Source: Patescibacteria group bacterium (GTDB lineage Bacteria > Patescibacteriota > Patescibacteriia > UBA10025 > JAHIVO01). From it: DNA of 64,000 nucleotides. Numbering within the stretch: the stretch's first letter is position 1; the number at the start of each line of letters is the position of its first letter. Made by a program: the position numbers and the translations under genes. This document shows positions 1 to 64,000 of the stretch, piece after piece. The notes under the pieces were generated by a model. That model was given only the letters and a program-made list of their open reading frames with translations. It did no database searches and was not told the origin of the DNA. Location of the stretch: positions 519,006-583,005 of the forward strand of contig JAQULM010000001.1 in the NCBI GenBank assembly GCA_028718605.1, written 5' to 3'.

Positions 1-2
1 GT

Positions 3-662
3 GACCTCGACGGCACCGTCATCGCGAGCATCGTCGGCAAAGACGAGCATGAGTTCGCCGAAATGGCGGAACGCCTGCTCCCCGGCGAATTTTCGGCTGT
101 CGAACTCGCACTGTCGTGCCCCCATACGCCGGGGTATGGCACGCTCGCTGGCCAGAATTCGCCCGAGAACACGGAAAGCATCACCCGCGCAGTGCGCGAA
201 AAAACCAAGCTCCCGCTGTTCGTGAAGCTCTCGCCGAATTCCAGCGCGATCGCAGACGTCGCGCGTGCCGCAGAAGCGGGCGGCGCTGACGGCATCACGG
301 CAACGAACACCATGGGACCTGGAATGGTCATCGACATACAGACAGGGCAGCCGATCCTGGATTTTAAAATGGGCGGTGTATCTGGTCCGGCACTACGGCC
401 AATCGCTGTACGGTGCATCTATGATATTTATAAAGCAGTGCGGATTCCGATCATCGGGTGCGGCGGCATCACGTACGGCCGCGACGCAATCGAAATGATG
501 ATGGTTGGCGCATCTGCCGTTGAAATCGGCACGGGCGTTTATTACCGCGGCATCGATGTTTTCAAGAAAGTATGCCGGGAAATTGAGTCCTTCATGGAAA
601 TAAACCGCTATGCATCGCCGAAAGATTTTATCGGACGGACGCATAAACTGGAAGAAGTATAA
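3..662 (+). CDS. pyrD: dihydroorotate dehydrogenase catalytic subunit (class 1B), 5'-truncated at window edge
   Basis: Frame-3 translation from the window start matches PyrD (…GGADGITATNT…SGPALRPIAV…GCGGI…). Followed by its pyrK partner. Stop TAA at 660-662. Confidence 0.8.
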   Translation, partial: DLDGTVIASIVGKDEHEFAEMAERLLPGEFSAVELALSCPHTPGYGTLAGQNSPENTESITRAVREKTKLPLFVKLSPNSSAIADVARAAEAGGADGITATNTMGPGMVIDIQTGQPILDFKMGGVSGPALRPIAVRCIYDIYKAVRIPIIGCGGITYGRDAIEMMMVGASAVEIGTGVYYRGIDVFKKVCREIESFMEINRYASPKDFIGRTHKLEEV

Positions 663-666
663 TACT

Positions 667-1491
667 ATGGAACGGCCTCTTGGTACCATCGAACAGCCTC
701 GCTCCCTGCCGATCAAGAAAATCGTGCAGGAAAACGCGAACGTACGGACGTTTTACTTTGCCACCGAAATGAAGGCAAAACCAGGCCAGTTTGTCATCAT
801 GTGGATCCCCCGCGTGGACGAGAAACCGTTCAGCGTCTCGGTAAATGAAAAGGGAACGCTGGGCTTGAGCATCGCGGATGTCGGCCGATTTACCCACAAG
901 CTATTCACGCTGAAGGTTGGGGATTATGTCGGTATCCGCGGACCGTACGGATCCTGGTTCAAGCTTGAACCGCGCGCAAAGCGCATACTCCTTGTTGGCG
1001 GCGGGTATGGCGTTGCGCCACTCGCATACCTCGCGGAACAGGCAAAACACGCTGGTATCGCAGTAGATTTCTGCATCGGCGCCCGGACGAAAGACCTCCT
1101 GATGTTTGAAAAACGCTTGCGGGACCTCAAGGCGACGCTCCACGTTGCAACCGACGACGGTTCCGCGGGCCAGCGCGGGTTCGTCACTGAAGCCGCGAAT
1201 GCGTGTATGGAAAAAAATACGTACGACTCCGTATACGTCTGTGGCCCTGAAATGATGGAGAAAAAACTCGTTGAACTCTGCGCCGGGCGCACAATCCCGT
1301 GCCAGGTGAGCATCGAGCGGTACATGAAGTGCGGCTTCGGCATCTGCGGCCAGTGCTGCGTTGACGGCTCCGGCGCGCGGATGTGCACTGAGGGGCCGGT
1401 CGTGACCGGCGAGTACGCGAGCAAGCAAACGGAATTCGGCTCGTACCACCGTACCGGCAGCGGAATGAAACAATACTACCATGGACACTAA
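667..1491 (+). CDS. pyrK: dihydroorotate dehydrogenase electron-transfer subunit (FAD/2Fe-2S)
   Basis: ORF 610..1491; start chosen at ATG 667 (MERPLGT…), just after the pyrD stop. FAD/NAD-binding-like fold with C-terminal Cys cluster CGFGICGQCC. Confidence 0.8.
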   Translation: MERPLGTIEQPRSLPIKKIVQENANVRTFYFATEMKAKPGQFVIMWIPRVDEKPFSVSVNEKGTLGLSIADVGRFTHKLFTLKVGDYVGIRGPYGSWFKLEPRAKRILLVGGGYGVAPLAYLAEQAKHAGIAVDFCIGARTKDLLMFEKRLRDLKATLHVATDDGSAGQRGFVTEAANACMEKNTYDSVYVCGPEMMEKKLVELCAGRTIPCQVSIERYMKCGFGICGQCCVDGSGARMCTEGPVVTGEYASKQTEFGSYHRTGSGMKQYYHGH

Positions 1492-2776
1492 CCTGCGTAA
1501 CTGCACACTCACGGACGACCGCCGGGTCGATATTGCCATCCGCGAAGGAAAAATCTCGGCGATCGGCGCAATTGAAGGCAAAGCGCGTGAGATCAACGCC
1601 GGCGGCAATCTCGTACTTCCTGGCATCATTGATGCGCACGTGCATTTCCGTGAACCAGGCGCAGAGCATAAAGAGGATTGGCTCACGGGTTCCCGCGCTG
1701 CAGTCGCGGGCGGCGTGACGACTGTCATTGACATGCCAAACAACGAACCGCCGGCTGTCGACGAACACTCGTTGAATATCAAACGCGGCCGTGCACAAAA
1801 AAGCCTGGTGAATTACGGATTTTTCCTCGGCGCAACGAAAGATAATCTTGCGGACATCCAGGACGCGCGTACCATCGCGGGCGTAAAACTATTTATGGGA
1901 GCATCAACAGGCACGCTGCTCGTCTCTGAGGACGAGGATATAAAAAACCTCCTGTCTATTCCTGGAATCCGCTGGGTCGTGCATGCCGAGGACGAACGTC
2001 TAATCCAAGAAAATTTGGTACGATATGCAGCTAATGATAACCCTTCAGTGCACTCGCGCATCAGGAGCCGGGAAACCGCGATCCGCGCAGTCCAGCGCAT
2101 TATCACACTCGCAGAAAAAACCGGAGCACGCGTGCACATCTGCCATTTAAGCACCGCGGAAGAAATCGAACTCGTAGCGCGCGCCAAGCGCAGCCACCTG
2201 CCAATAACCTGCGAAGTGTCCCCCCATCACCTCTTTCTCAATTCCACGGCATACGTGAAGTTCGGCAATTTTGTAAAAGTCAATCCGCCGCTCCGCACGC
2301 CTGACGACAGTGCGGCGCTCTGGGAAGCACTGCGGAATGGTACGATCGATATCGTCGCGACAGACCATGCCCCCCATACCATTGACGAAAAATGGAAGGA
2401 ATACCAACAAGCTCCCGCTGGCATCCCAGAAATCCAAACATCGCTACCACTCATGCTCAACGCTGTTTATCAGGGAAAATTCTCGCTCCAACTGCTCGAA
2501 CGCCTCATGGCTGCACAACCAGCCGCATTGTACGGCATCAAGGGCAAGGGTGCGCTTGCCGAGGGCTTCGATGCGGACATCACGGTTGTCGATTTACGCC
2601 AAACGAAAACGTTCAAAAAGTCCGACGTCAAGTCAAAATGCGGGTGGTCCCCATACGACGGGTGGGAACTTGCCGGGTGGCCGATCATGACGTTTGTTAA
2701 TGGCAATCTCGTGTATAATAACGGTGCGATACATAATGAATTCCAAGGAAAGGAAATCTCTTATGAAAAAGTATAA
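1481..2776 (+). CDS. pyrC: dihydroorotase (amidohydrolase family)
   Basis: 431 aa; DAHVHFREPG metal-binding motif; position within the pyr cluster. Confidence 0.8.
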   Translation: MDTNLRNCTLTDDRRVDIAIREGKISAIGAIEGKAREINAGGNLVLPGIIDAHVHFREPGAEHKEDWLTGSRAAVAGGVTTVIDMPNNEPPAVDEHSLNIKRGRAQKSLVNYGFFLGATKDNLADIQDARTIAGVKLFMGASTGTLLVSEDEDIKNLLSIPGIRWVVHAEDERLIQENLVRYAANDNPSVHSRIRSRETAIRAVQRIITLAEKTGARVHICHLSTAEEIELVARAKRSHLPITCEVSPHHLFLNSTAYVKFGNFVKVNPPLRTPDDSAALWEALRNGTIDIVATDHAPHTIDEKWKEYQQAPAGIPEIQTSLPLMLNAVYQGKFSLQLLERLMAAQPAALYGIKGKGALAEGFDADITVVDLRQTKTFKKSDVKSKCGWSPYDGWELAGWPIMTFVNGNLVYNNGAIHNEFQGKEISYEKV

Positions 2777-3434
2777 AAAAGACTTCATTGAATTCCTCGC
2801 AACGACCGGTGCGCTCAAGTTCGGCGAATTTACCCTGAAGAGCGGCAGGAAATCACCCTACTTCTTCACAACGGGCAATTTCAATGCCGGCGAGACAATC
2901 TATCGCCTTGGCTACTTCTACGCCGCCGCCGTCAAGGGCGACGAGAAAAAATTCGATATCATTTTCGGGCCAGCATATAAAGGGATTCCGCTCGCTGTGT
3001 CAACGTCTATCGCTCTTGCGAAAAAATTCAAAATCGACAAAGGATATCTTTTTGACCGGAAAGAAACGAAAGAGTACGGCGACAAGAGCGCGTTCGTCGG
3101 CTGCGAGCCGCGGGGGAATGAAAAAATCCTCCTGATCGATGACGTCATGACGACCGGCAAAACCAAGGAGGACGCGGTTGAAAAACTGCGAGCGAGCTTC
3201 CCCCATATCACGATTACAGGCCTCGTCATCGCCCTGAACCGTGAGGAAACTGACGCGGACGGCAATGACGCACTGAAAGAATTTGAAAAAAAATACAGCA
3301 TCCCCGTCACTTCAATCATCACGATCCATGACGTACTTAAGCACCTGCATAATAAAACAATAGACGGAAAAATCTACCTTGATGACGTCATGAAGGAAAA
3401 TATCGAGCGTTATCTAAAAGATTACGGAGTCTAA
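2763..3434 (+). CDS. pyrE: orotate phosphoribosyltransferase
   Basis: FGEFTLKSGRKSPYFF and LIDDVMTTGKT (PRPP-binding) motifs. Start chosen at ATG 2763, which has an AAGGAAA RBS 7 nt upstream and overlaps the pyrC stop. Confidence 0.75.
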   Translation: MKKYKKDFIEFLATTGALKFGEFTLKSGRKSPYFFTTGNFNAGETIYRLGYFYAAAVKGDEKKFDIIFGPAYKGIPLAVSTSIALAKKFKIDKGYLFDRKETKEYGDKSAFVGCEPRGNEKILLIDDVMTTGKTKEDAVEKLRASFPHITITGLVIALNREETDADGNDALKEFEKKYSIPVTSIITIHDVLKHLHNKTIDGKIYLDDVMKENIERYLKDYGV

Positions 3435-3444
3435 CGCACCACCT

Positions 3445-4266
3445 ATGGACGCTAGGACGACCCAATCGTATACAGAACGCGCCAAGCAAGCAACCAACCC
3501 GGTTGCGAAGCAGCTTTTCGAACTGATGGAACAGAAAAAAACGAACCTCTGCCTCGCGAACGACGAATCTGATGTTGAAAAATTCCTCGGCCATATCGAA
3601 CAGCTGGGCGAATACCTCGCGGTTTTAAAAATGCACGTGGACATCCTGGAAAACTTCACCCCGGGCGTGATTGTAAAAATCCGCTCGCTCGCGAAAAAAC
3701 ACAACTTCCTTATTTTCGAGGACCGGAAATTCGCCGACATCGGCAATACCGTATCAATGCAGTACGAAAAAGGTGTATATAAAATTGCCGAGTGGGCGCA
3801 CCTCACCAATTGCCATGTAATCCCCGGCCCTGGCATTATTGAGGGCTTAAAAACTGTTGCGGACAAGCAAACAGAACCGCGCGGCCTGATACTCCTTGCC
3901 CAGATGAGTTCAAAAGGCAATCTCGCCACTGACGAATACACCGCACAAGCCGTAACAATGGCTGAACACTACCCTGGTTTTATTGTCGGATTTATTGGTA
4001 ACGGCGGTAAAGTGAAGGAGCTAAAAAAACTGTCCGCTATCGCCTCACCTCAATTTATTATTCTAACGCCGGGCGTGAACCTGACATCAACGGGAGATAA
4101 GCTCGGCCAGCAATACACGACACCTGCGGATGTCATCGCCGCCGGCGCTGACGTGATAATCGTCGGCCGCGGCATCTACAGCGCATCCGACCCTATCAAA
4201 GCAGCGGAACAGTACCGTGCCGCCGGCTGGGAAGCATACTTAAAAAGAATAACCAATGCCCAATAA
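3445..4266 (+). CDS. pyrF: orotidine 5'-phosphate decarboxylase (long form)
   Basis: 273 aa, OMPDC-like (…LCLANDESD…FEDRKFADIGNTV…). Confidence 0.8.
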   Translation: MDARTTQSYTERAKQATNPVAKQLFELMEQKKTNLCLANDESDVEKFLGHIEQLGEYLAVLKMHVDILENFTPGVIVKIRSLAKKHNFLIFEDRKFADIGNTVSMQYEKGVYKIAEWAHLTNCHVIPGPGIIEGLKTVADKQTEPRGLILLAQMSSKGNLATDEYTAQAVTMAEHYPGFIVGFIGNGGKVKELKKLSAIASPQFIILTPGVNLTSTGDKLGQQYTTPADVIAAGADVIIVGRGIYSASDPIKAAEQYRAAGWEAYLKRITNAQ

Positions 4267-4374
4267 CCAATATCCAATTACTGGTCATGGGACATTATAA
4301 TAATTGGTCATTCATTGGAAATTGGATATTGGGGAATTGAATAATTTAAAAAACTTCAATTAATTACGCTACCT
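4267..4374. promoter_or_regulatory. AT-rich intergenic region with a 13-bp perfect inverted repeat (CCAATATCCAATT … AATTGGATATTGG) and nested TGGTCAT repeats
   Basis: Palindromic arms about 45 bp apart, read directly in sequence, between pyrF and the carbamoyltransferase gene. Candidate operator or terminator region. Confidence 0.3.
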
Positions 4375-5310
4375 ATGAAACACTGCCTCCACCTCAAAGA
4401 CTGGCAAGCCGACGAAATACGCGCTGTTATCGAGCGCGCGATGGAGATTAAAAAAAACCCTGCTGAGCACGGCGACGTACTGAAAAACAAGACGCTCATC
4501 ATGCTGTTCCAAAAGGGATCAACGCGCACCCGGCTCTCGTTTGAAGCGGGAATGACGCAGCTCGGCGGGCATGGTATCTTCATTGACCAAAAAACAACGC
4601 AGTTCTCGTTGACTGATTTCCGGGACGAGATACGGGCAGTGATGCGGTTCGGCGATGTCCTGATGTTCCGCGCTTTAAAAGCCGCGGACGTGCTCACCGC
4701 AGCCTCGTTCAACCAGATACCGGTCATCGACGCGTGCTCAGAAAAGTACCACCCCTGCCAGGCATTGGGCGACCTCCTGACAATGGCTGAGCATTCAGGC
4801 GGATTAGATAAAATTAAAAAAGTCGTCTGGCTCGGCATTGAAAATAACGTTTCAAACACGCTGAAACTCGCATGCGCTAAGCTCGGGATTGACGTATGGA
4901 TCGCCGCGCCAAAAGCGCACCAACCGAGCATTGATCCAGAATTGAACAAGATGGCTGATGCCACGGGTAAAGTTCATACAACGCTCGACCTCAAAGAGGC
5001 AATGGAGGGTGCGGACTACGTGCATACCGACACCTGGGTCGATATGGAATTCTTCGACAATGGCAAGGTAAAGCCGAGCTTCCAGGAAGAGTTTGACGCG
5101 CGGGTCGCGATGTTCAAGCCGTACCAGCTCAACGCCGCCCTGCTCGAAAAGCACAATCCCAACGCGAAAATCATGCACTGCATGCCCTGCCATATCGGCT
5201 ATGAAATAACGTCCGATGCTATCAACCACCCGAATTCAGTCATCTTCGACCAGGCAGAGAACCGGATGCACATCCAAAAAGCGATCATCTTGCATCTGCT
5301 CGGGAAATAA
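4375..5310 (+). CDS. carbamoyltransferase of the ATCase/OTCase family with ornithine-carbamoyltransferase-like motifs
   Basis: STRTR carbamoyl-phosphate motif, HPCQALGDL, DTWVDM, HCMPCH (OTC-like HCLP), and an OTCase-type C-terminal tail FDQAENRMHIQKAI. It sits where pyrB would be expected. Confidence 0.7.
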   Translation: MKHCLHLKDWQADEIRAVIERAMEIKKNPAEHGDVLKNKTLIMLFQKGSTRTRLSFEAGMTQLGGHGIFIDQKTTQFSLTDFRDEIRAVMRFGDVLMFRALKAADVLTAASFNQIPVIDACSEKYHPCQALGDLLTMAEHSGGLDKIKKVVWLGIENNVSNTLKLACAKLGIDVWIAAPKAHQPSIDPELNKMADATGKVHTTLDLKEAMEGADYVHTDTWVDMEFFDNGKVKPSFQEEFDARVAMFKPYQLNAALLEKHNPNAKIMHCMPCHIGYEITSDAINHPNSVIFDQAENRMHIQKAIILHLLGK

Positions 5311-5668
5311 TATCCACGCTCCCTATCCTGCAAAATACTCGAAAATGATTAAGCACCAAAAAGGTTTTTAGAATCGCGGGGTCCAGGGGCTTCTTAATCA
5401 AAATTCCTTCTTCCCCGCCCATATAAAAAATATTGCTGAAATTGAGCGAGGAGGAATGGTCCGCCCTTTGGGCGAGACCGCGGTGTCCTGTTCGAGCGTA
5501 CGAGCGTGCCCATGGGCACGCGAGAAGCGAGTTACACCGCGGAATGACGACGAGCCAATTTCAGACAATTTTTTATCCTGGGCGGAATCTCTTTTCTGTC
5601 ACTTTTCTTGATTCGAAGAAAAGTGACAAAGCTACTCTTGGCGCCAAGAAAAGTGGCAATATAATCAC

Positions 5669-5735
5669 TTTTGACCAGGCTGAAAACCGGATGCACATCC
5701 AGAAGTCAATTATCCTGCAGCTGCTCGGGAAATAG
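5669..5735 (+). repeat. direct repeat copy 2 of the last ~66 nt of the carbamoyltransferase gene (native copy 5243-5310)
   Basis: TTTGACCAGGCTGAAAACCGGATGCACATCCAGAAGTCAATTATCCTGCAGCTGCTCGGGAAATAG compared with the native TTCGACCAGGCAGAGAACCGGATGCACATCCAAAAAGCGATCATCTTGCATCTGCTCGGGAAATAA. Ends in a stop codon and encodes …FDQAENRMHIQKSIILQLLGK. Confidence 0.8.
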
Positions 5736-5884
5736 CACGAACGAAACCTCGTCAAAATCAATCTGATAAACTCGGTTGTTTTGGCTTACCCTTGACAAAT
5801 AAAATAATCTCTGCTAATATTTCTTGTCATTACGCAAACAATGGCTCTTTGATTCTCTTCACACTACCCCTCGGGGAGGTATAT

Positions 5885-6394
5885 ATGTCCAGATCTCGCA
5901 TCACCTTAGTTATGGGAATGTTTATGCTGCTCACGGCCTCCATCCTCAACTACGGATGCAGTGAACAGCCGCAAGCACGGATCGAAGAAGAGGGGCTGCT
6001 CTGCCCGATCGACACAAACCTCAAAGCTACAATCAACAGGTATTTCACTCAAAACCCCATCCCGGCCGCCACTCGAAACGACACCACCTGGATCAGGGCA
6101 ATCGTCCTTAAAAAGGATCGTATTTTCACCACGTCCATGGACTTAGCTCTCGTCCTCTACTGTGAGAATGGGGAGCTAAGGAACTTGACTCCGAGCGGTT
6201 TTGCGCTCCCGGTGATAATCGACATGAACACACCGGTTGGCAGTGAAGTCTGGTTCTTCGATAAGAGGAAGATACGTGATGAGTATATTCACGATTCGGA
6301 AATCAGACTAATTAAGGAAGATGCTGTCTGTATCCCTGATCGCGTATTCACTGGGCCACCCCCAGCGTCACCAACAGCCGATTCGACCCTCTAG
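5885..6394 (+). CDS. hypothetical secreted protein / lipoprotein-like, carried on the island between repeat copies 2 and 3
   Basis: GGGGAGG RBS then ATG at 5885; N-terminal signal peptide MSRSRITLVMGMFMLLTASILNYGC; no recognisable domain. Confidence 0.45.
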   Translation: MSRSRITLVMGMFMLLTASILNYGCSEQPQARIEEEGLLCPIDTNLKATINRYFTQNPIPAATRNDTTWIRAIVLKKDRIFTTSMDLALVLYCENGELRNLTPSGFALPVIIDMNTPVGSEVWFFDKRKIRDEYIHDSEIRLIKEDAVCIPDRVFTGPPPASPTADSTL

Positions 6395-6420
6395 TATCGC
6401 TCCTATCAGAAATCTCCCTG

Positions 6421-6451
6421 CCTCCCGGCTTACTACAAGTCGGGAGGTTTT
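6421..6451 (+). terminator. rho-independent terminator
   Basis: CCTCCCG-gcttactacaagt-CGGGAGG hairpin followed by TTTTCGTTT, directly after the 5885..6394 CDS. Confidence 0.5.
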
Positions 6452-6454
6452 CGT

Positions 6455-6520
6455 TTCGACCAGGCAGAGAACCGGATGCATATTCAAAAAGCGATCATCC
6501 TCCATCTACTCGGAACGTAG
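6455..6520 (+). repeat. direct repeat copy 3 of the carbamoyltransferase 3' end
   Basis: TTCGACCAGGCAGAGAACCGGATGCATATTCAAAAAGCGATCATCCTCCATCTACTCGGAACGTAG, ending in a stop codon. Confidence 0.8.
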
Positions 6521-6698
6521 GGGGTGCATACAAGGACCACGCAATGCCAGACAGCTACCCTTGGCTGCCTTCGGGCCTGGTTTTTGATTTGAAAAAAATA
6601 CCTAATATGGTAAAATATCCCCATATAGAGGGCCTGAACCCTCTCTCCATTTTTAAATCCCGTATTGTTCCGCTGCATCCCTTTAATCCGCACCAATC

Positions 6699-9365
6699 AT
6701 GTATCTCCAAAAACTAGTAATCCAGGGCTTCAAATCATTCGCAAACAAAAGCGAGTTGGAATTTACCCCCGGCGTTACCGCAATCGTCGGCCCGAACGGT
6801 TCCGGAAAATCGAATATCGCCGATTCAGTCCGGTGGGTCTTGGGCGAGCAGAGCCTCAAGACGCTCCGCGGCAAGAAATCCGAGGACGTGATTTTCGCAG
6901 GCTCTGACAAGAAAACCAGGCTCGGGTACTGCCAGGTTGATTTGCATTTGAATAATGAGGACCGTACGGCACCCGTCGACTACCAGGAAATCGTGATCTC
7001 GCGTAAAGTGTACCGTGACGGCGAGGGGGAATATTTCATTAATAAAAACCGCGTCCGGCTCCAAGATATACTGATGCTGCTCGCAAAATCAAACTTTGGC
7101 CAGCGTTCCTACAGCATCATCAGCCAGGGAACGGTCGACCTGTTCCTCGCGGCCACGCCGCTCCAGCGCAAGGAATACTTTGATGAAGCGGCTGGCGTGC
7201 GGCAATTCCAGATCAAAAAAGAGCAGGCAGAGCATAAACTAGCCCTAACGAAGGACAATTTGTACCAGGCAGACCTCCTTACACAGGAAATCGAGCCACG
7301 TTTGCGTTCGCTGACGCGGCAGGTGCGCAGGCTCGAGCGCCGCGAAGAGGTAACGAAAGAACTGAAAGAACTCCAGCATACGTACTACGGGGGTTTGTGG
7401 CACGATTTAAAAAATAAACGTGAGCATGAACAGCAGCAATACAACCTCGCGGAACTGAAACAGCATGAAGCGGAAACCGCCCTGCAGGAAATCCAAAACA
7501 ACATGCAGCAGCTTGCGCTCGGCTCGACGCGCCAGGAAGAATTCCAGCAGCTGCAGCGCGAGTATGATACGGTGATCACCCGAAAAAACGCTCTCCTGAA
7601 AGACCAGGCAGTGCTCAAGGGCAGGACGGAGGCTGACCGAGAACAACGCGGCGAATTCGACCTGGTATGGCTCGAACGAAAACAGGAACAGCTTGCACAC
7701 GAAACCAACGCACTTGCAACAAGTATCAAAGAATTTAAAACAGAAGAAGAACGGCACACCGACCAACTGAAGGTGAAGGAACGTGAGCTGAAAGAGCAAG
7801 ATATGCAGCATGTCGCCCTCTCCAATAAACTCCGGATGGCGAAAGAAAAGCTGCAGCAGAAAAAATCTATCGCGCTCCCTGACCTCGCGCGTGAAATCGA
7901 GGATATTTATAACCGATTTAACGGCCTCCTGGAAAAAATTAACGCCGCTGCCACCATCGAGGAGGTTAAAGTCCTCCGCGCTGACCTTAAAACACTCGTG
8001 ACCGAACTCGCCCAGCTGAATCACCGCCTCGGGGGCTCGAATGCAGGTGACCCCCGTGATGTGATCGAATTGCAGGATGCAATTGCCGAACTCCTAAGTG
8101 CGAAAGACGCACTTCTCACTACGATCAACGATTTTCGCGTAAAAATCCAAGTATCCCAGGAACGCGTCTCCCTCAACCAACGCCAACTTCAATCCGTCGA
8201 ACAAGAGCGCGAAAAGGTAAAAAATGAGCTTCAGCGTCTTACCACACGGATCTCGGCATCGGAGCGCGCGGCTAACATTTTAAAGGAAGAACAACAATTA
8301 AACCAACAAATCAAGCAAATCGACTCCTCACTCGCCGATATCAACCGCAAACTCGAGAAATTCAACCATGAAGAACAGAAGAAAAAAGAGGAAGTATTTG
8401 CGCTCCAGACAACCTTCTCAAAAAAGCAGGAAGAACTCAATCGCATCACAGCGGGATTAAACGATATCCGAGTAGAAATCGCCAAGGTCGAAACAAAACA
8501 GGAAGATATCGAACGGGAAATGGTCGATGAGCTGGCTGACGATGAACGCAACAGCATTTTCCAGCTTAAAAACCCTCCGGCACCGCAACCGCCCCTGTTC
8601 CAGGATATACAGAAGCTGAAACACCACCTCGAGCTGATCGGCGGCATTGATCCCCAGGTCAGCAAAGAGTACGAGGAAACCCAGAAGCGTTTCGACTTCC
8701 TGACGCACCAGAGCACTGACCTGCGAAAAGCCATCGAGGACCTGGAAGAGGCGATTGAAAGCTTAGACGAAACGATTAAAAAACAATTCAGTAAAGCATT
8801 CGAACAAATCAATAAGCAATTTACCGAATACTTTAAAGTGCTGTTCAATGGAGGCAACGCAACGCTCACGCTCGTAAAAGAAGAGCCGCGCTCGCCTGAA
8901 ACAGACGAAGCCGACGGGGAAGACGGCGAGGACGTTGACGAGGCGGAATCCAAGCCTGCGGCCGTGCCAGAACCGAAACCAATTTTGCATAAAGAAAAAA
9001 TTATTACTGGCATTGACGTGCATGCGACGCCGCCGGGGAAACGGCTGCGAGGCATCAGCATGCTCTCAGGCGGGGAGCGGGCGCTGACGTCCATCGCTCT
9101 TATCTGTGCAATCATCCACAATAACCCGTCGCCATTCGTTATCCTGGACGAGGTCGACGCAGCGCTCGATGAATCGAATTCAATCCGGTTCGCTTCGATC
9201 GTCGAACGGCTCTCGAAGCGTTCGCAGTTTATCGTCATCACCCACAACAGGGCGACGATGAACAAAGCCCGGATTCTCTACGGGGTTACCATGGGCGATG
9301 ACGGCGTATCCAAACTCCTGTCTATCAACATCCAGGAAGCGGAAAAAGTCATCGCGGAAGCCTAA
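6699..9365 (+). CDS. smc: chromosome segregation protein SMC (short, 888 aa, no obvious hinge domain)
   Basis: N-terminal Walker A (GPNGSGKSN). C-terminal LSGGERALTSIAL…ILDEVDAALDE…FIVITHN signature/Walker B/D-loop. Long coiled-coil middle. Confidence 0.85.
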   Translation: MYLQKLVIQGFKSFANKSELEFTPGVTAIVGPNGSGKSNIADSVRWVLGEQSLKTLRGKKSEDVIFAGSDKKTRLGYCQVDLHLNNEDRTAPVDYQEIVISRKVYRDGEGEYFINKNRVRLQDILMLLAKSNFGQRSYSIISQGTVDLFLAATPLQRKEYFDEAAGVRQFQIKKEQAEHKLALTKDNLYQADLLTQEIEPRLRSLTRQVRRLERREEVTKELKELQHTYYGGLWHDLKNKREHEQQQYNLAELKQHEAETALQEIQNNMQQLALGSTRQEEFQQLQREYDTVITRKNALLKDQAVLKGRTEADREQRGEFDLVWLERKQEQLAHETNALATSIKEFKTEEERHTDQLKVKERELKEQDMQHVALSNKLRMAKEKLQQKKSIALPDLAREIEDIYNRFNGLLEKINAAATIEEVKVLRADLKTLVTELAQLNHRLGGSNAGDPRDVIELQDAIAELLSAKDALLTTINDFRVKIQVSQERVSLNQRQLQSVEQEREKVKNELQRLTTRISASERAANILKEEQQLNQQIKQIDSSLADINRKLEKFNHEEQKKKEEVFALQTTFSKKQEELNRITAGLNDIRVEIAKVETKQEDIEREMVDELADDERNSIFQLKNPPAPQPPLFQDIQKLKHHLELIGGIDPQVSKEYEETQKRFDFLTHQSTDLRKAIEDLEEAIESLDETIKKQFSKAFEQINKQFTEYFKVLFNGGNATLTLVKEEPRSPETDEADGEDGEDVDEAESKPAAVPEPKPILHKEKIITGIDVHATPPGKRLRGISMLSGGERALTSIALICAIIHNNPSPFVILDEVDAALDESNSIRFASIVERLSKRSQFIVITHNRATMNKARILYGVTMGDDGVSKLLSINIQEAEKVIAEA

Positions 9366-9414
9366 GCCCTTGACAGCTTATCCAGCATTACCTATTATTA
9401 TTGTACAAAACACT

Positions 9415-9771
9415 ATGCTAGCAATCAGACTCTCACGAGTAGGAAAGAAAAAGTACGCGACATTCAAGGTTATCGTTTCTGAAAAGACGAAAGACACGGT
9501 CGGAGACTACCTCGAACTGCTCGGTAACTACAACCCCCATACGAATGAGGCGAGCCTCAAAGCTGACCGCATTCGGTATTGGATTTCAAAAGGCGCACAG
9601 CCGTCGGGGTCAATCCACAACCTGCTGATCCAGCATAAAGTTATTGAGGGTAAAAAAATCAAAGTCGCAAATATCAAGAAAAAGGAACAGGAAGGTGCCG
9701 CAGCAGGTTCAGCAGAGGCACCCGCCAAACCAGCGGCAACAGAAGCCCCGGCAAGCGCAGGAAAAAAATAA
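9415..9771 (+). CDS. rpsP: 30S ribosomal protein S16 with a Lys/Ala-rich C-terminal extension
   Basis: MLAIRLSRVGKKKYATFKVIV…; the real start lies inside ORF 9298..9771. Confidence 0.85.
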   Translation: MLAIRLSRVGKKKYATFKVIVSEKTKDTVGDYLELLGNYNPHTNEASLKADRIRYWISKGAQPSGSIHNLLIQHKVIEGKKIKVANIKKKEQEGAAAGSAEAPAKPAATEAPASAGKK

Positions 9772-9895
9772 TTGACAGCAGGATTAGCCAATTGGTACGA
9801 TAGAGATACACTATTTCGAACGCCAGTCTGTATCCTAGGTCGACAGCACTGGTTCTTTCAAAAAAGATAACGAGAAGAAAACTGAATACACGACT

Positions 9896-10237
9896 ATGGC
9901 AAAAGAAGAAATGATGGATCAGGAGTTTGTCGAGTATGTGGTACGAGCCCTCGTCGACCGGCCTGAGGACGTCAAGTCCGACCGGACTGTCGATGAAATG
10001 GGCGTGCTCATCACCCTGAAGGTAAACCCCGCAGACCTCGGGCAGGTTATCGGCCGCCAAGGCCAGACCGCCAAGGCCATCCGGACACTCCTCCGGGTCG
10101 TTGGAGCGAAAAACCACGCTCGCGTCAACCTGAAGATCCATGAACCAGACGGTTTCCACAAAGGAAACAGGGGTGGTTCACGGGAAGAACGGCACGAAGA
10201 AGCTGATACGTCAGCTGTCGATGACCTGAAAATATAA
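9896..10237 (+). CDS. KH-domain RNA-binding protein (KhpA/YlqC-like)
   Basis: GxxG KH motif (VIGRQGQTAKAIRTLL). Conserved rpsP-KH-trmD gene order. Confidence 0.7.
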   Translation: MAKEEMMDQEFVEYVVRALVDRPEDVKSDRTVDEMGVLITLKVNPADLGQVIGRQGQTAKAIRTLLRVVGAKNHARVNLKIHEPDGFHKGNRGGSREERHEEADTSAVDDLKI

Positions 10238-10316
10238 CACAACATCGAAACTATAAGCAAAGATCGTACGGTGTGATATACTAACCGTACGATTTTTGCT
10301 TCAAGCAAACCGTTAT

Positions 10317-10958
10317 ATGCAATATGACATCCTCACAATTTTCCCTAATGCCTTCGTTTCTTACTGCAATGAGAGCATCCTGAAGCGTGCCCAAGACGGA
10401 AAGCATGTTTCGATTCGCATCCATGATATTCGCCGGTTTACGACGGACAAGCATAGAACGGTCGATGACCGCCCGTATGGCGGCGGACCCGGCATGGTAA
10501 TGAAGCCTGAGCCGATCTATCGGTGCCTCAATGCAATCAAGCGAAAAAAGAAATCACGGACGATTCTCTTGAGCGCTCGCGGAAAAACATACACCCAGCG
10601 CATTGCGAAGCGGCTCGCAAAGTATGACCAGCTCCTGTTTATTTGCGGGCACTATGAAGGCGTTGACGAACGCATATCGAAATACGCAGACGAGCAAATC
10701 TCCATCGGCAACTATGTACTGACTGGCGGGGAGCTTCCCGCACTCGTCATCATCGACAGTGTCACCCGATTACTGCCAGGCGTGCTCGGAGATCCCCGAT
10801 CAACGCATGATGAATCTTTTTCGCCCTGCGACACATACCGCGAATATCCCCAGTACACACGGCCTGAAGTGTTCAACGGGATGCGGGTTCCGCGTATTCT
10901 CCTCTCGGGCAACCATTCGAAAATTGCCTCCTGGAAGCGTACGAAATCCCGCACTTGA
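10317..10958 (+). CDS. trmD: tRNA (guanine37-N1)-methyltransferase
   Basis: MQYDILTIFP…GGGPGMVMKP…YVLTGGELPALV SPOUT-knot motifs. Confidence 0.85.
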   Translation: MQYDILTIFPNAFVSYCNESILKRAQDGKHVSIRIHDIRRFTTDKHRTVDDRPYGGGPGMVMKPEPIYRCLNAIKRKKKSRTILLSARGKTYTQRIAKRLAKYDQLLFICGHYEGVDERISKYADEQISIGNYVLTGGELPALVIIDSVTRLLPGVLGDPRSTHDESFSPCDTYREYPQYTRPEVFNGMRVPRILLSGNHSKIASWKRTKSRT

Positions 10959-11202
10959 CACTCCTTGGGATATGCCCTACAATGAATGGGCAATAATACA
11001 TAGTCGAAATCTTTGCTAAGTTAACAGTAAAGACGAAAGGAACGCCTAGCGGTACACACTACTTTGCTTCCACAATCAGCTGAAAATGTAGTTTTGTGTC
11101 CCGTTATAGCATCGGGATTTTTTGTTCCCTCCTTGATCGACTGCGTGAGGAATGAACCTTAACAACCGGAATCGTGATAAGAAGAAACGTCAATTTATTT
11201 TT

Positions 11203-12692
<1,490 letters not shown>

Positions 12693-12898
12693 CAAGGAGA
12701 TATGGTCGGCGTAGCCGACCTAGGTCGACTATGGTGCCTTCGGGCACCGTAGCTGTACATTGGAAACGACAATCTCAAATGACGTCTTCTTCTTATCACA
12801 ATCCTGGTTTGTTAAGGATTTGACATGGAGGCAGCCATACATGACGTTGGTTGTTGCTTTTTCGGTACGTTTATACTATTCTTGGTGATGAAGCGTAT

Positions 12899-12975
12899 GG
12901 GCGCGTAGCTCAGTTGGCTAGAGCGCGTCACTGATAATGACGAGGTCCCTGGTTCGATTCCAGGCGCGCCCACCA
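12899..12975 (+). tRNA. tRNA-Ile (anticodon GAT)
   Basis: GGGCGCGTAGCTCAGTTGGCTAGAGCGCGTCACTGATAATGACG…GGTTCGATTCCAGGCGCGCCCACCA; full cloverleaf; CCA encoded. Confidence 0.9.
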
Positions 12976-12979
12976 AGCA

Positions 12980-13700
12980 GGTTTTAAAAATTCTGCAAAT
13001 GCCGTAGGCATTTTGCCGAGGTAGCTCCCCGTCATTCGACGGGGCAGGCAGTGGTAGAGTCCCGTATTTATGCCGAGGAATAATATGCCGAGGTAGCTCA
13101 GTGGTAGAGCGAAGGACTGAAAATCCTTGCGTCGCCAGTCCGATTCTGGCCCTCGGCATAAATACGGGATAAACTCCGGACTGAAAATGCCGATTTTCTC
13201 TGCGAGCCATGCGAGCAGACAGAAAATCGAGCATCCCGAGTGCAACGAGGGATCTTCTCCTTGCGTCGCCAGTCCGATTCTGGCCCTCGGCATCTGCGGA
13301 GATTTTTTTAAAGTCGAGGTAGCGAAGTGGGCCGAGACCACGAGTGAAGCAAACTGCTTCGCTTCACGAGGAGTCGAGGCGGGCGAGACGATGCGGGAAC
13401 CACCGTCGAGCCCCGGAAGAGCGAAGGACTGAAAATGCCGATTTTCTCTGCGAGCCATGCGAGCAGACAGAAAATCGAGCATCCCGAGTGCAACGAGGGA
13501 TCTCGTCGCCAGGGAGCTTGCCCTGAGCGAAGCCGAAGGGATTCTTGAAATCAATAGTTCAACCAAATGGTGAAATCCGCCGCAGCTTCGCGAAGGCGGA
13601 TGGCCCTCGGCATCTTCGTGGGATAAACTCCGGACTAAAAAAATAACAAGCGTGAAACATTGGTGAATGCGACGCACGCTTGAAAAAACACCCCAAAAAT
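12980..13700 (+). repeat. mosaic of tRNA-Phe fragments and duplicated inserts surrounding one intact tRNA-Phe
   Basis: A 5' fragment GCCGAGGTAGCTC…AGTGGTAGAG split by a 22-nt hairpin insert (13015-13076). A 3' half copy TCCTTGCGTCGCCAGTCCGATTCTGGCCCTCGGCA (13258-13292). TGGCCCTCGGCA again at ~13611. An identical 78-nt repeat GGACTGAAAATGCCGATTTTCTCTGCGAGCCATGCGAGCAGACAGAAAATCGAGCATCCCGAGTGCAACGAGGGATCT at 13178-13255 and 13426-13503. GGGATAAACTCCGGACT repeated after the tRNA copies. Confidence 0.6.
13087..13158 (+). tRNA. tRNA-Phe (anticodon GAA); unusual C at position 55 of the T-loop (TCCGATT); no encoded CCA
   Basis: GCCGAGGTAGCTCAGTGGTAGAGCGAAGGACTGAAAATCCTTGCGTCGCCAGTCCGATTCTGGCCCTCGGCA. 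Acceptor, D, anticodon and T stems all pair. Confidence 0.7.
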
Positions 13701-13768
13701 GGTACGGTTACCCCTGTACCATCTCCTTTTAAAATTAAATTTGAGCTTAAAAATCTCAACGGGGATTA

Positions 13769-13836
13769 GCGCAGCTGGCTAGCGCGCGCGCTTTGGGAGC
13801 GCGAGGTCGCCGGTTCGAGTCCGGCATCCCCGACCA
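13769..13836 (+). tRNA. tRNA-Pro (anticodon TGG), CCA encoded
   Basis: CGGGGATTAGCGCAGCTGGCTAGCGCGCGCGCTTTGGGAGCGCGAGGTCGCCGGTTCGAGTCCGGCATCCCCGACCA. Confidence 0.75.
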
Positions 13837-13860
13837 AATAGCAACCGATAGCTCCTCTCT

Positions 13861-14811
13861 ATGATATTCGAATTCCTTATTGTCATCATAGGCTTAAGCC
13901 TATTCGAAATTATCAGCAGCGTTGATAACGCAATCGTCAACGCATCCGTGCTGAAAACACTTCCGGAGAAATATCGAAAAATATTCTTGTTTTGGGGTTT
14001 GCTGTTTGCAGTGTTCATCGTACGTGGCATCCTGCCATTCGTCATCGTATGGATCGCAAATCCGCAATTGGGAATTGGTGAAGTTTTTACCGCAGCGTTT
14101 TCCCAGAACGAGCAAATCGGTGACTATCTGGACAAATCAAAACCGCTTCTCCTGCTCGGCGGCGGCGTCTACCTCCTCATGGTAGCCTTGTCCTGGCTTT
14201 TTCTGGAAGAAAAAAAGTACGCATTCCTCGTGGAGCATTTTATCCATCGGCAAGGAGTTTGGTTCTATGCTATCGCATCAATCGTGTTTACCACTATTAT
14301 CTATTTTTCCCTGCGAGAGAGCCCAATACTCGCCCTCTCGGCTTCTATCGGCCTGACAGCATTCTTTATCACGGACGGATTCAAAAAAAATGCCGAGGAA
14401 AAAGAAAAACAGTTATTAACCGGAACCCTCAGCGCATGGAGTAAAATACTGTATCTTGAGGTGCTCGATGCGTCATTCTCAATTGATGGAGTTGTTGGCG
14501 CATTCGCATTCACAATTTCTATTCCATTAATTATTCTCGGGAACGGCCTTGGTGCATTTGTCGTCCGGGAATTTACAATCCGCGGCATCAACTACATCTC
14601 AAAGTTCGCATACTTGAAAAACGGCGCAATGTATTCCATCGGCATGCTCGGTGGCTTGATGATTCTCGAATCATTTGGAAAAGAATACCCATTCTGGCTT
14701 GCGCCCCTCAACACCTCCGCCTTGATCGGGATTTTCTTCTACCTCTCGTACCGAGAACTGCGCGCTGCTAAAAACGCTGTGCCAACTGAGGAAACACCGG
14801 CTGCGAAATAA
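13861..14811 (+). CDS. TerC/DUF475-family integral membrane protein
   Basis: Multi-TM protein with SVDNAIV motif near the N-terminus, typical of TerC/DUF475 transporters. Confidence 0.55.
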   Translation: MIFEFLIVIIGLSLFEIISSVDNAIVNASVLKTLPEKYRKIFLFWGLLFAVFIVRGILPFVIVWIANPQLGIGEVFTAAFSQNEQIGDYLDKSKPLLLLGGGVYLLMVALSWLFLEEKKYAFLVEHFIHRQGVWFYAIASIVFTTIIYFSLRESPILALSASIGLTAFFITDGFKKNAEEKEKQLLTGTLSAWSKILYLEVLDASFSIDGVVGAFAFTISIPLIILGNGLGAFVVREFTIRGINYISKFAYLKNGAMYSIGMLGGLMILESFGKEYPFWLAPLNTSALIGIFFYLSYRELRAAKNAVPTEETPAAK

Positions 14812-14821
14812 TCAATACTGC

Positions 14822-15151
14822 ATGGCATACTCATACTTCCAGCGTGTCTATGGCCTGGTAAAACGCATTCCGCGCGGCAGAGTAGCGACCTACGGACAAA
14901 TCGCGGGCATATTGGGATCTCCGCGGGGAGCACGCATGGTAGGTTGGGCACTGCATGTGCTCCCAAAGAAGGAGTTGCGGACGGTGCCGTGGCATCGCGT
15001 GATCAATCGCGAAGGCAGGATTAGTACAACATGCCTCGAACACACGGCCCGCCAACAAGCGGAGCTGTTGAAAAAGGAACGGGTGGCAGTTACCGCAGTG
15101 CACGGTAGCTACCGCATCGACCTCACAAAATTTCTCTGGAAACCTTTTTAA
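14822..15151 (+). CDS. alkyltransferase-like (ATL) protein: MGMT DNA-binding domain with Trp in place of the active-site Cys
   Basis: IPRGRVATYGQIA…PRGARMVGWAL…VPWHRVIN. PWHRV where PCHRV would be expected, as in ATL/YbaZ proteins. Confidence 0.65.
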   Translation: MAYSYFQRVYGLVKRIPRGRVATYGQIAGILGSPRGARMVGWALHVLPKKELRTVPWHRVINREGRISTTCLEHTARQQAELLKKERVAVTAVHGSYRIDLTKFLWKPF

Positions 15152-15226
15152 CGAGCATTGCATACCGGCGCGCGGTACGGTACAATAATGGCACCCATAG
15201 AACGTGATGCCCGCTAACTTTCGTCA

Positions 15227-15472
15227 ATGAATACTCCTATGAACCTATTTTCCTCACTCAGCGTATCTGCCATTGTTGGAGTCATAATTGGTTTGAGTTT
15301 TCCGATGACGGCGCATGCTTATATTGATGCTGGCTCCGGAAGTTATATTATTCAAATCATTGTCGCGACATTTCTTGGCGGCCTGTTCGCCATAAAAATA
15401 TTCTGGAAAAAAATTATACTTTTTGCAAAAAATTTGTTTTCGAAGGGTGACAAGCATGACACAACCAAGTAG
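15227..15472 (+). CDS. small hypothetical membrane/secreted protein (81 aa)
   Basis: Two hydrophobic segments. Overlaps the start region of the next gene, so coding status is uncertain. Confidence 0.25.
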   Translation: MNTPMNLFSSLSVSAIVGVIIGLSFPMTAHAYIDAGSGSYIIQIIVATFLGGLFAIKIFWKKIILFAKNLFSKGDKHDTTK

Positions 15473-16847
15473 CACGACCGCCATGCCGGGTTCATTCCGC
15501 GATCCAAGCGGTTTTTTATTTTATCACGGCGACAAGCTCTATCGCCAAATTAACAATACGTACCGCCAGCATTACGATCTTCTTATGAATTCCGGGCTTT
15601 ACAGTGAACTTACCGAGAAGCGCCTTCTGATTCCCCACCATGAGGAACGCCCGGCAACTGCCTCCCGCGCGGCATCTGGTGCGTATAAAGTCATCGCACC
15701 AGAAAAAATTCCTTTCATCTCATATCCGTACGAGTGGTGCTTTAGCCAATTAAAAGACGCCGCGCTTGCAACACTCGAAATCCAAAAACGGGCCCTGGAC
15801 CACGGCATGTCATTAAAAGACAGTAGCGTGTACAATATCCAATTTCAGGGAAATAACCCAGTACTCATCGACACGCTTTCTTTCGAACAATACCGTGAAG
15901 GGCAACCCTGGATCGCGTACCGCCAATTCTGCCAGCATTTCCTCGCGCCGCTCGTTTTAATGAGCTATCGTGATATTCGCCTCAATCAGTTGTTTCGAAT
16001 TTACATTGACGGAATTCCGCTGGATCTGGCGAGTAAACTATTGCCGCCTCGCACGCGTTTAAAATTTTCACTGCTGTCCCATATCCACCTCCACGCAAAA
16101 AGCCAAAAACACTACGAAAACAGCGGAATAAACACGAGCCGTCGTACATTAAGCCGGGTTGCCCTCACCGCGCTCATCGCGAACCTTGAAGCATCAATAC
16201 GGAATCTTCAGTGGAAGCCGGCAGGCACTGAATGGGCGAATTACTACGAAGATACAAACTACACGCGCGAATCATTCGACCACAAAAAGAAAATTGTAGC
16301 CGATTTCATCCGCGCATGCAGCCCAAAAACCGTTTGGGACCTCGGGGCGAATACGGGAGAATTCGCGTTCATCGTGGGTGATAAAGGCATCCCGTGCGTT
16401 GCATTTGATATTGATCCTGCGGCTGTCGAAAAATGCTACCTCGACTGCCGCGCGTCCAATCGAACGAATATTTTACCGCTCATCAATGACCTGACAAATC
16501 CGAGCCCGGCACTCGGATGGGCGAACGAAGAACGGTGCTCACTGCGAGAACGCGGTCCCGTCGATGCTTGCCTGGCGCTTGCATTGGTGCACCATCTCGC
16601 GCTCACGAACAATGTGCCCCTGGACCGCATCGCAAAATTCTTTTCTTCCCTGTGCACCTGGCTGCTCGTCGAATTCGTTCCGAAGAGCGATTCACAGGTA
16701 CGGCGCCTCCTCGCGTCTCGTGAAGATATCTTCGACCACTACACCCAGGATGATTTCGAACGCGACTTCTCCAAACACTTCACGATCGAACGACGCCAAC
16801 CTATTGAGTCGTCTGAACGGATGCTCTATACGATGCGCCGGCAGTAG
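15456..16847 (+). CDS. SAM-dependent methyltransferase, FkbM-like (GANTGEF motif) with an N-terminal extension
   Basis: WDLGANTGEFAFIV resembles the FkbM GANIG motif; 464 aa. Start ambiguous between ATG 15456 and 15483. Confidence 0.45.
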   Translation: MTQPSSTTAMPGSFRDPSGFLFYHGDKLYRQINNTYRQHYDLLMNSGLYSELTEKRLLIPHHEERPATASRAASGAYKVIAPEKIPFISYPYEWCFSQLKDAALATLEIQKRALDHGMSLKDSSVYNIQFQGNNPVLIDTLSFEQYREGQPWIAYRQFCQHFLAPLVLMSYRDIRLNQLFRIYIDGIPLDLASKLLPPRTRLKFSLLSHIHLHAKSQKHYENSGINTSRRTLSRVALTALIANLEASIRNLQWKPAGTEWANYYEDTNYTRESFDHKKKIVADFIRACSPKTVWDLGANTGEFAFIVGDKGIPCVAFDIDPAAVEKCYLDCRASNRTNILPLINDLTNPSPALGWANEERCSLRERGPVDACLALALVHHLALTNNVPLDRIAKFFSSLCTWLLVEFVPKSDSQVRRLLASREDIFDHYTQDDFERDFSKHFTIERRQPIESSERMLYTMRRQ

Positions 16848-16883
16848 ATCGCGGGATCAATGTACGGTATACGAGGGAGGATT

Positions 16884-18503
16884 ATGCCGAATTTTCTTGC
16901 CACTATGACCAAACGGCTATCCGCATTATTCAAGACAACGCTGCACCCTTTTTTCCTCGCTGTCTACCCCATACTCGCCCTGTACCAATACAACAGCGAT
17001 GAGATAACATTGGAATCCACGCTCGTGCCGATTCTTGTCTCGTTGGCTGGTGCCACAGTCGCGTTCCTCATCGCATGGGCAGCGATGAGGAACAGCCGGA
17101 AAGCTGCTTTGGTTGTCGCCGTTTCCCAACTCGTCTTCTTCTCCTACGGGCACTTATTTGGAACTTTTGGCAATCATGCGGTCGCCTCGACGCATATTTC
17201 ACTCCATGCCTTCGCAGTGCCTACGATGGTAATCTTTATCGGGGGAGCCGCCGCGCTCATCCGTATCAGCAAGTATACATTTACGAAATTAACATTAATA
17301 CTGAACGCAGTGTCAGGCGCTTTGGTTGTGTCCCTCCTCGCCACGATTATTCTCAATGCTGTATCGGCAACACAAATCGACTACTCCATACGAGATGGTT
17401 TAGGGGCATTGAATCCTACGCAATCAGGTGCGGAAAAACCAGACATTTACTACATCATTCTGGATGGCTACCCGAATTCTGCGGTATTAAAAAAATTCTA
17501 CCGTTTTGACAATTCAGTATTTATCAAAAGCCTCCAGGATCATGGCTTTTACGTAGCAGACTACAGCACGAGCAATTACGCGACTACGTTCCTCTCGCTC
17601 GCATCTTCATTGAACGGAATTTATCTTGACGAAATCGATCCGCCGCTGTCTCCCTCGGAAACGAATCGCGCGATACCGTACAGCTTAACGCACAATAACG
17701 CCGTGGGGCGCTTGCTCCAGGAAAACGGATACTCTTTTATTAACGTCGCTTCGGGCACGGGCCTCCCGACGAACGACTTGAAACTTGCCGATCGGAAAAT
17801 CCGGTGCGGATCAATCGATGAGTTTTCTCTCGTTCTCATTCAGACGACTTTGCTGAATCCATTCGAACGATTACTTGTCAAAAACGACAGGCAGAACCTC
17901 GTCCAGTGTTCTTTCCGAGAAATTAAAAATATCCCTCTTCGTGAAGAACCAACTTTTACACTTGCTCACCTTTTGGTGCCCCACCCGCCATACCTCTTCA
18001 GGGCAGACGGCTCTCCGATTCAAAATCCAGTCATGAAACTAACCGGCGGTGTCTGGGCTGATACGGAATCATTTATCGAACAAATACAGTTTGTAAACGC
18101 CCAGACTGAAGCGCTCATCGATTCCCTCCTCGCGACATCCCCAACCCCACCGATTATCATCATTCAAGCTGACCATAGCACCGTATCGTCATTCGCACAG
18201 CCGTCGAACGGCCGCAACGCCGAAACGGCATATGAATCAAATTGGAATAACCCAACTGATGATATGATCCGCGAACGAATGGGCATCCTGAATGCTTTTT
18301 ATTTACCAAATAAGGAAACCGGCACACTCTATCAAACAATGACACCTGTTAATACGTTCCGCATTGTCATGAATATGTACTTTGGCGCCAAGAATGAAAT
18401 ACTCGAGGATCGGAACTTCTTCTCAAGTTACTCAACACCATACGCATTCAGGGATGTCACAACTATTGTCCAGACGTCGAGCGCTCAGCCCAATAGCCCT
18501 TGA
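16884..18503 (+). CDS. membrane-anchored sulfatase / LTA-synthase-like protein (alkaline phosphatase superfamily)
   Basis: N-terminal multi-TM region followed by YYIILDGYP… and QADHST motifs typical of phosphoglycerol/sulfatase-type transferases. GGGAGG RBS before ATG 16884. Confidence 0.5.
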   Translation: MPNFLATMTKRLSALFKTTLHPFFLAVYPILALYQYNSDEITLESTLVPILVSLAGATVAFLIAWAAMRNSRKAALVVAVSQLVFFSYGHLFGTFGNHAVASTHISLHAFAVPTMVIFIGGAAALIRISKYTFTKLTLILNAVSGALVVSLLATIILNAVSATQIDYSIRDGLGALNPTQSGAEKPDIYYIILDGYPNSAVLKKFYRFDNSVFIKSLQDHGFYVADYSTSNYATTFLSLASSLNGIYLDEIDPPLSPSETNRAIPYSLTHNNAVGRLLQENGYSFINVASGTGLPTNDLKLADRKIRCGSIDEFSLVLIQTTLLNPFERLLVKNDRQNLVQCSFREIKNIPLREEPTFTLAHLLVPHPPYLFRADGSPIQNPVMKLTGGVWADTESFIEQIQFVNAQTEALIDSLLATSPTPPIIIIQADHSTVSSFAQPSNGRNAETAYESNWNNPTDDMIRERMGILNAFYLPNKETGTLYQTMTPVNTFRIVMNMYFGAKNEILEDRNFFSSYSTPYAFRDVTTIVQTSSAQPNSP

Positions 18504-18541
18504 CCATTCTCTCATTTTTTCATACTCTCAATACTACCCCG

Positions 18542-18614
18542 GGCGGGTATCGTATAACGGTATTACCACAGCTTTCCAAGCTGTTGACAGGGGTTCGACT
18601 CCCCTTACCCGCTT
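18542..18614 (+). tRNA. tRNA-Gly (anticodon TCC)
   Basis: GGCGGGTATCGTATAACGGTATTACCACAGCTTTCCAAGCTGTTGACAGGGGTTCGACTCCCCTTACCCGCTT. 3-bp D-stem; canonical GGTTCGA T-arm. Confidence 0.75.
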
Positions 18615-18813
18615 GTAAGTAACACATTACATCATTTGGCAGACACTCCTGAGTAGGTAAGCCACCGCAACAGGAGTCGAACGGTCACGAGCGATACGAG
18701 GCGCAGCCGAAGGGGAGCGACAAACAATGCGACCAGAAGGAGCATTGTTTGGTGACCAGGACAACGAGGACGCCCGAGGGCGGACGAGGCGAAACTCCCC
18801 TTACCCGCTTGTA
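18615..18813 (+). repeat. tRNA-3'-end-tagged structured element, copy G1
   Basis: Contains CAACAGGAGTCGAACGGTCAC…CAAACAATGC-gaccagaagga-GCATTGTTTG…GTGACCAGGAC… and ends with ACTCCCCTTACCCGCTTGTA, a copy of the tRNA-Gly T-loop to 3' end plus 5 flank nt. Confidence 0.7.
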
Positions 18814-18969
18814 GACCAGTCGTTGGCAAAATTTCTCAATAATTAAATCAGTACAACAGGAGTCGAAGGGCAGCAGAGAGACAAGCGCTCGGCGCGAAGA
18901 CGAACGCCGATGGATGCGACTCAAAGGAGCATTCATCGCTGCCCAGGACGCGACTCCCCTTACCCGCTC
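18814..18969 (+). repeat. tRNA-3'-end-tagged structured element, copy G2 (tandem to G1)
   Basis: CAACAGGAGTCGAAGGGCAG…CGATGGATGC-gactcaaagga-GCATTCATCG-CTGCCCAGGACGCGACTCCCCTTACCCGCT. Confidence 0.7.
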
Positions 18970-18992
18970 CGGGCCGATTAACCTTCGATAAA

Positions 18993-19796
18993 ATGGAATA
19001 TATAAAATTTATCACCGGGCTACTGAAACAAGCCTCGGTTATTGCCGTCAAAAACTTCGGGCATGTCACCAGCTCCATCAAACCGACAGATCGCAACCAA
19101 GTGCTGACGGAAATAGATTTGGAAATCGGAAAATTTCTGGTAACCAAAATCCGGCAAGCATACCCCGCCTACAATATAATTGATGAAGAATCCAGCGTGG
19201 TAGACCGGAACTCGGAATATACCTGGGTACTCGACCCGATTGACGGAACCAGCAACTATGCGGCAGGATCGCCTCTGTACGGCATAATGATCGGGTTACT
19301 GAAAAAGGCGATTCCTATCGCTGGCGGAGTTTCCTTGCCGCATTTACAATCCACCTATGCCGCCGAGAAGGGGAAAGGTGCGTTTCGAAATGGCAACACA
19401 ATCCATGTTACGGCCGAATCGAGCCTTTCCAACGTTCTCATGGCATACGGCATTGATCCGCATCCGGACAATCCTTCGTTCACTAAAAAAGAAATGGACA
19501 TTATGCATCAGGTCGTCCTCCGGTCGCGGAATCTGCGTATCAGCAACAGCGTATGTGATGCGATGATGGTTGCTGACGGGACGTATGGCGGCTGGATGTG
19601 CCAATCCAGTAAAATTTGGGACTGTGTCGCCATGCAGGTGATCGTTGAAGAGGCGGGCGGCATTTTTACCGATGTTTCCGGCATGGTAACTGATTATTCA
19701 AACCCGCTCACGCGGACAAGCCAAAATTTCACCCAGTGCGCCGCGGCGCCGGCAATCCACCGGCAGTTATTGGAAATTTGCCACCCAATACCCTAA
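18993..19796 (+). CDS. inositol monophosphatase family protein (IMPase/SuhB/CysQ-like)
   Basis: WVLDPIDGTSNY metal-binding motif; 267 aa. Confidence 0.75.
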   Translation: MEYIKFITGLLKQASVIAVKNFGHVTSSIKPTDRNQVLTEIDLEIGKFLVTKIRQAYPAYNIIDEESSVVDRNSEYTWVLDPIDGTSNYAAGSPLYGIMIGLLKKAIPIAGGVSLPHLQSTYAAEKGKGAFRNGNTIHVTAESSLSNVLMAYGIDPHPDNPSFTKKEMDIMHQVVLRSRNLRISNSVCDAMMVADGTYGGWMCQSSKIWDCVAMQVIVEEAGGIFTDVSGMVTDYSNPLTRTSQNFTQCAAAPAIHRQLLEICHPIP

Positions 19797-19837
19797 GCCG
19801 GCCACTAGCTCCTTTCCATTGAGGGGTATTCTTGTGG

Positions 19838-19843
19838 TATACT
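19838..19843 (+). promoter_or_regulatory. candidate extended -10 element (TGgTATACT) upstream of the SPFH gene
   Basis: cttgTGgTATACTaaaa about 40 nt upstream of ATG 19881. Confidence 0.3.
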
Positions 19844-19880
19844 AAAACCGATAAATAATTAACATCGAAAGGGATATCCT

Positions 19881-20639
19881 ATGGAAATTATCTGGATACT
19901 CATCATCGTCGGCGTCATCCTCGTCCTCATGGGATTGCGGATTGTCAACCAATACGAGCGCGGCGTCGTACTCACCCTCGGCAAATACACGAGCACCCGC
20001 GAACCAGGCCTGACGTATATCCTGCCGATCTTCCAACGGATGATTAAAGTAGACTTGCGTATCGCCACGATTGATATCCCGCAGCAGGAAGTGATTACCA
20101 AGGATAATGTACCCGCCGGTATCAATGCGGTCGTCTACTTCCAGGTGGAGAAGGCCGAGTACGCGATTCTGCAGATACAGGACTACGCGCTCGCGGTATC
20201 ACAGTATGCCCAAGCGGCTCTCCGCGATGTGATCGGTAGCGTGGAACTCGACACATTGCTCGCGGAACGCGATAAAATTGCGGATGAAATTAAAAAAATT
20301 GTTGATGTCGCAACCAACAATTGGGGTGTTAATGTTACTGCAATCAAAATCCAGGACATTGAACTGCCAGCAGACATGAAGCGTGTTATGGCAAAACAGG
20401 CGGAGTCAGAGCGTGAACGGCGCGCTGTCATCATCAGGGCCCAGGGCGAACTGAAAGCATCGGAAGACCTGCGGGCTGCTGCCCAGAATCTGTCCCAGGC
20501 GCAAGGCGGCCTCTCGCTCCGGACATTAAAAACAATCGAAGCGATCAATCCTGATCCGTCCAAGACGGTCATCTTTGCGCTTCCGGTTGAAGTCATGGAA
20601 GGAATTAAATCACTCGGCAAGGTTGCAGGACCGAAGTAA
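19881..20639 (+). CDS. SPFH/Band-7 (stomatin/prohibitin-like) membrane protein
   Basis: N-terminal TM helix, then a Band-7 domain (…YERGVVLTLGKY…) and a coiled-coil tail. Confidence 0.8.
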   Translation: MEIIWILIIVGVILVLMGLRIVNQYERGVVLTLGKYTSTREPGLTYILPIFQRMIKVDLRIATIDIPQQEVITKDNVPAGINAVVYFQVEKAEYAILQIQDYALAVSQYAQAALRDVIGSVELDTLLAERDKIADEIKKIVDVATNNWGVNVTAIKIQDIELPADMKRVMAKQAESERERRAVIIRAQGELKASEDLRAAAQNLSQAQGGLSLRTLKTIEAINPDPSKTVIFALPVEVMEGIKSLGKVAGPK

Positions 20640-20724
20640 TCACCACAGTGCCTGATAATTAATACTTATTAAATAAGAGCCCGAGCGCGAGCTGGAGTTC
20701 TTGTTTTCTAGTTTATTGCGCAGA

Positions 20725-21663
20725 TCATTTAATTTCTTTAAGGAATTGCGCTGCGAGGGTAACTGTATCAACAGAGGAACTGTAGAAATCCTTCCACACA
20801 ACGACTATATTAGCGTCATTGAACACGGCCCGCTGCACCTCGCGTATCGTATCACCACCAGCAACGGCGACGGTGATATTATAACTCCCTCGGATCTGCT
20901 TGATCTGATAATACGGGATTTGTTTTTCTTTCGAGAACTCGGTCTCGTCGACGCCACGGTGCAAAACCACAACATCCGGAAGCGCCCTGAGCTGGCGAAG
21001 GAGCATATGCGGGCTTTCTACATTCATCATGTCGACCATTGAATCAAGCCCGTGCTGCTTGCATGCCGCGATAAACCGGTCGATTGTTTCTACGCGCGCG
21101 ACCCCAAGGCACGTAATCCCGTTCGCGCCTGCCGTTGCGGCCATTTCAACCTCCCGCTCTGCCAGATCAGCCGTTTTTGCATCGGCGACAACGTACGCAC
21201 CCGGCCAGGCCATCGCACGGACAGTGCGGATTGCCTCAGCTCCGTATATTTTTATCAGCGGTGTGCCCGCCTCGAGGATGATCCGGTCGGATGGCGGAAG
21301 ACGGCTTATAATCGAGCGCGCATCATCGAGCGTGCTATTGAGCGCAATTTGCAAATACTGCTTGCTTTTCTGTAGTTTTGCGGTGGGAACTGGCACAAGC
21401 GGCATTTGCGCTGTTTTCTGGGACAGCGAACTGAACGCCAGTGCAATCGGCGTCTTTAGGGGCGTTGCTGCCGGTTGTGTGCTTGTTGGTGCGCCTTTCG
21501 GGGCATGGCGTGCTTGCTGAGAAATTTTTTCGAGGAATTGCAGGAGGGGTGATCCGGCCGGTGCTCCTTTCTTTTTCCGGAATATCATCCGCACTATAAA
21601 AAAGAAGATTGCAAAGTTAAAAATCGTCGTAAATACCTCAAAAACTTTAATAGGAGAAGCCAT
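20725..21663 (-). CDS. 3-hexulose-6-phosphate synthase-like (OMPDC/KGPDC-family) protein with an N-terminal TM helix and ~90-aa linker (alternative start ~21405)
   Basis: C-terminal domain KQYLQIALN…ILEAGTPLI…VVADAKTADLA…GANGITCLGVA matches the HPS/KGPDC ribulose-phosphate-binding barrel. Confidence 0.55.
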   Translation of the reverse strand: MASPIKVFEVFTTIFNFAIFFFIVRMIFRKKKGAPAGSPLLQFLEKISQQARHAPKGAPTSTQPAATPLKTPIALAFSSLSQKTAQMPLVPVPTAKLQKSKQYLQIALNSTLDDARSIISRLPPSDRIILEAGTPLIKIYGAEAIRTVRAMAWPGAYVVADAKTADLAEREVEMAATAGANGITCLGVARVETIDRFIAACKQHGLDSMVDMMNVESPHMLLRQLRALPDVVVLHRGVDETEFSKEKQIPYYQIKQIRGSYNITVAVAGGDTIREVQRAVFNDANIVVVWKDFYSSSVDTVTLAAQFLKEIK

Positions 21664-21666
21664 GGC

Positions 21667-22473
21667 TTAGATGACAACCTTTAAAAAACTCTCTGCAAGC
21701 TCCGCCATCTTGTGGGGCTCCTCATAGAATGGGCGCCACACAATGGCGATGTCGGCATCATTGAACACCGTACTCGTTACCTCGCGGAATGTTTCGCATC
21801 CAGCCACTGAAATCGTGACTGGATACGTCCCCTTGATCCGGCGTATCATGTGCAGCGGGATGCTGCGCTCACGGTTCAGATCATGCTCATCAACTCCGCG
21901 GTGAAGCACGACAATATCCGGAAGCGGGCGAAGCTTCTGCAGCACCTCAAACGGAAATTCGACATTCATCATGTCAACCGTTGAATCGATGCCTGCTGCC
22001 GCGCAGTGCTTGATGAATTCACTAATGGTTTCGATGGGCGCCAAACCAAGGCAGGTCGCGGCTGAAGCACCTGCCGCTGCTGCCGCCGCGACTTCTGTAT
22101 ATCCCCGATCCATGCATTTCAGGTCTGCAACGACGTACCCGGGCCTGCCAAGCTTCGCGGACCAACACTGGTACACCATCCCAATTCCGCTGCTGCCGTA
22201 CACCTTTACGAAAGGTGTGCCGACTTCAATAATTATCCTATCCGATGGGGGCAGGGATGCTATCATCTGCCGTACCTCCGGAAGGGAGCGATTCAAGGCT
22301 ATCTGGAGATAACATTTTCGCTTTTCAAGTCGCATAAAGAAGTATTTTGACAACTGCCCATTAGCATACCTGTAGTATACCCAATTCGCCTCAGGGCGAA
22401 CAGGTAACCCGTAAACGCGCGTTTTTGTCCCGATTTCGTCCTTCGATAATACCCGAATCCTAAAGGTTGACAT
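21667..22473 (-). CDS. 3-hexulose-6-phosphate synthase-like protein, tandem paralog
   Basis: KCYLQIALN…IIEVGTPFV…VVADLKCMD…GASAATCLGLA. Same family as 20725..21663, with a ~50-aa N-terminal extension. Confidence 0.55.
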   Translation of the reverse strand: MSTFRIRVLSKDEIGTKTRVYGLPVRPEANWVYYRYANGQLSKYFFMRLEKRKCYLQIALNRSLPEVRQMIASLPPSDRIIIEVGTPFVKVYGSSGIGMVYQCWSAKLGRPGYVVADLKCMDRGYTEVAAAAAAGASAATCLGLAPIETISEFIKHCAAAGIDSTVDMMNVEFPFEVLQKLRPLPDIVVLHRGVDEHDLNRERSIPLHMIRRIKGTYPVTISVAGCETFREVTSTVFNDADIAIVWRPFYEEPHKMAELAESFLKVVI

Positions 22474-22628
22474 GATTTCAATGATTTGCTAAGATAGCCG
22501 ATCAAACAACACCCCTGTGATAGGGTGTTTTTTGATAGAAATTTTATGCCAATATTAGCTGATTATTTAATAGTAAACCTATTTTTTTAGCTAATATTAG
22601 CCGAGGGAAAGATAATTAAGCACGTTGT

Positions 22629-23138
22629 ATGATGAATTTTCTGAATCCAAAGAACAAAAAGGTGAAACCGCATATCGCAATCATGGCAACCATACTCTTT
22701 TGGCAGCTATGCTTCCCCCATAATGCATCCGCACACGCAAATCTGCCGCCAAATGAGGCAGAGCAGCTGATTGCCCAATTATCAGGAGCAGCTCCGGCAA
22801 ACGGCCGGCTGAGATTGCCAGAAGTGGGATTTAAGCCGGTGCCGCCGGCGAAACGTACGCTGTTTATACCAGTAACTGCGTACTCTTCAACGGTGGATCA
22901 ATGCGGGAGCGATCCTTTCACGACCGCTTCGGGAACGAAAGTTCATGATGGAGTTATCGCAGCAAATTTTCTCCCGATCGGAACCAAGGTACGCTTCCCC
23001 GAGCAATTCGGCAACAAAATATTCGTCGTCGAGGACCGAATGAGCGCCCGATACTGGCAACGCGCTGATATCTGGATGCCGGACCGGGAATCCGCCATCG
23101 CGTGGGGAATCCAACGCATAAAAATCGAAATTCTATAA
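22629..23138 (+). CDS. 3D-domain (MltA/RlpA-like double-psi barrel) secreted cell-wall protein
   Basis: Signal peptide, then TAYSSTVDQCGSDPFTTASGTKV…DIWMPD (3D-domain Asp motif). Confidence 0.55.
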   Translation: MMNFLNPKNKKVKPHIAIMATILFWQLCFPHNASAHANLPPNEAEQLIAQLSGAAPANGRLRLPEVGFKPVPPAKRTLFIPVTAYSSTVDQCGSDPFTTASGTKVHDGVIAANFLPIGTKVRFPEQFGNKIFVVEDRMSARYWQRADIWMPDRESAIAWGIQRIKIEIL

Positions 23139-23248
23139 CCATACCGAGAGAGGCCCCATCCGGGGCTTCTCTTGATTCAGGCCAATTTCCCTGTTATTAT
23201 AATCATACGCATATATTTCGCCTGTCTGGAGTGTTGCCGGAACGCTAC

Positions 23249-23323
23249 GGCCACGTAGCCAAGTGGTAAGGCGGGGGTCTGCAAAACCCCTATTCAGCGG
23301 TTCGATTCCGCTCGTGGCCTCCA
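23249..23323 (+). tRNA. tRNA-Cys (anticodon GCA), CCA encoded
   Basis: GGCCACGTAGCCAAGTGGTAAGGCGGGGGTCTGCAAAACCCCTATTCAGCGGTTCGATTCCGCTCGTGGCCTCCA. Confidence 0.85.
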
Positions 23324-23453
23324 CTTGTCTCAATCTAAAACTCTGAAACATCCGAGTCCGCGCATTGGCGGACGAGGAAAAGGAGAAATGGTACGGAGGG
23401 TGGAGCATGCGGCGCATAAGCCGCTGGCGAAATCCGAAGTACCATTTGGACGC

Positions 23454-23528
23454 GCGGGTGTCGTATAACGGTTATTATACTTCCTTGCCAAGGAAGAGAA
23501 GGCGGTTCAATTCCGCTCACCCGCTCCA
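23454..23528 (+). tRNA. tRNA-Gly (anticodon GCC), CCA encoded
   Basis: GCGGGTGTCGTATAACGGTTATTATACTTCCTTGCCAAGGAAGAGAAGGCGGTTCAATTCCGCTCACCCGCTCCA. Confidence 0.85.
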
Positions 23529-23546
23529 GAGCATATTCCAACCGCC

Positions 23547-24008
23547 ATGCAAAAGAAACATGATATTGTCCTGATCCTGCACAATGTCCGGAGCAGGTTT
23601 AATGTCGGCGCGATATTTCGTACCGCCGACGCAGCGGGTGTGAAAAAAATTTATCTTTGCGGCATTACACCGGCGCCGCCGCACCCGAAAATCGATAAAG
23701 TTGCCCTTGGCGCACAGCAGTTTATCCCGTTCGAGAAACACCGCCAAACAGTCCGGTTGATAAAGCAGCTGAAAGCTGAAGGACAACGCGTCGTTGCTAT
23801 CGAACAATCGCACAGCAGCATCCCATACTATCATCTGAAAAATAAAAAACCACTCGTGCTCATCGTCGGTGCCGAAGTACGGGGACTACCTGCAAAAATT
23901 CTGAAGCTGTGCGACAAAACGGTTGAAATCCCGATGTATGGGAAAAAGGAGTCGCTCAATGTGGCGGTCGCACTTGGAATCGTAATATTTGATATAATAC
24001 AGCAGTAA
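23547..24008 (+). CDS. SpoU/TrmH-family RNA 2'-O-methyltransferase
   Basis: 153 aa SPOUT fold (…LVLIVGAEVRGLP…ESLNVAVALGIVIF). Confidence 0.75.
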   Translation: MQKKHDIVLILHNVRSRFNVGAIFRTADAAGVKKIYLCGITPAPPHPKIDKVALGAQQFIPFEKHRQTVRLIKQLKAEGQRVVAIEQSHSSIPYYHLKNKKPLVLIVGAEVRGLPAKILKLCDKTVEIPMYGKKESLNVAVALGIVIFDIIQQ

Positions 24009-24092
24009 GCCGCGGTGGCGGAACTGGTATACGCGCAGGACTTAAAATCCTGTGTCCGCAAGGGCTTGTGGGTTCGACTCCCACCCGCGGCA
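24009..24092 (+). tRNA. tRNA-Leu (anticodon TAA), long variable arm
   Basis: GCCGCGGTGGCGGAACTGGTATACGCGCAGGACTTAAAATCCTGTGTCCGCAAGGGCTTGTGGGTTCGACTCCCACCCGCGGCA. Confidence 0.85.
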
Positions 24093-24122
24093 TGGTAGTT
24101 AACTTTTTGAATACGTACTTTC

Positions 24123-25082
24123 ATGGCGCCCGTGTCTCAGTTACAACGTTCCACGAACGGCAAGCCAAACCTCGTCGTCCTGCACCCGGGACGCTCAATT
24201 TCCGGTTACCCCTTCAATATCGCGAAGTACCGGGAATCGTACCACGATTTTTTTCGGCTCGCGCAAAAAAAGTCAGCGGTGTTTTATGTGCGAACGGGCG
24301 CATCGCGGTACCTGGGCAACGGCGTATTTTCCCATGGATACCAGTTCACGGGCGATAAACTTGTTCCGTACCGGCACCCGATCGCGGCAGCAGTCATGTA
24401 CAATAAAGCGCGGTTTCCGCATAACAGCGGCGCTATGTGGCAGATCGTCAATCCCTGGAAACTGTACGGAATCACGTACGATAAATTCGGCTGCTACCAG
24501 CTGCTCAAACAGTACATGAAACCAACGTACCGCGTGACCTCCCGGAAGACTTTCGTACGATCGCTTCAAAAAATCAAAACCGCGTGGGTTGTCTGGAAGC
24601 CCGTGTTCGGCTCCGAAGGGCGGGGGATTAAAATCGGCCCGAAAAGCCTTATTAGGCGCCGCATTAAACGCTACGATGGATTACTGCAGGAATTCATCGA
24701 CACGTCCGATGGTGTTCCTGGTGTTTGCAAAGGCTTGCACGATATGCGAATCTTGCTGATGAACGGCCGCATCGTCCAGTCGTACGTACGCCAGCCCCGC
24801 AAAGGTTCATATCTCGCCAATGTCGCCCAGGGCGGCCGAATGCTCGAAATCAGAAAAAATCAGATCCCGCGTCGGGCACGCGCTATCGCACAGCGCATTG
24901 ATGAACGCTTTTTTAATTATTTTGGGCCCCGAATTTATGCGATTGACTTCGGATTTGAACGTGGCAAACCGTACTTATTCGAAATCAACCCACAGCCAGG
25001 TCTGCCGTATCGGCAGTGGCCGCTCTACTACCGCGCCTGGCACCATGAACTTCTCAATACATTACTGTCGAGCATACGATAA
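24123..25082 (+). CDS. RimK-like ATP-grasp amidoligase
   Basis: VVWKPVFGSEGRGIKI…LLQEFID…HDMRILLMNGRIV…AIDFGFERGKPYLFEINPQPG ATP-grasp core. Confidence 0.7.
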   Translation: MAPVSQLQRSTNGKPNLVVLHPGRSISGYPFNIAKYRESYHDFFRLAQKKSAVFYVRTGASRYLGNGVFSHGYQFTGDKLVPYRHPIAAAVMYNKARFPHNSGAMWQIVNPWKLYGITYDKFGCYQLLKQYMKPTYRVTSRKTFVRSLQKIKTAWVVWKPVFGSEGRGIKIGPKSLIRRRIKRYDGLLQEFIDTSDGVPGVCKGLHDMRILLMNGRIVQSYVRQPRKGSYLANVAQGGRMLEIRKNQIPRRARAIAQRIDERFFNYFGPRIYAIDFGFERGKPYLFEINPQPGLPYRQWPLYYRAWHHELLNTLLSSIR

Positions 25083-25096
25083 CCCCCTCAAGTGCT

Positions 25097-26656
25097 ATGA
25101 AAACAATCCGCATATACGCGACACTCGCCATTATAATCGCCGGCATGCTGCCGATGTGCGCACGCGCGGACGAACTAGTCCCGATCCAACCGCAGGATAC
25201 CACGGCAGAACAGCCAGCGACACTGGGCGAACAGCCGGCTGAACTTGCGGCAAAAATTACTTCGGAAGATTACATCCTCTACGAAAAGAAGTCCCTGTTC
25301 GACGCCTCGGAGTCGACCCTGCTCCCGTCTGATTCACAGCCAACCTACCGCTGGGAATTTTCGGACGTGCCAACGCCGCAGTTCGGCAAGGAAGTCATTC
25401 GCGAATTCAAACAAACGGGAATCCACCGGGTAACTCTGACCATACAGCAAGGCGACGTATCCGACACTGCCAGTAAAGAAGTTTTCGTATACGACCAAAA
25501 AGTGCTCATGATCACGGATAAAAATCTCGCGAAGGAATTCAAGCTTATCGTGAACCAAGCGGCAAACGATGGAGTGCTTCTCAAGGTCGTCTCCGCCGTG
25601 GAAGAAGAGACGGGCTTTCTGACTGAAGAGAAATTGGTGCCCCTCATCGGTGAAGAGGCGGAATTTATCCGCGATACCGACGGGCTTATATTTTATACCA
25701 ACGCATCTCGCGGCCTCCAGGCGTTCACCCGTTATTGGCAGGGGCTGGGATCAGACAAAACAATCAATCTAGATTCTATTCAGCTTGTTGTGGTAACGGA
25801 ACAGAATATGTCAATCGCGGCCGACCTCGCGCAACAGTCATATGAAGTGATGAAGCCAAAAAATATCATTGTGACGCGCACCGAGGCGCTCAATCCGCTT
25901 TTTGAAACGAAAAACTACAACGAGTTTGTCACGAAGCTCGACGACCGCGCCATTGAGTACCGTATCGTTGACGCGCGCAGCGGCAAATCAGATGCTTTTT
26001 TCCTCTCACGCGCGATCACGACATTCATCGCAAAAGGCATACCAACCAATACGATTTACCTGCTGCTCGCATTTCCCTTTATCGCGTTCGTCGTGACGTT
26101 CTTCCGGCAAGTTATCGGGTTATCCGCCTTTGGCATTTATACGCCGACGGTTACGGCACTTTCGCTGCTCATCCTCGGGATTTATTTCGGCATTGGGACG
26201 TTGCTTATCGTCGTCGCAGTGAGCTACCTCCTGCGCATGGCGCTCAATAAGTTCAAACTCCTGTACATTCCGAAGACAAGCCTTATCCTCTCATCAATCG
26301 CATTATCCTTCCTCGGCCTTATCTGGTTTCTCGCGTACTACCGCGTTTCGCTGGCAATATCGCTCGCTATCTTCCCGATGCTCGTCATGTCAACGATTTC
26401 AGAAAAATTCCTGTCCGCGCAATCGGAGGAAGGCCTCGGGGAAGCGCTCTGGGGCGTCGTCAAAACAATACTCATCGCGGTGGTCGCATACTACCTCGTC
26501 GTATGGACCGCATTCACCAACCTCATCATGTCATGGCCTGAGTTGATCGTCGCTCCACTGCTCGGCATCATACTCCTGGGGAGGTTTACCGGCCTGCGGT
26601 TCACCGAATACATCCGCTTCCGCAGCCTCCTCAAGGAAAAACAAATCGAAGAATAA
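25097..26656 (+). CDS. signal-peptide protein with a ~290-aa extracytoplasmic domain and a C-terminal 7-TM module (7TM_transglut-like architecture)
   Basis: N-terminal signal peptide; 7 predicted TM helices from ~aa 300 to the end. Sits between the two ATP-grasp genes. Confidence 0.5.
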   Translation: MKTIRIYATLAIIIAGMLPMCARADELVPIQPQDTTAEQPATLGEQPAELAAKITSEDYILYEKKSLFDASESTLLPSDSQPTYRWEFSDVPTPQFGKEVIREFKQTGIHRVTLTIQQGDVSDTASKEVFVYDQKVLMITDKNLAKEFKLIVNQAANDGVLLKVVSAVEEETGFLTEEKLVPLIGEEAEFIRDTDGLIFYTNASRGLQAFTRYWQGLGSDKTINLDSIQLVVVTEQNMSIAADLAQQSYEVMKPKNIIVTRTEALNPLFETKNYNEFVTKLDDRAIEYRIVDARSGKSDAFFLSRAITTFIAKGIPTNTIYLLLAFPFIAFVVTFFRQVIGLSAFGIYTPTVTALSLLILGIYFGIGTLLIVVAVSYLLRMALNKFKLLYIPKTSLILSSIALSFLGLIWFLAYYRVSLAISLAIFPMLVMSTISEKFLSAQSEEGLGEALWGVVKTILIAVVAYYLVVWTAFTNLIMSWPELIVAPLLGIILLGRFTGLRFTEYIRFRSLLKEKQIEE

Positions 26657-26668
26657 TTCCCGCACGCT

Positions 26669-28999
26669 ATGTGGCCATTTTCAAAATCTGCGGACATCCT
26701 GGGGATTAATGCGCGGAATCTCCTCTACATCGCACGGTACAACACAAGAGCGAAGAAGCACCTCGCCGACGATAAAATCTACACCAAGCACTACCTGCAC
26801 GCTCGCGGCATCGGTACGGCGAAACTGTACTATTCGCTCCAGTCACTCGAGGAGCTCCGCCATTTTAATCCAGCTAGCCTCCCCAGGAGCTTCGTCATCA
26901 AGCCAAACCGCGGGTACGGCGGGGAAGGCATTATTGCAATTGCTGACCGGCGCGGCCAAACATTCATCGATGTCGACGGCCAGCGATATTCATGGTCGGA
27001 CCTGAACACGCATTGCGTCGGCATACTCGATGGAAAATACGCCATATCGGGCTTACACGACAAGGTGATTTTTGAGGAACGCCTGCTGCCGCACGAGTAT
27101 TTTAAAAAATTTATGGATGTCGGCCTCCCGGACATCCGCATTATCGTATTCCGGTACGTCCCCATTATCGCGATGCTCCGCCTGCCGACGCCTGAATCCA
27201 GGGGCAAAGCAAACCTTCACCTCGGCGCGATCGGGCTCGGGATCGACATCGGCACCGGCAAAACAACATTCGGGGTGCACCATAACCAACTTATCCGGAA
27301 ACTTCCAAACGGCGAATCAGTCCGGAGCATCAGTATCCCTGACTGGGACGCAATACTGCTCACTGCGTCAAAAACCCAGCATTACACGCAGATCGGTTAT
27401 CTGGCCGTCGACGTAGCGCCAACGAACAATGGCATAAAAATCCTGGAGCTCAACGCCCGCGCCGGCCTCGCGATACAAATATCAAACCAGGTGCTCCTGC
27501 GCAAGCGCCTTGAAAAAGTGGCTGACCTGAAAGTCGTGTCACCGGAAGAGGGGGTCAGGATTGGAAAAACGCTGTTTACCCGCATAGTGAAAAAAAGCCC
27601 AGACGACCAGCCAAAAAGCGCGAAACCAACCATCGGGCTCTTTGAGCATATCGCAATTATCAATACACCGTACGATTCAATGCTGGCGAAAGTCGACCCT
27701 CATAGCAGCACCAATTACTTTGACCAGAGCCTGACGCTCGGCGGGCTCGCGAAAGTTATTACGATAAAATTAAAGGGCAAAAAAATCAAGATACCGTTCG
27801 AGCAAGCCGATCTTTCCAACATTCCGTACCGTGCAATTCTCGGCGGCAAATATCTCGCTGATTTTCTCATCGACATTACCCAAAAAGTGCCCTTTGCGAA
27901 CACTGCCCCCTTCGAATCTCGCGAGGAAAAAATTCTTCTGAATATCGATAAAAAAGTATGCTCTATAAACGAGCAGATCAATCTCCTTGCCGGGCTGAAG
28001 CCGGTCAATCTGGCCGAGCAACAGCGCGAATTCCTGAAAAACCCGACGAAGTCCCCACAATTTGTGTATAGAAAATTAACCGTTGATTGCGAACAACTTC
28101 GGAATGAATTGAAAAAAATTCCGCAAAACCTCAACCATCCATTTATCGAACTGTATCGCCGGAAAATCCGCGAGATCGAAAATAAACTCTCTATCATCGA
28201 ACATGTCGGCGAACCGGATGCCCTTACCTACGCGCACGAATTGTACGGTTCAGTCACCTACGACCAGTATGAAGCTGCGGTGCGCATGCTCCGACAGGAG
28301 TCCATGGAGGCTGACACGAGCAAGAAACTCCGCATGGACGACGTCATCGACAGGATCGGACACTACCTTGCTGAAAAAAAACTGACGCGGTGGAAAATCA
28401 AAATCCTCGACTCAGCGACAGCAGACATGCAAGTCAATAAAAAGAATGCGATCATGGTGCGCAAAAAAGCGCAGATCACGGAAAACCGCCTCAGGGCGTT
28501 GATTGCCCACGAAATCGAAACGCACATTTTCCGGCTAGAAAACGGCCGCCTACAGCGGTACCGCCTGTTCGAACAGGGGACAGCGAGCTACCTCCCGACA
28601 GAGGAGGGACTCGCCATCTACAACCAGCGGCGGCTCAATATTCCGCTCGGCGCGAAACATTTTTCTCCAGCGCTGAATGTCATCGCGGCATACCACGGGC
28701 AATCAATGCCGTTCCACGAGCTCCACCGGCTTCTCACGGCCGAATACCAGCAAAACCCGGTCCGTGCATGGCAGCTGTGCGTACGGGTAAAGCGGGGGCT
28801 TGGGGACACCACAGCGCCCGGCGCGTTCATGAAGGACATCGTATACTTCCTCGGGTACCATATGATAACCAACCTCGTGCTGGAAAAAGGCACGAGCGAG
28901 CTCAGAAAATTGTATATCGGAAAAATCAGCGCCGCAGACCTCTCGATACTGGGTGACACGAGCTCCTGGCCGGTCCGGTTCGTCCCCGACTACCATTAA
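26669..28999 (+). CDS. fusion of an ATPgrasp_ST-type ATP-grasp ligase (N-terminal) and a DUF1704/MATCAP-like Zn-metallopeptidase (C-terminal; HEIETH, TEEGLA motifs)
   Basis: N-terminus INARNLLYIARYN…FVIKPNRGYGGEGI (ATP-grasp). C-terminus AHEIETHIFR (HExxH) and YLPTEEGLAIY (a QEGLA-like motif). 776 aa. Confidence 0.6.
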   Translation: MWPFSKSADILGINARNLLYIARYNTRAKKHLADDKIYTKHYLHARGIGTAKLYYSLQSLEELRHFNPASLPRSFVIKPNRGYGGEGIIAIADRRGQTFIDVDGQRYSWSDLNTHCVGILDGKYAISGLHDKVIFEERLLPHEYFKKFMDVGLPDIRIIVFRYVPIIAMLRLPTPESRGKANLHLGAIGLGIDIGTGKTTFGVHHNQLIRKLPNGESVRSISIPDWDAILLTASKTQHYTQIGYLAVDVAPTNNGIKILELNARAGLAIQISNQVLLRKRLEKVADLKVVSPEEGVRIGKTLFTRIVKKSPDDQPKSAKPTIGLFEHIAIINTPYDSMLAKVDPHSSTNYFDQSLTLGGLAKVITIKLKGKKIKIPFEQADLSNIPYRAILGGKYLADFLIDITQKVPFANTAPFESREEKILLNIDKKVCSINEQINLLAGLKPVNLAEQQREFLKNPTKSPQFVYRKLTVDCEQLRNELKKIPQNLNHPFIELYRRKIREIENKLSIIEHVGEPDALTYAHELYGSVTYDQYEAAVRMLRQESMEADTSKKLRMDDVIDRIGHYLAEKKLTRWKIKILDSATADMQVNKKNAIMVRKKAQITENRLRALIAHEIETHIFRLENGRLQRYRLFEQGTASYLPTEEGLAIYNQRRLNIPLGAKHFSPALNVIAAYHGQSMPFHELHRLLTAEYQQNPVRAWQLCVRVKRGLGDTTAPGAFMKDIVYFLGYHMITNLVLEKGTSELRKLYIGKISAADLSILGDTSSWPVRFVPDYH

Positions 29000-29021
29000 C
29001 ACGCATCCAGCCGGCAGCCGG

Positions 29022-29405
29022 TTATGCAATCCGGCGATGGCGAAAATAATCGCGTGCTGCCACGACGTCACGCTTGATTTGTTGCATCAGCCCCGCTGGA
29101 TCCGAAAAGCGGATAAGCGGGCGAATTTTCCGCCGTAGCGCGATGGTAATGACACGGCCGTACAGGTCCCCATGGAAACCCAGCAGGTGCGCCTCCACTT
29201 TCCTCACGCGTGGATTATGTTTGCCGTGCATTCCGATGACCACGAGCGCAGGGTGCACGGCATCCCCAACCGCCACCGATGCTATATACACGCCGGCATA
29301 GATCCGCTTGCCGGCGATCGCACGCCAGGGAATATTGGCAGTCGGATAGCCGTGTTTCCGCCCGTATCGATCACCAGGAATAACAATTCCCTTAATATAC
29401 CTCAT
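29022..29405 (-). CDS. riboflavin kinase (stand-alone RibF C-terminal domain)
   Basis: PGDRYGRKHGYPTANI…GVY…VVIGMHG… flavokinase motifs; 127 aa. Confidence 0.65.
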   Translation of the reverse strand: MRYIKGIVIPGDRYGRKHGYPTANIPWRAIAGKRIYAGVYIASVAVGDAVHPALVVIGMHGKHNPRVRKVEAHLLGFHGDLYGRVITIALRRKIRPLIRFSDPAGLMQQIKRDVVAARDYFRHRRIA

Positions 29406-30181
29406 GGATGCAAAACTTTTAGCAACTGGCGGCGGACGCGCCCATTGGTGGCAACCACGCCCTGGCTATGAATCGTCCATGGCTTTCCTGTGTAATCCGT
29501 CACCGTGCCACCAGCTTCATGGACCAAGAGGACGCCAGGAAGAATATCCCATGAAGTAATGCCAGGGGGCACAACGACGCCAGCGGCGACCCGGCCAGCA
29601 GCCACGAATGCAAGTGTCAACGATGTGGAGCCAAAATGTCGCATGTTGAGCGCACGCCCTTGCAGCTGTCGCTGCACGAGCATATATCGCTGGCGCGATG
29701 CATTCGCTCTGGAACGAGCGAGTGTTATGATTGAATTCCGCAGCAAAGCCGTTGGTGATACGCGAATCCGCTTGCCATTGAGGAATGCGCCGCCATTATC
29801 TTCCGCATAGTAGAGCTCATTGAGCGCGGGTGCGTATTCTACGCTCACCAATATCCTGCCCTGGCGCCGCAACGCTATCGCCGTGCAAAATAGCGGATTG
29901 CCGATAATATAATTGGTCGTGCCATCAATCGGATCAATGACCCATTCATAAATGTCCGGATGGTCCTCAAGCCCGGTTTCCTCACTCAGGATATCGTGCG
30001 TCGGGAAGTGCTTCTTGATCAGGCCAAGAATAATTTTATTTGCCTGGAAGTCAGCGCGCGTTACCCGGTCAAATTCACTCTTCCGGTGGATCTCCGTGTG
30101 GCGGAGGCGCTGGTAATACTTCATCAGGCACGCACCCGCGAGCCGCGCGGCGCGAATGGCGATGGTACTGTGGTGTGTCAT
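29402..30181 (-). CDS. inositol monophosphatase family protein (second paralog)
   Basis: WVIDPIDGTTNY motif. Confidence 0.75.
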   Translation of the reverse strand: MTHHSTIAIRAARLAGACLMKYYQRLRHTEIHRKSEFDRVTRADFQANKIILGLIKKHFPTHDILSEETGLEDHPDIYEWVIDPIDGTTNYIIGNPLFCTAIALRRQGRILVSVEYAPALNELYYAEDNGGAFLNGKRIRVSPTALLRNSIITLARSRANASRQRYMLVQRQLQGRALNMRHFGSTSLTLAFVAAGRVAAGVVVPPGITSWDILPGVLLVHEAGGTVTDYTGKPWTIHSQGVVATNGRVRRQLLKVLHP

Positions 30182-30690
30182 AGGGTATTAAGCATTTTCA
30201 GCGCGAGAGCGCCTGTTTCGGTATCGTACAGCGCGAAGGTCGGCTGGTAAAAAATATTCGCGAGGTTGCCGGGATTCACGAGCTTGGTGGAGCCGACCAT
30301 TTCTTCCCATGGCTTGTGGTTGTGGCCGTAAAAAACAATGTCATGGGCCGCCTCCGCCGCAAGCGCTTTGGCCATATAGGGATAATGGACAAAAGCAATT
30401 CGCATCTCGCCAATCTGGAGCTCCCCAATATCACCATGAATTTTGACATTTTTACATTCTTCGTATGCGAGCCGTGCCATATTATATTTATCCCCATCCA
30501 CATTGCCAAAGCACAGATGTATGGGCCCGGCGAAATGATCCGAAAAAAACTTGAGTGTTCCTGGTGCGCAGACGTCACCGCAATGAATCAGCGTTTCGAC
30601 ATGTTCATTCGTTATAAACGTGAGCGTCTTCTCAATATTCGGAAGGTTATCGTGTGAATCAGATACGATAGCAATTTTCATGAAAATCAA
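30178..30690 (-). CDS. YfcE/MJ0936-type metallophosphoesterase
   Basis: IVSDSHDN…GDV…GNVD…GHNH calcineurin-like motifs. Confidence 0.7.
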   Translation of the reverse strand: MIFMKIAIVSDSHDNLPNIEKTLTFITNEHVETLIHCGDVCAPGTLKFFSDHFAGPIHLCFGNVDGDKYNMARLAYEECKNVKIHGDIGELQIGEMRIAFVHYPYMAKALAAEAAHDIVFYGHNHKPWEEMVGSTKLVNPGNLANIFYQPTFALYDTETGALALKMLNTL

Positions 30691-31452
30691 TTAAATGGTA
30701 ATTTCCATAAGATCTTGGGCGATTATAATCTCGCCCTGGAACGTCTTCCGGGCCTCTCCGAGAATATCAATCCGCTCGACAGCGGGATAGAAATGGGTAA
30801 GTGCCAGCTTTTTTACTCGTGCTTTCGACGCAAGTTCCCCGGCCTGTGATGGCGTGCAATGCCCTGGCATCGGTTGCGCCGCAGCCGAATCAATAAGCAA
30901 GAGGTCTGCTTTTTTCGCGAGCTTGACGACAGCTTCACTGAACCCTACGTCCCCCGTATACACAAACGATAAGCCCTCATATTCAACGCGGTACCCAATC
31001 GAGTTTTTCACGAGCGTGCTCGTTTGCTCCTCCAGGGCGCGCGTTTTAACCATAACATTGCCTATTTCAATATGCGAATTCTTCATTTCGGTCATTGCAA
31101 CGGGATACCCCGCTTTCTCGTAGAACTGCGGCCAGTATGCCTGCAGCATTTTCTTGAAAAACTTTTTAAACCCTTTCGGACCGACCACCTGAAGCTCGCG
31201 CGTGCGCTTATTCTCCCCCCAATGCAAATACCACAAGAGCGCGGGAAGTTCTGCTACATGGTCAACGTGCGTATGCGTATACATGAGATAATCGAGCGTA
31301 AGCGGATCACGGCCAGCCTCTGCCATACGCCGTTTCGTTCCTTCGCCGCTATCAAGCAAAAACGCCTTATCCCCAGCTTCTAAAAGATATGCTGATGCTG
31401 ACCGTTTGGCCGAGGGAACCAGCGTTCCCGAACCAAGTATCGTAAGTTTCAT
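30691..31452 (-). CDS. MBL-fold metallo-hydrolase
   Basis: HTHVDHV motif; start set at MKLTILGSG (ATG 31450-31452) inside ORF 30691..31533. Confidence 0.65.
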   Translation of the reverse strand: MKLTILGSGTLVPSAKRSASAYLLEAGDKAFLLDSGEGTKRRMAEAGRDPLTLDYLMYTHTHVDHVAELPALLWYLHWGENKRTRELQVVGPKGFKKFFKKMLQAYWPQFYEKAGYPVAMTEMKNSHIEIGNVMVKTRALEEQTSTLVKNSIGYRVEYEGLSFVYTGDVGFSEAVVKLAKKADLLLIDSAAAQPMPGHCTPSQAGELASKARVKKLALTHFYPAVERIDILGEARKTFQGEIIIAQDLMEITI

Positions 31453-31462
31453 ACTGTTTTTG

Positions 31463-32110
31463 TTATGTTGATAAATACCCCCGTATCCAATAGTATACCG
31501 TCGCAAGGTACTCCCGCACAACAGCACGGGCATCGGTATAATTGCGAAAGAGGTTTTTTCCCGTCATGTCCCGGAACGCGGCAACGCAGGTGATAGCCAT
31601 GCCCACATGCTTAAATACCGCGCATGCCCGCTTCGTATGGTATGCGGACGTGACAACGAGCGCCGTATCGAAACCTTCGTGCTCCATGATTGCCTTGGTA
31701 TTCAATGCATTCTCATGCGTACTCGACGACGCCGGTTCCTCAATAATGCTCTCAGCTGGCTGGCCGAGGAACTCCGCATAATTCCTCATGATATCGCTTT
31801 CGCTATACGTATGCCCTTTAACTACGCCGCCGGCGAAAATTATATGCTCCGCGTACCCGCCACGGTACAGCTCGATGCCGCGCTGTACGCGTTCTTGCAC
31901 TGACCATGGCAGGGTCTGAGTATCAGTTACCACGCCGCCGCCGAGGACGATGATAACATCACGTGCCTCCGGTTGTTCATTGCGTACGAGCGGTTTGGAA
32001 ATGAAATCGGCAATATTAAACAGTGTCATTGCTAGCGCGAGCACGGCGACGCCAAATCCGCACCAGAGGACAATACCAGCCAACCTACTTTTTTGTTGTG
32101 CCACTATCAT
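31463..32110 (-). CDS. DUF218/YdcF/SanA-family membrane-anchored protein
   Basis: N-terminal TM helix then VIIVLGGG…SAYH… DUF218 motifs. Confidence 0.55.
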   Translation of the reverse strand: MIVAQQKSRLAGIVLWCGFGVAVLALAMTLFNIADFISKPLVRNEQPEARDVIIVLGGGVVTDTQTLPWSVQERVQRGIELYRGGYAEHIIFAGGVVKGHTYSESDIMRNYAEFLGQPAESIIEEPASSSTHENALNTKAIMEHEGFDTALVVTSAYHTKRACAVFKHVGMAITCVAAFRDMTGKNLFRNYTDARAVVREYLATVYYWIRGYLST

Positions 32111-32946
32111 AGTGATTGCCGTATCCCCTTAAGGGTCCTCATGTCATCAGCATCCGAGTCGTCTTTCGGAGTTTCAAGAATCCAATCAACGTCATGAATA
32201 CGTGCAGCGCCAATAAGGGCACGGAAGCCGTCAATGCCAATCATACCGTTGCCGATATGCTCATGCCGGTCTGACCGCGAGCCAAGCTCTGCTTTCGCGT
32301 CATTCGCATGCACGAGCTGAAGTTTTTCAAGGCCGATCGCTTTATCAAACGCTTTCAGGGTTTTTGCAACAGCTGCCTTTTCCCGCACGTCATACCCTGA
32401 AACAAACGCGTGGCACGTGTCAAAACAAACGCCGATGTGGATCCTCGGGTACGCCTTGATAATCGCCCCGATCTCGTCAAACGTATCCCCGATAATAGTG
32501 CCGCCAGCGCCTGCTGAGTTTTCGATGAGGAATTGGGCACTGCCAGTATAACCGTCCAGTATTTTACCGACGCCTTCGATAACTTTCTTCAGCGCCTGCG
32601 CTTTGCCCAAATCTTTCGACGAACCGAGGTGCGTCATGACAGCACGCGCGCCGAGCAGGGACGCGCGGTCGAGTTCATCGCGGATGACTTTTATGGACCC
32701 ATAGCGTATTTTTGGGCTCGATGACGCAAGGTTGATGTAGTACGGCGTGTGGATGTACGCGGCCGCTTGCCGGTGTTTCTTCATATTCGCCGTAAACTGC
32801 GCCACAATTTTATCATCCAACACTGGGGCAGGCCCGCCCTGCGGCGGCCGCGAAAACATCTGGAAGCACTCGCAGGCGGCGCGCTCCGCGTTCACCGGCG
32901 CGTTCGCGATACTGCCTGCGATAGAAACATGTGCCCCGATATTCAT
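32107..32946 (-). CDS. nfo: endonuclease IV (AP endonuclease family 2)
   Basis: MNIGAHVSIAG…HLGS…ENSAGAGG…GVCFDTCH metal-binding motifs. Confidence 0.8.
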   Translation of the reverse strand: MNIGAHVSIAGSIANAPVNAERAACECFQMFSRPPQGGPAPVLDDKIVAQFTANMKKHRQAAAYIHTPYYINLASSSPKIRYGSIKVIRDELDRASLLGARAVMTHLGSSKDLGKAQALKKVIEGVGKILDGYTGSAQFLIENSAGAGGTIIGDTFDEIGAIIKAYPRIHIGVCFDTCHAFVSGYDVREKAAVAKTLKAFDKAIGLEKLQLVHANDAKAELGSRSDRHEHIGNGMIGIDGFRALIGAARIHDVDWILETPKDDSDADDMRTLKGIRQSL

Positions 32947-32953
32947 ATGTTCT

Positions 32954-34243
32954 CTACTTTTTCCCGTCAGCAATTGAATGGAAAAACTCCATGACCTTGC
33001 GGCTGCGGATATTCGTCCTCAAGTAGCTCCGGTAATCATCAGACGTAATCTGCTTCAGGATGTCCGGCTGGTCGTGGTACTGTTCGCGTGCTTTGTCGAT
33101 TTCCCGGGTGATTTCCTCATCACGTGCTGTGATGTTCTCCCGTTCCGCGACGTGCCGAAGAATGAGTGCAGCTTTGATGCGCTCGACAGCGCGCGGGGCA
33201 AGCTCCTTTTCCAGGCTTTCCTTCGTCTTCTTGATACTCGTGAGGTAATCCTCGAACTTCATGCCCTGCGATGACACGTCATGCTCGAGCTCATGCATCA
33301 TCTTGTGCGCTTCCGCTTCGAGAAGCATGTCGGGAATAGGACCAAACGTGGACTTCTTGATAATCGCATCAAGGACGGCAAGTTCCCACCGCTCGCCTTC
33401 TTTTTCCTGTTTCTCCTGCAAAATATTACCCTCGATCTTCTTGCGTAAATCGTCGAGCTTCTCAAACTTGCCGACCTGCTGCGCAAATGCGTCATCGGCT
33501 GGCGGAAGCTCCCGCTCAAATACCGCATTGACAGTTACCTTGAATTCTACCGGCCGATTCGCCATATCCTTGCGGTGGTACTCCTTGGGAAACTTCACGG
33601 AGAACTCTTTGGTCTGCCCCTCGCTCAAGCCAATAAGCTGCTCCTCGAAACCGGGGACAAACCGTCCTTCTCCGAGCATAAGGGACTGGTTCTTGGTTGC
33701 CCCGCCGTCGAGCGGTACTGAATCAAGAAACGTAGCAAGATCGGCTTCAATTTTGTCTCCGTTCTGCACAGGGCGCTGCACGCGCTTTTCCTTCGCGAGC
33801 AGCTTCCGGAGATTCTGGATTGCGTCGTCAGTTTCCTTGGGTTCAACAACAGGCGTGCGTTTCTGCTCTTTGATGTTCTTATAATCGGCAATTTCAACCG
33901 TCGGCACGAGCGATGCGACCGCGCGGTATGAAAATGGGTTGCCTGGCGCGATTTTCTCCACGGCAATCTGCGGAGAGCCGACCGTTTGCAGTTTGTGGTC
34001 GATGACTGCCTGGCTGTACGTTTTCTCCACGGCACGTTCAGCCGCGTCCTGGTACACGCGCATTTCGCCGACGCGTTTTACGACGACATCATAGGGCGCC
34101 TTGCCGGGACGGAAGCCGGGGATATTCGAAGACGATGAAATTGACGTTGCGGCGCGTTCGAGATACGGGCGCATATCGTCAGGCGAGAGCTCCACGGAAA
34201 GCTCAACCTGGCCTTTCGGTAATTCTTTGACAGTAACATTCAT
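32954..34243 (-). CDS. tig: trigger factor
   Basis: MNVTVKELPKGQVELSVEL… ribosome-binding N-domain through PPIase-like domain to C-terminal arm; 429 aa. Confidence 0.85.
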   Translation of the reverse strand: MNVTVKELPKGQVELSVELSPDDMRPYLERAATSISSSSNIPGFRPGKAPYDVVVKRVGEMRVYQDAAERAVEKTYSQAVIDHKLQTVGSPQIAVEKIAPGNPFSYRAVASLVPTVEIADYKNIKEQKRTPVVEPKETDDAIQNLRKLLAKEKRVQRPVQNGDKIEADLATFLDSVPLDGGATKNQSLMLGEGRFVPGFEEQLIGLSEGQTKEFSVKFPKEYHRKDMANRPVEFKVTVNAVFERELPPADDAFAQQVGKFEKLDDLRKKIEGNILQEKQEKEGERWELAVLDAIIKKSTFGPIPDMLLEAEAHKMMHELEHDVSSQGMKFEDYLTSIKKTKESLEKELAPRAVERIKAALILRHVAERENITARDEEITREIDKAREQYHDQPDILKQITSDDYRSYLRTNIRSRKVMEFFHSIADGKK

Positions 34244-34257
34244 TGAACACTTCTATA

Positions 34258-34842
34258 TTAAAATTTATTTTTCTGCAAATGGAGCGCGTATCCGAGAAGG
34301 TTGAAAATAGTATGGACAAGGATGCCAAGCAGTATGGCCATAAACCCCGCCGCCCACCCCGGGAAATACACGATGCTCACGAGCGCGAATGCGCCGATGG
34401 AATAATCGACCTGGTCAAAGGGGAACCAGCTCACGCCCGGCTCGCGGTTGATGCGGCGTTTGAAAAAACTCTTGAGGGCGTCTCCCCACACAGCGCCTAA
34501 CCCCTGCAAGAGGCCGATGGCCCACGATGCCTGAGTATAATTGAACATACTGATATCCTGCAGCGCATTGTACCGGTACAGCCATCGCTGGATAAGGAAG
34601 GTTAAAACGCCAAACAGCGTGCCGAAAATAATGCCGCGCCACGTCTTGTGGTCCCCGAACACCCGCTTCCCCCGCCACGAACGGCCGAAATCAACGGGGA
34701 CACCGAGGATCGGAATAAACCGCGACAGGGACGCGGCGAGGTTCGCAATTCCCGTTGGGAGAAAAAACCAGACAGTTTTTAGGATCAGATCAACCATAGA
34801 CCAATGCAATGTATACGTGTGGTTATTGTACCAATAGAACAA
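34258..34842 (-). CDS. CDP-archaeol synthase-like (CarS/DUF46) CTP-transferase-family membrane protein
   Basis: 5-TM protein with GDHKTWRG and GDALKSFFKRRI motifs reminiscent of CarS/CdsA cytidylyltransferases. The family call is tentative. Confidence 0.4.
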   Translation of the reverse strand: MFYWYNNHTYTLHWSMVDLILKTVWFFLPTGIANLAASLSRFIPILGVPVDFGRSWRGKRVFGDHKTWRGIIFGTLFGVLTFLIQRWLYRYNALQDISMFNYTQASWAIGLLQGLGAVWGDALKSFFKRRINREPGVSWFPFDQVDYSIGAFALVSIVYFPGWAAGFMAILLGILVHTIFNLLGYALHLQKNKF

Positions 34843-34869
34843 CGGCTTTAAAAGGCATGCAACAGCAGG

Positions 34870-35763
34870 CTATCCAAGCTTTTCGAGCGCCCGTTTGCCC
34901 TGTTCGATGCCGTGCTGGTACAATTCCAGCAATTTTGCACGGTTAGTCGTCGAGTGTGAGTGGGGCAATTCGTTCTGGACAACGATCGCATTCGGATACT
35001 TGCTTAACCGGGACGCGTTAATAAAGCAGAAAAATGCCCGCAGCGGCTGGCACGCTATCCGAAAGCCAAACAGAATTGCCAGCAGAAACATCTGAAGTAT
35101 TTCGAACGGGAGCGCTTGCAGCGTATTGAGGATGGTCTTTCGATTATTGATAATATACACAACCTTTTTATCGGGATTGTCTGCGATCAAACGAAGATCC
35201 GCCTTGCTGCGTACATATCCGCCATCGAGATAGTCCCTGCCGGCTAACCTGACCGGCGATGCGTAGAATGGCGGCGATGACGCTGAGGCCTTCAGCGCAC
35301 GCAACGTGCCCGCGGTGCCATCACTATACCGCGCCTGCCGCTCTTGCATGTCGTATACGGCAACATTAAACGGTATCGGCTGCTCTTTGATCGCTGCCAC
35401 GTCCAACCGCTTCTGCGAAGATTCAACCTGCTCCAGATAATCAATATCAATGAGGTGATGAATCGGGTGCGACTTCCGAAACCGATGGATGGTTATATCG
35501 ACGAGGTACCGGAAAAAATTCTGCGGTTTGATGAAATTTCTTCCGATAAGATCCTCGTAGTAGATGCTCGCACCCAATCGTGCTTGGGGAGGATTCTTCC
35601 ATGCAGCTAAAAAGTAAGCGGCATTATGGGCGCCGGCGGATGTCCCGTAGATGCTGTGTATTCGCGGGTATAGATTGGCTTCATGGAACGCGGTTACGAC
35701 GCCAGCGCCAAACACGCCCAGCATTGCTCCGCCTTCGCTTATGACAATAACATCGCGCTCCAT
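34870..35763 (-). CDS. patatin-like phospholipase
   Basis: GGAMLGVFGAG, GTSAG (GxSxG) and DGG motifs. Confidence 0.7.
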   Translation of the reverse strand: MERDVIVISEGGAMLGVFGAGVVTAFHEANLYPRIHSIYGTSAGAHNAAYFLAAWKNPPQARLGASIYYEDLIGRNFIKPQNFFRYLVDITIHRFRKSHPIHHLIDIDYLEQVESSQKRLDVAAIKEQPIPFNVAVYDMQERQARYSDGTAGTLRALKASASSPPFYASPVRLAGRDYLDGGYVRSKADLRLIADNPDKKVVYIINNRKTILNTLQALPFEILQMFLLAILFGFRIACQPLRAFFCFINASRLSKYPNAIVVQNELPHSHSTTNRAKLLELYQHGIEQGKRALEKLG

Positions 35764-35777
35764 ATTTCAGGGGGTGC

Positions 35778-37229
35778 TCAATCTTTCGGGCGGTTGTCGA
35801 TGATGCGCTTTTCCTTCACCTCCGTCTCCATGCCGAGCATTTGCAGAATTTTTTCGAGCTTTTGCTCATGGATATCAACGTTGATAAAGAGCTCGCTATG
35901 GACAGCGCGTTGGATTCTGTGCTTCATTTCGCCCATAGAAACGCCTTCTTTCAGCGCAACATGGAGGAATATCTCATCGATGTCATACGGGTCATCATTG
36001 CGCTTCCGGATTTCCACCTGCCACTCTTCGATCTCTGGAATTGAAGACAGCACCGGATAAAAATTATTGAGGTTGATCAGCTCGCCCTTCACCTTCGTGA
36101 GGCGGAATTCTTTGATTTCCGATGTGCGCTGGATGTCCATGCGGATGCGGGGGACTGTTTTCCCGCAATGCGGGCATGGCTCGTAGTCGATCCCTTCTGT
36201 CATGTCGCCGGTGCGGTACCGCACCACGATCGTGCCGTGCCACCCGAGGCTCGTATACACCAGCTCACCGGGTTCGCCAGGCCCGACGCGCTTCCCGTTT
36301 TTGTCGATGACTTCGAAATATTCGATATCGGGATATAAATGGTACCCGGACAGCTCGTGGCACTGTATCCAGGCGATCTTCGCCTCGGTAAATGCGTACG
36401 TCGAGAGGAATTGGACATCCTTTGCGCCGACCTCGACAAGCAGTTTTTTTACCTTTTCCTTCATGCCGGCGCTCGCCCGTTCCCCGCCGCTGATGACGAA
36501 CTTCAGGTTCGAAAAATCCTTTTTCTGCTTGACTGCCTCGCGGATGAGGTGATACCCGTAGCCGGGGATAAACGCGATGATCCCGATTTTCAAGCGCTCG
36601 ATCGCATCGATGATTTTCTGTGTGCCCATGATCTTGCCGCCGCCTGTCTGAAGTGACGTCATCCCAAGCTTTAAAAATCCATTATACACCTGCCAAAAAG
36701 CCAAGTGCGGAGCGTAGGGAAACGCATTGAGCGCGAAAAGGTCTCGGGATACACCGGCAACATCAAGCATGCGTGCGCCTCCCTCCTGCAGCGTCGCGAC
36801 GTCAGTCGCCGTATACGCAAACGGGGTCGGCAATGCCGTGCGGCCGGTTGTAAAATGCAGATGCACTGGTTTGTATTCATATTCAAGCGCCCGCTTGACG
36901 TCCTGTTTGGTCAGCTTTCCCCAGAGGATCTGCGCCAGTTTTTGCTTGGACGCGTACTGCTTGATTAATTGCTCGTCCGGCTGAAGAATGAATTGCCGCG
37001 TCCTCGCCGGATCATCCGCTGTCGGCGCGATGTCCGCCTTAGTCGTGAAGGGGATTCGCTGCAAGTCATCGGTCGTCCGAATGTCCCCAAACCGAATGTT
37101 ATTTTCTTCAAACAACCGGCGGTAATACGGCGAATAGGGCAGCTCGTGCTGCATAAAGTACGCGAGCCGGCGGTTCTGGCGCTCGAGCAGCTCCGCAGCA
37201 GGTAATTGCGAAAGTTCGGTCCATTTCAT
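35778..37229 (-). CDS. phenylacetate-CoA ligase / coenzyme F390 synthetase-like adenylate-forming enzyme
   Basis: PaaK-family length and motifs (…HFTTGRTALP…, …YRTGD…); 483 aa. Confidence 0.55.
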   Translation of the reverse strand: MKWTELSQLPAAELLERQNRRLAYFMQHELPYSPYYRRLFEENNIRFGDIRTTDDLQRIPFTTKADIAPTADDPARTRQFILQPDEQLIKQYASKQKLAQILWGKLTKQDVKRALEYEYKPVHLHFTTGRTALPTPFAYTATDVATLQEGGARMLDVAGVSRDLFALNAFPYAPHLAFWQVYNGFLKLGMTSLQTGGGKIMGTQKIIDAIERLKIGIIAFIPGYGYHLIREAVKQKKDFSNLKFVISGGERASAGMKEKVKKLLVEVGAKDVQFLSTYAFTEAKIAWIQCHELSGYHLYPDIEYFEVIDKNGKRVGPGEPGELVYTSLGWHGTIVVRYRTGDMTEGIDYEPCPHCGKTVPRIRMDIQRTSEIKEFRLTKVKGELINLNNFYPVLSSIPEIEEWQVEIRKRNDDPYDIDEIFLHVALKEGVSMGEMKHRIQRAVHSELFINVDIHEQKLEKILQMLGMETEVKEKRIIDNRPKD

Positions 37230-37243
37230 AGATATATCATAAA

Positions 37244-37936
37244 TTATAAATGACGGGCATGAATACTTGTCAGATTATCGATCTGCGCCATGATATAATC
37301 AGTCGCTCCATACAGCAGTTCACGATCAACTTTCTTGCCGTAAAACTGGTTGAGCTCAAACGGCTTACCGATATGAATCTCCATCGAATGGGGATTGAGC
37401 AGCACATTTTTTATAACCTGCCGCCGCCGCAATAATCTCGGCAGGTCCGCACGGACCGAAATGTCGTGGACAAGCCCGACCGGCACGATCGGCACTCGGG
37501 ACCAGAGCGCGAGCCGCGCGACGCCGGTTTTTGCGTGATGTTTTGCCGCGCTAAATTCCTGAAGCAGCCCTTCCGGAAAAATGCCGACGACTTTCCCCTT
37601 GCGAAGGTAGTCCTGTGCGATATCAAGGCAAATTTTCGGGTTTTCACGGTAGAACGGGATTGACCCTGCCCACCGCTCCGCGACAATCTTTTCCCAAAAC
37701 CAGCCCCACTTGGCAACATTCGAAACGAAAAAAATTTTATCGTCGATCCGCGGTATGATCACCGCAGCGATAAAAACGCCATCCATGGGCCCCATGTGCT
37801 TGCACGCGATGATGTACGGGCCTTTCAGGGGCACATTTTCAAGCCCCACGGTTTTTCGGATGAAGAACCGTACAAATGGGAACAGCGTTCGTTTTGCTAT
37901 TGGGTACACCATGACACTCTGGCGTCGTTTATACAA
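37244..37936 (-). CDS. lysophospholipid (1-acyl-sn-glycerol-3-phosphate) acyltransferase, PlsC family
   Basis: HxxxxD motif (CKHMGPMDG) and FPEG motif. Confidence 0.65.
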   Translation of the reverse strand: MYKRRQSVMVYPIAKRTLFPFVRFFIRKTVGLENVPLKGPYIIACKHMGPMDGVFIAAVIIPRIDDKIFFVSNVAKWGWFWEKIVAERWAGSIPFYRENPKICLDIAQDYLRKGKVVGIFPEGLLQEFSAAKHHAKTGVARLALWSRVPIVPVGLVHDISVRADLPRLLRRRQVIKNVLLNPHSMEIHIGKPFELNQFYGKKVDRELLYGATDYIMAQIDNLTSIHARHL

Positions 37937-38575
37937 TTAATGACTGTACGACTTGCCACACAGCTGACCAACCGCGGACATTAGTTTTCTTGTTGCCGCA
38001 TCCAGCAGGGATTTGTCAATCGGCTTGCCGCGAAACTCTGCGAGATCAACCGAAGGACCGAACCGCACATCAATCCTCCTGCTGGGGCGGAAAAGGTTGG
38101 CAAGAACCGTGAGAAAGCTGTGCCCGGTTGGATTCACGAGCCCGGCCGGAATCAGCGGAGCGCCGGTTGCGAGCGCCAGCCGAATTGCTCCAGTTTTGCC
38201 CTTTAGCAGTGACGACGGGTCAATATTCCTGGTCGCTTCGGGGAACATCAAAACGATCCCACCTCGGCTGATGATGGCCGTCGCCTCGTCCAGTGTGTCC
38301 CGTTTTCGTTTTGGGTTAATAGGAATGGCGCCAAACCACGAACGGGATATCGCGCCACCGAGCACTACCCACAGAATGTAGCGGGATGGAACGCTGATTG
38401 CCTTGCGGAAACGCCTTATCAGAATATAGGAAAGCGCCGGCCCATCGAGGAAACCGACGTGGTTTGCAGCAACGATAAACGGTGCGGCAGACGGTAGATT
38501 TTCCGCTCCCGTCACCGTACCGAGCTTCAGGGCAATCAAGGGTCCGAGAATTTTCCGCAGCAAACGGTACATCAT
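37937..38575 (-). CDS. PlsC-family acyltransferase (second, tandem)
   Basis: ANHVGFLDG (HxxxxD) and FPEATR motifs. Confidence 0.65.
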   Translation of the reverse strand: MMYRLLRKILGPLIALKLGTVTGAENLPSAAPFIVAANHVGFLDGPALSYILIRRFRKAISVPSRYILWVVLGGAISRSWFGAIPINPKRKRDTLDEATAIISRGGIVLMFPEATRNIDPSSLLKGKTGAIRLALATGAPLIPAGLVNPTGHSFLTVLANLFRPSRRIDVRFGPSVDLAEFRGKPIDKSLLDAATRKLMSAVGQLCGKSYSH

Positions 38576-38596
38576 ATCAAATGGTGAAAAAGGGGG

Positions 38597-40594
38597 CTAT
38601 TTTATTACAAGGCCGATGATAAGTAACGCAACAATATTGAGAATCTTGATCATGGGATTAATCGCCGGGCCCGCGGTATCTTTGTACGGATCGCCGACCG
38701 TATCGCCGGTCACCGCTGCCTGGTGTGCAATTGATCCCTTGCCGCCGTATTCACCCGACTCGATATATTTCTTCGCATTATCCCACGCAGCGCCGCCGGT
38801 TGTCATGGAAATAGCTACGAAAATGCCGGTCACGATGCTGCCGACGAGCAACCCCGAGAGCGCTGCCGGGCCCATGAGCCACCCGACGAGAAACGGAACA
38901 ACGACCGGAATGAGCGCCGGCAGTATCATCTGCTTGATCGCGCCCTTGGTGACGATATCAACGGCGCGGGCATAGTCCGGCTTCGCGGTTCCTTCCATAA
39001 TGCCCTTGATCTCTTTGAACTGGCGCCGGACCTCATGCACGACGTTACCCGCCACCTTGCCGACGGCCTGCATCGCCTGTGCGCCGAAGAAATACGGCAG
39101 CAGCCCGCCGATAAAGAGCCCCACGAGAACTTTCGGATCATCGAGGACGAATGACGTGGCGATGCCGCGATCAGCCAATTCCTGCGTGTATGAAGCGAAT
39201 AAAACCAGCGCTGCGAGGCCTGCTGAACCGATCGCATACCCTTTCGTAACGGCCTTCGTCGTATTCCCGACGGCATCCAGCGGATCGGTTACCGTGCGGA
39301 CATCCTCGGGCATCCCCGCCATTTCTGCGATACCGCCCGCATTATCAGTTATCGGGCCATATGCATCAATAGTGACAATAATCCCGGCGAGCGAGAGCAT
39401 GCTCATAACCGCAATAGCAACCCCGTATATGTCAGCGAACGCATATGCCACTAAAATCCCGCCTGAAATCACAAGGATTGGAAGCGCGGTGGACTTCATG
39501 CTGACGGCAAGCCCTGTAATAATGTTCGTGCCATGCCCCGTAACTGAACTCTTGGCAACTGAGCGGACGGGATTATACTTCGTCGATGTATAGTATTCGG
39601 TGATAATAACAAGGAGTGCCGTGACGACGAGGCCAACGAGCGCTGCGAGGTAAATGCTCATCTCGTCATACTGGCCATTGCCGGCCATAAGCCATTTGGT
39701 GATCGGGTAAAACCCTACGGCTGACAAAACACCAGCAACGATCAAACCGCGGTACAGGGCACCCATGATATTTTGTTTCTTGCCGAGGCGGATAAAGAGC
39801 ACGCCGATAATCGAACTTACAATAGAGAGGCCGCCAATAACGAGCGGGAAAAAAAGCGCATTGCCAAACCCGACAAACGTCAGCGATCCGAGCAGCATCG
39901 TCGCGACTGCTGTGACTGCGTACGTCTCAAAAAGGTCGGCAGCCATACCGGCACAATCACCGACGTTATCACCGACGTTATCAGCGATAACGGCAGGGTT
40001 TCGCGGGTCGTCTTCCGGAATTCCCGCCTCAACCTTGCCGACAAGGTCTGCGCCGACATCAGCCGCCTTCGTATAGATACCGCCGCCTAATCGGGCGAAT
40101 ATTGATATCAAACTTCCGCCAAAGCCCAGGCCGATCAGTGCTTCGATGTCCTTCGTTATCGCATAAAAACCGGCAACTCCCAGCAAGCCGAGGCCGACAA
40201 CGAGGAGGCCGGTAATCGCACCGCCCTTTGCCGACACGTCGAGGGCTTTCGCAAGCCCGCTCCGCGCCGCCTCAGCGGTGCGCACATTTGCCCGCACTGA
40301 AACATTCATGCCGATATACCCGGCCAAGGCCGAGAGTACCGCACCGACGAGAAAACCGAGTGCGGTGGTCATGCCGAGAAAAACCCAGAGTGCCACGCCA
40401 ATAACGATTGCGATAACGCCGACAGTTTTGTACTGGCGGTTCAGGTACGCACGGGCGCCTTCCTGGATCGCTCGTGCGATAGACTGCATTTTTTCGTTGC
40501 CTGTGGGAAGCTTCACGATCCACCGGATGAGGAGCGCGCCGTAAATAATCGCAAGCACAGCTGCCCCAAGTGCGATAATGAGGGGTGTTTCCAT
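38597..40594 (-). CDS. hppA: membrane-bound H+/Na+-translocating pyrophosphatase
   Basis: 665 aa, 16-TM V-PPase with GGG…DNVGDNVGD motifs. Confidence 0.9.
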
Positions 40595-40665
40595 ACGATT
40601 CGTCCTTTGATATTCGTAGATTAAAATTTAAAAGCTCAACGCGGGAATACCGCGTATATGCAAAA

Positions 40666-42060
40666 TTATTGCGTGGGGGTCTCGGTCTTTTCGTCTGCTG
40701 GCGCAGCGGGCGTTTCAGGCTCAGGTTGCGGAATAACCGGCTGCGCTGCCTCCGTGCTTGGAGTACCGGCAACGGTTGCTTCTGCCTGAGCTTGTGCCTG
40801 AGGCGCAGGAGCAGCTTCTCCAGCTTCCGTCTGCGGTACGGCGCCTGCTGCATCTTTCTTGGGCATGGTATCTGATACAATATCAATTTTCCACCCCGAT
40901 AACTTCGCGGAGAGCCGAACGTTCTGGCCGGCCTTGCCGATCGCGAGGGACAGCTGATCTTCCTTCACCTCAACAATCGCTGTTTTCTCGTCCTGGTTCA
41001 ACTTCACCCCCAAAACTTTTGCTGGCGACAGGGAATTGGTGATGAACCGGACTGGATCGTCATCCCATTCAATAATATCGATTTTTTCTCCCCCAACTTC
41101 CGATATGATCGTCTGGACCCGCGAACCGCGCTGGCCGACGCATGAGCCGACCGGATCAATGTTTCGCTGTGTTGTCGCAACGGCAATCTTAGTGCGTGAT
41201 CCCGCCTCGCGGGCGATTGCTTTAATAACGACCGAACCATTGCCGATTTCGGGCACTTCGACGCTGAACAGCTTCGCAACCATCTCCGGATGCGACCGGG
41301 ATAAAATAATTTCCGGCCCTTTCGATGTTTGCGAAACGCCGACTACATAGTACTTGAGCCGCTGCCCCGGCGTGTATCGCTCGTGCGGTATCTGTTCCGG
41401 CGGCGGCAGAAGTGCCGTTGTCTGCCCAAGGTCAATCAAGACCATGCGGCCCTCAACGCGCTGGACAGTCCCATTGATAATTTCATGTTCGCGCTCCTTG
41501 AACTCCTTAAATATTTTCTCGCGCTCCGCTTCACGCAACCGCTGGATGATTACCTGCTTCGCAGTCTGCGCTGCCATCCGGCCATATGCTGCAGGCGGAA
41601 AGAGCTCGGTTTTGATGACATCGCCTTCCGCGGCGCCTTTCTTGACGGCCTGCGCTTCTGTCACGGTAATTTCCGTCTTTGGGTTAAAACGCTCGATCTT
41701 CTCGTCATCGCTCTCCGCGATGTTCTCTGCTTTCTGCCCAGTCGCTTCGGGAGCAGTTTGCGGCGCATCTGCTGTGCCCGTCGTTGCCGCATCCGCTTCT
41801 TCCTGAAGGCGTTTCTCCTCGCGTAATTTCTCGGTGAGAGCGGCCTTTTCGTCTGATACCACTGTTTTAACATCAAAAACACGGGAACCACCGGTAACCA
41901 TATCGAATTCAACCTTGATGTTCTGGTTCTTCTCCCCGAAATCCTTGCGGTACGCGACGGCGAGCGCCGCCTCAATCGTCTCGATGACGGATTCGAGGGT
42001 GATATTTTTCTCCTCACAAATCTGCTTCGCTGCTTGTAAAATCTCATTCTCTCGTGCCAT
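40666..42060 (-). CDS. nusA: transcription termination/antitermination factor NusA (with an acidic/Ala-rich insertion and C-terminal Ala/Pro-rich tail)
   Basis: N-terminal domain, S1 and 2x KH (…GPEIILSRSHP…VGSCVGQRGSRVQ…). Start chosen at MAREN. Confidence 0.85.
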   Translation of the reverse strand: MARENEILQAAKQICEEKNITLESVIETIEAALAVAYRKDFGEKNQNIKVEFDMVTGGSRVFDVKTVVSDEKAALTEKLREEKRLQEEADAATTGTADAPQTAPEATGQKAENIAESDDEKIERFNPKTEITVTEAQAVKKGAAEGDVIKTELFPPAAYGRMAAQTAKQVIIQRLREAEREKIFKEFKEREHEIINGTVQRVEGRMVLIDLGQTTALLPPPEQIPHERYTPGQRLKYYVVGVSQTSKGPEIILSRSHPEMVAKLFSVEVPEIGNGSVVIKAIAREAGSRTKIAVATTQRNIDPVGSCVGQRGSRVQTIISEVGGEKIDIIEWDDDPVRFITNSLSPAKVLGVKLNQDEKTAIVEVKEDQLSLAIGKAGQNVRLSAKLSGWKIDIVSDTMPKKDAAGAVPQTEAGEAAPAPQAQAQAEATVAGTPSTEAAQPVIPQPEPETPAAPADEKTETPTQ

Positions 42061-42160
42061 ATGCGTGGTCACTATTCATTATCAACTGATTAAAAAAAGC
42101 CAGTATACAAATACACTAGCTTACCTGCAGTATAGAATACCCGATTAAAAATGGCAAGGC

Positions 42161-42544
42161 CTACTCGAGGCTCACATTCTTCAGGTGCCGTACTGCGTCC
42201 CCATCAGCACGACGCTCAATGGCGATGACATCGACTCGAACAGCCCCTTGATACCGATGCTGCCGCAGATACGCAGCGATGACGCGCTCGAGCGCCCGCT
42301 TCTTGCGCTCTCCGATAGATTCTTCGGGTGTCCCGAATTTTTTCGACACCCTTACTTTAACTTCCACAAATACAACACATGGCTCATCAGTATCAAACGC
42401 GATAATGTCTGCTTCACCGGCGCGGGCAGACCAGTTTCGTGCGATAACCCAGTACCCCCGGTCCTGAAGGTAGCCAACAGCATACTCCTCGCCCCATTTT
42501 CCGATTCGTTTCCGATGCACGTGCATAAGCGGACGAATGATCAA
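42161..42544 (-). CDS. YraN/UPF0102-family endonuclease
   Basis: GEEYAVGYLQDRGYWVIARNW…GEADIIAF…VFVEVKVR motif. Confidence 0.7.
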   Translation of the reverse strand: MIIRPLMHVHRKRIGKWGEEYAVGYLQDRGYWVIARNWSARAGEADIIAFDTDEPCVVFVEVKVRVSKKFGTPEESIGERKKRALERVIAAYLRQHRYQGAVRVDVIAIERRADGDAVRHLKNVSLE

Positions 42545-42603
42545 TAAAAATTCCCAACAACGGCTCTACGCCGGGGGAAGGTTGCGCGTTGACTGCGTAA
42601 CGG

Positions 42604-43170
42604 CTATGCACGCTCAAATACCAGCGCGTAGTGGTAGGGACTTGCTTCGGATTCGTGCACGAGCTGCAGCCCTGCAGCCCGTGCGGTTTGGACGACGGTT
42701 GCTGACGGGACACAGTGTTCCTGCTTATGGCTAAACTTCCCGCCGCCGGGCTTCCAGTCAACAACGGCGATGCGGCCGTGTCTATCCAGAATGCGCAGTG
42801 CTTCGCGAAACACGTCTCCGTGCTTTGTTGTTTGTGAAAGAAGCTGAACGAGCAAAACAACGTCGACGGATCCTGCAGGAATACGGCGAATCGCGCGGTA
42901 CACTTCGACGTTCGCCCATACCGTCTTGATGTTACTCATCCCATACATCCGCGCTTTGCTCTCAAGTGCAGAGAGCGCGTGTTTTAACACGTCAACCCCA
43001 TAGACAACCCCATCATCACCGACGATCCGCGCTGCGTCGAGGACGAAATACCCCGCGCCGCACCCAAAATCAGCAACGGCCATGCCGTATGAAACGCCAA
43101 CTCGCTTCAGGATATCCCAGGGATTCAAGAATTCATGCCCCGCATGTTGTGTCTTTTTGGGAGTCTTCAT
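42604..43170 (-). CDS. class I SAM-dependent methyltransferase
   Basis: VADFGCGAGY motif I; 188 aa. Confidence 0.6.
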   Translation of the reverse strand: MKTPKKTQHAGHEFLNPWDILKRVGVSYGMAVADFGCGAGYFVLDAARIVGDDGVVYGVDVLKHALSALESKARMYGMSNIKTVWANVEVYRAIRRIPAGSVDVVLLVQLLSQTTKHGDVFREALRILDRHGRIAVVDWKPGGGKFSHKQEHCVPSATVVQTARAAGLQLVHESEASPYHYALVFERA

Positions 43171-43250
43171 ACGTACTCAGTATAGCACAACAAAACCCCT
43201 ATCGCATCTTATGCGGGGCGTGCTTTGACACGGAACGGAAACCCAATTAT

Positions 43251-43892
43251 CTACCGACAAACCGCACGGCGACTCTCAATACACAACCTGATCGGTGCAT
43301 ACGAAGTGCGGTGCTCACGGCATACGCCGTGCCTCTCAATGCTCCGCCGATGCTGCGCGGTGCCATACCCTTTATTCCGGTCAAATTGGTACTGGGGATA
43401 TCGCGTGTGTAACGCATCCATGAGGCGGTCACGGGAAACTTTCGCAATGATTGACGCCGCAGCAATACAAAGCTCCTTCGCGTCTCCCCGAATAATAGCG
43501 TGTGTCGGCGTGCTACCGCATTGGATGCGGAATGCGTCGACGAGCGCCGCGTCGGGCCTCACGGTAAGTTTCAAAATGCTCCCGCGGAGCGCAGCCATGT
43601 TCGCATACTGAATGCCCCGCCGATCAATAACGATTCGGCTGATGACAACAACAGAATATGAAACTGCCACGGAGACGATCTCCTCGTATAATTCTGTACG
43701 CCTCCGGGGCGTCAGCATTTTTGAATCTCGGATTCCCCGGACCATACACCGTCGGGGCAGGATGACGGCAGCGGCTACGATTGGGCCTGCCCATGCGCCG
43801 CGTCCTGCCTCGTCCGTCCCGGCAACCCATCGGCTACCTCGGGCACGGAGCTGCAGTTCTGCTTTCCGCTGTGGCCGTACGTTCTTATTCAT
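43251..43892 (-). CDS. rnhB: ribonuclease HII
   Basis: GTDEAGRGAWAGPIVAAAV catalytic motif. Confidence 0.85.
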   Translation of the reverse strand: MNKNVRPQRKAELQLRARGSRWVAGTDEAGRGAWAGPIVAAAVILPRRCMVRGIRDSKMLTPRRRTELYEEIVSVAVSYSVVVISRIVIDRRGIQYANMAALRGSILKLTVRPDAALVDAFRIQCGSTPTHAIIRGDAKELCIAAASIIAKVSRDRLMDALHTRYPQYQFDRNKGYGTAQHRRSIERHGVCREHRTSYAPIRLCIESRRAVCR

Positions 43893-43924
43893 ACATTGCT
43901 TTCAGTATATACGAAATGCCCAAA

Positions 43925-43955
43925 TAACTAAAAAGGGGCGGTATGACCGCCCCCT
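43925..43955 (-). terminator. rho-independent terminator (minus strand) ending the candidate ncRNA, 33 nt upstream of the rnhB start
   Basis: Minus-strand reading: GGGGGCGGT-cata-CCGCCCC followed by TTTTT. A TATATACT -10-like box for rnhB lies between this hairpin and the rnhB ATG. Confidence 0.5.
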
Positions 43956-44292
43956 TAGTATAATTACTTTTTGAGCGTCAACCGCCCCGCGGCTATTTTC
44001 CTACAGAGCGTCCGCCCTTGCGGGCAGGCACTATGATCTAATGGAGCATAGCCGTTTGGCTTTTTGCGTTGGCTCTCAAAAAGCAATTTTCCTTCACCAC
44101 CTCGTGGTTAAACTCTCGTTCTCATTGCTGAGCGCAAAAGGATAACCTTTTTGTTTTTTTTTGGAAAAACTTTTCCGAACCTGCCAACAACAGGTTCTCT
44201 GGCAGTGAAGAAAGGTTGCTTCCGATATTTCTAGTATTCGAAACAACCTTCCGGCACCGCCACACTGTGCATAACTTGTTAAAATTCATTCT
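43925..44292 (-). ncRNA. candidate ~365-nt non-coding RNA of unknown class, with consensus promoter and intrinsic terminator
   Basis: Minus-strand TTGACA (+44323-44328), 17-nt spacer, TATACT (+44300-44305). No ORF longer than 13 aa. Intrinsic terminator at 43925-43955. No match found to RNase P P4, tmRNA or SRP domain IV motifs. Confidence 0.35.
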
Positions 44293-44415
44293 GAAAACAG
44301 TATAGCATGGTTTTTCATAAATGTCAATAGTCTTTTTCGGCTAATGTTCAACAAAATTCAAAAATTCAAAAAGATACCTGTTTTAACACACCAATGGGTT
44401 TTCCACAGCCAATAG

Positions 44416-44991
44416 TTAGACTTTTTCTATCCGCTTTTTTACGAATTCATACACTTGCTGGAATTCCTCCTCCGGACTCATGCGGGTTGCGTTCAAATAG
44501 AGATCGTAGTGTTGCGGATCGAAAATATCGATGTGGTAATACTTCTGGTACCGAATTTTATCGCTTATAAGGCGTGCCTTCACGCTTCGAAGTACGTCCT
44601 CATAGCTTTTAAGGTTCTGGGCTTCATTGCGTTCGTGAGCTACGCCATCGTGAGTCTGGAGCGCACTCCAGATGCGGCGGGCTCCTTCTTCGTCACTCAC
44701 GTCAAGAAAAATTTTCAATGAATGCCGGATAAAATGAAACGCCGTGCGCCCTTCAATAACAAAATTATCTTCTGCCCTGCCGAGCTCTTCAACCTTTGTA
44801 TCGAATTCACGGTCACACTGACCATGATTCTCGCCCCAACGGAGGAATTCAATTAACGTCATTCCCCGTTGGCGTGCTGCATCTCGAAACATACCGCCGA
44901 CATAGTACCGCTTATACCCCAACACGGCCGCGAGTCTTTTCGCGACCGTGCTTTTTCCAGAACCAGGTTTTCCGCTCAAGCTAACGATCAT
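44416..44991 (-). CDS. cmk: cytidylate kinase
   Basis: MIVSLSGKPGSGKSTVAKRLA P-loop; start set at this Met inside ORF 44416..45072, overlapping the pnp stop by 11 nt. Confidence 0.7.
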   Translation of the reverse strand: MIVSLSGKPGSGKSTVAKRLAAVLGYKRYYVGGMFRDAARQRGMTLIEFLRWGENHGQCDREFDTKVEELGRAEDNFVIEGRTAFHFIRHSLKIFLDVSDEEGARRIWSALQTHDGVAHERNEAQNLKSYEDVLRSVKARLISDKIRYQKYYHIDIFDPQHYDLYLNATRMSPEEEFQQVYEFVKKRIEKV

Positions 44992-47242
44992 GGTGGAAAC
45001 GCCGTGGTGGGCGATTAAATCCGCCGCGTGATGAGCGCGAACCAGACCGCACCGGCCGCTCAACCCGTTCAACGCCTGCCGGTGGTTCTTTCAGAATTTT
45101 GTGTGAGAGTTCAATCCTGCCGCGCTCCTTGTCCACCCCGACAACTTTCACTTTCAGCTTATCGCCCGGTTTTACAAAATCTGATACACGGTCAATGCGC
45201 TCGTAGGAAAACTGGGAAATATGGACCATGCCATCCTGGCCAGGGACGAGCTCGACGATTGCGCCAATCTCACTGCCGGTATTCCGGTCTGTCTGTATCT
45301 TCAGAACGGTTCCCTCGTACTCCTCGCCTTCTTTAATTTCATGGGTTAGGTTCTCGATCCACTTTTTCGCCTTGTCACCCATTTCAGCATTATGCGACGT
45401 GATCATTACGAGGCCGTCCTGCTCAATGTCAATCTTGGTGACATCGGCACCGCCGCACTCATCGATGATCTTGTTGATGGTTTCGCCGCCGCGGCCGATA
45501 ACATCGCGAATTTTTTCAGGATCGATCCTGAGCATGGAAATCCGTGGGGCATACGGCGACAATTCAGCACGCGGGGCGGGGATTGTCTTCTCGATAACGT
45601 CGAGGATTTGCATACGCGCCTTTTGGGCAGCGCTGAATGCTTCTTTGGTTATCTCCAGTGTGATGCCGTGGAGTTTCGTGTCCATCTGGATGGCGGTAAT
45701 GCCTGTCCGCGTACCGGCAACCTTGAAATCCATGTCGCCATTGTGGTCTTCGACCCCTTGGATATCAGTGAGAATCTTAAATGTCCCGAGATCGTTCTCG
45801 GCGGTAATCAGGCCGATGGCAATGCCCGCAACTGGTGCCTTGATCGGCACGCCGGCATCCATGAGCGCGAGCGTTGACCCGCAGCATGATGCCTGGGACG
45901 ATGACCCATTGGACGAGAGTACTTCTGAAACAACGCGTACGGTGTAGGGGAATTCCTCGCGTGACGGCATAACAGCCTCAATCGCTTTTTCGACGAGAGC
46001 GCCGTGCCCGATTTCCCGCCGCCCTGGCGACCGTATCGGCTTTGCTTCGCCAGTCGAAAAGCCGGGGAAATTGTAGTGGTGCATGAACCGCTTCTTTCCT
46101 GTCTCCTCCATGGTATCGAGCAACTGCTCGTCGCCCGGCGAACCGAGCGTCACGACCGACAGAACCTGCGTCTCGCCGCGATTGAACAACCCAGAACCAT
46201 GCGTCCGCGGTAATACGGCAACTTCACTCGCGAGCGGACGGATTTCATCGAGCGCGCGGCCGTCAACACGTTTTTCCGCTTCGAGCACCAGCCGCCGCGC
46301 TTCATCCTCATACAACCCGCTGACCAGCGAAACGCCGTGTGCACGGAGCTCTTTCGACACTTCATTATCGGCTTTCAGCACTTCCTCGAGCTCATCAGTA
46401 AGCTTCAGGAGCGCCTGCTTCTGCTCCTTTTTTACCATTATGCTGAAGAGTTGCTGTATCCTACTCGCGCAGAAGTCCTTCACTTTTTTCTCAACGCTTG
46501 CGCGCTTTGCTTTCTCGTCATCATCAAGCTCGCCGATCTCAATCATTTCTTTCGCTTTCCCGACCTTCTCCTGTATTTCCCGTATCGTGCGGACTAACGG
46601 CTTGATGTGCTTGTGGCCGAATTCGATCGCGTCGAGCACGACCTGCTCGGAAACCTGCTGGCCACCCGCCTCAATCATTAAAATTTTCTCTTCGTCAGCT
46701 GCAACAACCAGATCGAGCACGCTTTTCTCGCGCGCAGTATACGTCGGGTTCAGCACCCACTCACCGTTGATTTGCCCTACCCGAACGCCCGCGATCGGCC
46801 CGTGCCAAGGGATGCTCGAAATCGAGAGGGCGCAGGACGCCGCGATCAGGGACAGTACGTCAGGATCATTCTCCTGGTCAACCGAGAGTACTGTGATAAC
46901 GACCTGAATATCATTGCGGAGCGAATCGTCAAACAGCGGCCGGATCGACCGGTCGACCAGCCGGGATGTCAGAATCGCATCATCAGACGGCCGTCCTTCC
47001 CGTTTAATGAACCGGGACCCTTTGATTTTACCGGCGGCGTACAACCGCTCCTCATAATCAACCATGAGGGGGAAAAAATCGATTCCCTCCCGAATTGTCT
47101 CACTCTTCACTGCAGTGGCAAGCACCATCGTGCCGCCGTACTTCACCGTACAGGCGCCATCTGCCTGGCCAGCGAGCCGACCGAGCTCGAATTCCAGCTT
47201 GCCGCCGTTGAGCTCTGTCTCAAAACGCTCTACCGATGCCAT
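44981..47242 (-). CDS. pnp: polyribonucleotide nucleotidyltransferase (PNPase)
   Basis: 753 aa; two RNase PH domains, KH and S1; C-terminal RGG-like tail. Confidence 0.9.
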   Translation of the reverse strand: MASVERFETELNGGKLEFELGRLAGQADGACTVKYGGTMVLATAVKSETIREGIDFFPLMVDYEERLYAAGKIKGSRFIKREGRPSDDAILTSRLVDRSIRPLFDDSLRNDIQVVITVLSVDQENDPDVLSLIAASCALSISSIPWHGPIAGVRVGQINGEWVLNPTYTAREKSVLDLVVAADEEKILMIEAGGQQVSEQVVLDAIEFGHKHIKPLVRTIREIQEKVGKAKEMIEIGELDDDEKAKRASVEKKVKDFCASRIQQLFSIMVKKEQKQALLKLTDELEEVLKADNEVSKELRAHGVSLVSGLYEDEARRLVLEAEKRVDGRALDEIRPLASEVAVLPRTHGSGLFNRGETQVLSVVTLGSPGDEQLLDTMEETGKKRFMHHYNFPGFSTGEAKPIRSPGRREIGHGALVEKAIEAVMPSREEFPYTVRVVSEVLSSNGSSSQASCCGSTLALMDAGVPIKAPVAGIAIGLITAENDLGTFKILTDIQGVEDHNGDMDFKVAGTRTGITAIQMDTKLHGITLEITKEAFSAAQKARMQILDVIEKTIPAPRAELSPYAPRISMLRIDPEKIRDVIGRGGETINKIIDECGGADVTKIDIEQDGLVMITSHNAEMGDKAKKWIENLTHEIKEGEEYEGTVLKIQTDRNTGSEIGAIVELVPGQDGMVHISQFSYERIDRVSDFVKPGDKLKVKVVGVDKERGRIELSHKILKEPPAGVERVERPVRSGSRSSRGGFNRPPRRFHHDR

Positions 47243-47514
47243 ATGTTGTGCTTCCTTGTCTGTTCCTTCGGAAAGTGCGCGCAGTGAGACGCGAACCGAT
47301 ATCGGGAGGATGCCACTTCATAAACTTATATCCTGAGCGGAGCGAAGGATCTCAGAGCCCACCGAAGGATCCCGAAAAAACGCGATCCATTCAGGGTAAA
47401 AGTCTACGAACCTGACAACCTATCCCAGTCGCGGCATTCCATGCGGCGCCCATCGATGGGGAACATTACGTATTAATTGTATAAACTGCCAAAGAACAGT
47501 ATCTGCAAATGGAG

Positions 47515-48048
47515 CTAACGCGCTGACTGCCGCGTACGATCCGTAAATCTTCTCGCGATAAGGTATTTCCGCCGGTTGCCGCTCAGGTCGATAAACCGGT
47601 CAGCCTGGTGCACAAGCTGCGATGACGCAGACTCGGCAAAAGCGACGATCTCGACAAATTGGCCATGGTTCTTCAAGTACTCCACGAGCGGGATAAAATC
47701 GCCATCACCGGTAACGAGAACGATGGAATCAACTTTCGGGGACAGGCGAATCGCATCCATCGCGATGCCGATATCCCAGTCGCCTTTTTTATTGCCGCCA
47801 AAAAATACCTGCAGATCCTTGGTCTTTACCTCGAACCCCTGCTTGTCGAGCGCTTCGAAAAACTTCTGCTCGTCGGGGTTCTGGGCCTTGATCACATACG
47901 CCATCGCACGGATGAGCTGCCGGTTGTCGAGTGCTGCTTTTAAAACTTCCCCAAAATTCACCTTTGCTCCGTACAGGTTCTTCGCGGAGTAGTAAAGGTT
48001 TTGGACGTCGACGAATATGCCGACGCGCTGGTTCTTCAAACTGTCCAT
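47515..48048 (-). CDS. NYN/LabA-like (PIN-related) domain protein
   Basis: VGIFVDVQN…GDWDIGIAMD…VLVTGDGDF motifs. Its start codon overlaps the rpsO stop (TAATG). Confidence 0.7.
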   Translation of the reverse strand: MDSLKNQRVGIFVDVQNLYYSAKNLYGAKVNFGEVLKAALDNRQLIRAMAYVIKAQNPDEQKFFEALDKQGFEVKTKDLQVFFGGNKKGDWDIGIAMDAIRLSPKVDSIVLVTGDGDFIPLVEYLKNHGQFVEIVAFAESASSQLVHQADRFIDLSGNRRKYLIARRFTDRTRQSAR

Positions 48049-48314
48049 TATTTCTTGAGTTTAAGCTGCTTGGCGATCGCCTCGTAGCTTTTCGGATTGT
48101 CCTTCTCCAGATAGCGTAAAAGGCGCCGGCGCAAACCAACCTTGCGGAGCAACCCGCGCCGCGAGGAAAAATCCTTCTTGTGGTCCTTCAGGTGGTCAGT
48201 GAGGCGCTTAATCTCTGAAGACAAAATCGCGATCTGAACCTCCGGCGAGCCGGTATCCGACTCGTGGGTTTTGTACTTCTCGATAATCTTGTCCTTCTCT
48301 TTCTTCGTTAGCAT
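48048..48314 (-). CDS. rpsO: 30S ribosomal protein S15
   Basis: MLTKKEKDKIIEKYKTHESDTGSPEVQIAILS…; start set at this Met inside ORF 48048..48389. Confidence 0.85.
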   Translation of the reverse strand: MLTKKEKDKIIEKYKTHESDTGSPEVQIAILSSEIKRLTDHLKDHKKDFSSRRGLLRKVGLRRRLLRYLEKDNPKSYEAIAKQLKLKK

Positions 48315-48515
48315 ACTGTTGTGTCCTTCCGCCGCGAGGCTCCGAGTCTCAGGGGTGCTAACAAATCCCCAGAAACCAAGAGTTCGCATTATTCAATAAG
48401 TACCCTTATTATAGGCATAATCGTGGCTCTGTCAAGGCGGCGCGATGCAGAGTAGAAAAAACCCCGGGAGCCTCCGCTTCCCGGGGTGTGAAAAAATCCA
48501 TCGAATGTTCTGTCG

Positions 48516-49742
48516 CTACAACAGCGCCGCTGCCTGCTTCAGCGCCTGTTTCGCCTGCTTGAGCGCTCGGCTCCCGGATTGCCCCAGAAACGCCATGGCG
48601 GTTTCTATATGCTGTGAAGCGTCCCGAACGACAGGGTGCTGGAACCCAGTTTCGTCAACATTACTGATCCATGCTTTCGCGCCGGCAACCGTCGCCGCAA
48701 TCGTGTCGCGCTGCGCAGGATCGATGCGTTCCTGCTCAAGCAAACCATTAACTTCAACAATGGCACACTCGAGGCTGATCCGTACCTGCCGGAGCGTGAG
48801 TGAATTTGCGCTCATCCGGAGGATCGTGGCAGCTGCCTCATGCTTATGCTGCCGCAACTGCCTGGCAGCGCTCGCAAACTCATCGAGGAGATGCCGCGCG
48901 GTGTTGCGGAACGGTACGATATCGTACCGCTTCAGCTCAGCCGTAAACAACTCGAGTGCGCAACTGACCATCTCGGCATGGGCGCAATCAGTAATTGGAG
49001 GCGCGGCCAATCCATCAACCGGCGCAAATGCCGCGAGAAAATCATGCATACCCGCGAATGACAGCTCCATCGTATGGACCAAGAGGTCAGCAACGCGCTG
49101 GCGCGAAGTAAGCACTTCCTCAATATGGTTGATATCGACCAACCGCCCATGGGCTTGGTTACCGCCACCAACGGCAACAGCTGCTTTCGCGCTCGGATTA
49201 ACGCGCTTCAAACTGTCAACAACCGTCCCTAACTGCGCTGCGGCATTCGCAATCCGCTGGTTACGGTAGACATCAGGCCGTGCGCCAATACGCACAATGA
49301 TTTCTCCGGACAATTGCTCGAACTGCTTGGCAAGGTCAGCCGCATTTGTCGTGCGCAGCCCGAGTGCGAGACGATTCAGCTCAGCAAACAGCTCCTGGAT
49401 ACGGAGTAAATCAGCGCGTTTGCCCTCTTCAAACGTGAGGCCGTATTGAGCTGCGACGTGCATGGTGTACCGACGCACTGCATAGAGATTGTCGTACATC
49501 ACGTATACGAGCCACGCCGGATCAAATGTTGACAGCAAGCTCTGTGCTTTCAATGTTTCGATGAGCACCCAATCCCACCGCGGGACAATAGGCTTGCCAC
49601 GATGGTGGCCGCTGACGATGACGCCGATATCGCTCTCTTCAAGGCCGATGCGCGCTTTGAGATACCGCACTTTTCCTTTGATGAGAACCGGCACGGTCTG
49701 TATTGAACCGCCGCCAATTCCACCGACAATTACCGTTGACAT
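48516..49742 (-). CDS. hypothetical protein (408 aa) with N-terminal Gly-rich motif VIVGGIGGGS
   Basis: No confident family. The Gly-rich N-terminus is reminiscent of ASKHA-type (GIDGGGT) or FtsZ-like (GGGGGN) nucleotide-binding loops, but neither signature is complete. Confidence 0.35.
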   Translation of the reverse strand: MSTVIVGGIGGGSIQTVPVLIKGKVRYLKARIGLEESDIGVIVSGHHRGKPIVPRWDWVLIETLKAQSLLSTFDPAWLVYVMYDNLYAVRRYTMHVAAQYGLTFEEGKRADLLRIQELFAELNRLALGLRTTNAADLAKQFEQLSGEIIVRIGARPDVYRNQRIANAAAQLGTVVDSLKRVNPSAKAAVAVGGGNQAHGRLVDINHIEEVLTSRQRVADLLVHTMELSFAGMHDFLAAFAPVDGLAAPPITDCAHAEMVSCALELFTAELKRYDIVPFRNTARHLLDEFASAARQLRQHKHEAAATILRMSANSLTLRQVRISLECAIVEVNGLLEQERIDPAQRDTIAATVAGAKAWISNVDETGFQHPVVRDASQHIETAMAFLGQSGSRALKQAKQALKQAAALL

Positions 49743-49923
49743 CCTTTCTCTCCTCTCACTCTGTATTGTGAAACTAACTCTTTTTCATTTTTATCTAAAA
49801 AACCAAGCGGCTCTATCTTACGCTCGAGAGCTACCAGTGTCAAATAAAAAAACGGTTCCATCGCATGTACTACGCGACGGAACCGCAAACTCCGAGAAGT
49901 GACGCTGGATGCCCCCTGTCCTG

Positions 49924-50235
49924 CTACTTCTTTTCCGGCAGTAACGCCACGATGAGCGTGGCAACCGTCACGATACAGAAAAACTTGAATGCGAACGGCG
50001 TCCAATACGTCGAACCCCAGGCAGCGAGCGCACCAATGACCAGGATGATCAACCCGCGGTACAGCCGCGATTCAACGATGGCATTCAGCAAACCGGCGAG
50101 GGCGCCAAAAACGGTGCACCACAGGACCGGCCAAAACGGGATATCAGCGGCGCTGAACAGATCGAGCGCCCCTGCGCCGAGAAAGAACACTAGGCAGCAT
50201 ATCCCCACAAAATACACCTTGCCGACATCAGACAT
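49924..50235 (-). CDS. small hypothetical membrane protein (103 aa, ~3 TM)
   Basis: Hydrophobic throughout; no motif. Confidence 0.3.
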   Translation of the reverse strand: MSDVGKVYFVGICCLVFFLGAGALDLFSAADIPFWPVLWCTVFGALAGLLNAIVESRLYRGLIILVIGALAAWGSTYWTPFAFKFFCIVTVATLIVALLPEKK

Positions 50236-50349
50236 GGCAATGCCTCCTATCTATACGTTTGCGTGATTTTCAACTCTCTCAACTATGTGTGTGTAAGAAT
50301 TGTTGAAGCGTACCAACAACACAGTTCATTGTCAACATACTATCAGGCT

Positions 50350-50379
50350 TTGACCAAAGCATAGTACGCGACGTACAAT
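50350..50379 (+). promoter_or_regulatory. candidate sigma70-like promoter (TTGACC, 18-nt spacer, TACAAT) for the recombinase gene
   Basis: cttTGACCaaagcatagtacgcgacgTACAATac, ~10 nt before ATG 50386. Confidence 0.3.
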
Positions 50380-50385
50380 ACACCT

Positions 50386-51294
50386 ATGGCTGCACCACTA
50401 CAACAATCACTCGACGGCTTCCTTGGGCGCCTGTCGCAAGAAAACAGCGTCGGAAATGCGACCATCCGCAACTACCGTTTCTACCTGTCACGATTTTTAA
50501 CTTGGCGGGCGTTTCCTGAACCGTCAGCGATCACTGGCGAAGCAATCGATGAATTCCGGCACTACCTTGCGGGGATCCGGAACCAACGCGGTGAACTGAT
50601 GAAACAGACAACGCAGAATTACCACCTGATCGCGCTCCGTGCATTCCTCGACTACCTCAATGCCCAGGGCATGGCAGTGCCCCGAGGCCATGACGTCAAG
50701 CTGAACCGCATTGAACAGCGGCACCAAGTAACGATTACCGACACAGATCTCGAACGCTTGCTGGAAGCGCCGCTGAATATGAAAAACCCCGGCATCGTCC
50801 AAAAGCGGGACAAAGCCCTCCTCGAACTGCTCTTCAGCACAGGATTGAAAGTATCAGAACTCTCGAACCTGCGCCGCGACCACGCACGATTGGAAGAAGA
50901 CGAGATGCCGATCCGCGGCACCGGAAGCAGAATGCGGTCAGTGCCGTTCACCCACCATGCGAAATTCTGGATCAAGGAATACCTCGATGTGCGTACCGAT
51001 GCGCTCCCGGCGCTTTTTATCCGCCATGATCGCGCGAAACGCCAGCAGCTCACGAGCGTACAGCCGGATGAATACAAACTGACGCCCCGGACGATCCAGC
51101 GCATTGTAAAAAAATACGCGGCATCATCCGGCCTCCCGCGCTCTACAACCCCTGAATCGCTCCGGCAAGCGTTCGCGTCATTCCTCCTGCGGCGCGGCGA
51201 CGATATCGAAACGGTGCAAAAAACACTCGGCCACGTTTCGCTGACGACGACGAAACTGTACGCAAAATCCCACGCCTCGCCCCCCGTGGATTGA
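50386..51294 (+). CDS. tyrosine site-specific recombinase (XerC/XerD / phage-integrase family)
   Basis: N-terminal SAM-like core-binding domain. C-terminal catalytic residues R…HxxR…Y (…RHDRAKR…LGHVSLTTTKLYAKS). Immediately upstream of tRNA-Arg. Confidence 0.75.
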   Translation: MAAPLQQSLDGFLGRLSQENSVGNATIRNYRFYLSRFLTWRAFPEPSAITGEAIDEFRHYLAGIRNQRGELMKQTTQNYHLIALRAFLDYLNAQGMAVPRGHDVKLNRIEQRHQVTITDTDLERLLEAPLNMKNPGIVQKRDKALLELLFSTGLKVSELSNLRRDHARLEEDEMPIRGTGSRMRSVPFTHHAKFWIKEYLDVRTDALPALFIRHDRAKRQQLTSVQPDEYKLTPRTIQRIVKKYAASSGLPRSTTPESLRQAFASFLLRRGDDIETVQKTLGHVSLTTTKLYAKSHASPPVD

Positions 51295-51336
51295 CCGTAA
51301 CGGAAAAAATTGGTAGGGTTGAGTGCGCGACTCCAT

Positions 51337-51411
51337 GCCCTCATAGCTCAACGGATAGAGCATCAGCCTTCTAAGCTGAGGATGTAGGTTCGACTCCTAC
51401 TGAGGGTACCA
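51337..51411 (+). tRNA. tRNA-Arg (anticodon TCT), CCA encoded, G1-U72 wobble
   Basis: GCCCTCATAGCTCAACGGATAGAGCATCAGCCTTCTAAGCTGAGGATGTAGGTTCGACTCCTACTGAGGGTACCA. Confidence 0.8.
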
Positions 51412-51457
51412 GACTCAAACGATACTAATAAAAACTTATCGGAGAAAACATAATCAT

Positions 51458-51793
51458 ATGGCATGCTTCATCGCACCAACTGCTGCGGCAATCATCTCGA
51501 CAAGCGTTCGAAAAAAAATACCGCGACGCTACCATATCGGATGGCTCAACACCATGCTCTGGGGCGGAGTGATCATGCTTATCGTTGACCACATTGCGAA
51601 TGGGGAGATCGTTGCGTACCCGCCATTCCTTACTGCCATGGAAAACCCAAGCGCCATTCCCGTCATGGTTGAGGAAATCGTTACGCTCGGCGGCGCGATG
51701 ACCGCGGCGATTGTCGCGTGCTGGGCGATCATGGTAATTGTTGCGGATACCATAACAACAAAGAGGGAAACCAGTCAGGCGCAGTTGATGTAA
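51458..51793 (+). CDS. small hypothetical membrane protein (111 aa)
   Basis: Three hydrophobic segments; no motif. Confidence 0.3.
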   Translation: MACFIAPTAAAIISTSVRKKIPRRYHIGWLNTMLWGGVIMLIVDHIANGEIVAYPPFLTAMENPSAIPVMVEEIVTLGGAMTAAIVACWAIMVIVADTITTKRETSQAQLM

Positions 51794-51866
51794 GCGTTTT
51801 TTGCGAAGAACAACGCCACCCACGATACGTGTTACTGCGCGCAGTTTTTCTATTGATCCAATGCCC

Positions 51867-51895
51867 TTGACATTGAAGCTGTTGAGTGCTATACT
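51867..51895 (+). promoter_or_regulatory. consensus sigma70-like promoter TTGACA-N17-TATACT
   Basis: cccTTGACAttgaagctgttgagtgcTATACTctc, ~90 nt upstream of ATG 51985. Confidence 0.45.
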
Positions 51896-51984
51896 CTCGT
51901 GAAACAAAACTGCCAAACAGTACGTCAGATCCAAATCGCGTTGGATTGTTGTACAAAAAGGCACATTCACAAAGGAGGAAGTAA

Positions 51985-52623
51985 TTGGATAAAACTCTTC
52001 TAGAGGACACTCTCAAAAAAGAGGTCCCTGAAAATGAAGAGGAAACGATAATAGGGATGTACAAGCGGTACTTGCCGCTTGAAATCTTCGCACTGCTGTG
52101 CTCATGCTTGTTTGCGTTCCACTACCTTGATGCAGGGCAAGGCTTTTTCATGGTAGCTGTCGCCGGTACAGTTGGCGATATGGTTGGCTTTTATAGCTCG
52201 GGCTTTATCCGCCAAATCTGGGTGCATTGCCGGGACTACCATGATACGCACGGCTGGAGACGCGTCCGAGACATCCTTGGGCTTGCTTTCTGGGACATGG
52301 TTAAGGAACATGGGATCGCAGGCTTCTTCGACGATATCTTCATCCGGCCCTTTCTTCTATGGAAAATGCCTCAGTGGCTCGCGCTCATAGCTCAAATGTT
52401 TATGGCTGGGCAAATCAACCTAGGGCCTGGTCCCGCTCCCTCAATGGTCATGGGCTTGCTGCTGCTTCAGCTGCCTCTTGAGAAGATTGGCCTTGTGATC
52501 GGAAAGCTGTGCGCAGACTACATCTTCTATCGTGTTTCCTATGAATGCCGCAAGCGATTCGGACATTTAACTCCCGCTCGTGTATTTAAATGCCTGAAAA
52601 CCTTGCTGCTTCGTACCACCTGA
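51985..52623 (+). CDS. hypothetical polytopic membrane protein (212 aa)
   Basis: Several TM helices; no recognised motif. Confidence 0.4.
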   Translation: MDKTLLEDTLKKEVPENEEETIIGMYKRYLPLEIFALLCSCLFAFHYLDAGQGFFMVAVAGTVGDMVGFYSSGFIRQIWVHCRDYHDTHGWRRVRDILGLAFWDMVKEHGIAGFFDDIFIRPFLLWKMPQWLALIAQMFMAGQINLGPGPAPSMVMGLLLLQLPLEKIGLVIGKLCADYIFYRVSYECRKRFGHLTPARVFKCLKTLLLRTT

Positions 52624-52736
52624 TATACCCGCATGAGTGCACGTTGGCTCGCGCGGGTATTTATTTTCTCTTTACAGTTGACTGTTTTATTCGGTAGTAT
52701 AATAATACGTACACGACAATCTTAGTGGACTAACAT

Positions 52737-52812
52737 GCGCGCATAGCTCAGCTGGTAGAGCAGTTGCCTCTTAAGCAAACGGTCGGGGGTTCGAATCCCT
52801 CTGCGCGCACCA
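52737..52812 (+). tRNA. tRNA-Lys (anticodon CTT), CCA encoded
   Basis: GCGCGCATAGCTCAGCTGGTAGAGCAGTTGCCTCTTAAGCAAACGGTCGGGGGTTCGAATCCCTCTGCGCGCACCA. Confidence 0.85.
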
Positions 52813-52984
52813 CAAAGGCCTCCTCACACAGAGGAGGTTTTTGCGTAGCAGCCATGCCGCTCAACACGCACGGATTCGAAGGGCAGGAGTGAATCAAGCG
52901 TGGAACGCGCAGATGAACGACAACGGATGCGACCCTTCGGGAGCATTCGTTGCTGCCCAGGACCCGAATCCCTCTGCGCGCACC
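52813..52984 (+). repeat. tRNA-3'-end-tagged structured element, copy K1 (same family as G1/G2)
   Basis: …GGATTCGAAGGGCAGG…CAACGGATGC-gacccttcggga-GCATTCGTTG-CTGCCCAGGACCCGAATCCCTCTGCGCGCACCA. The last 21 nt copy the tRNA-Lys 3' end. The terminator hairpin is also duplicated (52816-52843 and 52987-53012). Confidence 0.7.
52816..52843 (+). terminator. rho-independent terminator after tRNA-Lys
   Basis: GGCCTCCTC-acaca-GAGGAGG + TTTTT. Confidence 0.5.
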
Positions 52985-53083
52985 ACAAAGGCCTCCTCAC
53001 ACAGAGGAAGTTTTTGCAGTGTTCTATAGGAACAATCTGAGGAATGGAGTGTTTTTGTTGTAGAAAAACGCTATACTATCTAT

Positions 53084-53884
53084 ATGAACATTTTCCACAG
53101 AAAAAAGCATAAGGTAGACATGATCGTTATGTGGGCATGGCTGCTCCTGGCACCGACGCTTTCTTGGCTTGTCCAGGCAAATTTTTTCGTATCAATAATA
53201 ATCTTCTTCATCATCCCATCGGTGTTCCTTTCGTGGCGGTTTCCCGCTTCAATAAAAAAATCGGCGCTTTTTGCCGCGTGCGTTGGCGTCCCGCTCGTTA
53301 CGGTCCTGGATTATATGATGGAAGCGTCCGGCAGCATGCTGATTGACCAATCCATATTCGGCGATATCCGCATACTCGGTCTCGTGACAATCGACAGCTA
53401 CGTTTGGGGACTCTTCTTCCTGTATCTCATCGTTATGTATTACGAAGCGTTCCTCAACCATCACTTCTGGCACCGGCTGCGGTTCCCGGCGATGAAATAC
53501 CTCCTCATACTCATGCTCGTCCTGCTGTCGACTTTTTTCCTTGTATATTTCGTGAATCCGTCGTATCTTCGAATAACATTCTATTTCTATCTGCTCTGGG
53601 GTATCGCGCTTGTCTTTATCCCACTGCTGCTGCTGCTGACAAAATACCCAAAGCTTATAGCGAAATTTTTCAAAGCAGGGGCGTATTTTTTTCTCCTGCT
53701 CCTCGGATATGAGATCACCGCCATCAACCTCGGCAACTGGCTGTTTCCGGGCGAAAACCAGTTTATCGGCATGGTGGAATTATTCGGTGCACGATTCCCA
53801 TTCGAAGAACTATTTTATTTTGTAATGCTTGGCGCATTCGCCGGGATGACGTGGTACGAGTTTTTTGACGACGATAGAAAATAG
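53084..53884 (+). CDS. hypothetical polytopic membrane protein (266 aa, ~8 TM)
   Basis: Hydrophobic throughout, aromatic-rich; no confident family. Confidence 0.4.
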   Translation: MNIFHRKKHKVDMIVMWAWLLLAPTLSWLVQANFFVSIIIFFIIPSVFLSWRFPASIKKSALFAACVGVPLVTVLDYMMEASGSMLIDQSIFGDIRILGLVTIDSYVWGLFFLYLIVMYYEAFLNHHFWHRLRFPAMKYLLILMLVLLSTFFLVYFVNPSYLRITFYFYLLWGIALVFIPLLLLLTKYPKLIAKFFKAGAYFFLLLLGYEITAINLGNWLFPGENQFIGMVELFGARFPFEELFYFVMLGAFAGMTWYEFFDDDRK

Positions 53885-54208
53885 GCATTCACCAGCACAG
53901 CATTAACCACAATGCGCGTTTTTTATTTGCCCGGGCAATGATTTATACTGCTGTTGCAACACGAGCAAACATTCTACGGAGGTTTTGATTGAGATCCAAA
54001 CTCAAAAAAACATGGCTCTTCCGAACGTTCTATTGGCCGTCTGCCGTCGCAATCCTGGGTATTTCATGCGCGGTCGTCCTCATCATTATCAGCCGCGTGT
54101 TCCTCTCATCGTTGCCCTGTGTACGGTGACAATGGCAATCTCGAAAGTCGAGCGTGAGTTCCGTGCCGGACTCGCGCTCGTATTATTTTCAAACGCACCC
54201 ACAATACT

Positions 54209-55717
54209 TTATTCCTGCTCCCAGGTCAGCACGCGATACTGGTCCGTCACTGGGAAAAACGGCGGTGGCGCAAAATAAAAATTCTCATCATAGTACAGGT
54301 TGCGGATGCAGTACCCGCTCGCTGTCGTGCCGCACGGCGCGCACGCCGGGTTCCCGGCACCGCCGCATACATAGGCGAACCCGTAGCGCTGGTTTGTCCC
54401 GATCGCCCCGTAGTTCGTGTACGTCGAGCGGACGTAATTTTGGTTGCAGCTCGCAGGATCAAACGTTCCGGAATCCGCAGCATAGTAGAGCCGGCCAACC
54501 TTGCCTTTCTGCGCTATCTGTGCGGCGTCGACTCGCAAATCATCTTCGCTATAGAAACCGGCGAGGATGCTGTCCTGCGCGATAAGGCCGATCGCGTCAG
54601 TGCCGTCGTAGTTTGTATAGGTAAGGTCATTATTGATAATTATCGAAGCGTTGCCGGAACTATACGGGGCTTTGGCGGCGATGATCGATACGCGGCTTCC
54701 ATTTACCTGGCCGTCAACCCATACATCATCCTCGATGAAGATAAGCCCGTTCGCCGGCATGCTGAGGCTCCCGGAATCGACACCGTGGTAATCAAATGTT
54801 GACTCAGTCTCGATTGACCATAGGTTCGTACTCGTGTAGTTAGTCCACCAACACCACAGCCAAAAGCAGGTGTACTTCCGGCACGTTTTTTGGGCTGTAA
54901 CCCGATAAATTCCGACTTTCTCGCCCGGCAGGAACTTCACGTGATACCCTTCGGTGCCGGAATCAGTCAGGTAAATGCCCCCCGATTCAGCTTCCTCCTG
55001 CAGATCATCAAATTCACCGCTGATTCCCGTAAAGCTGACGCTGCCAGCGTCAATAACCCTGCCTGCCGCGAATACGTCGGGACGGCTTGCGAGCTCTGTC
55101 GGCGGCGCCGCATCAACGGGCGTCAGGTGCGTATGGACAGCCCATTCGTCAGCTCCCGAGTGGTCCGGGTCGTTGTAGGTAATCTCAGAGCTGCTCACCA
55201 CGTTATGCGCAAACCCGTCAAATCGGATCCCGTAGTTCGAATGAATCGGCCCAAACACTTCCGTGCCTTCCCCAAACCGCATGTTATCATTCGCAACAAC
55301 CGCAAAATTAGTGAATGACGGCCGGCCGAGCTTTGCGGTGATTGCCCGCTCGACCAGTGTGCTCGCCGTGGTGCTTCCGAGTGAGCGGATTTCCGCGACC
55401 GTTGATCCGGCGGGCGGAGCGGTGATATCCAGCGTAAACTGCCCGAATGCATTACCGTCGGCATCCGTATAGGAATGAAGGTAGGGACCCGATGCGCCGG
55501 TTCCATCCTGGTAGTCTTCCTGCGCATGCGCGAGGTGCCACCGATAATATTCGATGCCCGCTTCAGCAACCTGGAATGCTGCCTCGGCGTGTGCGGAGTG
55601 GCCGGCGACTCGCATACGGCTGAGCACGTACGTTGTCGATATGGAAGCCAGGCTGACGAACAATGTCGTGATAATTAGCACGGGAATATAGATGCTGCCT
55701 CCTGTCCTATTCTTCAT
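54209..55717 (-). CDS. type IV pilus minor-pilin / PilX-like protein with N-terminal TM segment
   Basis: N-terminal hydrophobic helix (IYIPVLIITTLFVSLASIS), then a ~470-aa Ser/Thr/Gly/Asp-rich extracellular region with a C-terminal Cys cluster. Last gene of the pilin cluster. Confidence 0.45.
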   Translation of the reverse strand: MKNRTGGSIYIPVLIITTLFVSLASISTTYVLSRMRVAGHSAHAEAAFQVAEAGIEYYRWHLAHAQEDYQDGTGASGPYLHSYTDADGNAFGQFTLDITAPPAGSTVAEIRSLGSTTASTLVERAITAKLGRPSFTNFAVVANDNMRFGEGTEVFGPIHSNYGIRFDGFAHNVVSSSEITYNDPDHSGADEWAVHTHLTPVDAAPPTELASRPDVFAAGRVIDAGSVSFTGISGEFDDLQEEAESGGIYLTDSGTEGYHVKFLPGEKVGIYRVTAQKTCRKYTCFWLWCWWTNYTSTNLWSIETESTFDYHGVDSGSLSMPANGLIFIEDDVWVDGQVNGSRVSIIAAKAPYSSGNASIIINNDLTYTNYDGTDAIGLIAQDSILAGFYSEDDLRVDAAQIAQKGKVGRLYYAADSGTFDPASCNQNYVRSTYTNYGAIGTNQRYGFAYVCGGAGNPACAPCGTTASGYCIRNLYYDENFYFAPPPFFPVTDQYRVLTWEQE

Positions 55718-56330
55718 ATGTATACTTGAGATTTCTCAATGAAATATTCGTCCCGATTTCCAGCTGTTGTGATTGCTGGCCATACCCTGTCTCAACCAGG
55801 AATTTGATCTGCACCAAACTGACCTCGCGAAGGCTTACCGGTTCTGCGAGAGGCGCTGAGCTGCCATCATACGTTTTGTCGTAATACCGAAAAATATAAT
55901 CCTCATTCATGATATTTTCCGCGGCGATATGCCCATCATCTTCCGTGAATGCAGGATACTGGGGAGGTTCCGCCGTATCAGCGTTCACAACCCACCGGTA
56001 CAGGGTTGTCCCCTCAAGGGCATACCGAATCTTTTCCCTGCGGGCGTCACCCTGGACATTTGCATAAAAAACTATCTCAAACGGCTCGGCTATTTCCAAT
56101 GGATACGATCCGTTATCCGACAGTATCATCTCACGCACGTCACCAGTGACATCGTGCATAGCTGAACGGGCGTCTTCCTGGGCGTCAACCTGACTTCGCG
56201 TAATATTCCAGCGCCGCATACCCTCATACCCGTATGTTCCAACCCCAATGGCAATGGCTGAAACGATCCCGATGACAACGATCATCTCAACGACTGTAAA
56301 TCCATACATTGTATTCTTCAAGGCTTTCAT
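55707..56330 (-). CDS. type IV pilin-like protein (prepilin-type N-terminal cleavage/methylation domain)
   Basis: MKALKNTMYG|FTVVEMIVVIGIVSAIAIG: class III signal with the G-F-T-x-x-E prepilin motif. Confidence 0.65.
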   Translation of the reverse strand: MKALKNTMYGFTVVEMIVVIGIVSAIAIGVGTYGYEGMRRWNITRSQVDAQEDARSAMHDVTGDVREMILSDNGSYPLEIAEPFEIVFYANVQGDARREKIRYALEGTTLYRWVVNADTAEPPQYPAFTEDDGHIAAENIMNEDYIFRYYDKTYDGSSAPLAEPVSLREVSLVQIKFLVETGYGQQSQQLEIGTNISLRNLKYTYEE

Positions 56331-58642
56331 GGCAGTGGAGTTAAAAGCACCTCGACGGTCGTATATCCGCTCACCTTAATCGTCTGATTAACATCCTGGT
56401 ACCCGGGATGGTGGAGCTCGAGTACGTAGTCCCCCGCGGGCATATCGCTGAAATACGCCTGACCAGGGGGCAAACATTCCAGCGTATAACCGATACGGAT
56501 ATCGGTTACCGTCGGCGTGTAGTATATATCCTCAGTTGACAAGAACATCTTATACCGGAGATACCGGTTCCCGTCATGGCTGCTGTGCACATCACCGGCG
56601 GCCCCCTCGAAGTACGTCGCGCTCGTCCCATCGGGGCCGACATACGTCCACGTACTATTGTCACTGTTCGTCGCGATCTGGAATCGGACGCTCGTTTCTC
56701 CGGTTTCTGCGGGTTGGGCAACCAGGTCCCACGCAAGAGTAGTAAAATCGCTATGCCCCTCGGCCGCCGAACCGAGATCGATTGTCGAGGACTCAAGCTC
56801 ACCGGACGCCGCGTAGGTATCGAGTTCGTATTGCACCTCAAAATCCGAAACGACCGGTGTCACGTCTTCATCAGTCGTTTCCATTTCTATCCGAACATGC
56901 AACTCATCACCAGCGGCAGCAAAGACGTGCAAAGTTCCCAGTGTTACCTGTTCAAATGTCGTTCCACCATCAGCAGACAAATAGTAACGGATTGTCTGCC
57001 CATTGAGCGCCTCAGTTGCAGTAAGTGTTGCTGAAGAAATCTTGCCGTACTGCCCATTTAAGGGCTTTGTCTGCATATACTGGACCGTTCCTACGGGATA
57101 CACGCCGCCCTCGATGTCCATGCGGAGCTCCTGGTCTGGCACGTTCCAATCAGCCGTTGTGCTTCCGCCATCCTTATAATTTCCTGTCGAGAAGTCTTCC
57201 TCAAAACTATACGGCATGCTTACTTTCTGCAACGTCACCTGGCCGGTCGTGCTGGCTGTATCAACGTTTGTCCCGCTGAAATACCTGGTTTCGTCCGTAT
57301 ACAATTCCTGCCCAAATCCGCCCGACCAGTCAGTCTGCTGAATAAATCCCTGGCCGGTAATTTTGCTTTGGTCAAATGTTTCACCGGTATTGACGCCCCG
57401 TACGGTGACGTCCGACACATTGACGCGCGTGCCCGAATCTTTCGCGGTGACGAGCAATGAATTTTCGGTATGGGGGGCGAGCAGCACATTGATTGTTGTG
57501 CTCGTATTCGGCAGGATGTCCAGCGCAAGATCATGGTTGATGCCCGCAATATCGTATCCCGGCGTATCAACAACGAGGTCGTACCGGTCCCACTCAAGTT
57601 CCGCGGTTGACCAGTGCGGATTCAATAACGCATTGGTAGTGAACGAAATGACGTTTTTGAATATTTCGGGGTCGTTGCTGATTTTCTTATCCATGCCGCG
57701 CAACGTGAAATCGATGCCGTCCAAGGCCTCGCAGAACTCATTGTAACTGTTCACCGCGAGCGTGCTGAACTTATCAATAATAAATGTCACTTCATCGAGC
57801 TCCCCCTCGTGCACCGAAACGTCCCGCAGGACGGGATCGGGAACTCCCTCGGCATCCGTGCAAGCAGTGCCGCCGGTTTGCATACTGCACGTCCTGCTGG
57901 TCGTATAACCGTCCTTGGCCACCCGGATAACGTAACTGAACTGGGACGGCTCAAGATCAAGCAACAGAAGCTGGCCGAGGACATTGGTAGCCATTGAAAG
58001 GTTGACTGCAGGCGATACAGTAGTATTCGTAATGCTCACCGTTGCCCCAGAAACAGGCGCTCCGTTTGCATCAATTACTTTAATCAATAGAAAGCCTTTG
58101 TCGGTGTCTCCTTCAAGGTCTTGAGGCGCAATAATTGTCGAGAGCTTAATAGACTGATCACCGCTGAGAGTTGACCAGGAGACAACCACGTCACATTTTT
58201 TATAATCCGCAGGATTATTCTGGTTCGCGGGGATGTCGCGCGGTTTCTCGACAACCGAACCGTCCGCGCACTGGGACCACTGCTCTGGCGGCAGTCCAAC
58301 AGCGAGGCCGGCGCATCCATCAAACGGATCATCGAAATACTTGATCGTTGTCGCGATTGTGTATGTCACGCCAGACTGTTTCTGCTCGCGAGTCGGCTGG
58401 ATGCTGCCCTGGGGGGAACCGGTTGTGGTGCCGAGGAGATAGTAATCGATGTTACGGAGCACTTCCATTTGGGAATTCGCGATTTCCACCGCGAGTAATT
58501 TCGCTTTCGACCGCTGCAGTCCCTTGAATGAATTGTCAAACGCGTTCAGCATCAGGATAAACAGGGCCGAAAAAATCAGAAGCACAACGAGTACCTCTAC
58601 CAGCGTGAAACCGCTCTCTGTTCGGATCGCTCTCTGGCGCAT
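56327..58642 (-). CDS. very large type IV pilin / pseudopilin (~770 aa) with prepilin N-terminus
   Basis: Start chosen at MRQRAIRTESG|FTLVEVLVVLLIFSALFILMLNAF (ATG 58640-58642) inside ORF 56327..59068. Long Thr/Ser/Gly/Asp-rich beta-rich extracellular region. Confidence 0.6.
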   Translation of the reverse strand: MRQRAIRTESGFTLVEVLVVLLIFSALFILMLNAFDNSFKGLQRSKAKLLAVEIANSQMEVLRNIDYYLLGTTTGSPQGSIQPTREQKQSGVTYTIATTIKYFDDPFDGCAGLAVGLPPEQWSQCADGSVVEKPRDIPANQNNPADYKKCDVVVSWSTLSGDQSIKLSTIIAPQDLEGDTDKGFLLIKVIDANGAPVSGATVSITNTTVSPAVNLSMATNVLGQLLLLDLEPSQFSYVIRVAKDGYTTSRTCSMQTGGTACTDAEGVPDPVLRDVSVHEGELDEVTFIIDKFSTLAVNSYNEFCEALDGIDFTLRGMDKKISNDPEIFKNVISFTTNALLNPHWSTAELEWDRYDLVVDTPGYDIAGINHDLALDILPNTSTTINVLLAPHTENSLLVTAKDSGTRVNVSDVTVRGVNTGETFDQSKITGQGFIQQTDWSGGFGQELYTDETRYFSGTNVDTASTTGQVTLQKVSMPYSFEEDFSTGNYKDGGSTTADWNVPDQELRMDIEGGVYPVGTVQYMQTKPLNGQYGKISSATLTATEALNGQTIRYYLSADGGTTFEQVTLGTLHVFAAAGDELHVRIEMETTDEDVTPVVSDFEVQYELDTYAASGELESSTIDLGSAAEGHSDFTTLAWDLVAQPAETGETSVRFQIATNSDNSTWTYVGPDGTSATYFEGAAGDVHSSHDGNRYLRYKMFLSTEDIYYTPTVTDIRIGYTLECLPPGQAYFSDMPAGDYVLELHHPGYQDVNQTIKVSGYTTVEVLLTPLP

Positions 58643-58813
58643 ATTGTTCTGAAAATATGGACTTATTATACCTAAATTAACGCCCCCTGCCAACCAACGT
58701 TGGGGGATTGGGCGATGCGATGAAGCCGCTGCCCCTCTGTGGAATGTTAATGTATAAATAAGCGAGGATTTTTGGTATACTGCAGGATGCATAAACAATA
58801 ATACGCAATAATT

Positions 58814-59185
58814 ATGGACCAGCCAACGAACACCCCAAACCAACCGATCAACAAAAAAACTGGCCCCGTGCCGATTTTTATCCTCGTCCTCTTCGTGCTC
58901 TTGGTCGTCGGCGGCTTGTCGTACATCCTCCTCTCGGGGAAATGGGTGGCGTCCAACGAAAACACAACCAATGGCAATACAAACGCCGCTCTGAATACGA
59001 ACGCGGCAACCACCAACAGCGCGGCGGCCACTACCAACCAGCTCCTCGGCGGCGATCGTGACGAACACGGATGCATCGGTTCGGCAGGATATTCATGGTG
59101 CGAAGCAAAACAGAAGTGCCTGCGCACGTGGGAAGAACCGTGTACGCTAGAGAATTCGAACAGCGCTTCCAATACGAACGAATAG
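58814..59185 (+). CDS. small secreted/membrane-anchored protein with Asn/Thr/Ala low-complexity region and C-terminal 4-Cys module
   Basis: TM helix (PIFILVLFVLLVVGGLSYILL), then N/T-rich linker, then HGCIGSAGYSWCEAKQKCLRTWEEPC. Upstream extended -10 tttTGgTATACT. Confidence 0.35.
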   Translation: MDQPTNTPNQPINKKTGPVPIFILVLFVLLVVGGLSYILLSGKWVASNENTTNGNTNAALNTNAATTNSAAATTNQLLGGDRDEHGCIGSAGYSWCEAKQKCLRTWEEPCTLENSNSASNTNE

Positions 59186-59279
59186 CCTGGCAATAACCTA
59201 GAAAGCTCCTGTACAAAAAGGAGTTTTTTAGTGCGGCAGCGCCCTGTCATATTCCGGCTTTTTTTGCTATGGTAAGGGT

Positions 59280-60734
59280 ATGAAACAGCTTGACGCACTG
59301 CTCCAGAAAAAACATTTTTCATTCATCGGCACTCTCCGGAAGCAATTTCCAAATGCTGAAGTTTTTCTTGTTGGCGGCATTGTCCGGGATGCAATCCTCA
59401 AACGTGAATCAAAGGACTACGACTTTGTCGTGCGCAACGTGCCGATGAAACACCTGCAGGCCGCGCTTTCACAATTAGGGAGCGTTGACTTGGTCGGGAA
59501 AACATTCGGCGTATTAAAATTCGTGCCGCAGGGCGCGCACGGCATCGAACCCATCGACATTGCCTTGCCGCGAACTGAACATGCGTTCATGACGGGCGGG
59601 TACCGCGACGTCGACGTGCAATCGAATCCGAAACTCCCGATCGCGGAAGACCTACAGCGAAGGGACTTCACAATCAACGCGCTCGCGTACGATATCGCGA
59701 ATAAAAAACTCATCGACTTGTTTGGTGGCGTTCGCGACATCCGCAAAAAGCGCATCCTGACCGTCGGCACACCCGCCGAGCGGTTTCGGGAAGATTACTC
59801 ACGTATGCTCCGGGCACTGCGCTTCGCATGCCAACTCGGCTTCACCATCGAGGCGAAAACGTGGGCAGAACTAAAAAAACGGATGGAGGCAATCAATGCG
59901 CCCCATGGTGAAGGATTTGTCGTGCCGCGCGAGGTCATTGCCAAAGAACTGGCGCGGGCGTTCGTTGCCGACCCGGTGCGGGCGCTCGACCTGCATGACA
60001 CATCAACGGCGATGGATCAGCTCATGCCTGAGCTCCTTGCCATGAAGGGATGCCCCCAACCGCGTAACTTCCATACCGAAGGCGACGTGTGGAAACACAC
60101 ACGCCTGGCGCTCAAAAACCTTTCATCAAAACGCTACCGCACAAAATTCGGGAGCGCTGCGCCGTCAGCGGAACTGGTCTTCGGACTCCTGTTCCATGAC
60201 CTCGGCAAGCCAGCAACGAAGGAGCGGCGAGACCGCCTGCGGTTCAACAACCACGACACCGTAGGTTCCGAACAAGCGCGCGTAATCATGGAACGGCTGA
60301 AGCTGTCGAGCGCTGGCGTTGATGTTGAAAAAACGGTCTGGCTCTGCCGGAAGCATATGATCGTGACGCATACGAAAAAATCTCCGATGCGTTCAACCAC
60401 GCTCGAGAAATATTTTTTCAACCCGCGGGTTCCCGGCGACGATCTCATGAAACTCATGTTCGCGGACGTACAGGCAACCGTGCCGGCGACGGGCAAGCCG
60501 GATTTTACCGAATACCGGATGCTCGAGCAGCAGGTCGGGAAGCTCGCGGCTATAGCAAAAAAGCGGAAAATCCTCCCGCCCGATCTCCTCAATGGCAATG
60601 AGATAATGAAACTGCGGAAGTTGGGGCCCGGACCGCAGATCGGCAAGCTAAAATCGCTCCTCCGCGAACAGCAGCTGCGTGGCACCGTTACGACAAAACA
60701 GGAAGCAACCGATTATCTTTCAACCCATGCTTAA
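59280..60734 (+). CDS. cca: CCA-adding tRNA nucleotidyltransferase with HD domain
   Basis: GGIVRDAIL, RDFTINALA polymerase-beta head motifs; C-terminal HD (HDLGK). Confidence 0.8.
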   Translation: MKQLDALLQKKHFSFIGTLRKQFPNAEVFLVGGIVRDAILKRESKDYDFVVRNVPMKHLQAALSQLGSVDLVGKTFGVLKFVPQGAHGIEPIDIALPRTEHAFMTGGYRDVDVQSNPKLPIAEDLQRRDFTINALAYDIANKKLIDLFGGVRDIRKKRILTVGTPAERFREDYSRMLRALRFACQLGFTIEAKTWAELKKRMEAINAPHGEGFVVPREVIAKELARAFVADPVRALDLHDTSTAMDQLMPELLAMKGCPQPRNFHTEGDVWKHTRLALKNLSSKRYRTKFGSAAPSAELVFGLLFHDLGKPATKERRDRLRFNNHDTVGSEQARVIMERLKLSSAGVDVEKTVWLCRKHMIVTHTKKSPMRSTTLEKYFFNPRVPGDDLMKLMFADVQATVPATGKPDFTEYRMLEQQVGKLAAIAKKRKILPPDLLNGNEIMKLRKLGPGPQIGKLKSLLREQQLRGTVTTKQEATDYLSTHA

Positions 60735-61674
60735 GATTACCGTCACCATTGATGAAGCGGGCCAGCGGCTTGATAAATTTCTCGCCTCCCATCTGCAAGA
60801 ACAAAGCCGGTCACAGCTGCAAAAACACATCAAGGCTGGCGATATTACCGTGAATGAAAAAAACGTTGCTGTCCACTATGTCATAAAATCGGGCGACATC
60901 GTCACCATCAGAGATATCGCTGCGCATAACCTGCCGTACCCAACCCCGGCTACCACGCTTCAAAAAGCTGCCATGCCACTCGACATCATCGCTGATACGG
61001 ACAACTACCTCGTGGTGAACAAGCCTGCCGGCATGATCGTGCACCAGGCGCCCGGTGAACACGGCCCCATCATGATTGACGTACTATTGAAAAAATATCC
61101 TGCAATCGCGAAAATCGGCGAGGACCCATCGCGGCCAGGCATCGTGCACCGCCTCGACAAGGAAGTATCCGGCGTGATCGCCGTGCCAAAAACGCAGGGA
61201 ATGTTCGACCACTTAAAGAGCCAGTTCAAGGCGCGGACTGTACGGAAAGAATACTTCGCGCTGGTATACGGGACGCCACAGCAGCCGGAAGGTGAAATTT
61301 CATTTAACATTGACCGCAGTGAAACTGCCGGGTATAAAATGGCTGCCGTGCCAGCGACCGGCAGCGGCGACCGCGGCAAGCGTGCGGTCACGGAATTCGA
61401 AGTCATCGAACGGCTCGGCAACTATACGCTCCTCAATGTGAAGCCCCGAACGGGCAGGACGCACCAGATCCGCGTGCATCTCAATGCATATGGGCTCCCG
61501 ATCGTCGGCGATCTGGTATACAAGCCAAAAAAACTAAAGCAGAGTATCCAGTTACATCGGATATTCCTCCATGCCCATCGCCTCGGTTTCAATGACCTCG
61601 CGGGTTCATGGCATGACTATGAGGCCCCCTTGTCGCCTGAACTCAATGCAGTCCTGCAGGCCTTGCGGAGTTGA
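60727..61674 (+). CDS. rluD: RluA-family pseudouridine synthase (RluD-like) with N-terminal S4 domain
   Basis: S4 region …LDKFLASHL…; catalytic HRLDKEVSGVI motif. Start set at MLKITV (ATG 60727). Confidence 0.8.
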   Translation: MLKITVTIDEAGQRLDKFLASHLQEQSRSQLQKHIKAGDITVNEKNVAVHYVIKSGDIVTIRDIAAHNLPYPTPATTLQKAAMPLDIIADTDNYLVVNKPAGMIVHQAPGEHGPIMIDVLLKKYPAIAKIGEDPSRPGIVHRLDKEVSGVIAVPKTQGMFDHLKSQFKARTVRKEYFALVYGTPQQPEGEISFNIDRSETAGYKMAAVPATGSGDRGKRAVTEFEVIERLGNYTLLNVKPRTGRTHQIRVHLNAYGLPIVGDLVYKPKKLKQSIQLHRIFLHAHRLGFNDLAGSWHDYEAPLSPELNAVLQALRS

Positions 61675-61737
61675 CAAATACAGGCGAGATAGCTATGCTG
61701 ATAAAGCTAACTTGAAATAATTCAACTATCAACAGCC

Positions 61738-62079
61738 ATGGTAACCGCACACGAACTCAACAAATCGAAGCTCAAGAAAGACCTGCCCGATATTCAACCG
61801 GGCATGACGGTCATTGTTCATCAAAAAATCAAGGAAGGCGAAAAAGAACGCACGCAGAAATATGAAGGCATGGTGCTCGGCCGCCACGGCGGCACGAACC
61901 TCTCTGCCACCATTACAGTGCGGAAAATATCAGAGGGGGTTGGCGTGGAAAAGATATTCCCGCTGCACTCACCGACAATCGTGAAAATCGAGGTGGTCAA
62001 GCGTGCGAAGGTCCGCCGCGCAAAGCTGTTCTACCTGAAAGGCTATAAAAAACGCCTCAAAGAAACCGCAGTTAAATAA
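61738..62079 (+). CDS. rplS: 50S ribosomal protein L19
   Basis: …[34 protein letters not shown]… typical bL19. Confidence 0.9.
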
Positions 62080-62180
62080 TTTCTAATTCCTTCGAAAAGG
62101 ACGGGCTGGCACAGCAACCCTGTCCTTGAGCAGCTCCACAACTCTGTGCGGGTTCATTTACATATACATTAAGACTTCGC

Positions 62181-62263
62181 GCCCAGGTGGTGGAATTGGT
62201 ATACACACTAGGTTGAGGGCCTAGGCTCATTTGAGCGTGCGGGTTCAACTCCCGCCCTGGGCA
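62181..62263 (+). tRNA. tRNA-Leu (anticodon GAG), long variable arm, no encoded CCA
   Basis: GCCCAGGTGGTGGAATTGGTATACACACTAGGTTGAGGGCCTAGGCTCATTTGAGCGTGCGGGTTCAACTCCCGCCCTGGGCA. Confidence 0.8.
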
Positions 62264-62446
62264 TTACACGATGACGCTTCTTTCAAAACTTACAGCCTGA
62301 TTTATTTCCCAAGGATTGGTAAATCGTTGCGGGAGTTGAAGCTGACCCGAACGCGCCGACAGGCGATGAAGTGAGGGCAGCGGGCTGCGGAGGAGAGCAA
62401 GGAGCGCTGCGACGGGCTCGGGGGAGCAGAACTCCCGCCCTGGGCA
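62264..62446 (+). repeat. tRNA-3'-end-tagged structured element, copy L1 (family 2)
   Basis: …GCGGGAGTTGAAGCTGACCCGAACGCGCCGACAGGCGATGAAGTGAGGGCAGCGGGCTGCGGAGGAG…GCAGAACTCCCGCCCTGGGCA. The 5' arm GCGGGAGTTGAA is the exact antisense of the tRNA-Leu TTCAACTCCCGC. The last 17 nt copy the tRNA 3' end. Confidence 0.7.
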
Positions 62447-62567
62447 AATTGAAAATACTAAGACAATCCGAAATCATTCTGATGATTGAGGAAAGCGGAG
62501 GCTTTGTGCGATAGGTGAAGCAGCTTCACGAATGTGGAGATGCGAAACCTGTAGCACAAAATGACGC

Positions 62568-62643
62568 GGTGGCCATAGCACAATGGTTAGTGCACAGGTC
62601 TGTGGCACCTGTGATATGGGTTCAATTCCCATTGGCCACCCCA
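62568..62643 (+). tRNA. tRNA-His (anticodon GTG) with G-1, CCA encoded
   Basis: G-GTGGCCATAGCACAATGGTTAGTGCACAGGTCTGTGGCACCTGTGATATGGGTTCAATTCCCATTGGCCACCCCA. Confidence 0.85.
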
Positions 62644-62813
62644 GAACAGGCTAGCTAGTACATAGGTAGTCTGTTTTGGGACGAAAGCGTCTACAATCCA
62701 AGAGAATTGAAGCCGACCCGAACGCGCCGACAGGCGATGAAGTGAGGGCGGCCGGCTCCGGAGGAGCGAAGTGAAAACGACGCGGGGGAGGAGAATTCCC
62801 ATTGGCCACCCCA
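62644..62813 (+). repeat. tRNA-3'-end-tagged structured element, copy H1 (family 2)
   Basis: …GAGAATTGAAGCCGACCCGAACGCGCCGACAGGCGATGAAGTGAGGGCGGCCGGCTCCGGAGGAGCG…GAGAATTCCCATTGGCCACCCCA. The 5' arm GAATTGAA is antisense to the tRNA-His TTCAATTC. The last 20 nt copy the tRNA 3' end including CCA. Confidence 0.7.
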
Positions 62814-63008
62814 GAAAAAGTTGCGGCACCCGTTTAGGGTGGCGGAACTTTTTCTGATAGGGATAAAAAAATGCGGATGTCATCTGCTCTTCAAAGGGTA
62901 CGCGCACCAGTGAGGAATACTGGCTGCATACGGCCCTTGAGGAAACAGACTTCATCCGCAGTTGCTGTTCGGTTCAATACAGGTTAGGTTCCCAGACTAA
63001 TAAACTGC

Positions 63009-63554
63009 CTATCCAACCATAGGCTCAAGATCGAGATCCTCGAGGGTGCCGACAACGACGATGTCGGCCGACTCGCCCTTCCATTCACCGCCCAATTCGC
63101 CTTGCCGGATCTTTTTATAGCAGTCCGTCACGGACTGCCAATTGGTCCCACGGACCCGGATCCGTACCACCGCGCGGTATGCTTTCGCGAAATTCATAAT
63201 TTCAGACGAAGCCGAAGGCGTATTAAATTCTGCTGCGCCGTACTCGACTTCCCAGGAGGACTCTCCCAGTTTGCCGGCACCCTGTCTGATGTGCCGGTTC
63301 TGCTCCATCGGAACCTTGGCATAGAGCGAGAATGCGACTGGCTGCAGTCCACGGACAAAGGGCGGCATGGGTTCGGTCAGCGAATCCAGGGTACAGTAAA
63401 CCAGGTTTCGGTTACTTGTGTCCGCCTTAAACAGGCCCCAGGAATATTTCCAGGGCGTTTCGGGTCCGACATCCTGCTTGATCCCAGCCGCTTTAAGCCG
63501 GGCTTCTACTGATCTCTTGCGGAAGTATACACGGATATTCATCTTTTTCCTCAC
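63009..63554 (-). CDS. hypothetical protein (181 aa), no recognised domain
   Basis: ORF with reasonable length and composition directly downstream of the tRNA-His element; family unknown. Confidence 0.3.
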   Translation of the reverse strand: MRKKMNIRVYFRKRSVEARLKAAGIKQDVGPETPWKYSWGLFKADTSNRNLVYCTLDSLTEPMPPFVRGLQPVAFSLYAKVPMEQNRHIRQGAGKLGESSWEVEYGAAEFNTPSASSEIMNFAKAYRAVVRIRVRGTNWQSVTDCYKKIRQGELGGEWKGESADIVVVGTLEDLDLEPMVG

Positions 63555-63760
63555 TTTCTACTCGTTTGTTTGTTGGATGTATTGCGTTTGACTTATTGCC
63601 TCTTTGGACGAGGCTATTGTGGGGAACCACTCCCAAATGTAAACGAACAGCAAACGCGTAAAACTATCACAAAAAGGAAATCCTGTCAAGCCCGAAGCTC
63701 ATTGATCCGAATGTTTGTTGCCCTTGTTTTTTATACCCTGGACACTATACTGACAGCACA

Positions 63761-64000
63761 ATGCATCGCATCCGTATCATTCTCGAAATCATCCTGGTAT
63801 TCGTCGTCCCGATCCTCTGGTTTGTGCTTGGGCTCGGGGAGCATGAACACCGGCTCATTGTTTTCGAGCTGCTTGTCGGCCTGACCGTCGCCCTAGCGCT
63901 GATGCACCGCATGGGCTTCCGGGCATTGGGCTTCCGCACGGACAACTTCCTGGCCGCGGCGAAACTGCTGCTGCCCGGGTCTGTCCTCGCGCTGGCGGCG
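63761..64000 (+). CDS. hypothetical membrane protein, 3'-truncated at window end
   Basis: ATG 63761; MHRIRIILEIILVFVVPILWFVLGLGEHEHRLIVFELLVGLTVALAL… (≥2 TM). Open to the end of the window. Confidence 0.3.
   Translation, partial: MHRIRIILEIILVFVVPILWFVLGLGEHEHRLIVFELLVGLTVALALMHRMGFRALGFRTDNFLAAAKLLLPGSVLALAA

Follow-up and report, generated by a model that had tools for sequence, protein, structure and literature searches.

Organisation of the OTCase locus

The window, by which we mean the whole 64-kb stretch of DNA that was analysed, contains an intact gene for ornithine carbamoyltransferase (OTCase), the end of which is found three times in tandem, with an island of unrelated DNA after each of the first two copies. 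The features of the locus are as follows.

4375..5310, + strand: intact OTCase gene, 311 aa (Pfam OTCace_N and OTCace; NCBIfam TIGR00658 above cut-off)
5245..5310, + strand: tail copy 1, the last 21 codons and TAA, in use
5311..5669, no strand: island 1, 359 bp, non-coding and palindrome-rich, gene-free also in independent assemblies
5415..5585, no strand: long imperfect palindrome, 30-nt outer arms, 73% complementary (fold z=-5.5)
5597..5628, no strand: perfect inverted repeat, 13-bp arms, 6-bp spacer
5646..5675, no strand: second inverted pair, 6-bp spacer
5670..5735, + strand: tail copy 2, displaced and unused, TAG end
5736..6454, + strand: island 2, 719 bp, a self-contained transcription unit
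5792-5820: island 2 promoter, TTGACA-17-TAATAT
5885-6394: lipoprotein gene, 169 aa, with a GGAGG ribosome-binding site and a lipoprotein signal peptide
6420-6448: island 2 terminator, 12 pairs
6455..6520, + strand: tail copy 3, displaced and unused, TAG end
6581..6698, + strand: smc promoter and leader, native, aligning locally with L001 7008-7085 (p=0.008)

A Patescibacteria MAG has a protein that is 100% identical to this OTCase. The original prediction of three tandem tail copies, each with its own stop codon, was borne out (5245-5310, 5670-5735 and 6455-6520), and the 21 codons preceding the stop translate as FDQAENRMHIQKAIILHLLGK, FDQAENRMHIQKSIILQLLGK and FDQAENRMHIQKAIILHLLGT, respectively. 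Copies 1 and 2 differ at 11 of 66 nt (83% identity), copies 1 and 3 at 9 (86%) and copies 2 and 3 at 16 (76%), identities that are far above chance for stretches of this length. The islands are thus flanked, in three copies, by direct repeats of the 3' end of the target gene, as expected of attL and attR.

On the right, the similarity between the tails ends precisely with the stop codon, and on the left it ends at a Phe codon, with a weaker match of 8/12 reaching 12 nt further left in copy 2. Both visible junctions fall at this same Phe codon of the OTCase gene, no more than 10 nt apart, and the coincidence favours a site-specific process. The junctions are T-rich (TTTTCG/TTTCGACC and CAC/TTTTGACC). 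The DNA to the left of copy 2 is unrelated to that to the left of copy 3, and thus no single common attP arm is apparent. The DNA between the copies has no similarity to the gene, and a search for OTCase-derived sequence hidden within the islands found none. Downstream of copy 3 there is a weak hairpin with a T-run, followed by the conserved smc promoter, where homology to the OTCase-smc spacer of the relative L001 picks up again.

Codon-position test of the tails

As had been predicted, divergence among the tails is not adenine-specific; in fact it is specific to the third codon position, which the original prediction had overlooked. Over the 63 coding nucleotides, third positions account for 8/10 substitutions between copies 1 and 2, 6/8 between copies 1 and 3, and 14/16 between copies 2 and 3. 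This last pair consists of the two unused copies, and the third-position excess is significant there (binomial P=1.2e-5), with only 3 amino-acid changes among the 16 differences. None of 20,000 random-substitution trials gave so few amino-acid changes for copies 2 and 3, while for the pairs involving copy 1 so few were seen in about 1 of 10,000. Identity between tails was 77-90% over the first 60 nt, as compared to 78-87% between the tails and their best genus-level relatives.

The third-position bias, present even between the unused copies, implies that the tails diverged in different lineages, each while serving as the end of a functional OTCase gene, and the test thus shows tails imported with foreign DNA and not local duplication. 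Such a bias, with few amino-acid changes, is what a foreign replacement end carried by an element would show if it kept the gene intact. The expression 'target-site duplication', used in the original prediction, is accordingly the wrong term for copies that are 76-86% identical and that are replacement tails from different lineages. Nor does the locus have the character of a diversity-generating retroelement: no reverse transcriptase lies nearby, and the differences are silent, at third positions and not at adenines.

Island 1

All of the structures predicted for island 1 were found. It is non-coding, and its perfect 18-bp palindrome, GCGTGCCCATGGGCACGC at 5504-5521, is nested within a ACCGCGGTGT/ACACCGCGG stem, both being enclosed by the long imperfect palindrome at 5415..5585. 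Since the other strand of this segment folds as well (z=-4.4), the palindrome appears to be one at the DNA level. The predicted gattcg hairpin is the inverted repeat TGTCACTTTTCTT-gattcg-AAGAAAAGTGACA at 5597..5628, a candidate protein-binding or recombination site. The motif AAGAAAAGTGRC occurs three times in 60 bp, against 0.48 occurrences expected for all 64 kb. The second inverted pair, AAGAAAAGTGGC-aatata-ATCACTTTTGAC, appears as a hairpin when 5590-5690 is folded (z=-3.8), and because its right arm consists of the first bases of copy 2, it marks the junction between island 1 and the older tail. The cluster of inverted repeats with 6-bp spacers that adjoins the copy-2 junction is significant.

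It had also been proposed to search island 1 as a structured RNA. Searches of the islands and of the whole window against Rfam, at gathering as well as permissive thresholds, returned only tRNAs and 16S. No copies of island 1 were detected elsewhere in the window or in loci L001-L171, and neither its palindromes nor the cores of the tRNA-linked inserts described below had matches in IMG/VR. The base composition of both islands is not atypical.

Island 2 and its lipoprotein gene

Island 2 had been predicted to carry a signal-peptide gene with a ribosome-binding site and a terminator. The gene proved to be of the lipoprotein type and to have its own promoter in addition. Its product belongs to a set of 11 small lipoproteins of 27-45% identity and is placed in no family by PHROGs, Pfam or NCBIfam. 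An AlphaFold model was obtained with a pLDDT of 84.5, and fold searches with it against PDB and BFVD gave nothing under E=0.09; relatives of the protein were not found in IMG/VR. Genes of the family sit in many unrelated contexts, two of which look phage-like, with QueD and FolE, a TROVE protein and runs of small ORFs. An ORF in the OTCase-smc spacer of L172 was considered as a further homologue and rejected as not significant.

The series copy 2, spacer, lipoprotein gene and terminator is colinear with the chromosome of the relative L042: there, too, a promoter comes after an OTCase tail, and then a homologous lipoprotein gene (41-43% identity) and a terminator that is homologous in position. 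Such colinearity is as compatible with imported chromosomal DNA as with a mobile element. The terminator GGTCATCTAYGACC of L042 and L175 resembles the start of a tail (14/17), but since it aligns positionally with the lipoprotein terminator of the window, the likeness was judged coincidental. An integron cassette array is not what is seen here: there is no adjacent integrase, island 2 has its own promoter, and the repeat is a 66-nt coding tail.

Relatives and database searches

The closest syntenic relative, L001 (82% protein identity), keeps the order pyrE-pyrF-OTCase-smc, but only 158 bp separate OTCase from smc and the islands are lacking. It thus provides an empty site, at genus-level distance, and agrees with the predicted nature of the islands as insertions. 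Different small genes occupy the OTCase-smc spacer in L172, L174 and L001, in each case with no tail repeats.

The original prediction raised the matter of similar arrangements elsewhere, and none were seen: a second OTCase tail was absent from 38 genome loci and 115 metagenome loci, and a search for decayed tail remnants 3' of OTCase in L001, L172, L173, L174 and L042 gave nothing significant. A search of IMG/VR for an isolated OTCase tail, the candidate attP, with the exact tail pattern had no matches, and the looser pattern DQAENRxH retrieved only helicase/terminase motifs and one full OTCase. One isolated tail, in L060, belongs to an unrelated organism, where it is fused to a NIF3-like fragment, and was set aside. 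Across viral, genome and metagenome collections no relevant related island, isolated tail or attP-bearing relative was recovered; island DNA was matched only within the same population.

The stretch 5000-6800 of the window (1,801 bp), which includes all three copies, recurs with 100% identity in two independent Logan assemblies made from other runs, and the arrangement is the same in 3/3 assemblies that hold the OTCase protein.

tRNA-linked repeats and recombinases

Repeated 3' ends are also carried by 5/11 tRNA genes of the window, each repeat starting in the T-loop; T-loop-bounded repeats of tRNA 3' ends are a classic integrase signature. The tRNA-linked units measure about 130-200 bp. Shortly before each repeated 3' end, the first bases of the repeat occur in inverted form, so that a hairpin, with a stem of only 5-9 bp, closes on the repeat. 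Different tRNAs have insert cores in common, and these inserts share no sequence with island 1. No further copies of the inserts were found in the loci examined or in IMG/VR. They are more unusual objects than the OTCase locus itself.

No ORF with a recombinase domain is present in 5311-6454, and neither island thus has an integrase inside it. A single tyrosine recombinase was seen in the window, an Xer-like one at 50386-51291, 45 kb away.

Origin of the repeated tails

The reading that we favour, at about an even chance, is that the locus carries the integrase-less remnants of two successive site-specific insertions at one point in the OTCase gene. Foreign DNA would have entered twice at this point, some 66 nt ahead of the stop codon, the OTCase gene being the likely target. 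Each incoming piece would have brought its own version of the last 21 codons, which became the working end of the gene, while the previous end was displaced downstream and fell out of use. Copy 3 would thus be the original tail of the resident gene; copy 2 would have come in first, together with island 2 and its lipoprotein unit, and copy 1 last, together with the palindromic island 1. The agent was most likely a tyrosine-type site-specific recombinase of the kind used by integrative elements and prophages, with the OTCase tail as attachment site and the replacement tail contained in attP. Both elements would since have decayed from a larger size. The first remnant could then represent a non-coding element end, its clustered inverted repeats perhaps being binding sites for a recombinase or regulator, and the second a 'moron'-like lipoprotein gene.

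The inverted-repeat cluster, the phage-like contexts of the lipoprotein family and the repeated tRNA 3' ends count in favour of elements of this kind. Against them count the lack of a recombinase gene in the islands and the failure to find an isolated OTCase tail in any phage or element. The islands are also very small, at 425 and 785 bp with one tail each, and the near-total deletion of two elements must consequently be assumed.

The serious rival is one-sided homologous recombination that imported chromosomal segments from relatives, although on the whole we think it unlikely. Homology-facilitated illegitimate recombination joins one homologous anchor to one illegitimate end and places foreign DNA beside a conserved gene. 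After DNA uptake, a donor molecule consisting of OTCase body, tail and downstream DNA would cross over within OTCase, and its far end would be joined illegitimately ahead of the resident tail. Two such events would stack two tails with no need of a mobile element, and would account equally for the final structure and for the coding-type divergence. The process is known in naturally transformable bacteria, and it sits well with the colinearity of copy 2 and island 2 with the L042 chromosome, with the varied small genes in the spacers of L172, L174 and L001, with the absence of an integrase, and with the T-rich junctions, which could be microhomology joins. It is not a site-specific process, however, and coincident junctions are unexpected from it: two independent illegitimate joins would have to fall within 10 nt of the same gene position, a coincidence of about 1-5% if any site from the crossover to the smc promoter is allowed. 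Import also leaves unexplained the inverted-repeat cluster at the copy-2 junction and, at other places in the window, the tRNA repeats bounded by the T-loop. The OTCase body has no recombination breakpoint or mosaic signal, though relatives at such a distance could not reveal one.

The original prediction went further and proposed an active mechanism of 3'-end-targeting integration or cassette capture. Its site-specific element is consistent with the same-codon junctions and the five repeated tRNA ends, but no recombinase was found in the islands. 'Active' is unsupported: the arrangement is identical in three assemblies, the islands have no integrase, and no related element was found elsewhere. 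'Cassette capture' is speculation; one-sided homologous import explains the same structure.

Active mini-cassettes devoid of an integrase, each composed of a replacement 3' end and a hairpin site and moved in trans by a chromosomal tyrosine recombinase into the 3' ends of OTCase and of tRNA genes, could be envisaged and are considered quite improbable. The wider form of this idea, in which the Xer-like recombinase inserts target-mimicking hairpin mini-elements into the 3' ends of essential genes, five tRNAs and OTCase, to give integron-like arrays at gene ends, has a similarly slim prospect. Small units at both kinds of target, the inverted copy adjoining each repeated 3' end, the insert cores shared by different tRNAs and the presence of an Xer/integron-integrase-like recombinase would all suit such cassettes, and analogues have been described in which the sites are folded hairpins and the tyrosine recombinase is either the host's or a dedicated one. 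The three assemblies, however, show no variation, island 1 and the tRNA-linked inserts have no common sequence, no further copies were found in the loci examined or in IMG/VR, the stems are short, and the recombinase resembles an ordinary Xer that is unlinked to any site.

That slippage or unequal crossing-over duplicated the gene end locally in tandem, with neutral drift and unrelated small insertions afterwards, might be suggested by direct repeats within 1.3 kb, but is very improbable and, from the codon positions, effectively refuted: the pattern between the unused copies is incompatible with neutral decay in place, the intervening DNA is unlike the gene, and the copies are as divergent as orthologues of different genera. 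That strain variants of the gene end were falsely chained is conceivable for a metagenome-assembled genome, but scarcely credible when two further assemblies from different runs agree and unique DNA, including a complete gene, separates the copies.

Even a Patescibacteria genome of about 0.65 Mb thus keeps readable scars of repeated horizontal insertion at one spot in a core metabolic gene, and a simple codon-position test on leftover gene ends can tell whether such tails were imported as replacements or duplicated locally. Should the site-specific reading be right, the OTCase tail would be an attachment site previously unreported in Patescibacteria, and accessory genes for surface proteins would have a small hot spot in the OTCase-smc spacer.

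Comparison with known systems

A prophage in icd brings an alternative gene end, with mainly silent differences, and the displaced original end stays at the far junction. As at the OTCase locus, insertion takes place inside the coding 3' end and leaves the gene intact. In E. coli, icd is described as the attachment site of phage 21, e14 and NC-SV (PMC12803456). In icd the two ends are separated by the prophage, integrase included, in contrast to the OTCase locus, where only 359 and 719 bp are left and there is no integrase; the target gene and the phylum, Patescibacteria here, also differ.

CIMEs are described as integrase-less remnants that keep attL and attR from the 3' end of a target gene, a new element coming to adjoin an old one, and accretion is stated to yield arrays of alternating elements and att sites, as with ICESt1/ICESt3 at the fda 3' end and streptococcal IMEs (PMC5704250). 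On the favoured reading, serial integration and att-flanked, integrase-less remnants are common to these arrays and the OTCase locus, where attL/attR-like ends are likewise kept and integration and transfer genes are lost. The OTCase locus differs in having no known parent ICE or IME, no transfer genes or relics of them, and much smaller remnants.

In Prochlorococcus tycheposons, serial site-specific integration is described as pushing older elements inward with partial target copies between them, and the islands of these very small genomes as containing degenerate remnants together with segments that have cargo alone (bioRxiv 10.1101/2020.12.28.424599). Tycheposons have tRNA/tmRNA targets and recognisable tyrosine recombinases, whereas the OTCase target is protein-coding and has no recombinase.

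Folded-hairpin sites are described for CTX phage attP(+) with XerCD and for integron attC with IntI, and IMEX elements as lacking their own integrase and forming tandem arrays at a single site. Imperfect palindromes right beside the recombination point are shared by CTX, attC and the OTCase locus. However, CTX and attC act at dif or attI and repeat a few bases, whereas here a 66-nt gene end is repeated. As compared to IMEX elements, which integrate at the chromosomal dif site by XerC/D, an Xer-like recombinase is present in the window, the target is the coding end of a gene, and no dif site was identified; with no dif-like site, IntI or attI at the OTCase locus, the likeness to CTX and attC is one of geometry only. 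The general understanding of integrative elements is unchanged by the OTCase locus, and repeated tails with stacked inserts are a familiar type of footprint of integrating mobile DNA.

Arrangement of the OTCase tails and islands

In this Patescibacteria metagenome-assembled genome, the ornithine carbamoyltransferase (OTCase) gene, whose product matches an NCBI 'Patescibacteria group bacterium' protein at 100% identity, follows pyrE and pyrF and is separated from smc by two islands and two further copies of its own tail.

4375-5310, OTCase gene
5245-5310, copy 1, the working gene end
5311-5669, island 1, no called gene
5670-5735, copy 2, displaced
5736-6454, island 2, a complete transcription unit with promoter, ribosome-binding site, 169-aa lipoprotein gene and terminator
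6455-6520, copy 3, displaced
6699-9365, smc

The three tails, as the original prediction had it, are direct copies, each of the last 21 codons and the stop codon. Their similarity ends on the right exactly at the stop codon and on the left at a Phe codon common to copies 2 and 3, with a weaker match (8/12) reaching 12 nt further leftward in copy 2. The same sequence, at 100% identity across 5000-6800, stands in two Logan assemblies of other sequencing runs, and thus the three-tail structure is real and alike in every sample where it occurs. Also observed, in addition to pyrF at 3445-4266, were two diverged paralogues of the OMP-decarboxylase family (312 and 268 aa), which lie side by side on the minus strand (20725-22473) and are 72% identical over a 102-nt stretch.

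Island 1 had no Rfam match and no Pfam match save through the attached tail. At its centre lies an imperfect palindrome of 171 nt (5415-5585), which contains both the 10-bp stem and the perfect 18-bp palindrome already recognised from the sequence. Folding strength is similar for its two strands (z=-5.5 and -4.4), which favours a DNA-level palindrome over a strand-specific RNA. At the right end of island 1, a 60-bp stretch contains the motif AAGAAAAGTGRC three times, where 0.48 occurrences would be expected across all 64 kb of the window, and tail copy 2 opens with a fourth, degenerate one. Together the four form two inverted pairs (5597-5628 and 5646-5675) with arms 6 bp apart, a geometry typical of dimeric recombinase or repressor sites, for which they are candidates.

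The island 2 lipoprotein belongs to a small family (11 members of ~150 aa, 27-45% identity) for which domain-family searches found no annotation, and when its confident structure model (pLDDT 84.5) was used in a fold search, no match reached significance. Members elsewhere adjoin tig, tsaD, mraY or groES, or lie in two phage-like settings with QueD and FolE (GTP cyclohydrolase), a TROVE protein and stretches of small ORFs without annotation; given such varied neighbours, this is a wandering accessory gene. Distant homologues were seen in phage-like gene runs on loci L044 (1-3540) and L046-L049, one adjoining QueD and GTP cyclohydrolase and another, on a 139-kb contig, among many small ORFs that lack annotation and close to a TROVE/Ro-like gene.

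Divergence of the tails

A codon-position test was applied to the 63 coding nt of the tails, with 20,000 random-substitution trials.

Table. Pairwise comparison of tail copies: differences over 66 positions; differences over 63 coding nt; third-position differences; amino-acid changes
Copies 1 and 2: 11; 10; 8; 2
Copies 1 and 3: 9; 8; 6; 1
Copies 2 and 3: 16; 16; 14; 3

Even between copies 2 and 3, both of which lie outside any gene, third-position changes were in excess (binomial P=1.2e-5), and none of the 20,000 trials gave so few amino-acid changes. As decay of a pseudo-copy in place would hit all codon positions equally, each tail diverged while it was still being translated at the end of a working OTCase, in separate lineages. 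This fits the finding that identity among the copies (77-90% over 60 nt) is on a par with their identity to OTCase tails of genus-level relatives (best 78-87%).

The OTCase-smc spacer in relatives

A second OTCase tail was found in none of 38 loci from a genome scan, nor in any of 115 loci from a metagenome scan for the tail coding pattern. In L001, the closest relative (82% protein identity; the protein database contained no closer OTCase besides the window's own), gene order is kept, the spacer is 158 bp (6937-7094) without islands, and the DNA carrying the smc promoter and leader shows homology to 6581-6655 of the window (p=0.008). Two other relatives carry small genes in the spacer without recognisable tail repeats: a 102-aa membrane protein in L174 (5072-5380) and, in L172 (5005-5529), a 174-aa lipoprotein-like ORF whose homology to the island 2 lipoprotein is not demonstrable. 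On L042 (274-1086), a short contig that ends before any smc could be seen, the OTCase tail is directly followed by a homologue of the island 2 lipoprotein (41-43% identity) and an L174-type membrane protein, again without recognisable tail repeats; in L173 synteny is lost. Since relatives differ in their small genes there, the spacer is a variable spot in the clade.

An unrelated soil or freshwater contig (L060; 48-329, minus strand) encodes a 93-aa ORF in which a NIF3-like N-terminus is fused to the last 34 OTCase residues. No OTCase gene precedes this ORF, and either a rearrangement scar or chimeric assembly may account for the fusion.

tRNA-linked inserts and a recombinase gene in the window

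Small inserts of 120-181 bp follow four tRNA genes.

18615-18971, tRNA-Gly(tcc) region
52845-53017, tRNA-Lys region
62264-62446, tRNA-Leu(gag) region
62644-62815, tRNA-His region

The last 17-31 nt of the tRNA, from the T-loop on, recur with 100% identity as the end of each insert, which starts with an inverted T-loop/T-stem copy, so that it would fold into a long hairpin whose closing stem varies by tRNA. Cores are common to different tRNAs (Gly and Lys 76%, Leu and His 92%); the inserts matched no Rfam family and none was found in IMG/VR. Around tRNA-Phe (13014-13641) lie pseudo-copies of this tRNA: one 5' fragment, which carries a hairpin insert of 22 nt; one 3' copy, whose anticodon loop contains an insert of 76 nt; and one near full-length copy, broken at the D-loop, at the anticodon loop and at the T-loop. 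Two copies share the anticodon-loop insert at 100% identity (13178-13255 and 13426-13503). A 302-aa Xer-type tyrosine recombinase (50386-51291, plus strand; best NCBIfam matches XerA, XerD and XerC, all under cut-offs) is encoded directly upstream of tRNA-Arg(tct), near which no tRNA-Arg fragment repeat was found.

Origin of the islands

The locus very probably arose by serial insertions of foreign DNA, each bringing a replacement tail. The structure requires foreign DNA starting inside the OTCase gene, its own tail included, with its far end joined just before the recipient's tail, and this twice. Copy 3 would be the original tail, as is best read from the weak hairpin, T-run and native smc promoter adjoining it; copy 2 with island 2 would have come in first, and copy 1 with island 1 after it.

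As to the route, we favour site-specific integration by elements whose attachment site (attP) holds the replacement tail, and give it about an even chance, because the two independent junctions fall no more than 10 nt apart in the gene, one bears a significant inverted-repeat cluster, and 5 of the window's 11 tRNA genes have repeated 3' ends starting in the T-loop. Against it, the islands hold no recombinase gene, the window's sole one being Xer-like and 45 kb distant, no autonomous relative was found, the remnants are tiny, and the left flanks of the two junctions are unrelated. Homologous crossover in the gene body with an illegitimate join, that is, homology-facilitated illegitimate recombination, would produce the same arrangement and agrees with the colinearity of copy 2 and island 2 with the L042 chromosome, a point against site-specific integration; we consider it rather unlikely.

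Active cassette capture, as originally proposed, seems improbable. The strongest argument for it comes from the architecture: at the OTCase locus and the tRNAs alike, each repeated 3' end has its own opening bases, inverted, just upstream, and thus the junction is predicted to fold into a hairpin closing on the repeat. The three assemblies do not differ, and nothing indicates ongoing activity of the insertion system; the original interpretation is partly supported. Local duplication with drift is ruled out by the third-position bias and the relative-level distance between copies, and a diversity-generating mechanism by the silence of the tail changes.

Comparison with known systems

The putative hairpin-forming junctions recall the folded attachment sites of CTX phage and integrons. 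Phage 21, e14 and NC-SV prophages carry a replacement icd end. The icd gene is their integration site (PMC12803456), arrays of decayed, integrase-less remnants are described as cis-mobilizable elements (CIMEs; PMC5704250), and serial integration is reported in streamlined genomes (10.1101/2020.12.28.424599). The locus is an example of this known footprint, in which integrated DNA that brings replacement tails accretes in tandem at the 3' end of a gene; what is unusual is the phylum, Patescibacteria, and the target gene.

Follow-up and report, generated by a model that had tools for sequence, protein, structure and literature searches.

The window, a stretch of 64,000 nucleotides from a Patescibacteria (CPR) chromosome, carries the gene order SMC–S16–TrmD–16S–tRNA-Ile–tRNA-Phe–…–tRNA-Pro–TerC. 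Three copies of tRNA-Phe lie at this locus, namely a working gene, an outer copy split by it, and a further copy, termed copy B (Table 1). The non-working copies, referred to here as ghosts, carry folded inserts in their D-, anticodon-, and T-loops. The outer and older copy is divided by the working gene into a 5′ part (13015–13059) and a 3′ part (13166–13292), and copy B (13313–13612), which the original prediction had overlooked as such, is a third and complete tRNA-Phe-like copy with inserts in all three of these loops. The original prediction of insert-bearing nested tRNA-Phe pseudo-copies directly after the 16S/tRNA-Ile pair is borne out, and the repeats that it listed are real, far beyond chance, and no more than a few bases away from where it had placed them. 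The promoter-like site before the 16S gene, as judged from its consensus match, is the likely start of a transcript running through the array.

Table 1. Features of the tRNA-Phe locus, with positions in the window.
Feature	Position	Strand	Basis
Promoter-like site TTGACA-17-TACAAT, before 16S gene	10955–10983	+	11/12 consensus matches; consensus match only
tRNA-Ile(GAT), upstream neighbour	12899–12975	+	ARAGORN, Rfam
Outer ghost 5′ part a, GCCGAGGTAGCTC, tRNA-Phe positions 1–13 (acceptor 5′ strand and D-stem 5′ strand)	13015–13027	+	
D-loop hairpin insert, 21 nt, CCCCGTC/GACGGGG	13028–13048	+	Sequence, fold
Outer ghost 5′ part b, CAGTGGTAGAG, tRNA-Phe positions 13–23	13049–13059	+	Repeat analysis
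Leader arm, with second 5′ acceptor strand (GCCGAGG)	13060–13078	+	Perfect pairing with 13151–13169
Spacer, 8 nt, leader arm to tRNA 5′ end	13079–13086	+	Sequence
Working tRNA-Phe(GAA)	13087–13158	+	ARAGORN; Rfam tRNA 69.3 bits
Trailer arm: 3′ acceptor strand and trailer, complementary to leader arm	13151–13169	+	Inverted repeat; MFE fold
Outer ghost 3′ part start, GGGATAAACTCCGGACTGAAAAT, diverged D/anticodon arm	13166–13188	+	Repeats; conserved in relatives
Structured insert copy 1, 67 nt, anticodon loop after position 38	13189–13255	+	Repeat, homologues
Outer ghost 3′ part, tRNA-Phe positions 38–72, identical to working gene	13258–13292	+	
Copy B acceptor 5′ strand (GTCGAGG) and variant D-arm (TAGCGAAGTGG)	13313–13330	+	
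Copy B D-loop two-hairpin module	13331–13417	+	Homologues, compensatory changes, covariance-model hits
Copy B tRNA-Phe positions 20–38	13418–13436	+	
Structured insert copy 2, 67 nt, identical to copy 1	13437–13503	+	
Copy B tRNA-Phe positions 44–52; positions 39–43 absent	13504–13512	+	
Copy B T-loop replaced by 88-nt module	13513–13600	+	Sequence; relatives
Copy B tRNA-Phe positions 61–72, TGGCCCTCGGCA	13601–13612	+	
Trailer second copy and GGGATAAACTCCGGACT motif	13613–13641	+	41 nt, 83% repeat; 90% identity to L105
Terminator-like hairpin and T-run, between array and tRNA-Pro	13699–13732	+	Consensus match only

The tRNA-Phe(GAA) gene, which had been called intact at the outset, is recognized as such by both ARAGORN and Rfam. 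Its T-loop reads TCCGATT, with C at position 55, CCA is not encoded, and the same 72-nt sequence occurs unchanged in at least 10 related loci. A perfect inverted repeat of 19 bp (13060–13078/13151–13169), overlooked in the original prediction, brackets the gene. Among 24 distinct loci related to this one, 14 have perfect leader/trailer helices of 11–20 nt, their sequences covarying, and the gap between leader and tRNA across the loci is mostly 8–10 nt, with a maximum of 16. For the segment 13000–13300, a single nested fold is predicted (−141 kcal/mol, z = −8.2). Terminal inverted repeats are also a feature of MITEs and other transposons, but the arms here vary together freely between loci in the manner of an RNA helix, not of a transposase site; a target-site duplication around the repeat is absent.

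In the 5′ part of the outer ghost, segment 13015–13027 is also found in the related loci L110 and L095. The hairpin that follows it has the CCCCGTC/GACGGGG stem originally described, in an insert of 21 nt (13028–13048) rather than 22 nt, and inserts at the homologous position in L110, L099, and L104 have stems that differ yet stay complementary. The block that opens the 3′ part, from 13166 through GGACTG, is conserved at 100% in L095, L099, and L110, with near-complete conservation in L085, L094, and L105. The motif GGGATAAACTCCGGACT, which lies at 13166–13182 and 13620–13636 (0.05 occurrences expected by chance), had been said to follow the copies of the tRNA end; it does so for the ends at 13158 and 13612 and not for that at 13292. 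Positions 24–31 of the outer copy have diverged, and its 3′ half repeats the working gene, as reported, over 36 nt (13258–13293 = 13124–13159, 100% identical) instead of 13258–13292. Homologues of the 67-nt insert occur in L085 (73%) and L086 (69% across 98 nt with the tRNA flanks included), and compensatory stem changes between them are visible by eye.

The same insert belongs to a 78-nt segment that, exactly as claimed, occurs twice with 100% identity (13178–13255 and 13426–13503); its 44-nt core has two matches in the window against zero expected (100 shuffles), and the identity restarts past an 8-nt gap for 9 further nt (CGTCGCCAG), an extension absent from the original prediction. The two identical 78-mers set a 248-nt cycle, the copy number of which is ambiguous from sequence alone. 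Copy B as a whole has a homologue in L086 with 76% identity over 257 nt. Its D-loop module is 89.5% identical to that of L083, where 16S identity is 90.3%, and 76% identical to that of L086, so that copy B is conserved at approximately the 16S level. Compensatory changes affect 9 of the 20 predicted pairs of this module (five sequences, including that of a tRNA-Asn ghost), and a covariance model built from it found no convincing members outside its training set, the extra hits being weak and limited to L095 and L074. The loss of positions 39–43 is common to copy B and its homologues in L086 and L085, and T-loop modules related to that of copy B are found at the corresponding position of L083 and L085, sharing the motifs TTCTTGA and ATCAAATG..GAA.TCC. 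The acceptor copy that had been placed at about 13611 is present as TGGCCCTCGGCA at 13601–13612. No copies of the insert modules were found elsewhere in the window, exact-pattern scans of viral contigs with the 67-nt insert and the tRNA 3′ half gave no match, and BLAST against phages and plasmids matched the tRNA alone.

Twenty-eight metagenome contigs with the same T-arm mostly have the order Ile–Phe–[50–800 nt]–Pro, and ghost pieces are found in approximately 15 distinct loci among them. Homologous nested ghosts, copy B homologues, and covarying hairpins occur on independent contigs whose 16S genes are 81–92% identical to that of the window. The 5′ ghost, leader, tRNA, trailer, and GGGATAAACTCCGGACTG block of L095 (16S 91.5%) are nearly identical to those of the window, and the topology of L110 (16S 81%) is as in the window; in L111, an outer leader/trailer pair encloses an inner pair, the cassette being inserted at a different tRNA position. 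Some ghost segments, such as CAGTGGTAGAGTCCCG and CGGGATAAACTCCGGACTGAA, are 100% conserved across this range of 16S identity, even in L110, where the stems of the working tRNA have changed. This conservation of the ghosts exceeds what would be expected of junk in streamlined genomes, and points to selection or horizontal spread.

The ghost pattern is general, and recurs at 5 of the 11 tRNAs in the window and on many Patescibacteria contigs. Besides those of tRNA-Phe, five ghost copies, overlooked in the original prediction, are found downstream of four further tRNAs of the window. A scan of a genome collection with the neighbouring gene TerC gave 80 Patescibacteria loci in which synteny was lost and none of which had tRNA-Phe, and these loci were used for taxonomy and as an unbiased sample of tRNAs. 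In all fetched loci together, about 20 distinct tRNAs have at least 15 nt of their own 3′ end recopied downstream, and essentially none upstream. A tRNA-Asn ghost in L081 carries both a B-type D-loop module and a true group I intron (73.9 bits) in its anticodon loop, a combination that links ghosts with gene copies that have been invaded, tRNA introns being known in this phylum (PMC13011429).

As tRNAs, the ghosts have no function. In copy B, the 3′ strand of the anticodon stem and the entire T-loop are missing, and deletion of the inserts in silico restored no ghost copy to a tRNA at the default threshold. The intron mode of ARAGORN found no intron-containing tRNA, and a permissive threshold with overlapping calls gave chimeras only. 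In searches of the array and the other ghost regions, at the gathering threshold and at E ≤ 10, tRNA was the sole Rfam match; the group I intron model RF00028, for which L081 served as the positive control at 73.9 bits, gave no hit over 12960–13780 even at E ≤ 10. In the MFE folds inspected, the inserts are self-contained hairpins with no visible bulge-helix-bulge (BHB) motif, and no bacterial enzyme is known for BHB splicing. It is most improbable that the pieces belong to tRNA-Phe genes of the intron-containing, split, or permuted kind, from which splicing or joining would produce a working tRNA, as had originally been entertained: besides the failed reconstitution, the missing positions 39–43 and T-loop of copy B, and the lack of a group I match, the pieces of the array are collinear or nested, not permuted, and an intact tRNA-Phe is present, so the ghosts are unneeded for its supply. 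What speaks for such genes is the placement of the inserts in loops, like that in archaeal multi-intron tRNAs, the 19-bp helix that brings together the halves of the outer copy, and the group I intron splicing from tRNAs that does occur in Patescibacteria (PMC13011429).

In the fetched loci, GIY-YIG homologues lie directly upstream of a tRNA and on the same strand in all four distinct cases. The order 5′ ghost, GIY-YIG ORF, intact tRNA is found in L088/96/97 (Phe), L090/108 (Phe), and L028 (Asn), and in L102 (Phe) the interval from the ORF to the tRNA contains just two tRNA-like matches, each of 8 nt. The ORF has a PF01541 match at 2.6e-11, and the proteins consist of the catalytic domain only. 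The ghost halves of L088 have a duplicated 62-nt segment in common, which, on its sequence, is what a single-crossover insertion would leave. A tblastn search found no GIY-YIG nuclease gene in the window.

The interval 12.99–13.65 kb is read here, with a probability of roughly 0.45, as a set of superseded tRNA-Phe copies stacked about a single working gene. Their proposed origin, a tentative reading to the same degree, is the repeated recombinational replacement of the resident tRNA gene by cassettes, gene conversion having spread the structured inserts. A cassette consisting of a tRNA and its processing helix, in relatives still accompanied by a small GIY-YIG nuclease gene as a putative tRNA-gene cutter, would recombine into the resident tRNA gene through recombination of the homing or Campbell type, for which the tRNA itself would provide the homology. 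The old gene would be left as nested flanks after entry of the cassette. Small structured modules sit in the loops of the disabled copies and could be copied among neighbouring copies by gene conversion, which may explain the 100% identity of the two 78-nt segments. Read-through from the 16S promoter would cover the whole array, from which the working tRNA would be excised, leaving the ghosts as by-products. Against the replacement model stand the absence of the nuclease gene from the window and the catalytic-domain-only build of the GIY-YIG proteins, whose cleavage of tRNA genes is putative, together with the high conservation of some ghost segments and of copy B described above. The arrays of fairly close relatives are strongly different, and individual events are thus not reconstructable.

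A competing explanation, less probable than replacement and the strongest of the alternatives, is that the ghosts are functional, either as tRNA-Phe-derived structured RNAs, in which a tRNA scaffold has expanded loops, or as a scaffold that aids processing of the tRNA embedded in it, and that they are maintained by selection and produced within the 16S operon transcript. The invariance of the ghost "exon" segments over 81–92% 16S identity, the covariation of inserts and helix arms, the L086 homologue of copy B with its shared loss of positions 39–43, and the conserved D-module in L083 are consistent with this, as are the compensatory changes in the D-module, T-loop modules, and leader/trailer arms, the strong folding z-scores (−8.2 and −3.6), and the promoter-like and terminator-like sites that flank the array. 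The inserts are also confined to loops, so the tRNA-like stems are preserved. However, the composition of the array is very different among equally distant relatives (the window versus L095, L105, and L083), the 5′ ghosts of L099 (GCCGAGG) mismatch its 3′ ghost (CCCAGGC), and the helices hold both G-U and A-C mismatches, so that the selected strand is ambiguous. Moreover, each module is represented by three to five sequences only, the ghosts match no Rfam family, and mobile elements are likewise conserved without benefit to the host. Under this functional reading, the ghosts would form a new class, in Patescibacteria, of tRNA scaffolds with conserved folded modules in the D-, anticodon-, variable-, and T-loops, placed beside or around the cognate tRNA, which we consider unlikely; they could have a part in tRNA processing or quality control, or act as decoys that divert nucleases or mobile elements targeting tRNA genes, and the tRNA-Phe locus would be a nested "tRNA within a tRNA-like RNA".

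Genes for tRNAs are classic targets of mobile DNA, bacterial cases usually being simple 3′-end repeats that flank an island, and the anticodon loop and T-loop are reportedly the classic crossover sites in the Williams 2002 classification. It is improbable, and distinctly more so than a functional role, that the ghosts are attL/attR remnants of integrase-driven elements that repeatedly entered tRNA-Phe and were later deleted to short scars, a possibility that the original prediction had raised. The array resembles the tRNA duplications of integrative elements in its direct repeats of the 3′ part downstream of the intact gene, which start in the anticodon loop or T-loop and have typical lengths (17–36 nt), and in its character as a hotspot for small foreign genes, as relatives carry cargo-like genes (MazG-type, GIY-YIG) in the same inter-tRNA space; an archaeal precedent also exists (PMC3293823). 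It differs in that no integrase or element body is found near the array in the window, nor an integrase in 10 ORFs tested downstream of related arrays, and in that the repeats are only 100–250 nt apart. Simple att-site scars predict no upstream 5′ fragments, which are present here; the repeats are separated by covarying hairpins within tRNA loops, not by arm-type protein-binding sites, and the topology, including that of the leader/trailer pairs, is nested rather than serial. An assembly artefact, produced by stringing together strain variants or the turns of a repeat cycle, is very unlikely because independent contigs have homologous architecture. Two 100% identical 78-mers 248 nt apart do make the copy number ambiguous in a de Bruijn graph, and the sole other assembly found, a 4.7-kb Logan contig from an exact TerC look-up, starts inside tRNA-Pro and so provides no second assembly of the array; an identical TerC is present in SRR22315506. 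Nevertheless, the junction fragments of 11–14 nt are shorter than assembler k-mers, diverged but homologous nested ghosts, B copies, and modules are found in many contigs from different samples, and identical arrays come from independent samples (L088, L096, and L097; L090 and L108), L104 and L111 being 99% identical.

Several other candidates were rejected. The R-box motifs of integron attC sites are absent, and hammerhead-like cores gave no match. For guide RNAs of the TnpB/IscB type, the would-be guide is partly base-paired and the nuclease gene is absent. A pseudoknotted acceptor stem in T-loop ghosts was found for tRNA-Lys alone, and a role as a primer-binding site was considered and dropped.

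Free-standing GIY-YIG homing endonuclease genes, such as the Seg genes, are also known from phage T4, where SegB is located in the tRNA gene cluster, and duplication of a target-gene segment is not typical of Seg homing. The arrays of the relatives are similar to the Seg systems in having a small GIY-YIG gene adjacent to a tRNA and a disrupted copy of the target beside an intact one, whereas the window has no such gene and the function of the relatives' single-domain proteins is putative. Disrupted tRNAs in archaea include genes with multiple non-canonical introns and split or permuted tRNAs, with a tRNA-Thr fragment in Caldiarchaeum and intron gain through mobile elements (PMC3293823, PMC4033280). 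These are alike in the inserts in D-, anticodon-, variable-, and T-loops, the tRNA fragment beside a complete gene, and the proposed link to mobile DNA; in contrast, the window is bacterial, its insert-bearing copies yield no tRNA, and an uninterrupted gene lies among them. In Patescibacteria, tRNA genes carry group I introns (Nakagawa et al. 2026, PMC13011429), which share the phylum and the anticodon-loop target with the inserts described here, but the latter are 21–88 nt long, match no group I model, and also occupy D- and T-loops; ghost copies are not described in that study. The arrangement is apparently undescribed in the searchable literature, and is unusual in that a working tRNA gene is nested in disabled copies of itself, with covarying folded modules in their loops and a GIY-YIG linkage in relatives. 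If the ghosts are relics, they would constitute a readable record of how an essential gene was replaced time after time in very small genomes, and a bacterial counterpart of the archaeal idea that links tRNA-gene disruption to mobile elements; a functional role would make them a new tRNA-derived RNA family.

Ghost arrays can also mislead annotation through spurious ORFs. A minus-strand ORF of 249 aa (12928–13677) that covers the array was judged spurious because it overlaps tRNAs, and served solely as search bait, by which L110 and L111 were recovered. False ORFs of this kind are already present in databases as hypothetical proteins.

The tRNA-Phe locus consists of three copies of the gene, resolved by direct reading and a repeat scan: an outer ghost, an older non-working tRNA-Phe that is split by an inner cassette carrying the working gene, and a third copy (copy B). 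Every element of the original prediction is present. The intact tRNA-Phe(GAA) was recovered by ARAGORN and by the Rfam tRNA model (69.3 bits); the two 5' pieces are exact and enclose the CCCCGTC/GACGGGG hairpin, which is formed by a 21-nt insert; the repeated 3' half (13258-13293) is a 36-nt exact copy from tRNA position 38 to the end; the further acceptor copy is TGGCCCTCGGCA; the 78-nt segments 13178-13255 and 13426-13503 show zero mismatches, with zero chance matches expected for a 44-nt core; and the motif GGGATAAACTCCGGACT recurs at 13166 and 13620 (0.05 expected by chance). That account did not include copy B as a complete tRNA-Phe-like copy (13313-13612), the restart of identity between the outer ghost and copy B past an 8-nt gap for 9 nt (CGTCGCCAG), or a 19-bp perfect inverted repeat (13060-13078/13151-13169) found by the repeat scan, through which the leader, bearing a second GCCGAGG, would pair with the tRNA 3' acceptor strand and trailer.

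Coordinates of the array, of elements downstream of other tRNAs in the window, and of GIY-YIG genes in related loci (L-numbers); tRNA positions follow tRNA-Phe numbering
Element	Feature	Coordinates	Remark
Outer ghost	Positions 1-13, GCCGAGGTAGCTC	13015-13027	
Outer ghost	D-loop hairpin	13028-13048	
Outer ghost	Positions 13-23, CAGTGGTAGAG	13049-13059	Inner cassette next
Inner cassette	Leader arm	13060-13078	
Inner cassette	Spacer between leader arm and working tRNA		8 nt
Inner cassette	Working tRNA-Phe	13087-13158	
Inner cassette	Trailer arm		Ends at 13169
Outer ghost	Diverged D/anticodon arm, GGGATAAACTCCGGACTGAAAAT	13166-13188	
Outer ghost	67-nt insert	13189-13255	
Outer ghost	Positions 38-72	13258-13292	
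Copy B	GTCGAGGTAGCGAAGTGG	13313-13330	
Copy B	87-nt D-loop module	13331-13417	
Copy B	Positions 20-38	13418-13436	
Copy B	67-nt insert	13437-13503	Same as in outer ghost
Copy B	Positions 44-52	13504-13512	
Copy B	88-nt module replacing T-loop	13513-13600	
Copy B	Positions 61-72	13601-13612	Second trailer-motif copy next
Downstream elements	tRNA-Gly(TCC) x2, tRNA-Lys, tRNA-Leu(GAG), tRNA-His	18671-18810, 18857-18968, 52870-52985, 62329-62446, 62697-62813	
GIY-YIG gene	Ahead of tRNA-Asn	L028 8241-8450	
GIY-YIG gene	Ahead of tRNA-Phe	L088 ~4379-4630	Oriented with tRNA-Phe, + strand
GIY-YIG gene	Ahead of tRNA-Phe	L090 8718-8948	Oriented with tRNA-Phe, + strand
GIY-YIG gene	Ahead of tRNA-Phe	L102 6259-6471	

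Folded as RNA, 13000-13300 yields a single nested structure (-141 kcal/mol, z = -8.2) in which the 5' and 3' acceptor strands of the outer ghost pair together, and copy B folds with z = -3.6. Breakpoints between tRNA pieces fall in the D-loop (13/14, 18-20), at 23/24, in the anticodon loop (33/34, 37-39), in the variable region and in the T-loop (52-61), leaving the stems unbroken, and the inserts are structured modules set in tRNA loops. The D-loop module has two helices, and 9 of its 20 predicted pairs carry compensatory changes across five sequences, one of them the tRNA-Asn ghost of a distant Parcubacteria MAG (L081). Within L081 4118-4520, this ghost directly follows an intact tRNA-Asn, lacks the 5' acceptor strand and holds a two-hairpin D-loop module of the copy-B type; a genuine group I intron (RF00028, 73.9 bits) sits in its anticodon loop. 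Comparison by eye of L085, L094, L095, L099, L101 and L110 shows variable-arm hairpins whose pairing is kept with different sequences.

Of 24 distinct loci, 14 have perfect leader/trailer helices of 11-20 nt (shuffled controls reach at most 8-11 nt), usually with a pseudo-acceptor 8-10 nt 5' of the true tRNA start, and their sequences vary from locus to locus. Long helices of this kind, ~9-16 bp or more, were also observed at tRNA-Asp, -Asn, -Ile and -Pro in unrelated Patescibacteria (L027, L048, L081, L083, L104), and they may be a phylum-wide pre-tRNA feature. Within 13136-13146 of the working tRNA-Phe, the T-loop reads TCCGATT (13140-13146), with C replacing the near-universal U55, and no CCA is encoded; every related locus retains this T-loop, L110 among them, a locus recovered independently of the search pattern.

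The best matches of the neighbouring TerC protein (75-77% identity) are to Patescibacteria MAGs, placing the window in that group. A metagenome scan with the T-arm gave 28 contigs, many with the order tRNA-Ile, tRNA-Phe, a variable 50-800 nt and tRNA-Pro, and extra tRNA-Phe pieces occur in ~15 distinct loci. Features are common to the window and its relatives despite 16S identities of 91.5% (L095), 90.9% (L105), 90.3% (L083), 84.6% (L094) and 81% (L110), and SMC and TrmD identities of only ~60-65%. The 5' ghost, leader arm, tRNA, trailer arm and GGGATAAACTCCGGACTG are matched almost base for base in L095, where the spacer to tRNA-Ile is unalignable; in L110, GCCGAGGTAGCTC, CAGTGGTAGAGTCCCG and CGGGATAAACTCCGGACTGAA are identical to the window, one acceptor pair and two T-stem pairs of the working tRNA are altered, and the leader/trailer arms are altered compensatorily. 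Copy B has a full homologue in L086 (76% over 257 nt, with positions 39-43 likewise missing) and partial ones in L083, L084, L085 and, weakly, L095; its D-loop module shares 89.5% identity with the L083 module, a level close to that of the 16S gene. Since diverged relatives share these features and independent samples give identical arrays (L088 = L096 = L097; L090 = L108; L104 and L111 at 99%), these comparisons make an assembly artefact very unlikely, the sole exception being how many copies there are of the 248-nt cycle between the 78-nt segments.

The ghost pattern is general beyond tRNA-Phe. In the window, structured elements of ~95-125 nt come after tRNA-Gly(TCC) (twice), tRNA-Lys, tRNA-Leu(GAG) and tRNA-His. 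Each opens with a sequence complementary to the T-loop of its cognate tRNA and finishes with an exact 17-21-nt copy of that tRNA's 3' end; the closing helix varies with the cognate tRNA and the internal helices covary. These elements, which have no Rfam match, form two sequence families, one of both Gly and the Lys elements (mutually 69-76% identical) and one of Leu and His (92% over 63 nt). Across all fetched loci, ~20 distinct tRNAs, including Ala, Asp, Asn, Ile, Pro and Gly in unrelated Patescibacteria, have a 3'-end copy of at least 15 nt within 450 nt downstream, and essentially none has one upstream. The tRNA-Lys direct repeat (52791-52846, 52965-53020; ~54 nt, one mismatch) runs past the tRNA end through a terminator hairpin. 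Several T-loop-type ghost modules stand in array-like tandem 3' of tRNA-Ala in L070-L072, most ending with the tRNA-Ala 3' sequence GAATCTCCTTGGGTC or a degenerate form.

In all four distinct cases found in the fetched loci, a GIY-YIG homologue directly precedes a tRNA in the same orientation, and in three of them a 5' ghost of that tRNA comes before the gene; the ORF hit PF01541 with 2.6e-11. In L088/96/97, the ORF begins directly past the T-stem 5' strand of a tRNA-Phe copy that lies upstream and is followed by the intact tRNA and a second ghost; a 62-nt segment is duplicated in both ghosts, as a single-crossover insertion would leave. The order in L090/108 (Phe) and L028 (Asn) is a 5' ghost with D-loop hairpins, the ORF and the intact tRNA, and in L102 (Phe) the stretch between the ORF and the tRNA contains only two tRNA-like matches of 8 nt. 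L111 has an inner leader/trailer pair enclosed by an outer one, and its cassette insertion lies past the anticodon loop, not past position 23.

The best-supported reading, to which we assign a probability of roughly 45%, is repeated cassette replacement of the resident tRNA-Phe together with homogenised loop modules. A cassette of tRNA and processing helix, still linked to a GIY-YIG gene in relatives, would recombine into the resident gene and replace it, each round leaving nested dead halves; small structured modules would sit in the loops of these disabled copies, and gene conversion between neighbouring copies would account for the 78-nt identity. Anatomy, homology, structure and the linkage to the nuclease gene are observed, and the route of recombination, the part played by the nuclease and gene conversion are inferred. 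The main difficulty for this reading is that some ghost segments and copy B are highly conserved across genera, which keeps in play the tentative, less probable alternative that the ghosts function as RNAs derived from tRNA or as scaffolds for processing. The locus also resembles att-site duplications at tRNA genes, but no integrase is present, so that integrase scars are improbable; no recombinase was found near the array or among the 10 ORFs tested 3' of related arrays, and searches of viral contigs, phages and plasmids returned no match to the inserts.

Spliced, split or permuted tRNAs are a highly improbable explanation, although intron-containing or permuted copies had been suggested. The ARAGORN intron search returned only three normal tRNAs, a permissive threshold with overlapping calls allowed gave only chimeras, and the locus contains no permutation. 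In silico deletion of all inserts from the outer ghost and copy B left no tRNA at the default threshold, and copy B scored as one only after artificial re-addition of the missing CCTTG and T-loop. The group I core model was unmatched at the array, the same search detecting a genuine intron in a related locus, and tRNA was the sole family matched in Rfam, including at E<=10. The locus resembles archaeal disrupted tRNA genes but offers no reconstitutable tRNA; the closest archaeal case is Caldiarchaeum, where a mobile element is accompanied by both a fragment of a tRNA and a new intron (PMC3293823). A connection can be drawn to the group I introns recently described in Patescibacteria tRNAs (PMC13011429), but their core is absent here. 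With neither integrase, group I core, reconstitutable tRNA nor permutation, the locus falls outside these known families, and a full-text literature search turned up no account of bacterial tRNA ghosts that are nested or loop-expanded. We rate it as a variant of tRNA gene disruption and duplication linked to mobile DNA.

A strong promoter-like site ahead of the 16S gene (10955-10983) and a terminator-like hairpin past the array (13699-13732), both consensus matches, suggest that the array is likely co-transcribed with the 16S gene and tRNA-Ile. The neighbours are housekeeping genes (SMC, S16, TrmD, TerC, MGMT-like), and the order SMC-S16-TrmD-16S-Ile-Phe is kept in L083, L094, L095 and L105. 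Within 11200-13836, tRNA-Ile, tRNA-Phe and tRNA-Pro come after the 16S gene, and both tRNA-Ala and a 23S gene are missing, indicating unlinked rRNA genes. A hairpin between + strand A-runs (CAAGCGTG...CACGCTTG, 13650-13686) would read as a terminator on the minus strand, where no gene faces it. Small genes absent from the window, of MazG type (PF03819) or encoding ~120 aa without a Pfam hit, lie between tRNA-Phe and tRNA-Pro in L085, L087, L095, L100, L104 and L105, and between tRNA-Ile and tRNA-Phe in L083 and L111. A 249-aa minus-strand ORF (12928-13677) spans the entire array and is judged spurious because it overlaps both tRNAs; similar false ORFs from related loci have been deposited as hypothetical proteins (P0001, P0002).

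Follow-up and report, generated by a model that had tools for sequence, protein, structure and literature searches.

Short, gene-free hairpin elements with tRNA-antisense arms look like tiny mobile elements directed to tRNA genes in Patescibacteria

Among the places at which integrative elements enter tRNA genes, T-loop and anticodon-loop sublocations were reportedly distinguished by Williams in 2002. The islands and prophages that tyrosine integrases place in tRNA genes, along with their CIME-type derivatives, share several features with the elements described here. In both, a direct repeat runs from the T-loop to the tRNA 3' end or slightly past it, the gene stays intact with the displaced original 3' end left behind, insertions build up as tandem arrays at a single tRNA, the inserted DNA supplies its own tRNA 3' end (here at locus L004 as compared to L041), and orthologous sites are either occupied or empty (here at tRNA-His and tRNA-Leu). 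In contrast to those islands, the present elements are 110-230 bp in length and gene-free, with no integrase within or near any of about 25 instances, and one core serves many different tRNAs. Moreover, the classical attP is not known to have the conserved covarying hairpin and the target-antisense arm seen here. The preliminary description knew of no equivalent, and neither our Rfam searches nor full-text literature searches uncovered a description of such elements. The closest paper concerns a different element, namely group I introns that interrupt the anticodon loop of Patescibacteria tRNAs at 35/36 (PMC13011429).

The window, i.e., the entire 64,000-nucleotide stretch that we analyzed of a contig from an ultra-small Patescibacteria bacterium (JAQULM010000001.1, positions 519,006 to 583,005), holds five of these elements: G1 and G2 at tRNA-Gly, K1 at tRNA-Lys, L1 at tRNA-Leu and H1 at tRNA-His. 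Labels of the style L001-L044 (e.g., L004 or L041) refer to loci outside the window and are distinct from L1. All five copies are present at the places given in the preliminary description, complete with arms, cores and direct tRNA copies, and the neighboring tRNA genes are recovered at the same positions by ARAGORN and Rfam. They share a common plan: an arm whose sequence is antisense to the T-loop and the 3' strand of the T-stem in the host tRNA, which was correctly noted for each of them, is followed by a structured core and then by a direct copy of the tRNA that starts at position 56-58. The units span 110-230 bp and are non-coding, with no ORFs. Across the elements the repeats range from 16 to 57 nt, starting at position 56-58 and ending either at position 73 or up to ~+30 nt past the CCA end. 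The chance of a 16-nt exact repeat occurring <200 nt from its source is about 5e-8 per site.

All features given here lie on the forward (+) strand of the window. The target tRNA-Gly(TCC) (18542-18614; T-loop to 3' end at 18594-18613; ARAGORN, Rfam) is followed by the 5' module of G1, a variable spacer between the tRNA and the arm that differs between copies and displays no conservation (18615-18672), and then by the G1 arm GGAGTCGAAC (18673-18682), which is antisense to tRNA positions 53-62. The G1 core (18683-18762; 84.4 bits with the covariance model R1) comprises the P2 stem GGTCAC/GTGACC, a J bulge, the P3 stem CAAACAATGC/GCATTGTTTG with the loop GACCAGAAGGA, and the motif AGGAC. It is joined to the distal copy by an optional linker hairpin (AACGAGG..CGAGGCGAA; 18763-18793) that also occurs in long-form copies of other genomes. 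The distal copy (18794-18813) covers tRNA-Gly positions 58 to 73 plus TGTA. G2 then begins with its own spacer (5' module, 18814-18858), arm GGAGTCGAA (18859-18867), core with a 3-nt linker (18868-18952; P2 GGGCAG/CTGCCC, P3 CGATGGATGC/GCATTCATCG, AGGAC; 84.8 bits with R1) and distal copy (18953-18968; tRNA-Gly positions 58-73), behind which comes the original flank. The minimum free energy fold of G2 contains P1, P2 and P3 (z = -3.1). The tRNA-Gly segment 18598-18613 recurs exactly at 18794-18809 and 18953-18968, with the first recurrence running on for 4 nt (TGTA). At tRNA-Lys(CTT) with its terminator (52737-52844), the proximal repeat 52792-52844 is followed by the K1 spacer (52845-52871), arm GGATTCGAA (52872-52880) and core (52881-52964; P2 GGGCAG/CTGCCC, P3 CAACGGATGC/GCATTCGTTG, AGGAC; 77.7 bits with R1). 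The K1 distal copy (52965-53017) reproduces tRNA-Lys from C56 through the CCA and the terminator hairpin (53 nt, 98% identity).

The target tRNA-Leu(GAG) (62181-62263; ARAGORN, Rfam) precedes the L1 spacer (62264-62328), which is missing at the empty orthologous sites L004, L019 and L025. It is followed by the arm GCGGGAGTTGAAG (62329-62341; antisense to tRNA-Leu positions 54-65) and a core (62342-62429) made up of a 40-nt conserved domain, GGAGGAG, a variable hairpin and CGGGGGAG. The distal copy (62430-62446; positions 57-73) exactly repeats 62247-62263 and has the ancestral flank behind it. Downstream of the target tRNA-His (62569-62643; ARAGORN, Rfam), the H1 5' module (62644-62701) holds what reads as a terminator-like hairpin (CAGGCTA..TAGTCTG, then TTTT), followed by the arm GAGAATTGAAG (62702-62712), the core (62713-62793) and the distal copy (62794-62816). 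The latter exactly repeats 62624-62646, covers tRNA-His positions 57-76 plus GAA, and is succeeded by the ancestral terminator (62830-62855). The proposal that the last 17-21 nt of each element copy the host tRNA is borne out insofar as exact copies exist; however, the Lys repeat extends over 53 nt, and in the older copies L007, L020, L025b and L001 the part of the 3' copy past the closing helix degenerates. Hence, the full 17-21 nt is not the conserved part. Elsewhere in the window, tRNA-Phe fragments are nested with other inserts at 13013-13640, a region that had been overlooked earlier.

Rather than the single conserved ~100-nt core initially proposed, the cores fall into two unrelated families, G/K (G1, G2, K1) and L/H (L1, H1), which have only the arm logic in common. 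The small hairpin earlier drawn for L1 and H1 is not the supported structure; the conserved part of the L/H family is instead a 40-nt domain, GCYGACCCGARCGCGCCGA.AGGCGAUGAAGYGAGGGCRGC. The G/K stem swaps (GGTCAC/GTGACC versus GGGCAG/CTGCCC) and the 10-bp hairpins, which close the loop GAC-N5/6-GGA, are present as quoted. In P2 and P3 of the G/K core, 95% of the cells are paired and 11 of the 16 pairs show double changes, values reached in none of 500 shuffles (0/500), with slid-alignment controls giving 22-48% paired. In L002, entirely different sequences occupy P2/P3 with the pairing kept. The closing helix P1, formed by the arm and the copy, is 100% paired at positions 58-61 (20/20 copies), with AU, UA, CG and GC all occurring at position 59. 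These observations uphold the earlier suggestion of selection on a fold: judged by its covariation, this is a repeated element family under selection for a folded structure. The fold is also strand-biased, with 12 G-U versus 3 A-C pairs plus a conserved A-G mismatch; the excess of G-U over A-C pairs points to the tRNA-sense strand as the folding one. Conservation extends to the unpaired core nucleotides (AGCGA..GAGCG, GAC..GGA, AGGAC) and to those at the junctions (CGAAC, AGGAC, GCGG|A), the latter being a property of sequence and no proof of ribozyme activity. The core amounts to ~80-100 nt, with dispensable optional hairpins; the variable hairpins are capped by GGAA tetraloops, tandem GA motifs occur in the helices, and the sense strand is purine-rich, as are the GCGAAGC-containing tRNA leaders of the same genomes. 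The inner end of P1 coincides with the start of repeat identity (positions 56-58), and the repeat often ends exactly at the discriminator position 73.

The arm fits the cognate T-loop variant in all 11 tRNA-linked copies (11/11), with perfect antisense runs of 8-17 nt in which every arm/T-loop pair is Watson-Crick. The 17-nt run belongs to L020, whose arm places an A across from U64 of a T-stem G-U pair. Hence, the arm is a true complement, and the idea that it copies the 5' T-stem strand in the sense orientation is ruled out. The arm segment that the genuine tRNA alone could pair with (CGAAC versus G53-G57) is almost invariant on both sides, and no covariation speaks specifically for arm pairing with the genuine tRNA rather than with the downstream copy.

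The elements are not confined to the window. Pattern scans recovered six loci in a genome scan and 15 true members in a metagenome scan, all on Patescibacteria-type contigs. The covariance model R1 detects 25 copies at 53-95 bits. Together, pattern scans and covariance model add about 20 distinct copies to the G/K family beyond the window, and synteny look-ups add two to the L/H family. The majority lie directly downstream of a tRNA whose T-loop variant fits the arm, in the constant order tRNA, often a terminator hairpin, spacer, arm, core and copy. Tandem and truncated copies occur (L002 holds two identical tandem units), and L005, L025b, L026 and L010 are remote from any tRNA. The copy at L020:9200-9294 is located upstream of a tRNA and has a 5' tRNA fragment at its flank, a placement for which we know of no classical precedent. 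The same core subfamily is found at different tRNAs, with arm and copy matching each. G1 and G2, though in tandem, belong to different subfamilies, and G1 has exactly the P2 and P3 stem sequences of the copy located at tRNA-His in L025. A comparable arrangement is found at the gene for OTCase in the same genome, whose 3' end is triplicated around small inserts in the form of tandem small islands, one with an ORF; this locus shows the same logic as the tRNA elements at a protein-coding gene.

The preliminary description regarded these elements as potential att-flanked insertions, which is supported by the comparison of orthologous sites. The tRNA-His site is empty in two relatives (L038, L041) and carries different element types in seven others. 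L/H-type elements occur in the window, L039 and L044, G/K-type ones in L004/L019, L025/L040 and L043, and other inserts in L037. The tRNA-Leu site is empty in L004, L019 and L025, whose flank matches that to the right of the L1 distal copy in the window. A comparison of L004 with the empty site L041 reveals that the insert carries the tRNA 3' end, the CCA and a terminator hairpin. The L004 terminator lies between the tRNA and the arm and is absent from both the distal copy and the empty L041 site; it therefore came with the insert. This placement rules out a plain target-site duplication by staggered cuts and, at the sequence level, fits an inserted unit with its own att copy. In L005 the junctions have GCCACCCCA on either side, consistent with a crossover within the repeat. 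In L037 and L043, entire tRNA-Leu/His segments have been replaced by another allele with remnants of the former left, indicating that recombination is frequent at these loci, and several unrelated hairpin families share the same hot spots. A strain look-up for the window's own loci returned only identical DNA of the same genome (GCA_028711455.1). Judged from the occupied and empty sites, the elements are mobile and insertion-polymorphic among relatives. As they come and go in this manner, they look like an undescribed kind of tiny, tRNA-gene-directed mobile element.

We searched for partners and known families. At the Rfam 15 gathering score, tRNA and 16S alone reach the cut-off in the window; at E <= 10, with slices of 250-700 nt, the elements give noise only, with no ribozyme, intron (RF00028) or guide-RNA match. 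No matches emerged from viral contig scans or from blastn searches of phages and plasmids. Among the ~38 window ORFs, Pfam and NCBIfam models recover one Xer-like gene and no other integrase, TnpB, IscB, IS110 or RT. This tyrosine recombinase (50386-51294) is below all equivalog cut-offs (for TIGR02249, IntI, it scores 82 bits against a cut-off of 265) and adjoins a tRNA-Arg that has no element. The link to it that had been suggested is only one of proximity to a different tRNA. A phmmer search with this protein found no homolog in the 44 loci, and there is no recombinase near any of about 25 copies elsewhere. All-against-all clustering of 650 ORF segments from these loci for a cis-encoded partner yielded syntenic housekeeping genes only. 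With respect to transcription, no sigma-70-like promoter precedes any arm in the window, and no terminator was found between the tRNA and G1, G2, L1 or H1; K1 and many other copies stand behind one. Co-transcription with the tRNA is predicted for four of the five window copies, and the elements are co-oriented with their tRNAs. Three candidate classes were set aside: a TnpB-like 3' guide is ruled out by the decay of distal copies past P1 and the lack of a nuclease gene among the ORFs scanned, and both an archaeal BHB-type intron and a hammerhead-like core were dropped on inspection of the sequence, as the junctions lie within continuous helices and the core motifs are unsuitable.

The reading we favor, with a probability of roughly 40%, is that these are small, non-coding, non-autonomous mobile elements that insert by recombination within the segment from T-loop to 3' end, the hairpin being their folded att site. 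A unit would consist of its own copy of the tRNA from T-loop to 3' end, in many cases trailed by a terminator-like hairpin and a variable spacer; the arm, which is Watson-Crick complementary to the T-loop and the 3' strand of the T-stem; and the conserved hairpin core. Entry would occur via Campbell-type recombination inside the T-loop-to-3'-end segment, such that the gene retains an intact 3' end and the displaced original one ends up downstream of the core as the direct repeat. Pairing of the arm with this displaced repeat on the tRNA-sense strand would then place the crossover region at the base of one long hairpin (P1-P2-P3). By analogy to the integron attC site or the CTX phage attP hairpin, this folded single strand, be it ssDNA or RNA, may be the recombination substrate. 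It would be acted upon by an enzyme encoded elsewhere, for which an Xer-like tyrosine recombinase is the sole candidate seen. Because a T-loop cut by an element with a fixed tRNA 3' end cannot explain one core subfamily at several tRNAs, retargeting requires an extra step, in which the arm would presumably be re-matched as the element moves to a new tRNA.

The conserved unpaired nucleotides, GGAA tetraloops, purine-rich sense strand and predicted co-transcription look more RNA-like than an attC-type DNA site. Accordingly, an alternative deserves consideration, in which the functional unit is an RNA (arm, core and tRNA 3' segment), with the DNA copies being secondary. The arm would be a guide, akin to a group I intron's internal guide sequence or serving an RNA-directed recombinase or nuclease, and the RNA or RNP would recognize the T-arm and capture or exchange the segment 3' of 56/57. 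The order of the arm is suggestive in this regard—a P10-like part pairing with 57-65 precedes a P1-like part whose GAAC pairs with 53-56, and the copy begins precisely at that junction. Further, the K1 and L039 copies extend to the terminator end, i.e., the end of the tRNA transcript, several others stop at discriminator position 73, the end of a processed RNA, and a change of guide would make retargeting natural. The conserved junction and loop nucleotides, the tandem GA motifs and the lack of a terminator ahead of G1, G2, L1 and H1 point the same way. However, Rfam gives no ribozyme, intron or guide-RNA match even at E <= 10, the core is only about 80-100 nt with dispensable hairpins, arm-copy pairing would mask a guide, and the decay of the copy past P1 in several members leaves no conserved 3' guide. 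As there is also no sigma-70-like promoter before the arm and no RT, TnpB, IscB or IS110 gene in the window or beside copies, we consider this alternative doubtful. We likewise think it unlikely that the elements represent a programmable mobile system without a protein gene, wherein a ~100-nt structured RNA or ssDNA form with a re-writable guide arm recognizes the tRNA T-arm (gene or transcript) and effects exchange or capture 3' of 56/57, acting as a ribozyme or else guiding an unrecognized recombinase, with the guide re-templated per target.

A dedicated enzyme might also be dispensable if passenger hairpins spread among competent Patescibacteria by homologous recombination, with the tRNA as the left arm and the distal copy as the right. 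The antisense arm would be kept perfect by quasi-palindrome template switching at replication, and the fold would merely keep the insert harmless in the tRNA precursor. The arrangement of tRNA, insert and second copy (57-73) suits a double crossover in any recipient with the same tRNA, and the allele replacements in L037 and L043, the unrelated hairpin families at the same hot spots and the tandem units of L002, which resemble unequal crossing-over, are all in line with this. Yet RecA-dependent exchange would have to work with a very short right homology arm of 17 nt, both the first insertion at a new tRNA and the constant copy start at 56-58 are left unexplained, and the strong conservation of unpaired core sequence across divergent hosts argues for a specific recognition function, making this route improbable. 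Co-orientation and predicted co-transcription with the tRNAs, the conserved fold and the similarity to the purine-rich tRNA leaders would also suit a host-beneficial cis-acting RNA of tRNA operons, for example a 3'-trailer processing, stabilizing or insulating structure, whose arm modulates folding or processing of the upstream tRNA. This is rendered quite improbable by the patchy occupancy (with orthologous sites in close relatives empty or holding unrelated families), the tandem or truncated copies, the copies remote from any tRNA (L005, L025b, L026, L010), and the location of K1 and many others past a terminator. Least probable are function-less, decayed scars of larger integrated islands or prophages that have lost all but the attP-proximal end. 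Direct repetition of a tRNA 3' end is the classical attL/attR footprint, and the OTCase locus has tandem small islands, one ORF-bearing, but covariation upholds three helices in a set of about 25 copies from many genomes, the copy ends are clean with no island remnants, and no phage or plasmid matches exist.

If the favored reading of a folded att site is true, these would be the smallest site-specific integrative elements known, composed of an att site and a folding scaffold and nothing else. They would depend on a recombinase encoded elsewhere, in genomes of ~1 Mb, and the folded-hairpin att strategy of integrons and CTX-type phages would have been re-invented for tRNA T-arms. As the arm always fits the cognate tRNA and the same core occurs at many tRNAs, target specificity appears to be easily rewritten, the very property that makes guide-based systems useful tools. 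At a practical level, the inserts and the leftover tRNA fragments are a cause of tRNA mis-annotation and assembly breaks in Patescibacteria genomes, and the inserts flag hot spots of recombination and allele replacement.

Several guide-bearing systems invite comparison. The IS200/IS605 derivatives (PATEs) and REP/RAYT elements are likewise short, non-coding, intergenic hairpins that are mobilized in trans as single strands, with a guide 5' of the hairpin that pairs with the flanking cleavage or target sequence. However, their guide pairing is 4 nt as opposed to the 8-17 nt seen here, they move without target duplication, and we see no TnpA or RAYT gene nor Rfam or sequence matches. The omega RNAs of TnpB and IscB have a 16-20-nt flank-derived guide after (TnpB) or before (IscB) the scaffold, with the nuclease adjacent or a PATE with IS200/605 ends, whereas here no TnpB or IscB was found among the ORFs scanned, the 3' copy decays past P1 in several members and the arm masks the would-be guide. 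The bridge or seek RNAs of IS110/IS1111 are structured ncRNAs with programmable segments for both DNA strands, and their targets are often hairpin-like. Unlike them, the present elements have their target-matching parts in P1 with conserved internal loops, while the bridge RNA guides sit in internal loops and are not paired to one another; such RNAs also lie beside a DEDD recombinase in an IS of 1.2-1.5 kb with 2-nt duplications, as against no adjacent recombinase gene and repeats of 16-57 nt here. The P1/P10 guide of group I introns is also contiguous across a junction in a tRNA loop, and such introns abound in the host phylum. In our case, however, the upstream tRNA is already complete, the core is too small and without P3-P8, there is no Intron_gpI match and no G-U wobble at the junction, and the published introns are at 35/36 (PMC13011429).

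The other comparison is with the integron attC and CTX attP(+) (IMEX) sites. The present elements lack IntI and cassette ORFs, and their target is the tRNA T-arm rather than attI or dif. Their base helix is target-specific and variable with a sequence-conserved interior, the reverse of attC, and the R-boxes of attC (RYYYAAC / GTTRRRY) are matched at only 6 of 7 positions by the arm end ATCGAAC, with the 3' partner being of the GCGGA/AGGAC type rather than GTTRRRY. Nevertheless, both are imperfect palindromes of 60-140 nt, the fold here being strand-biased, and the putative recombination point would lie at the base helix beside an unpaired spacer, as it does in the known sites. Both also form arrays at one attachment site, and the recombinases of the known systems (IntI, XerCD) are Xer relatives. 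In the CTX attP, one arm is an inverted (antisense) version and the other a direct version of the chromosomal target, which is the very arm/copy logic of the tRNA-linked elements.

Within the window, ARAGORN identifies 11 tRNA genes, and Rfam confirms the same genes and additionally finds a bacterial 16S rRNA. The tRNA segment that runs from T-loop to 3' end is exactly duplicated downstream of tRNA-Gly(TCC), where two elements stand in tandem (G1 and G2; copies at 18794-18809 and 18953-18968), and downstream of tRNA-Lys (K1; 52965-53017), tRNA-Leu(GAG) (L1; 62430-62446) and tRNA-His (H1; 62794-62816). An arm reverse-complementary to the T-loop and first T-stem bases lies about 100 nt upstream of each copy. 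ARAGORN, Rfam and repeat comparison thus locate all five copies, each with arm and direct repeat, that a preliminary description had placed behind these four tRNA genes, and every stem quoted there is found in the sequence. The direct repeats of the tRNA 3' end also stand, but not their stated length of 17-21 nt, as the tRNA-Lys repeat spans 53 nt, including CCA and the whole terminator hairpin. Instead of the single conserved core claimed for all five, there are two core groups, with G1, G2 and K1 aligning mutually at 67-74% (the G/K family) and L1 with H1 at 80% (the L/H family); the arm and the word GAAG/GAAC are the sole parts shared between them.

The tRNA-linked copies display one constant order of parts, with the tRNA first and its copy last. 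The tRNA is often followed by a terminator-like hairpin with a T-run, and then come a non-conserved spacer of 10-60 nt, the arm with its 3' end CGAAC, CGAA or TGAA, a 6-bp helix P2 (GGGCAG/CTGCCC and its variants), an 18-57-nt bulge on one side only, conserved at its two ends (RAGYGA ... GARCG) and optionally holding a hairpin, a 10-bp helix P3 closing the loop GAC-N5-GGA, the word AGGAC, a linker that is either 2-3 nt long or an optional hairpin with GCGG at its end, and the tRNA copy, which begins at position 56, 57 or 58. Since arm and copy pair as a closing helix, P1, the whole unit is a single long hairpin; it measures 110-230 bp and is gene-free, with no ORFs. The L/H family has arm and copy as in the G/K family and a different interior, made up of a 40-nt domain (a CGCC/GGCG hairpin with tandem GA/GA internal loops), GGAGGAG, a variable hairpin and CGGGGGAG. 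Among loci fetched from other genomes and metagenomes (L-numbered here), a further subtype (L002, L010, L013, L026) is unlinked to tRNAs and has housekeeping genes (rpsU and yqeY, for example) on either side; its arm, GGGGGTC..CGAC, has a local pairing partner in an upstream CCTCCCC, and a GGAGGGGTC..GACCTCCCC hairpin comes after it.

Several smaller features recur around these units. An 18-nt mini-hairpin, CCTGCCTACCGGCAGG, whose stem is the P2 sequence with its strands swapped (GGCAG/CTGCC), occurs in L001, L007, L010, L011 and L028 (e.g. L001:2170-2200, minus strand), at insertion points that differ among G/K copies and also within the distal tRNA copy. All insert families and some tRNA 5' leaders, in the window elements and in L003, L006, L026, L037, L040 and L044, have a common style of helices broken by tandem GA/GA mismatches, with the recurring words GCGAAGC and CCCTGAGCGAAGYCGAAGGG. 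At L020:9170-9330 (also in L034), a G/K-type core lies upstream of tRNA-Gln with a duplicated tRNA-Gln 5' part up to the D-loop (CGGGGATCGTCTAATGG) on its left side, a mirror of the usual layout.

The compensatory changes noted in the preliminary description hold across a wider sample. In an alignment of 24 distinct G/K copies, which was fitted to the model and hence favours the structure, 95% of the cells of P2 and P3 are paired; 11 of the 16 pairs changed on both sides, and 500 column shuffles never attained the observed values. When the partner is shifted by 1-3 columns, pairing falls to 22-48%; a hand-condensed alignment gives the same result, and the L002 copies keep the pairing with wholly different P2 and P3 sequences. 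For P1, tested in 20 copies of both families with the register set by tRNA numbering, positions 58-61 are paired in every copy, position 59 being AU (7), UA (7), CG (3) or GC (3). The excess of G-U/U-G over A-C among non-Watson-Crick cells (12 versus 3), along with an A-G mismatch kept at one P3 position in 14 of 24 copies, argues that the folding strand is the tRNA-sense strand. A double-stranded protein-binding site alone is insufficient, as the same excess shows strand-specific folding.

In all of the 11 tRNA-linked G/K copies, the arm finds its longest perfect antisense match (8-17 nt) in its own tRNA's T-loop variant; against tRNAs with a different T-loop the match shrinks to the 4-6 nt of the universal T-loop. 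The L020 arm is complementary over 17 nt to G53-C69 of tRNA-Gln; facing U64, which belongs to a G-U stem pair, it has an A. This identifies the arm as the complement of the 3' strand and rules out a copy of the 5' T-stem strand. Pairing of the arm with the genuine tRNA is possible; the part that could pair with the genuine tRNA only, CGAAC opposite G53-G57, hardly varies in arm or tRNA, and such pairing therefore draws no covariation support of its own.

A scan of the G/K core pattern against 185,579 species genomes and against metagenomes matched 6 loci in the former and 28 in the latter, 15 of these 28 being true members and the remainder chance matches within coding DNA. The host contigs of all true members are Patescibacteria-type: named records include Kerfeldbacteria and 'Patescibacteria group', and several members occur in TPA MAGs labelled Gammaproteobacteria, yet syntenic with the window. 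The window's own DNA belongs to GCA_028711455.1, a Patescibacteria MAG. A covariance model trained on 19 copies recovers 25 in all, at 53-95 bits, including variants invisible to the pattern (L043, L044, L012 and L002, with two tandem units behind tRNA-Leu(CAG)). No Rfam family matches the elements, even at permissive thresholds on short slices, and viral contigs, phage records and plasmid records yielded none. The chance matches L016, L022, L027 and L029 have in common a longer word, TGCGACCAxCGGGAGCACCxCGCGAAGCCCAGGAC, with an adjoining complementary segment, an unrelated motif recurrent in non-Patescibacteria contigs.

Orthologous tRNA-Leu/His loci of relatives were fetched via homologues of the upstream rplS. 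The site 3' of tRNA-His is empty in L038 and L041. An L/H element fills it in the window as well as in L039 and L044, and G/K elements do so in L004/L019 (GGGCAG type) and L025/L040 (GGTCAC type); in L043 the arm and copy of its G/K element fit another tRNA-His allele than the adjoining gene, and L037 has other hairpins and a remnant of the window-type tRNA-His 3' end. Both the further copies and the presence/absence differences that the preliminary description had proposed to look for are accordingly found, the latter between relatives. L004, L019 and L025 lack L1, and their flank after tRNA-Leu corresponds to the window flank right of its distal copy, indicating that the distal copy and the following DNA are ancestral. 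Compared with its empty counterpart L041, L004 carries an insert that runs from CCA through a terminator hairpin, spacer, arm and core to tRNA positions 58-73. The mobile unit thus brings its own tRNA 3' end and terminator, which excludes a simple staggered-cut duplication. In L005 the same unit lies far from any tRNA with GCCACCCCA at both borders, fitting what a crossover within the repeat would leave. The tandem G1 and G2 belong to separate subfamilies, and the P2 and P3 stems of G1 are identical to those of L025 copies, one of them at tRNA-His; hence, cores move between tRNA species. Distal copies have decayed beyond P1 or acquired small hairpin insertions in L001, L007, L020, L025b and L044.

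At L005:1100-1330, the element and a tRNA-His 3'-end fragment follow a gene with a T9SS-type C-terminal sorting sequence at its end, which is unexpected for Patescibacteria; contamination of the MAG, chimerism of the contig or transfer to another phylum could account for it. At L037:2943-3560 and L043:3084-3420, another allele has apparently taken the place of the tRNA-Leu/His segment; tRNA 3' ends of the other allele persist as remnants (CGTCCGCACCA; TGGCCACCCCAGAAAAA), and a further hairpin family, GCCCCGTACA..TGTACGGGGT, occupies the junctions.

The window contains other duplications. A third site, overlooked earlier, is the tRNA-Phe region (13013-13640), where tRNA-Phe fragments accompany other structured inserts: 5' fragments with a 21-nt hairpin in the D-loop upstream of the intact gene (13086-13159), a 78-nt structured element (13178-13255) repeated with 100% identity at 13426-13503, a 3'-half copy (13258-13293), and a pseudo-tRNA-Phe (about 13320-13613) with inserts in its D-, anticodon and T-loops. 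This pseudo-tRNA has the real gene's downstream flank, and in L006/L021 the core of the second tandem unit is a homologue of its D-loop insert (13330-13416). The 3' end of an ornithine/aspartate carbamoyltransferase gene (4375-5310) exists in three diverged in-frame copies (5233-5309, 5658-5734, 6454-6520) bracketing two small inserts, of which one contains a GA-mismatch-rich 145-nt hairpin (5428-5572; fold z = -5.6) and the other an ORF of about 170 aa that is lipoprotein-like; the logic of a small insert enclosed by duplicated gene 3' ends recurs here at a protein gene. Two adjacent OMP-decarboxylase-family paralogues (20725-21663 and 21667-22473, minus strand) have ~60% DNA identity over 600 nt.

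By Pfam and NCBIfam, the ~38 window ORFs scanned comprise housekeeping genes and one Xer-like tyrosine recombinase (50386-51294), which scores under the XerA/C/D and IntI cut-offs and adjoins tRNA-Arg, a tRNA without an element; no TnpB, IS110-type or RT gene is among them. A homologue of this recombinase is absent from all 44 fetched loci, in which no protein family recurs near the elements but syntenic neighbours. No sigma-70-like promoter was found upstream of any arm. As no terminator separates G1, G2, L1 and H1 from the tRNA, they would have to be transcribed together with it; K1 and most copies of other genomes lie behind a terminator. Small LAGLIDADG-like (a faint Pfam match) and GIY-YIG ORFs lie just upstream of element-bearing tRNA genes in relatives (L004/L019/L041, about 2840-3580; L025/L040, 2951-3202; L007, 440-760) and may represent homing-endonuclease-like genes that share these hot spots; the window's loci have none.

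The duplication starts in the T-loop, at the inner end of P1, where repeat identity begins, and ends at or just past the 3' end, leaving the gene intact and the ancestral 3' end displaced. Recombination of a tRNA gene with an element carrying the tRNA's 3' part classically leaves such a footprint, and the L004/L041 and L005 comparisons fit it. We tentatively favour, at a probability of about 0.4, a non-autonomous element whose folded single strand would be the recombination substrate for an enzyme supplied from elsewhere, since integron attC and CTX-type phage sites are the closest working analogies. attC is a single-stranded folded recombination site, as is proposed for the element hairpin; in CTX-type phages, inverted and direct versions of the chromosomal target pair, as arm and copy do here, and mimic the target, with a Xer-family enzyme exchanging one strand. 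What counts against this reading is that its enzyme is missing, that no excised form was seen, and that it leaves the rewriting of arm and copy at a new tRNA unexplained.

Against folded DNA also stand RNA-like traits, namely conserved unpaired nucleotides, tandem GA motifs, GGAA tetraloops, the purine-rich sense strand and co-transcription. A serious if rather unlikely rival is therefore an RNA-level mechanism, in which a guide- or internal-guide-like arm would capture the transcript 3' of position 56/57, as is hinted by copies whose end is that of the terminator or falls precisely on discriminator position 73; a programmable RNA-based system of a novel type is less probable still, though it has a real chance. 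We give lower weight to spread by ordinary homologous recombination, for which the two tRNA copies would serve as homology arms, to a host cis-regulatory role and to the elements being mere scars.

As the preliminary description had supposed, neither Rfam nor full-text literature searches yielded a description of such elements, the only nearby paper concerning group I introns at 35/36 in Patescibacteria tRNAs (PMC13011429). Each membership test against known families finds at least one defining feature lacking. Site-specific insertion at tRNA genes and a hairpin att site are each already known in kind; what is newly seen is a gene-free unit of 110-230 bp in which the att copy and an arm antisense to the target together close a conserved hairpin with covarying helices.
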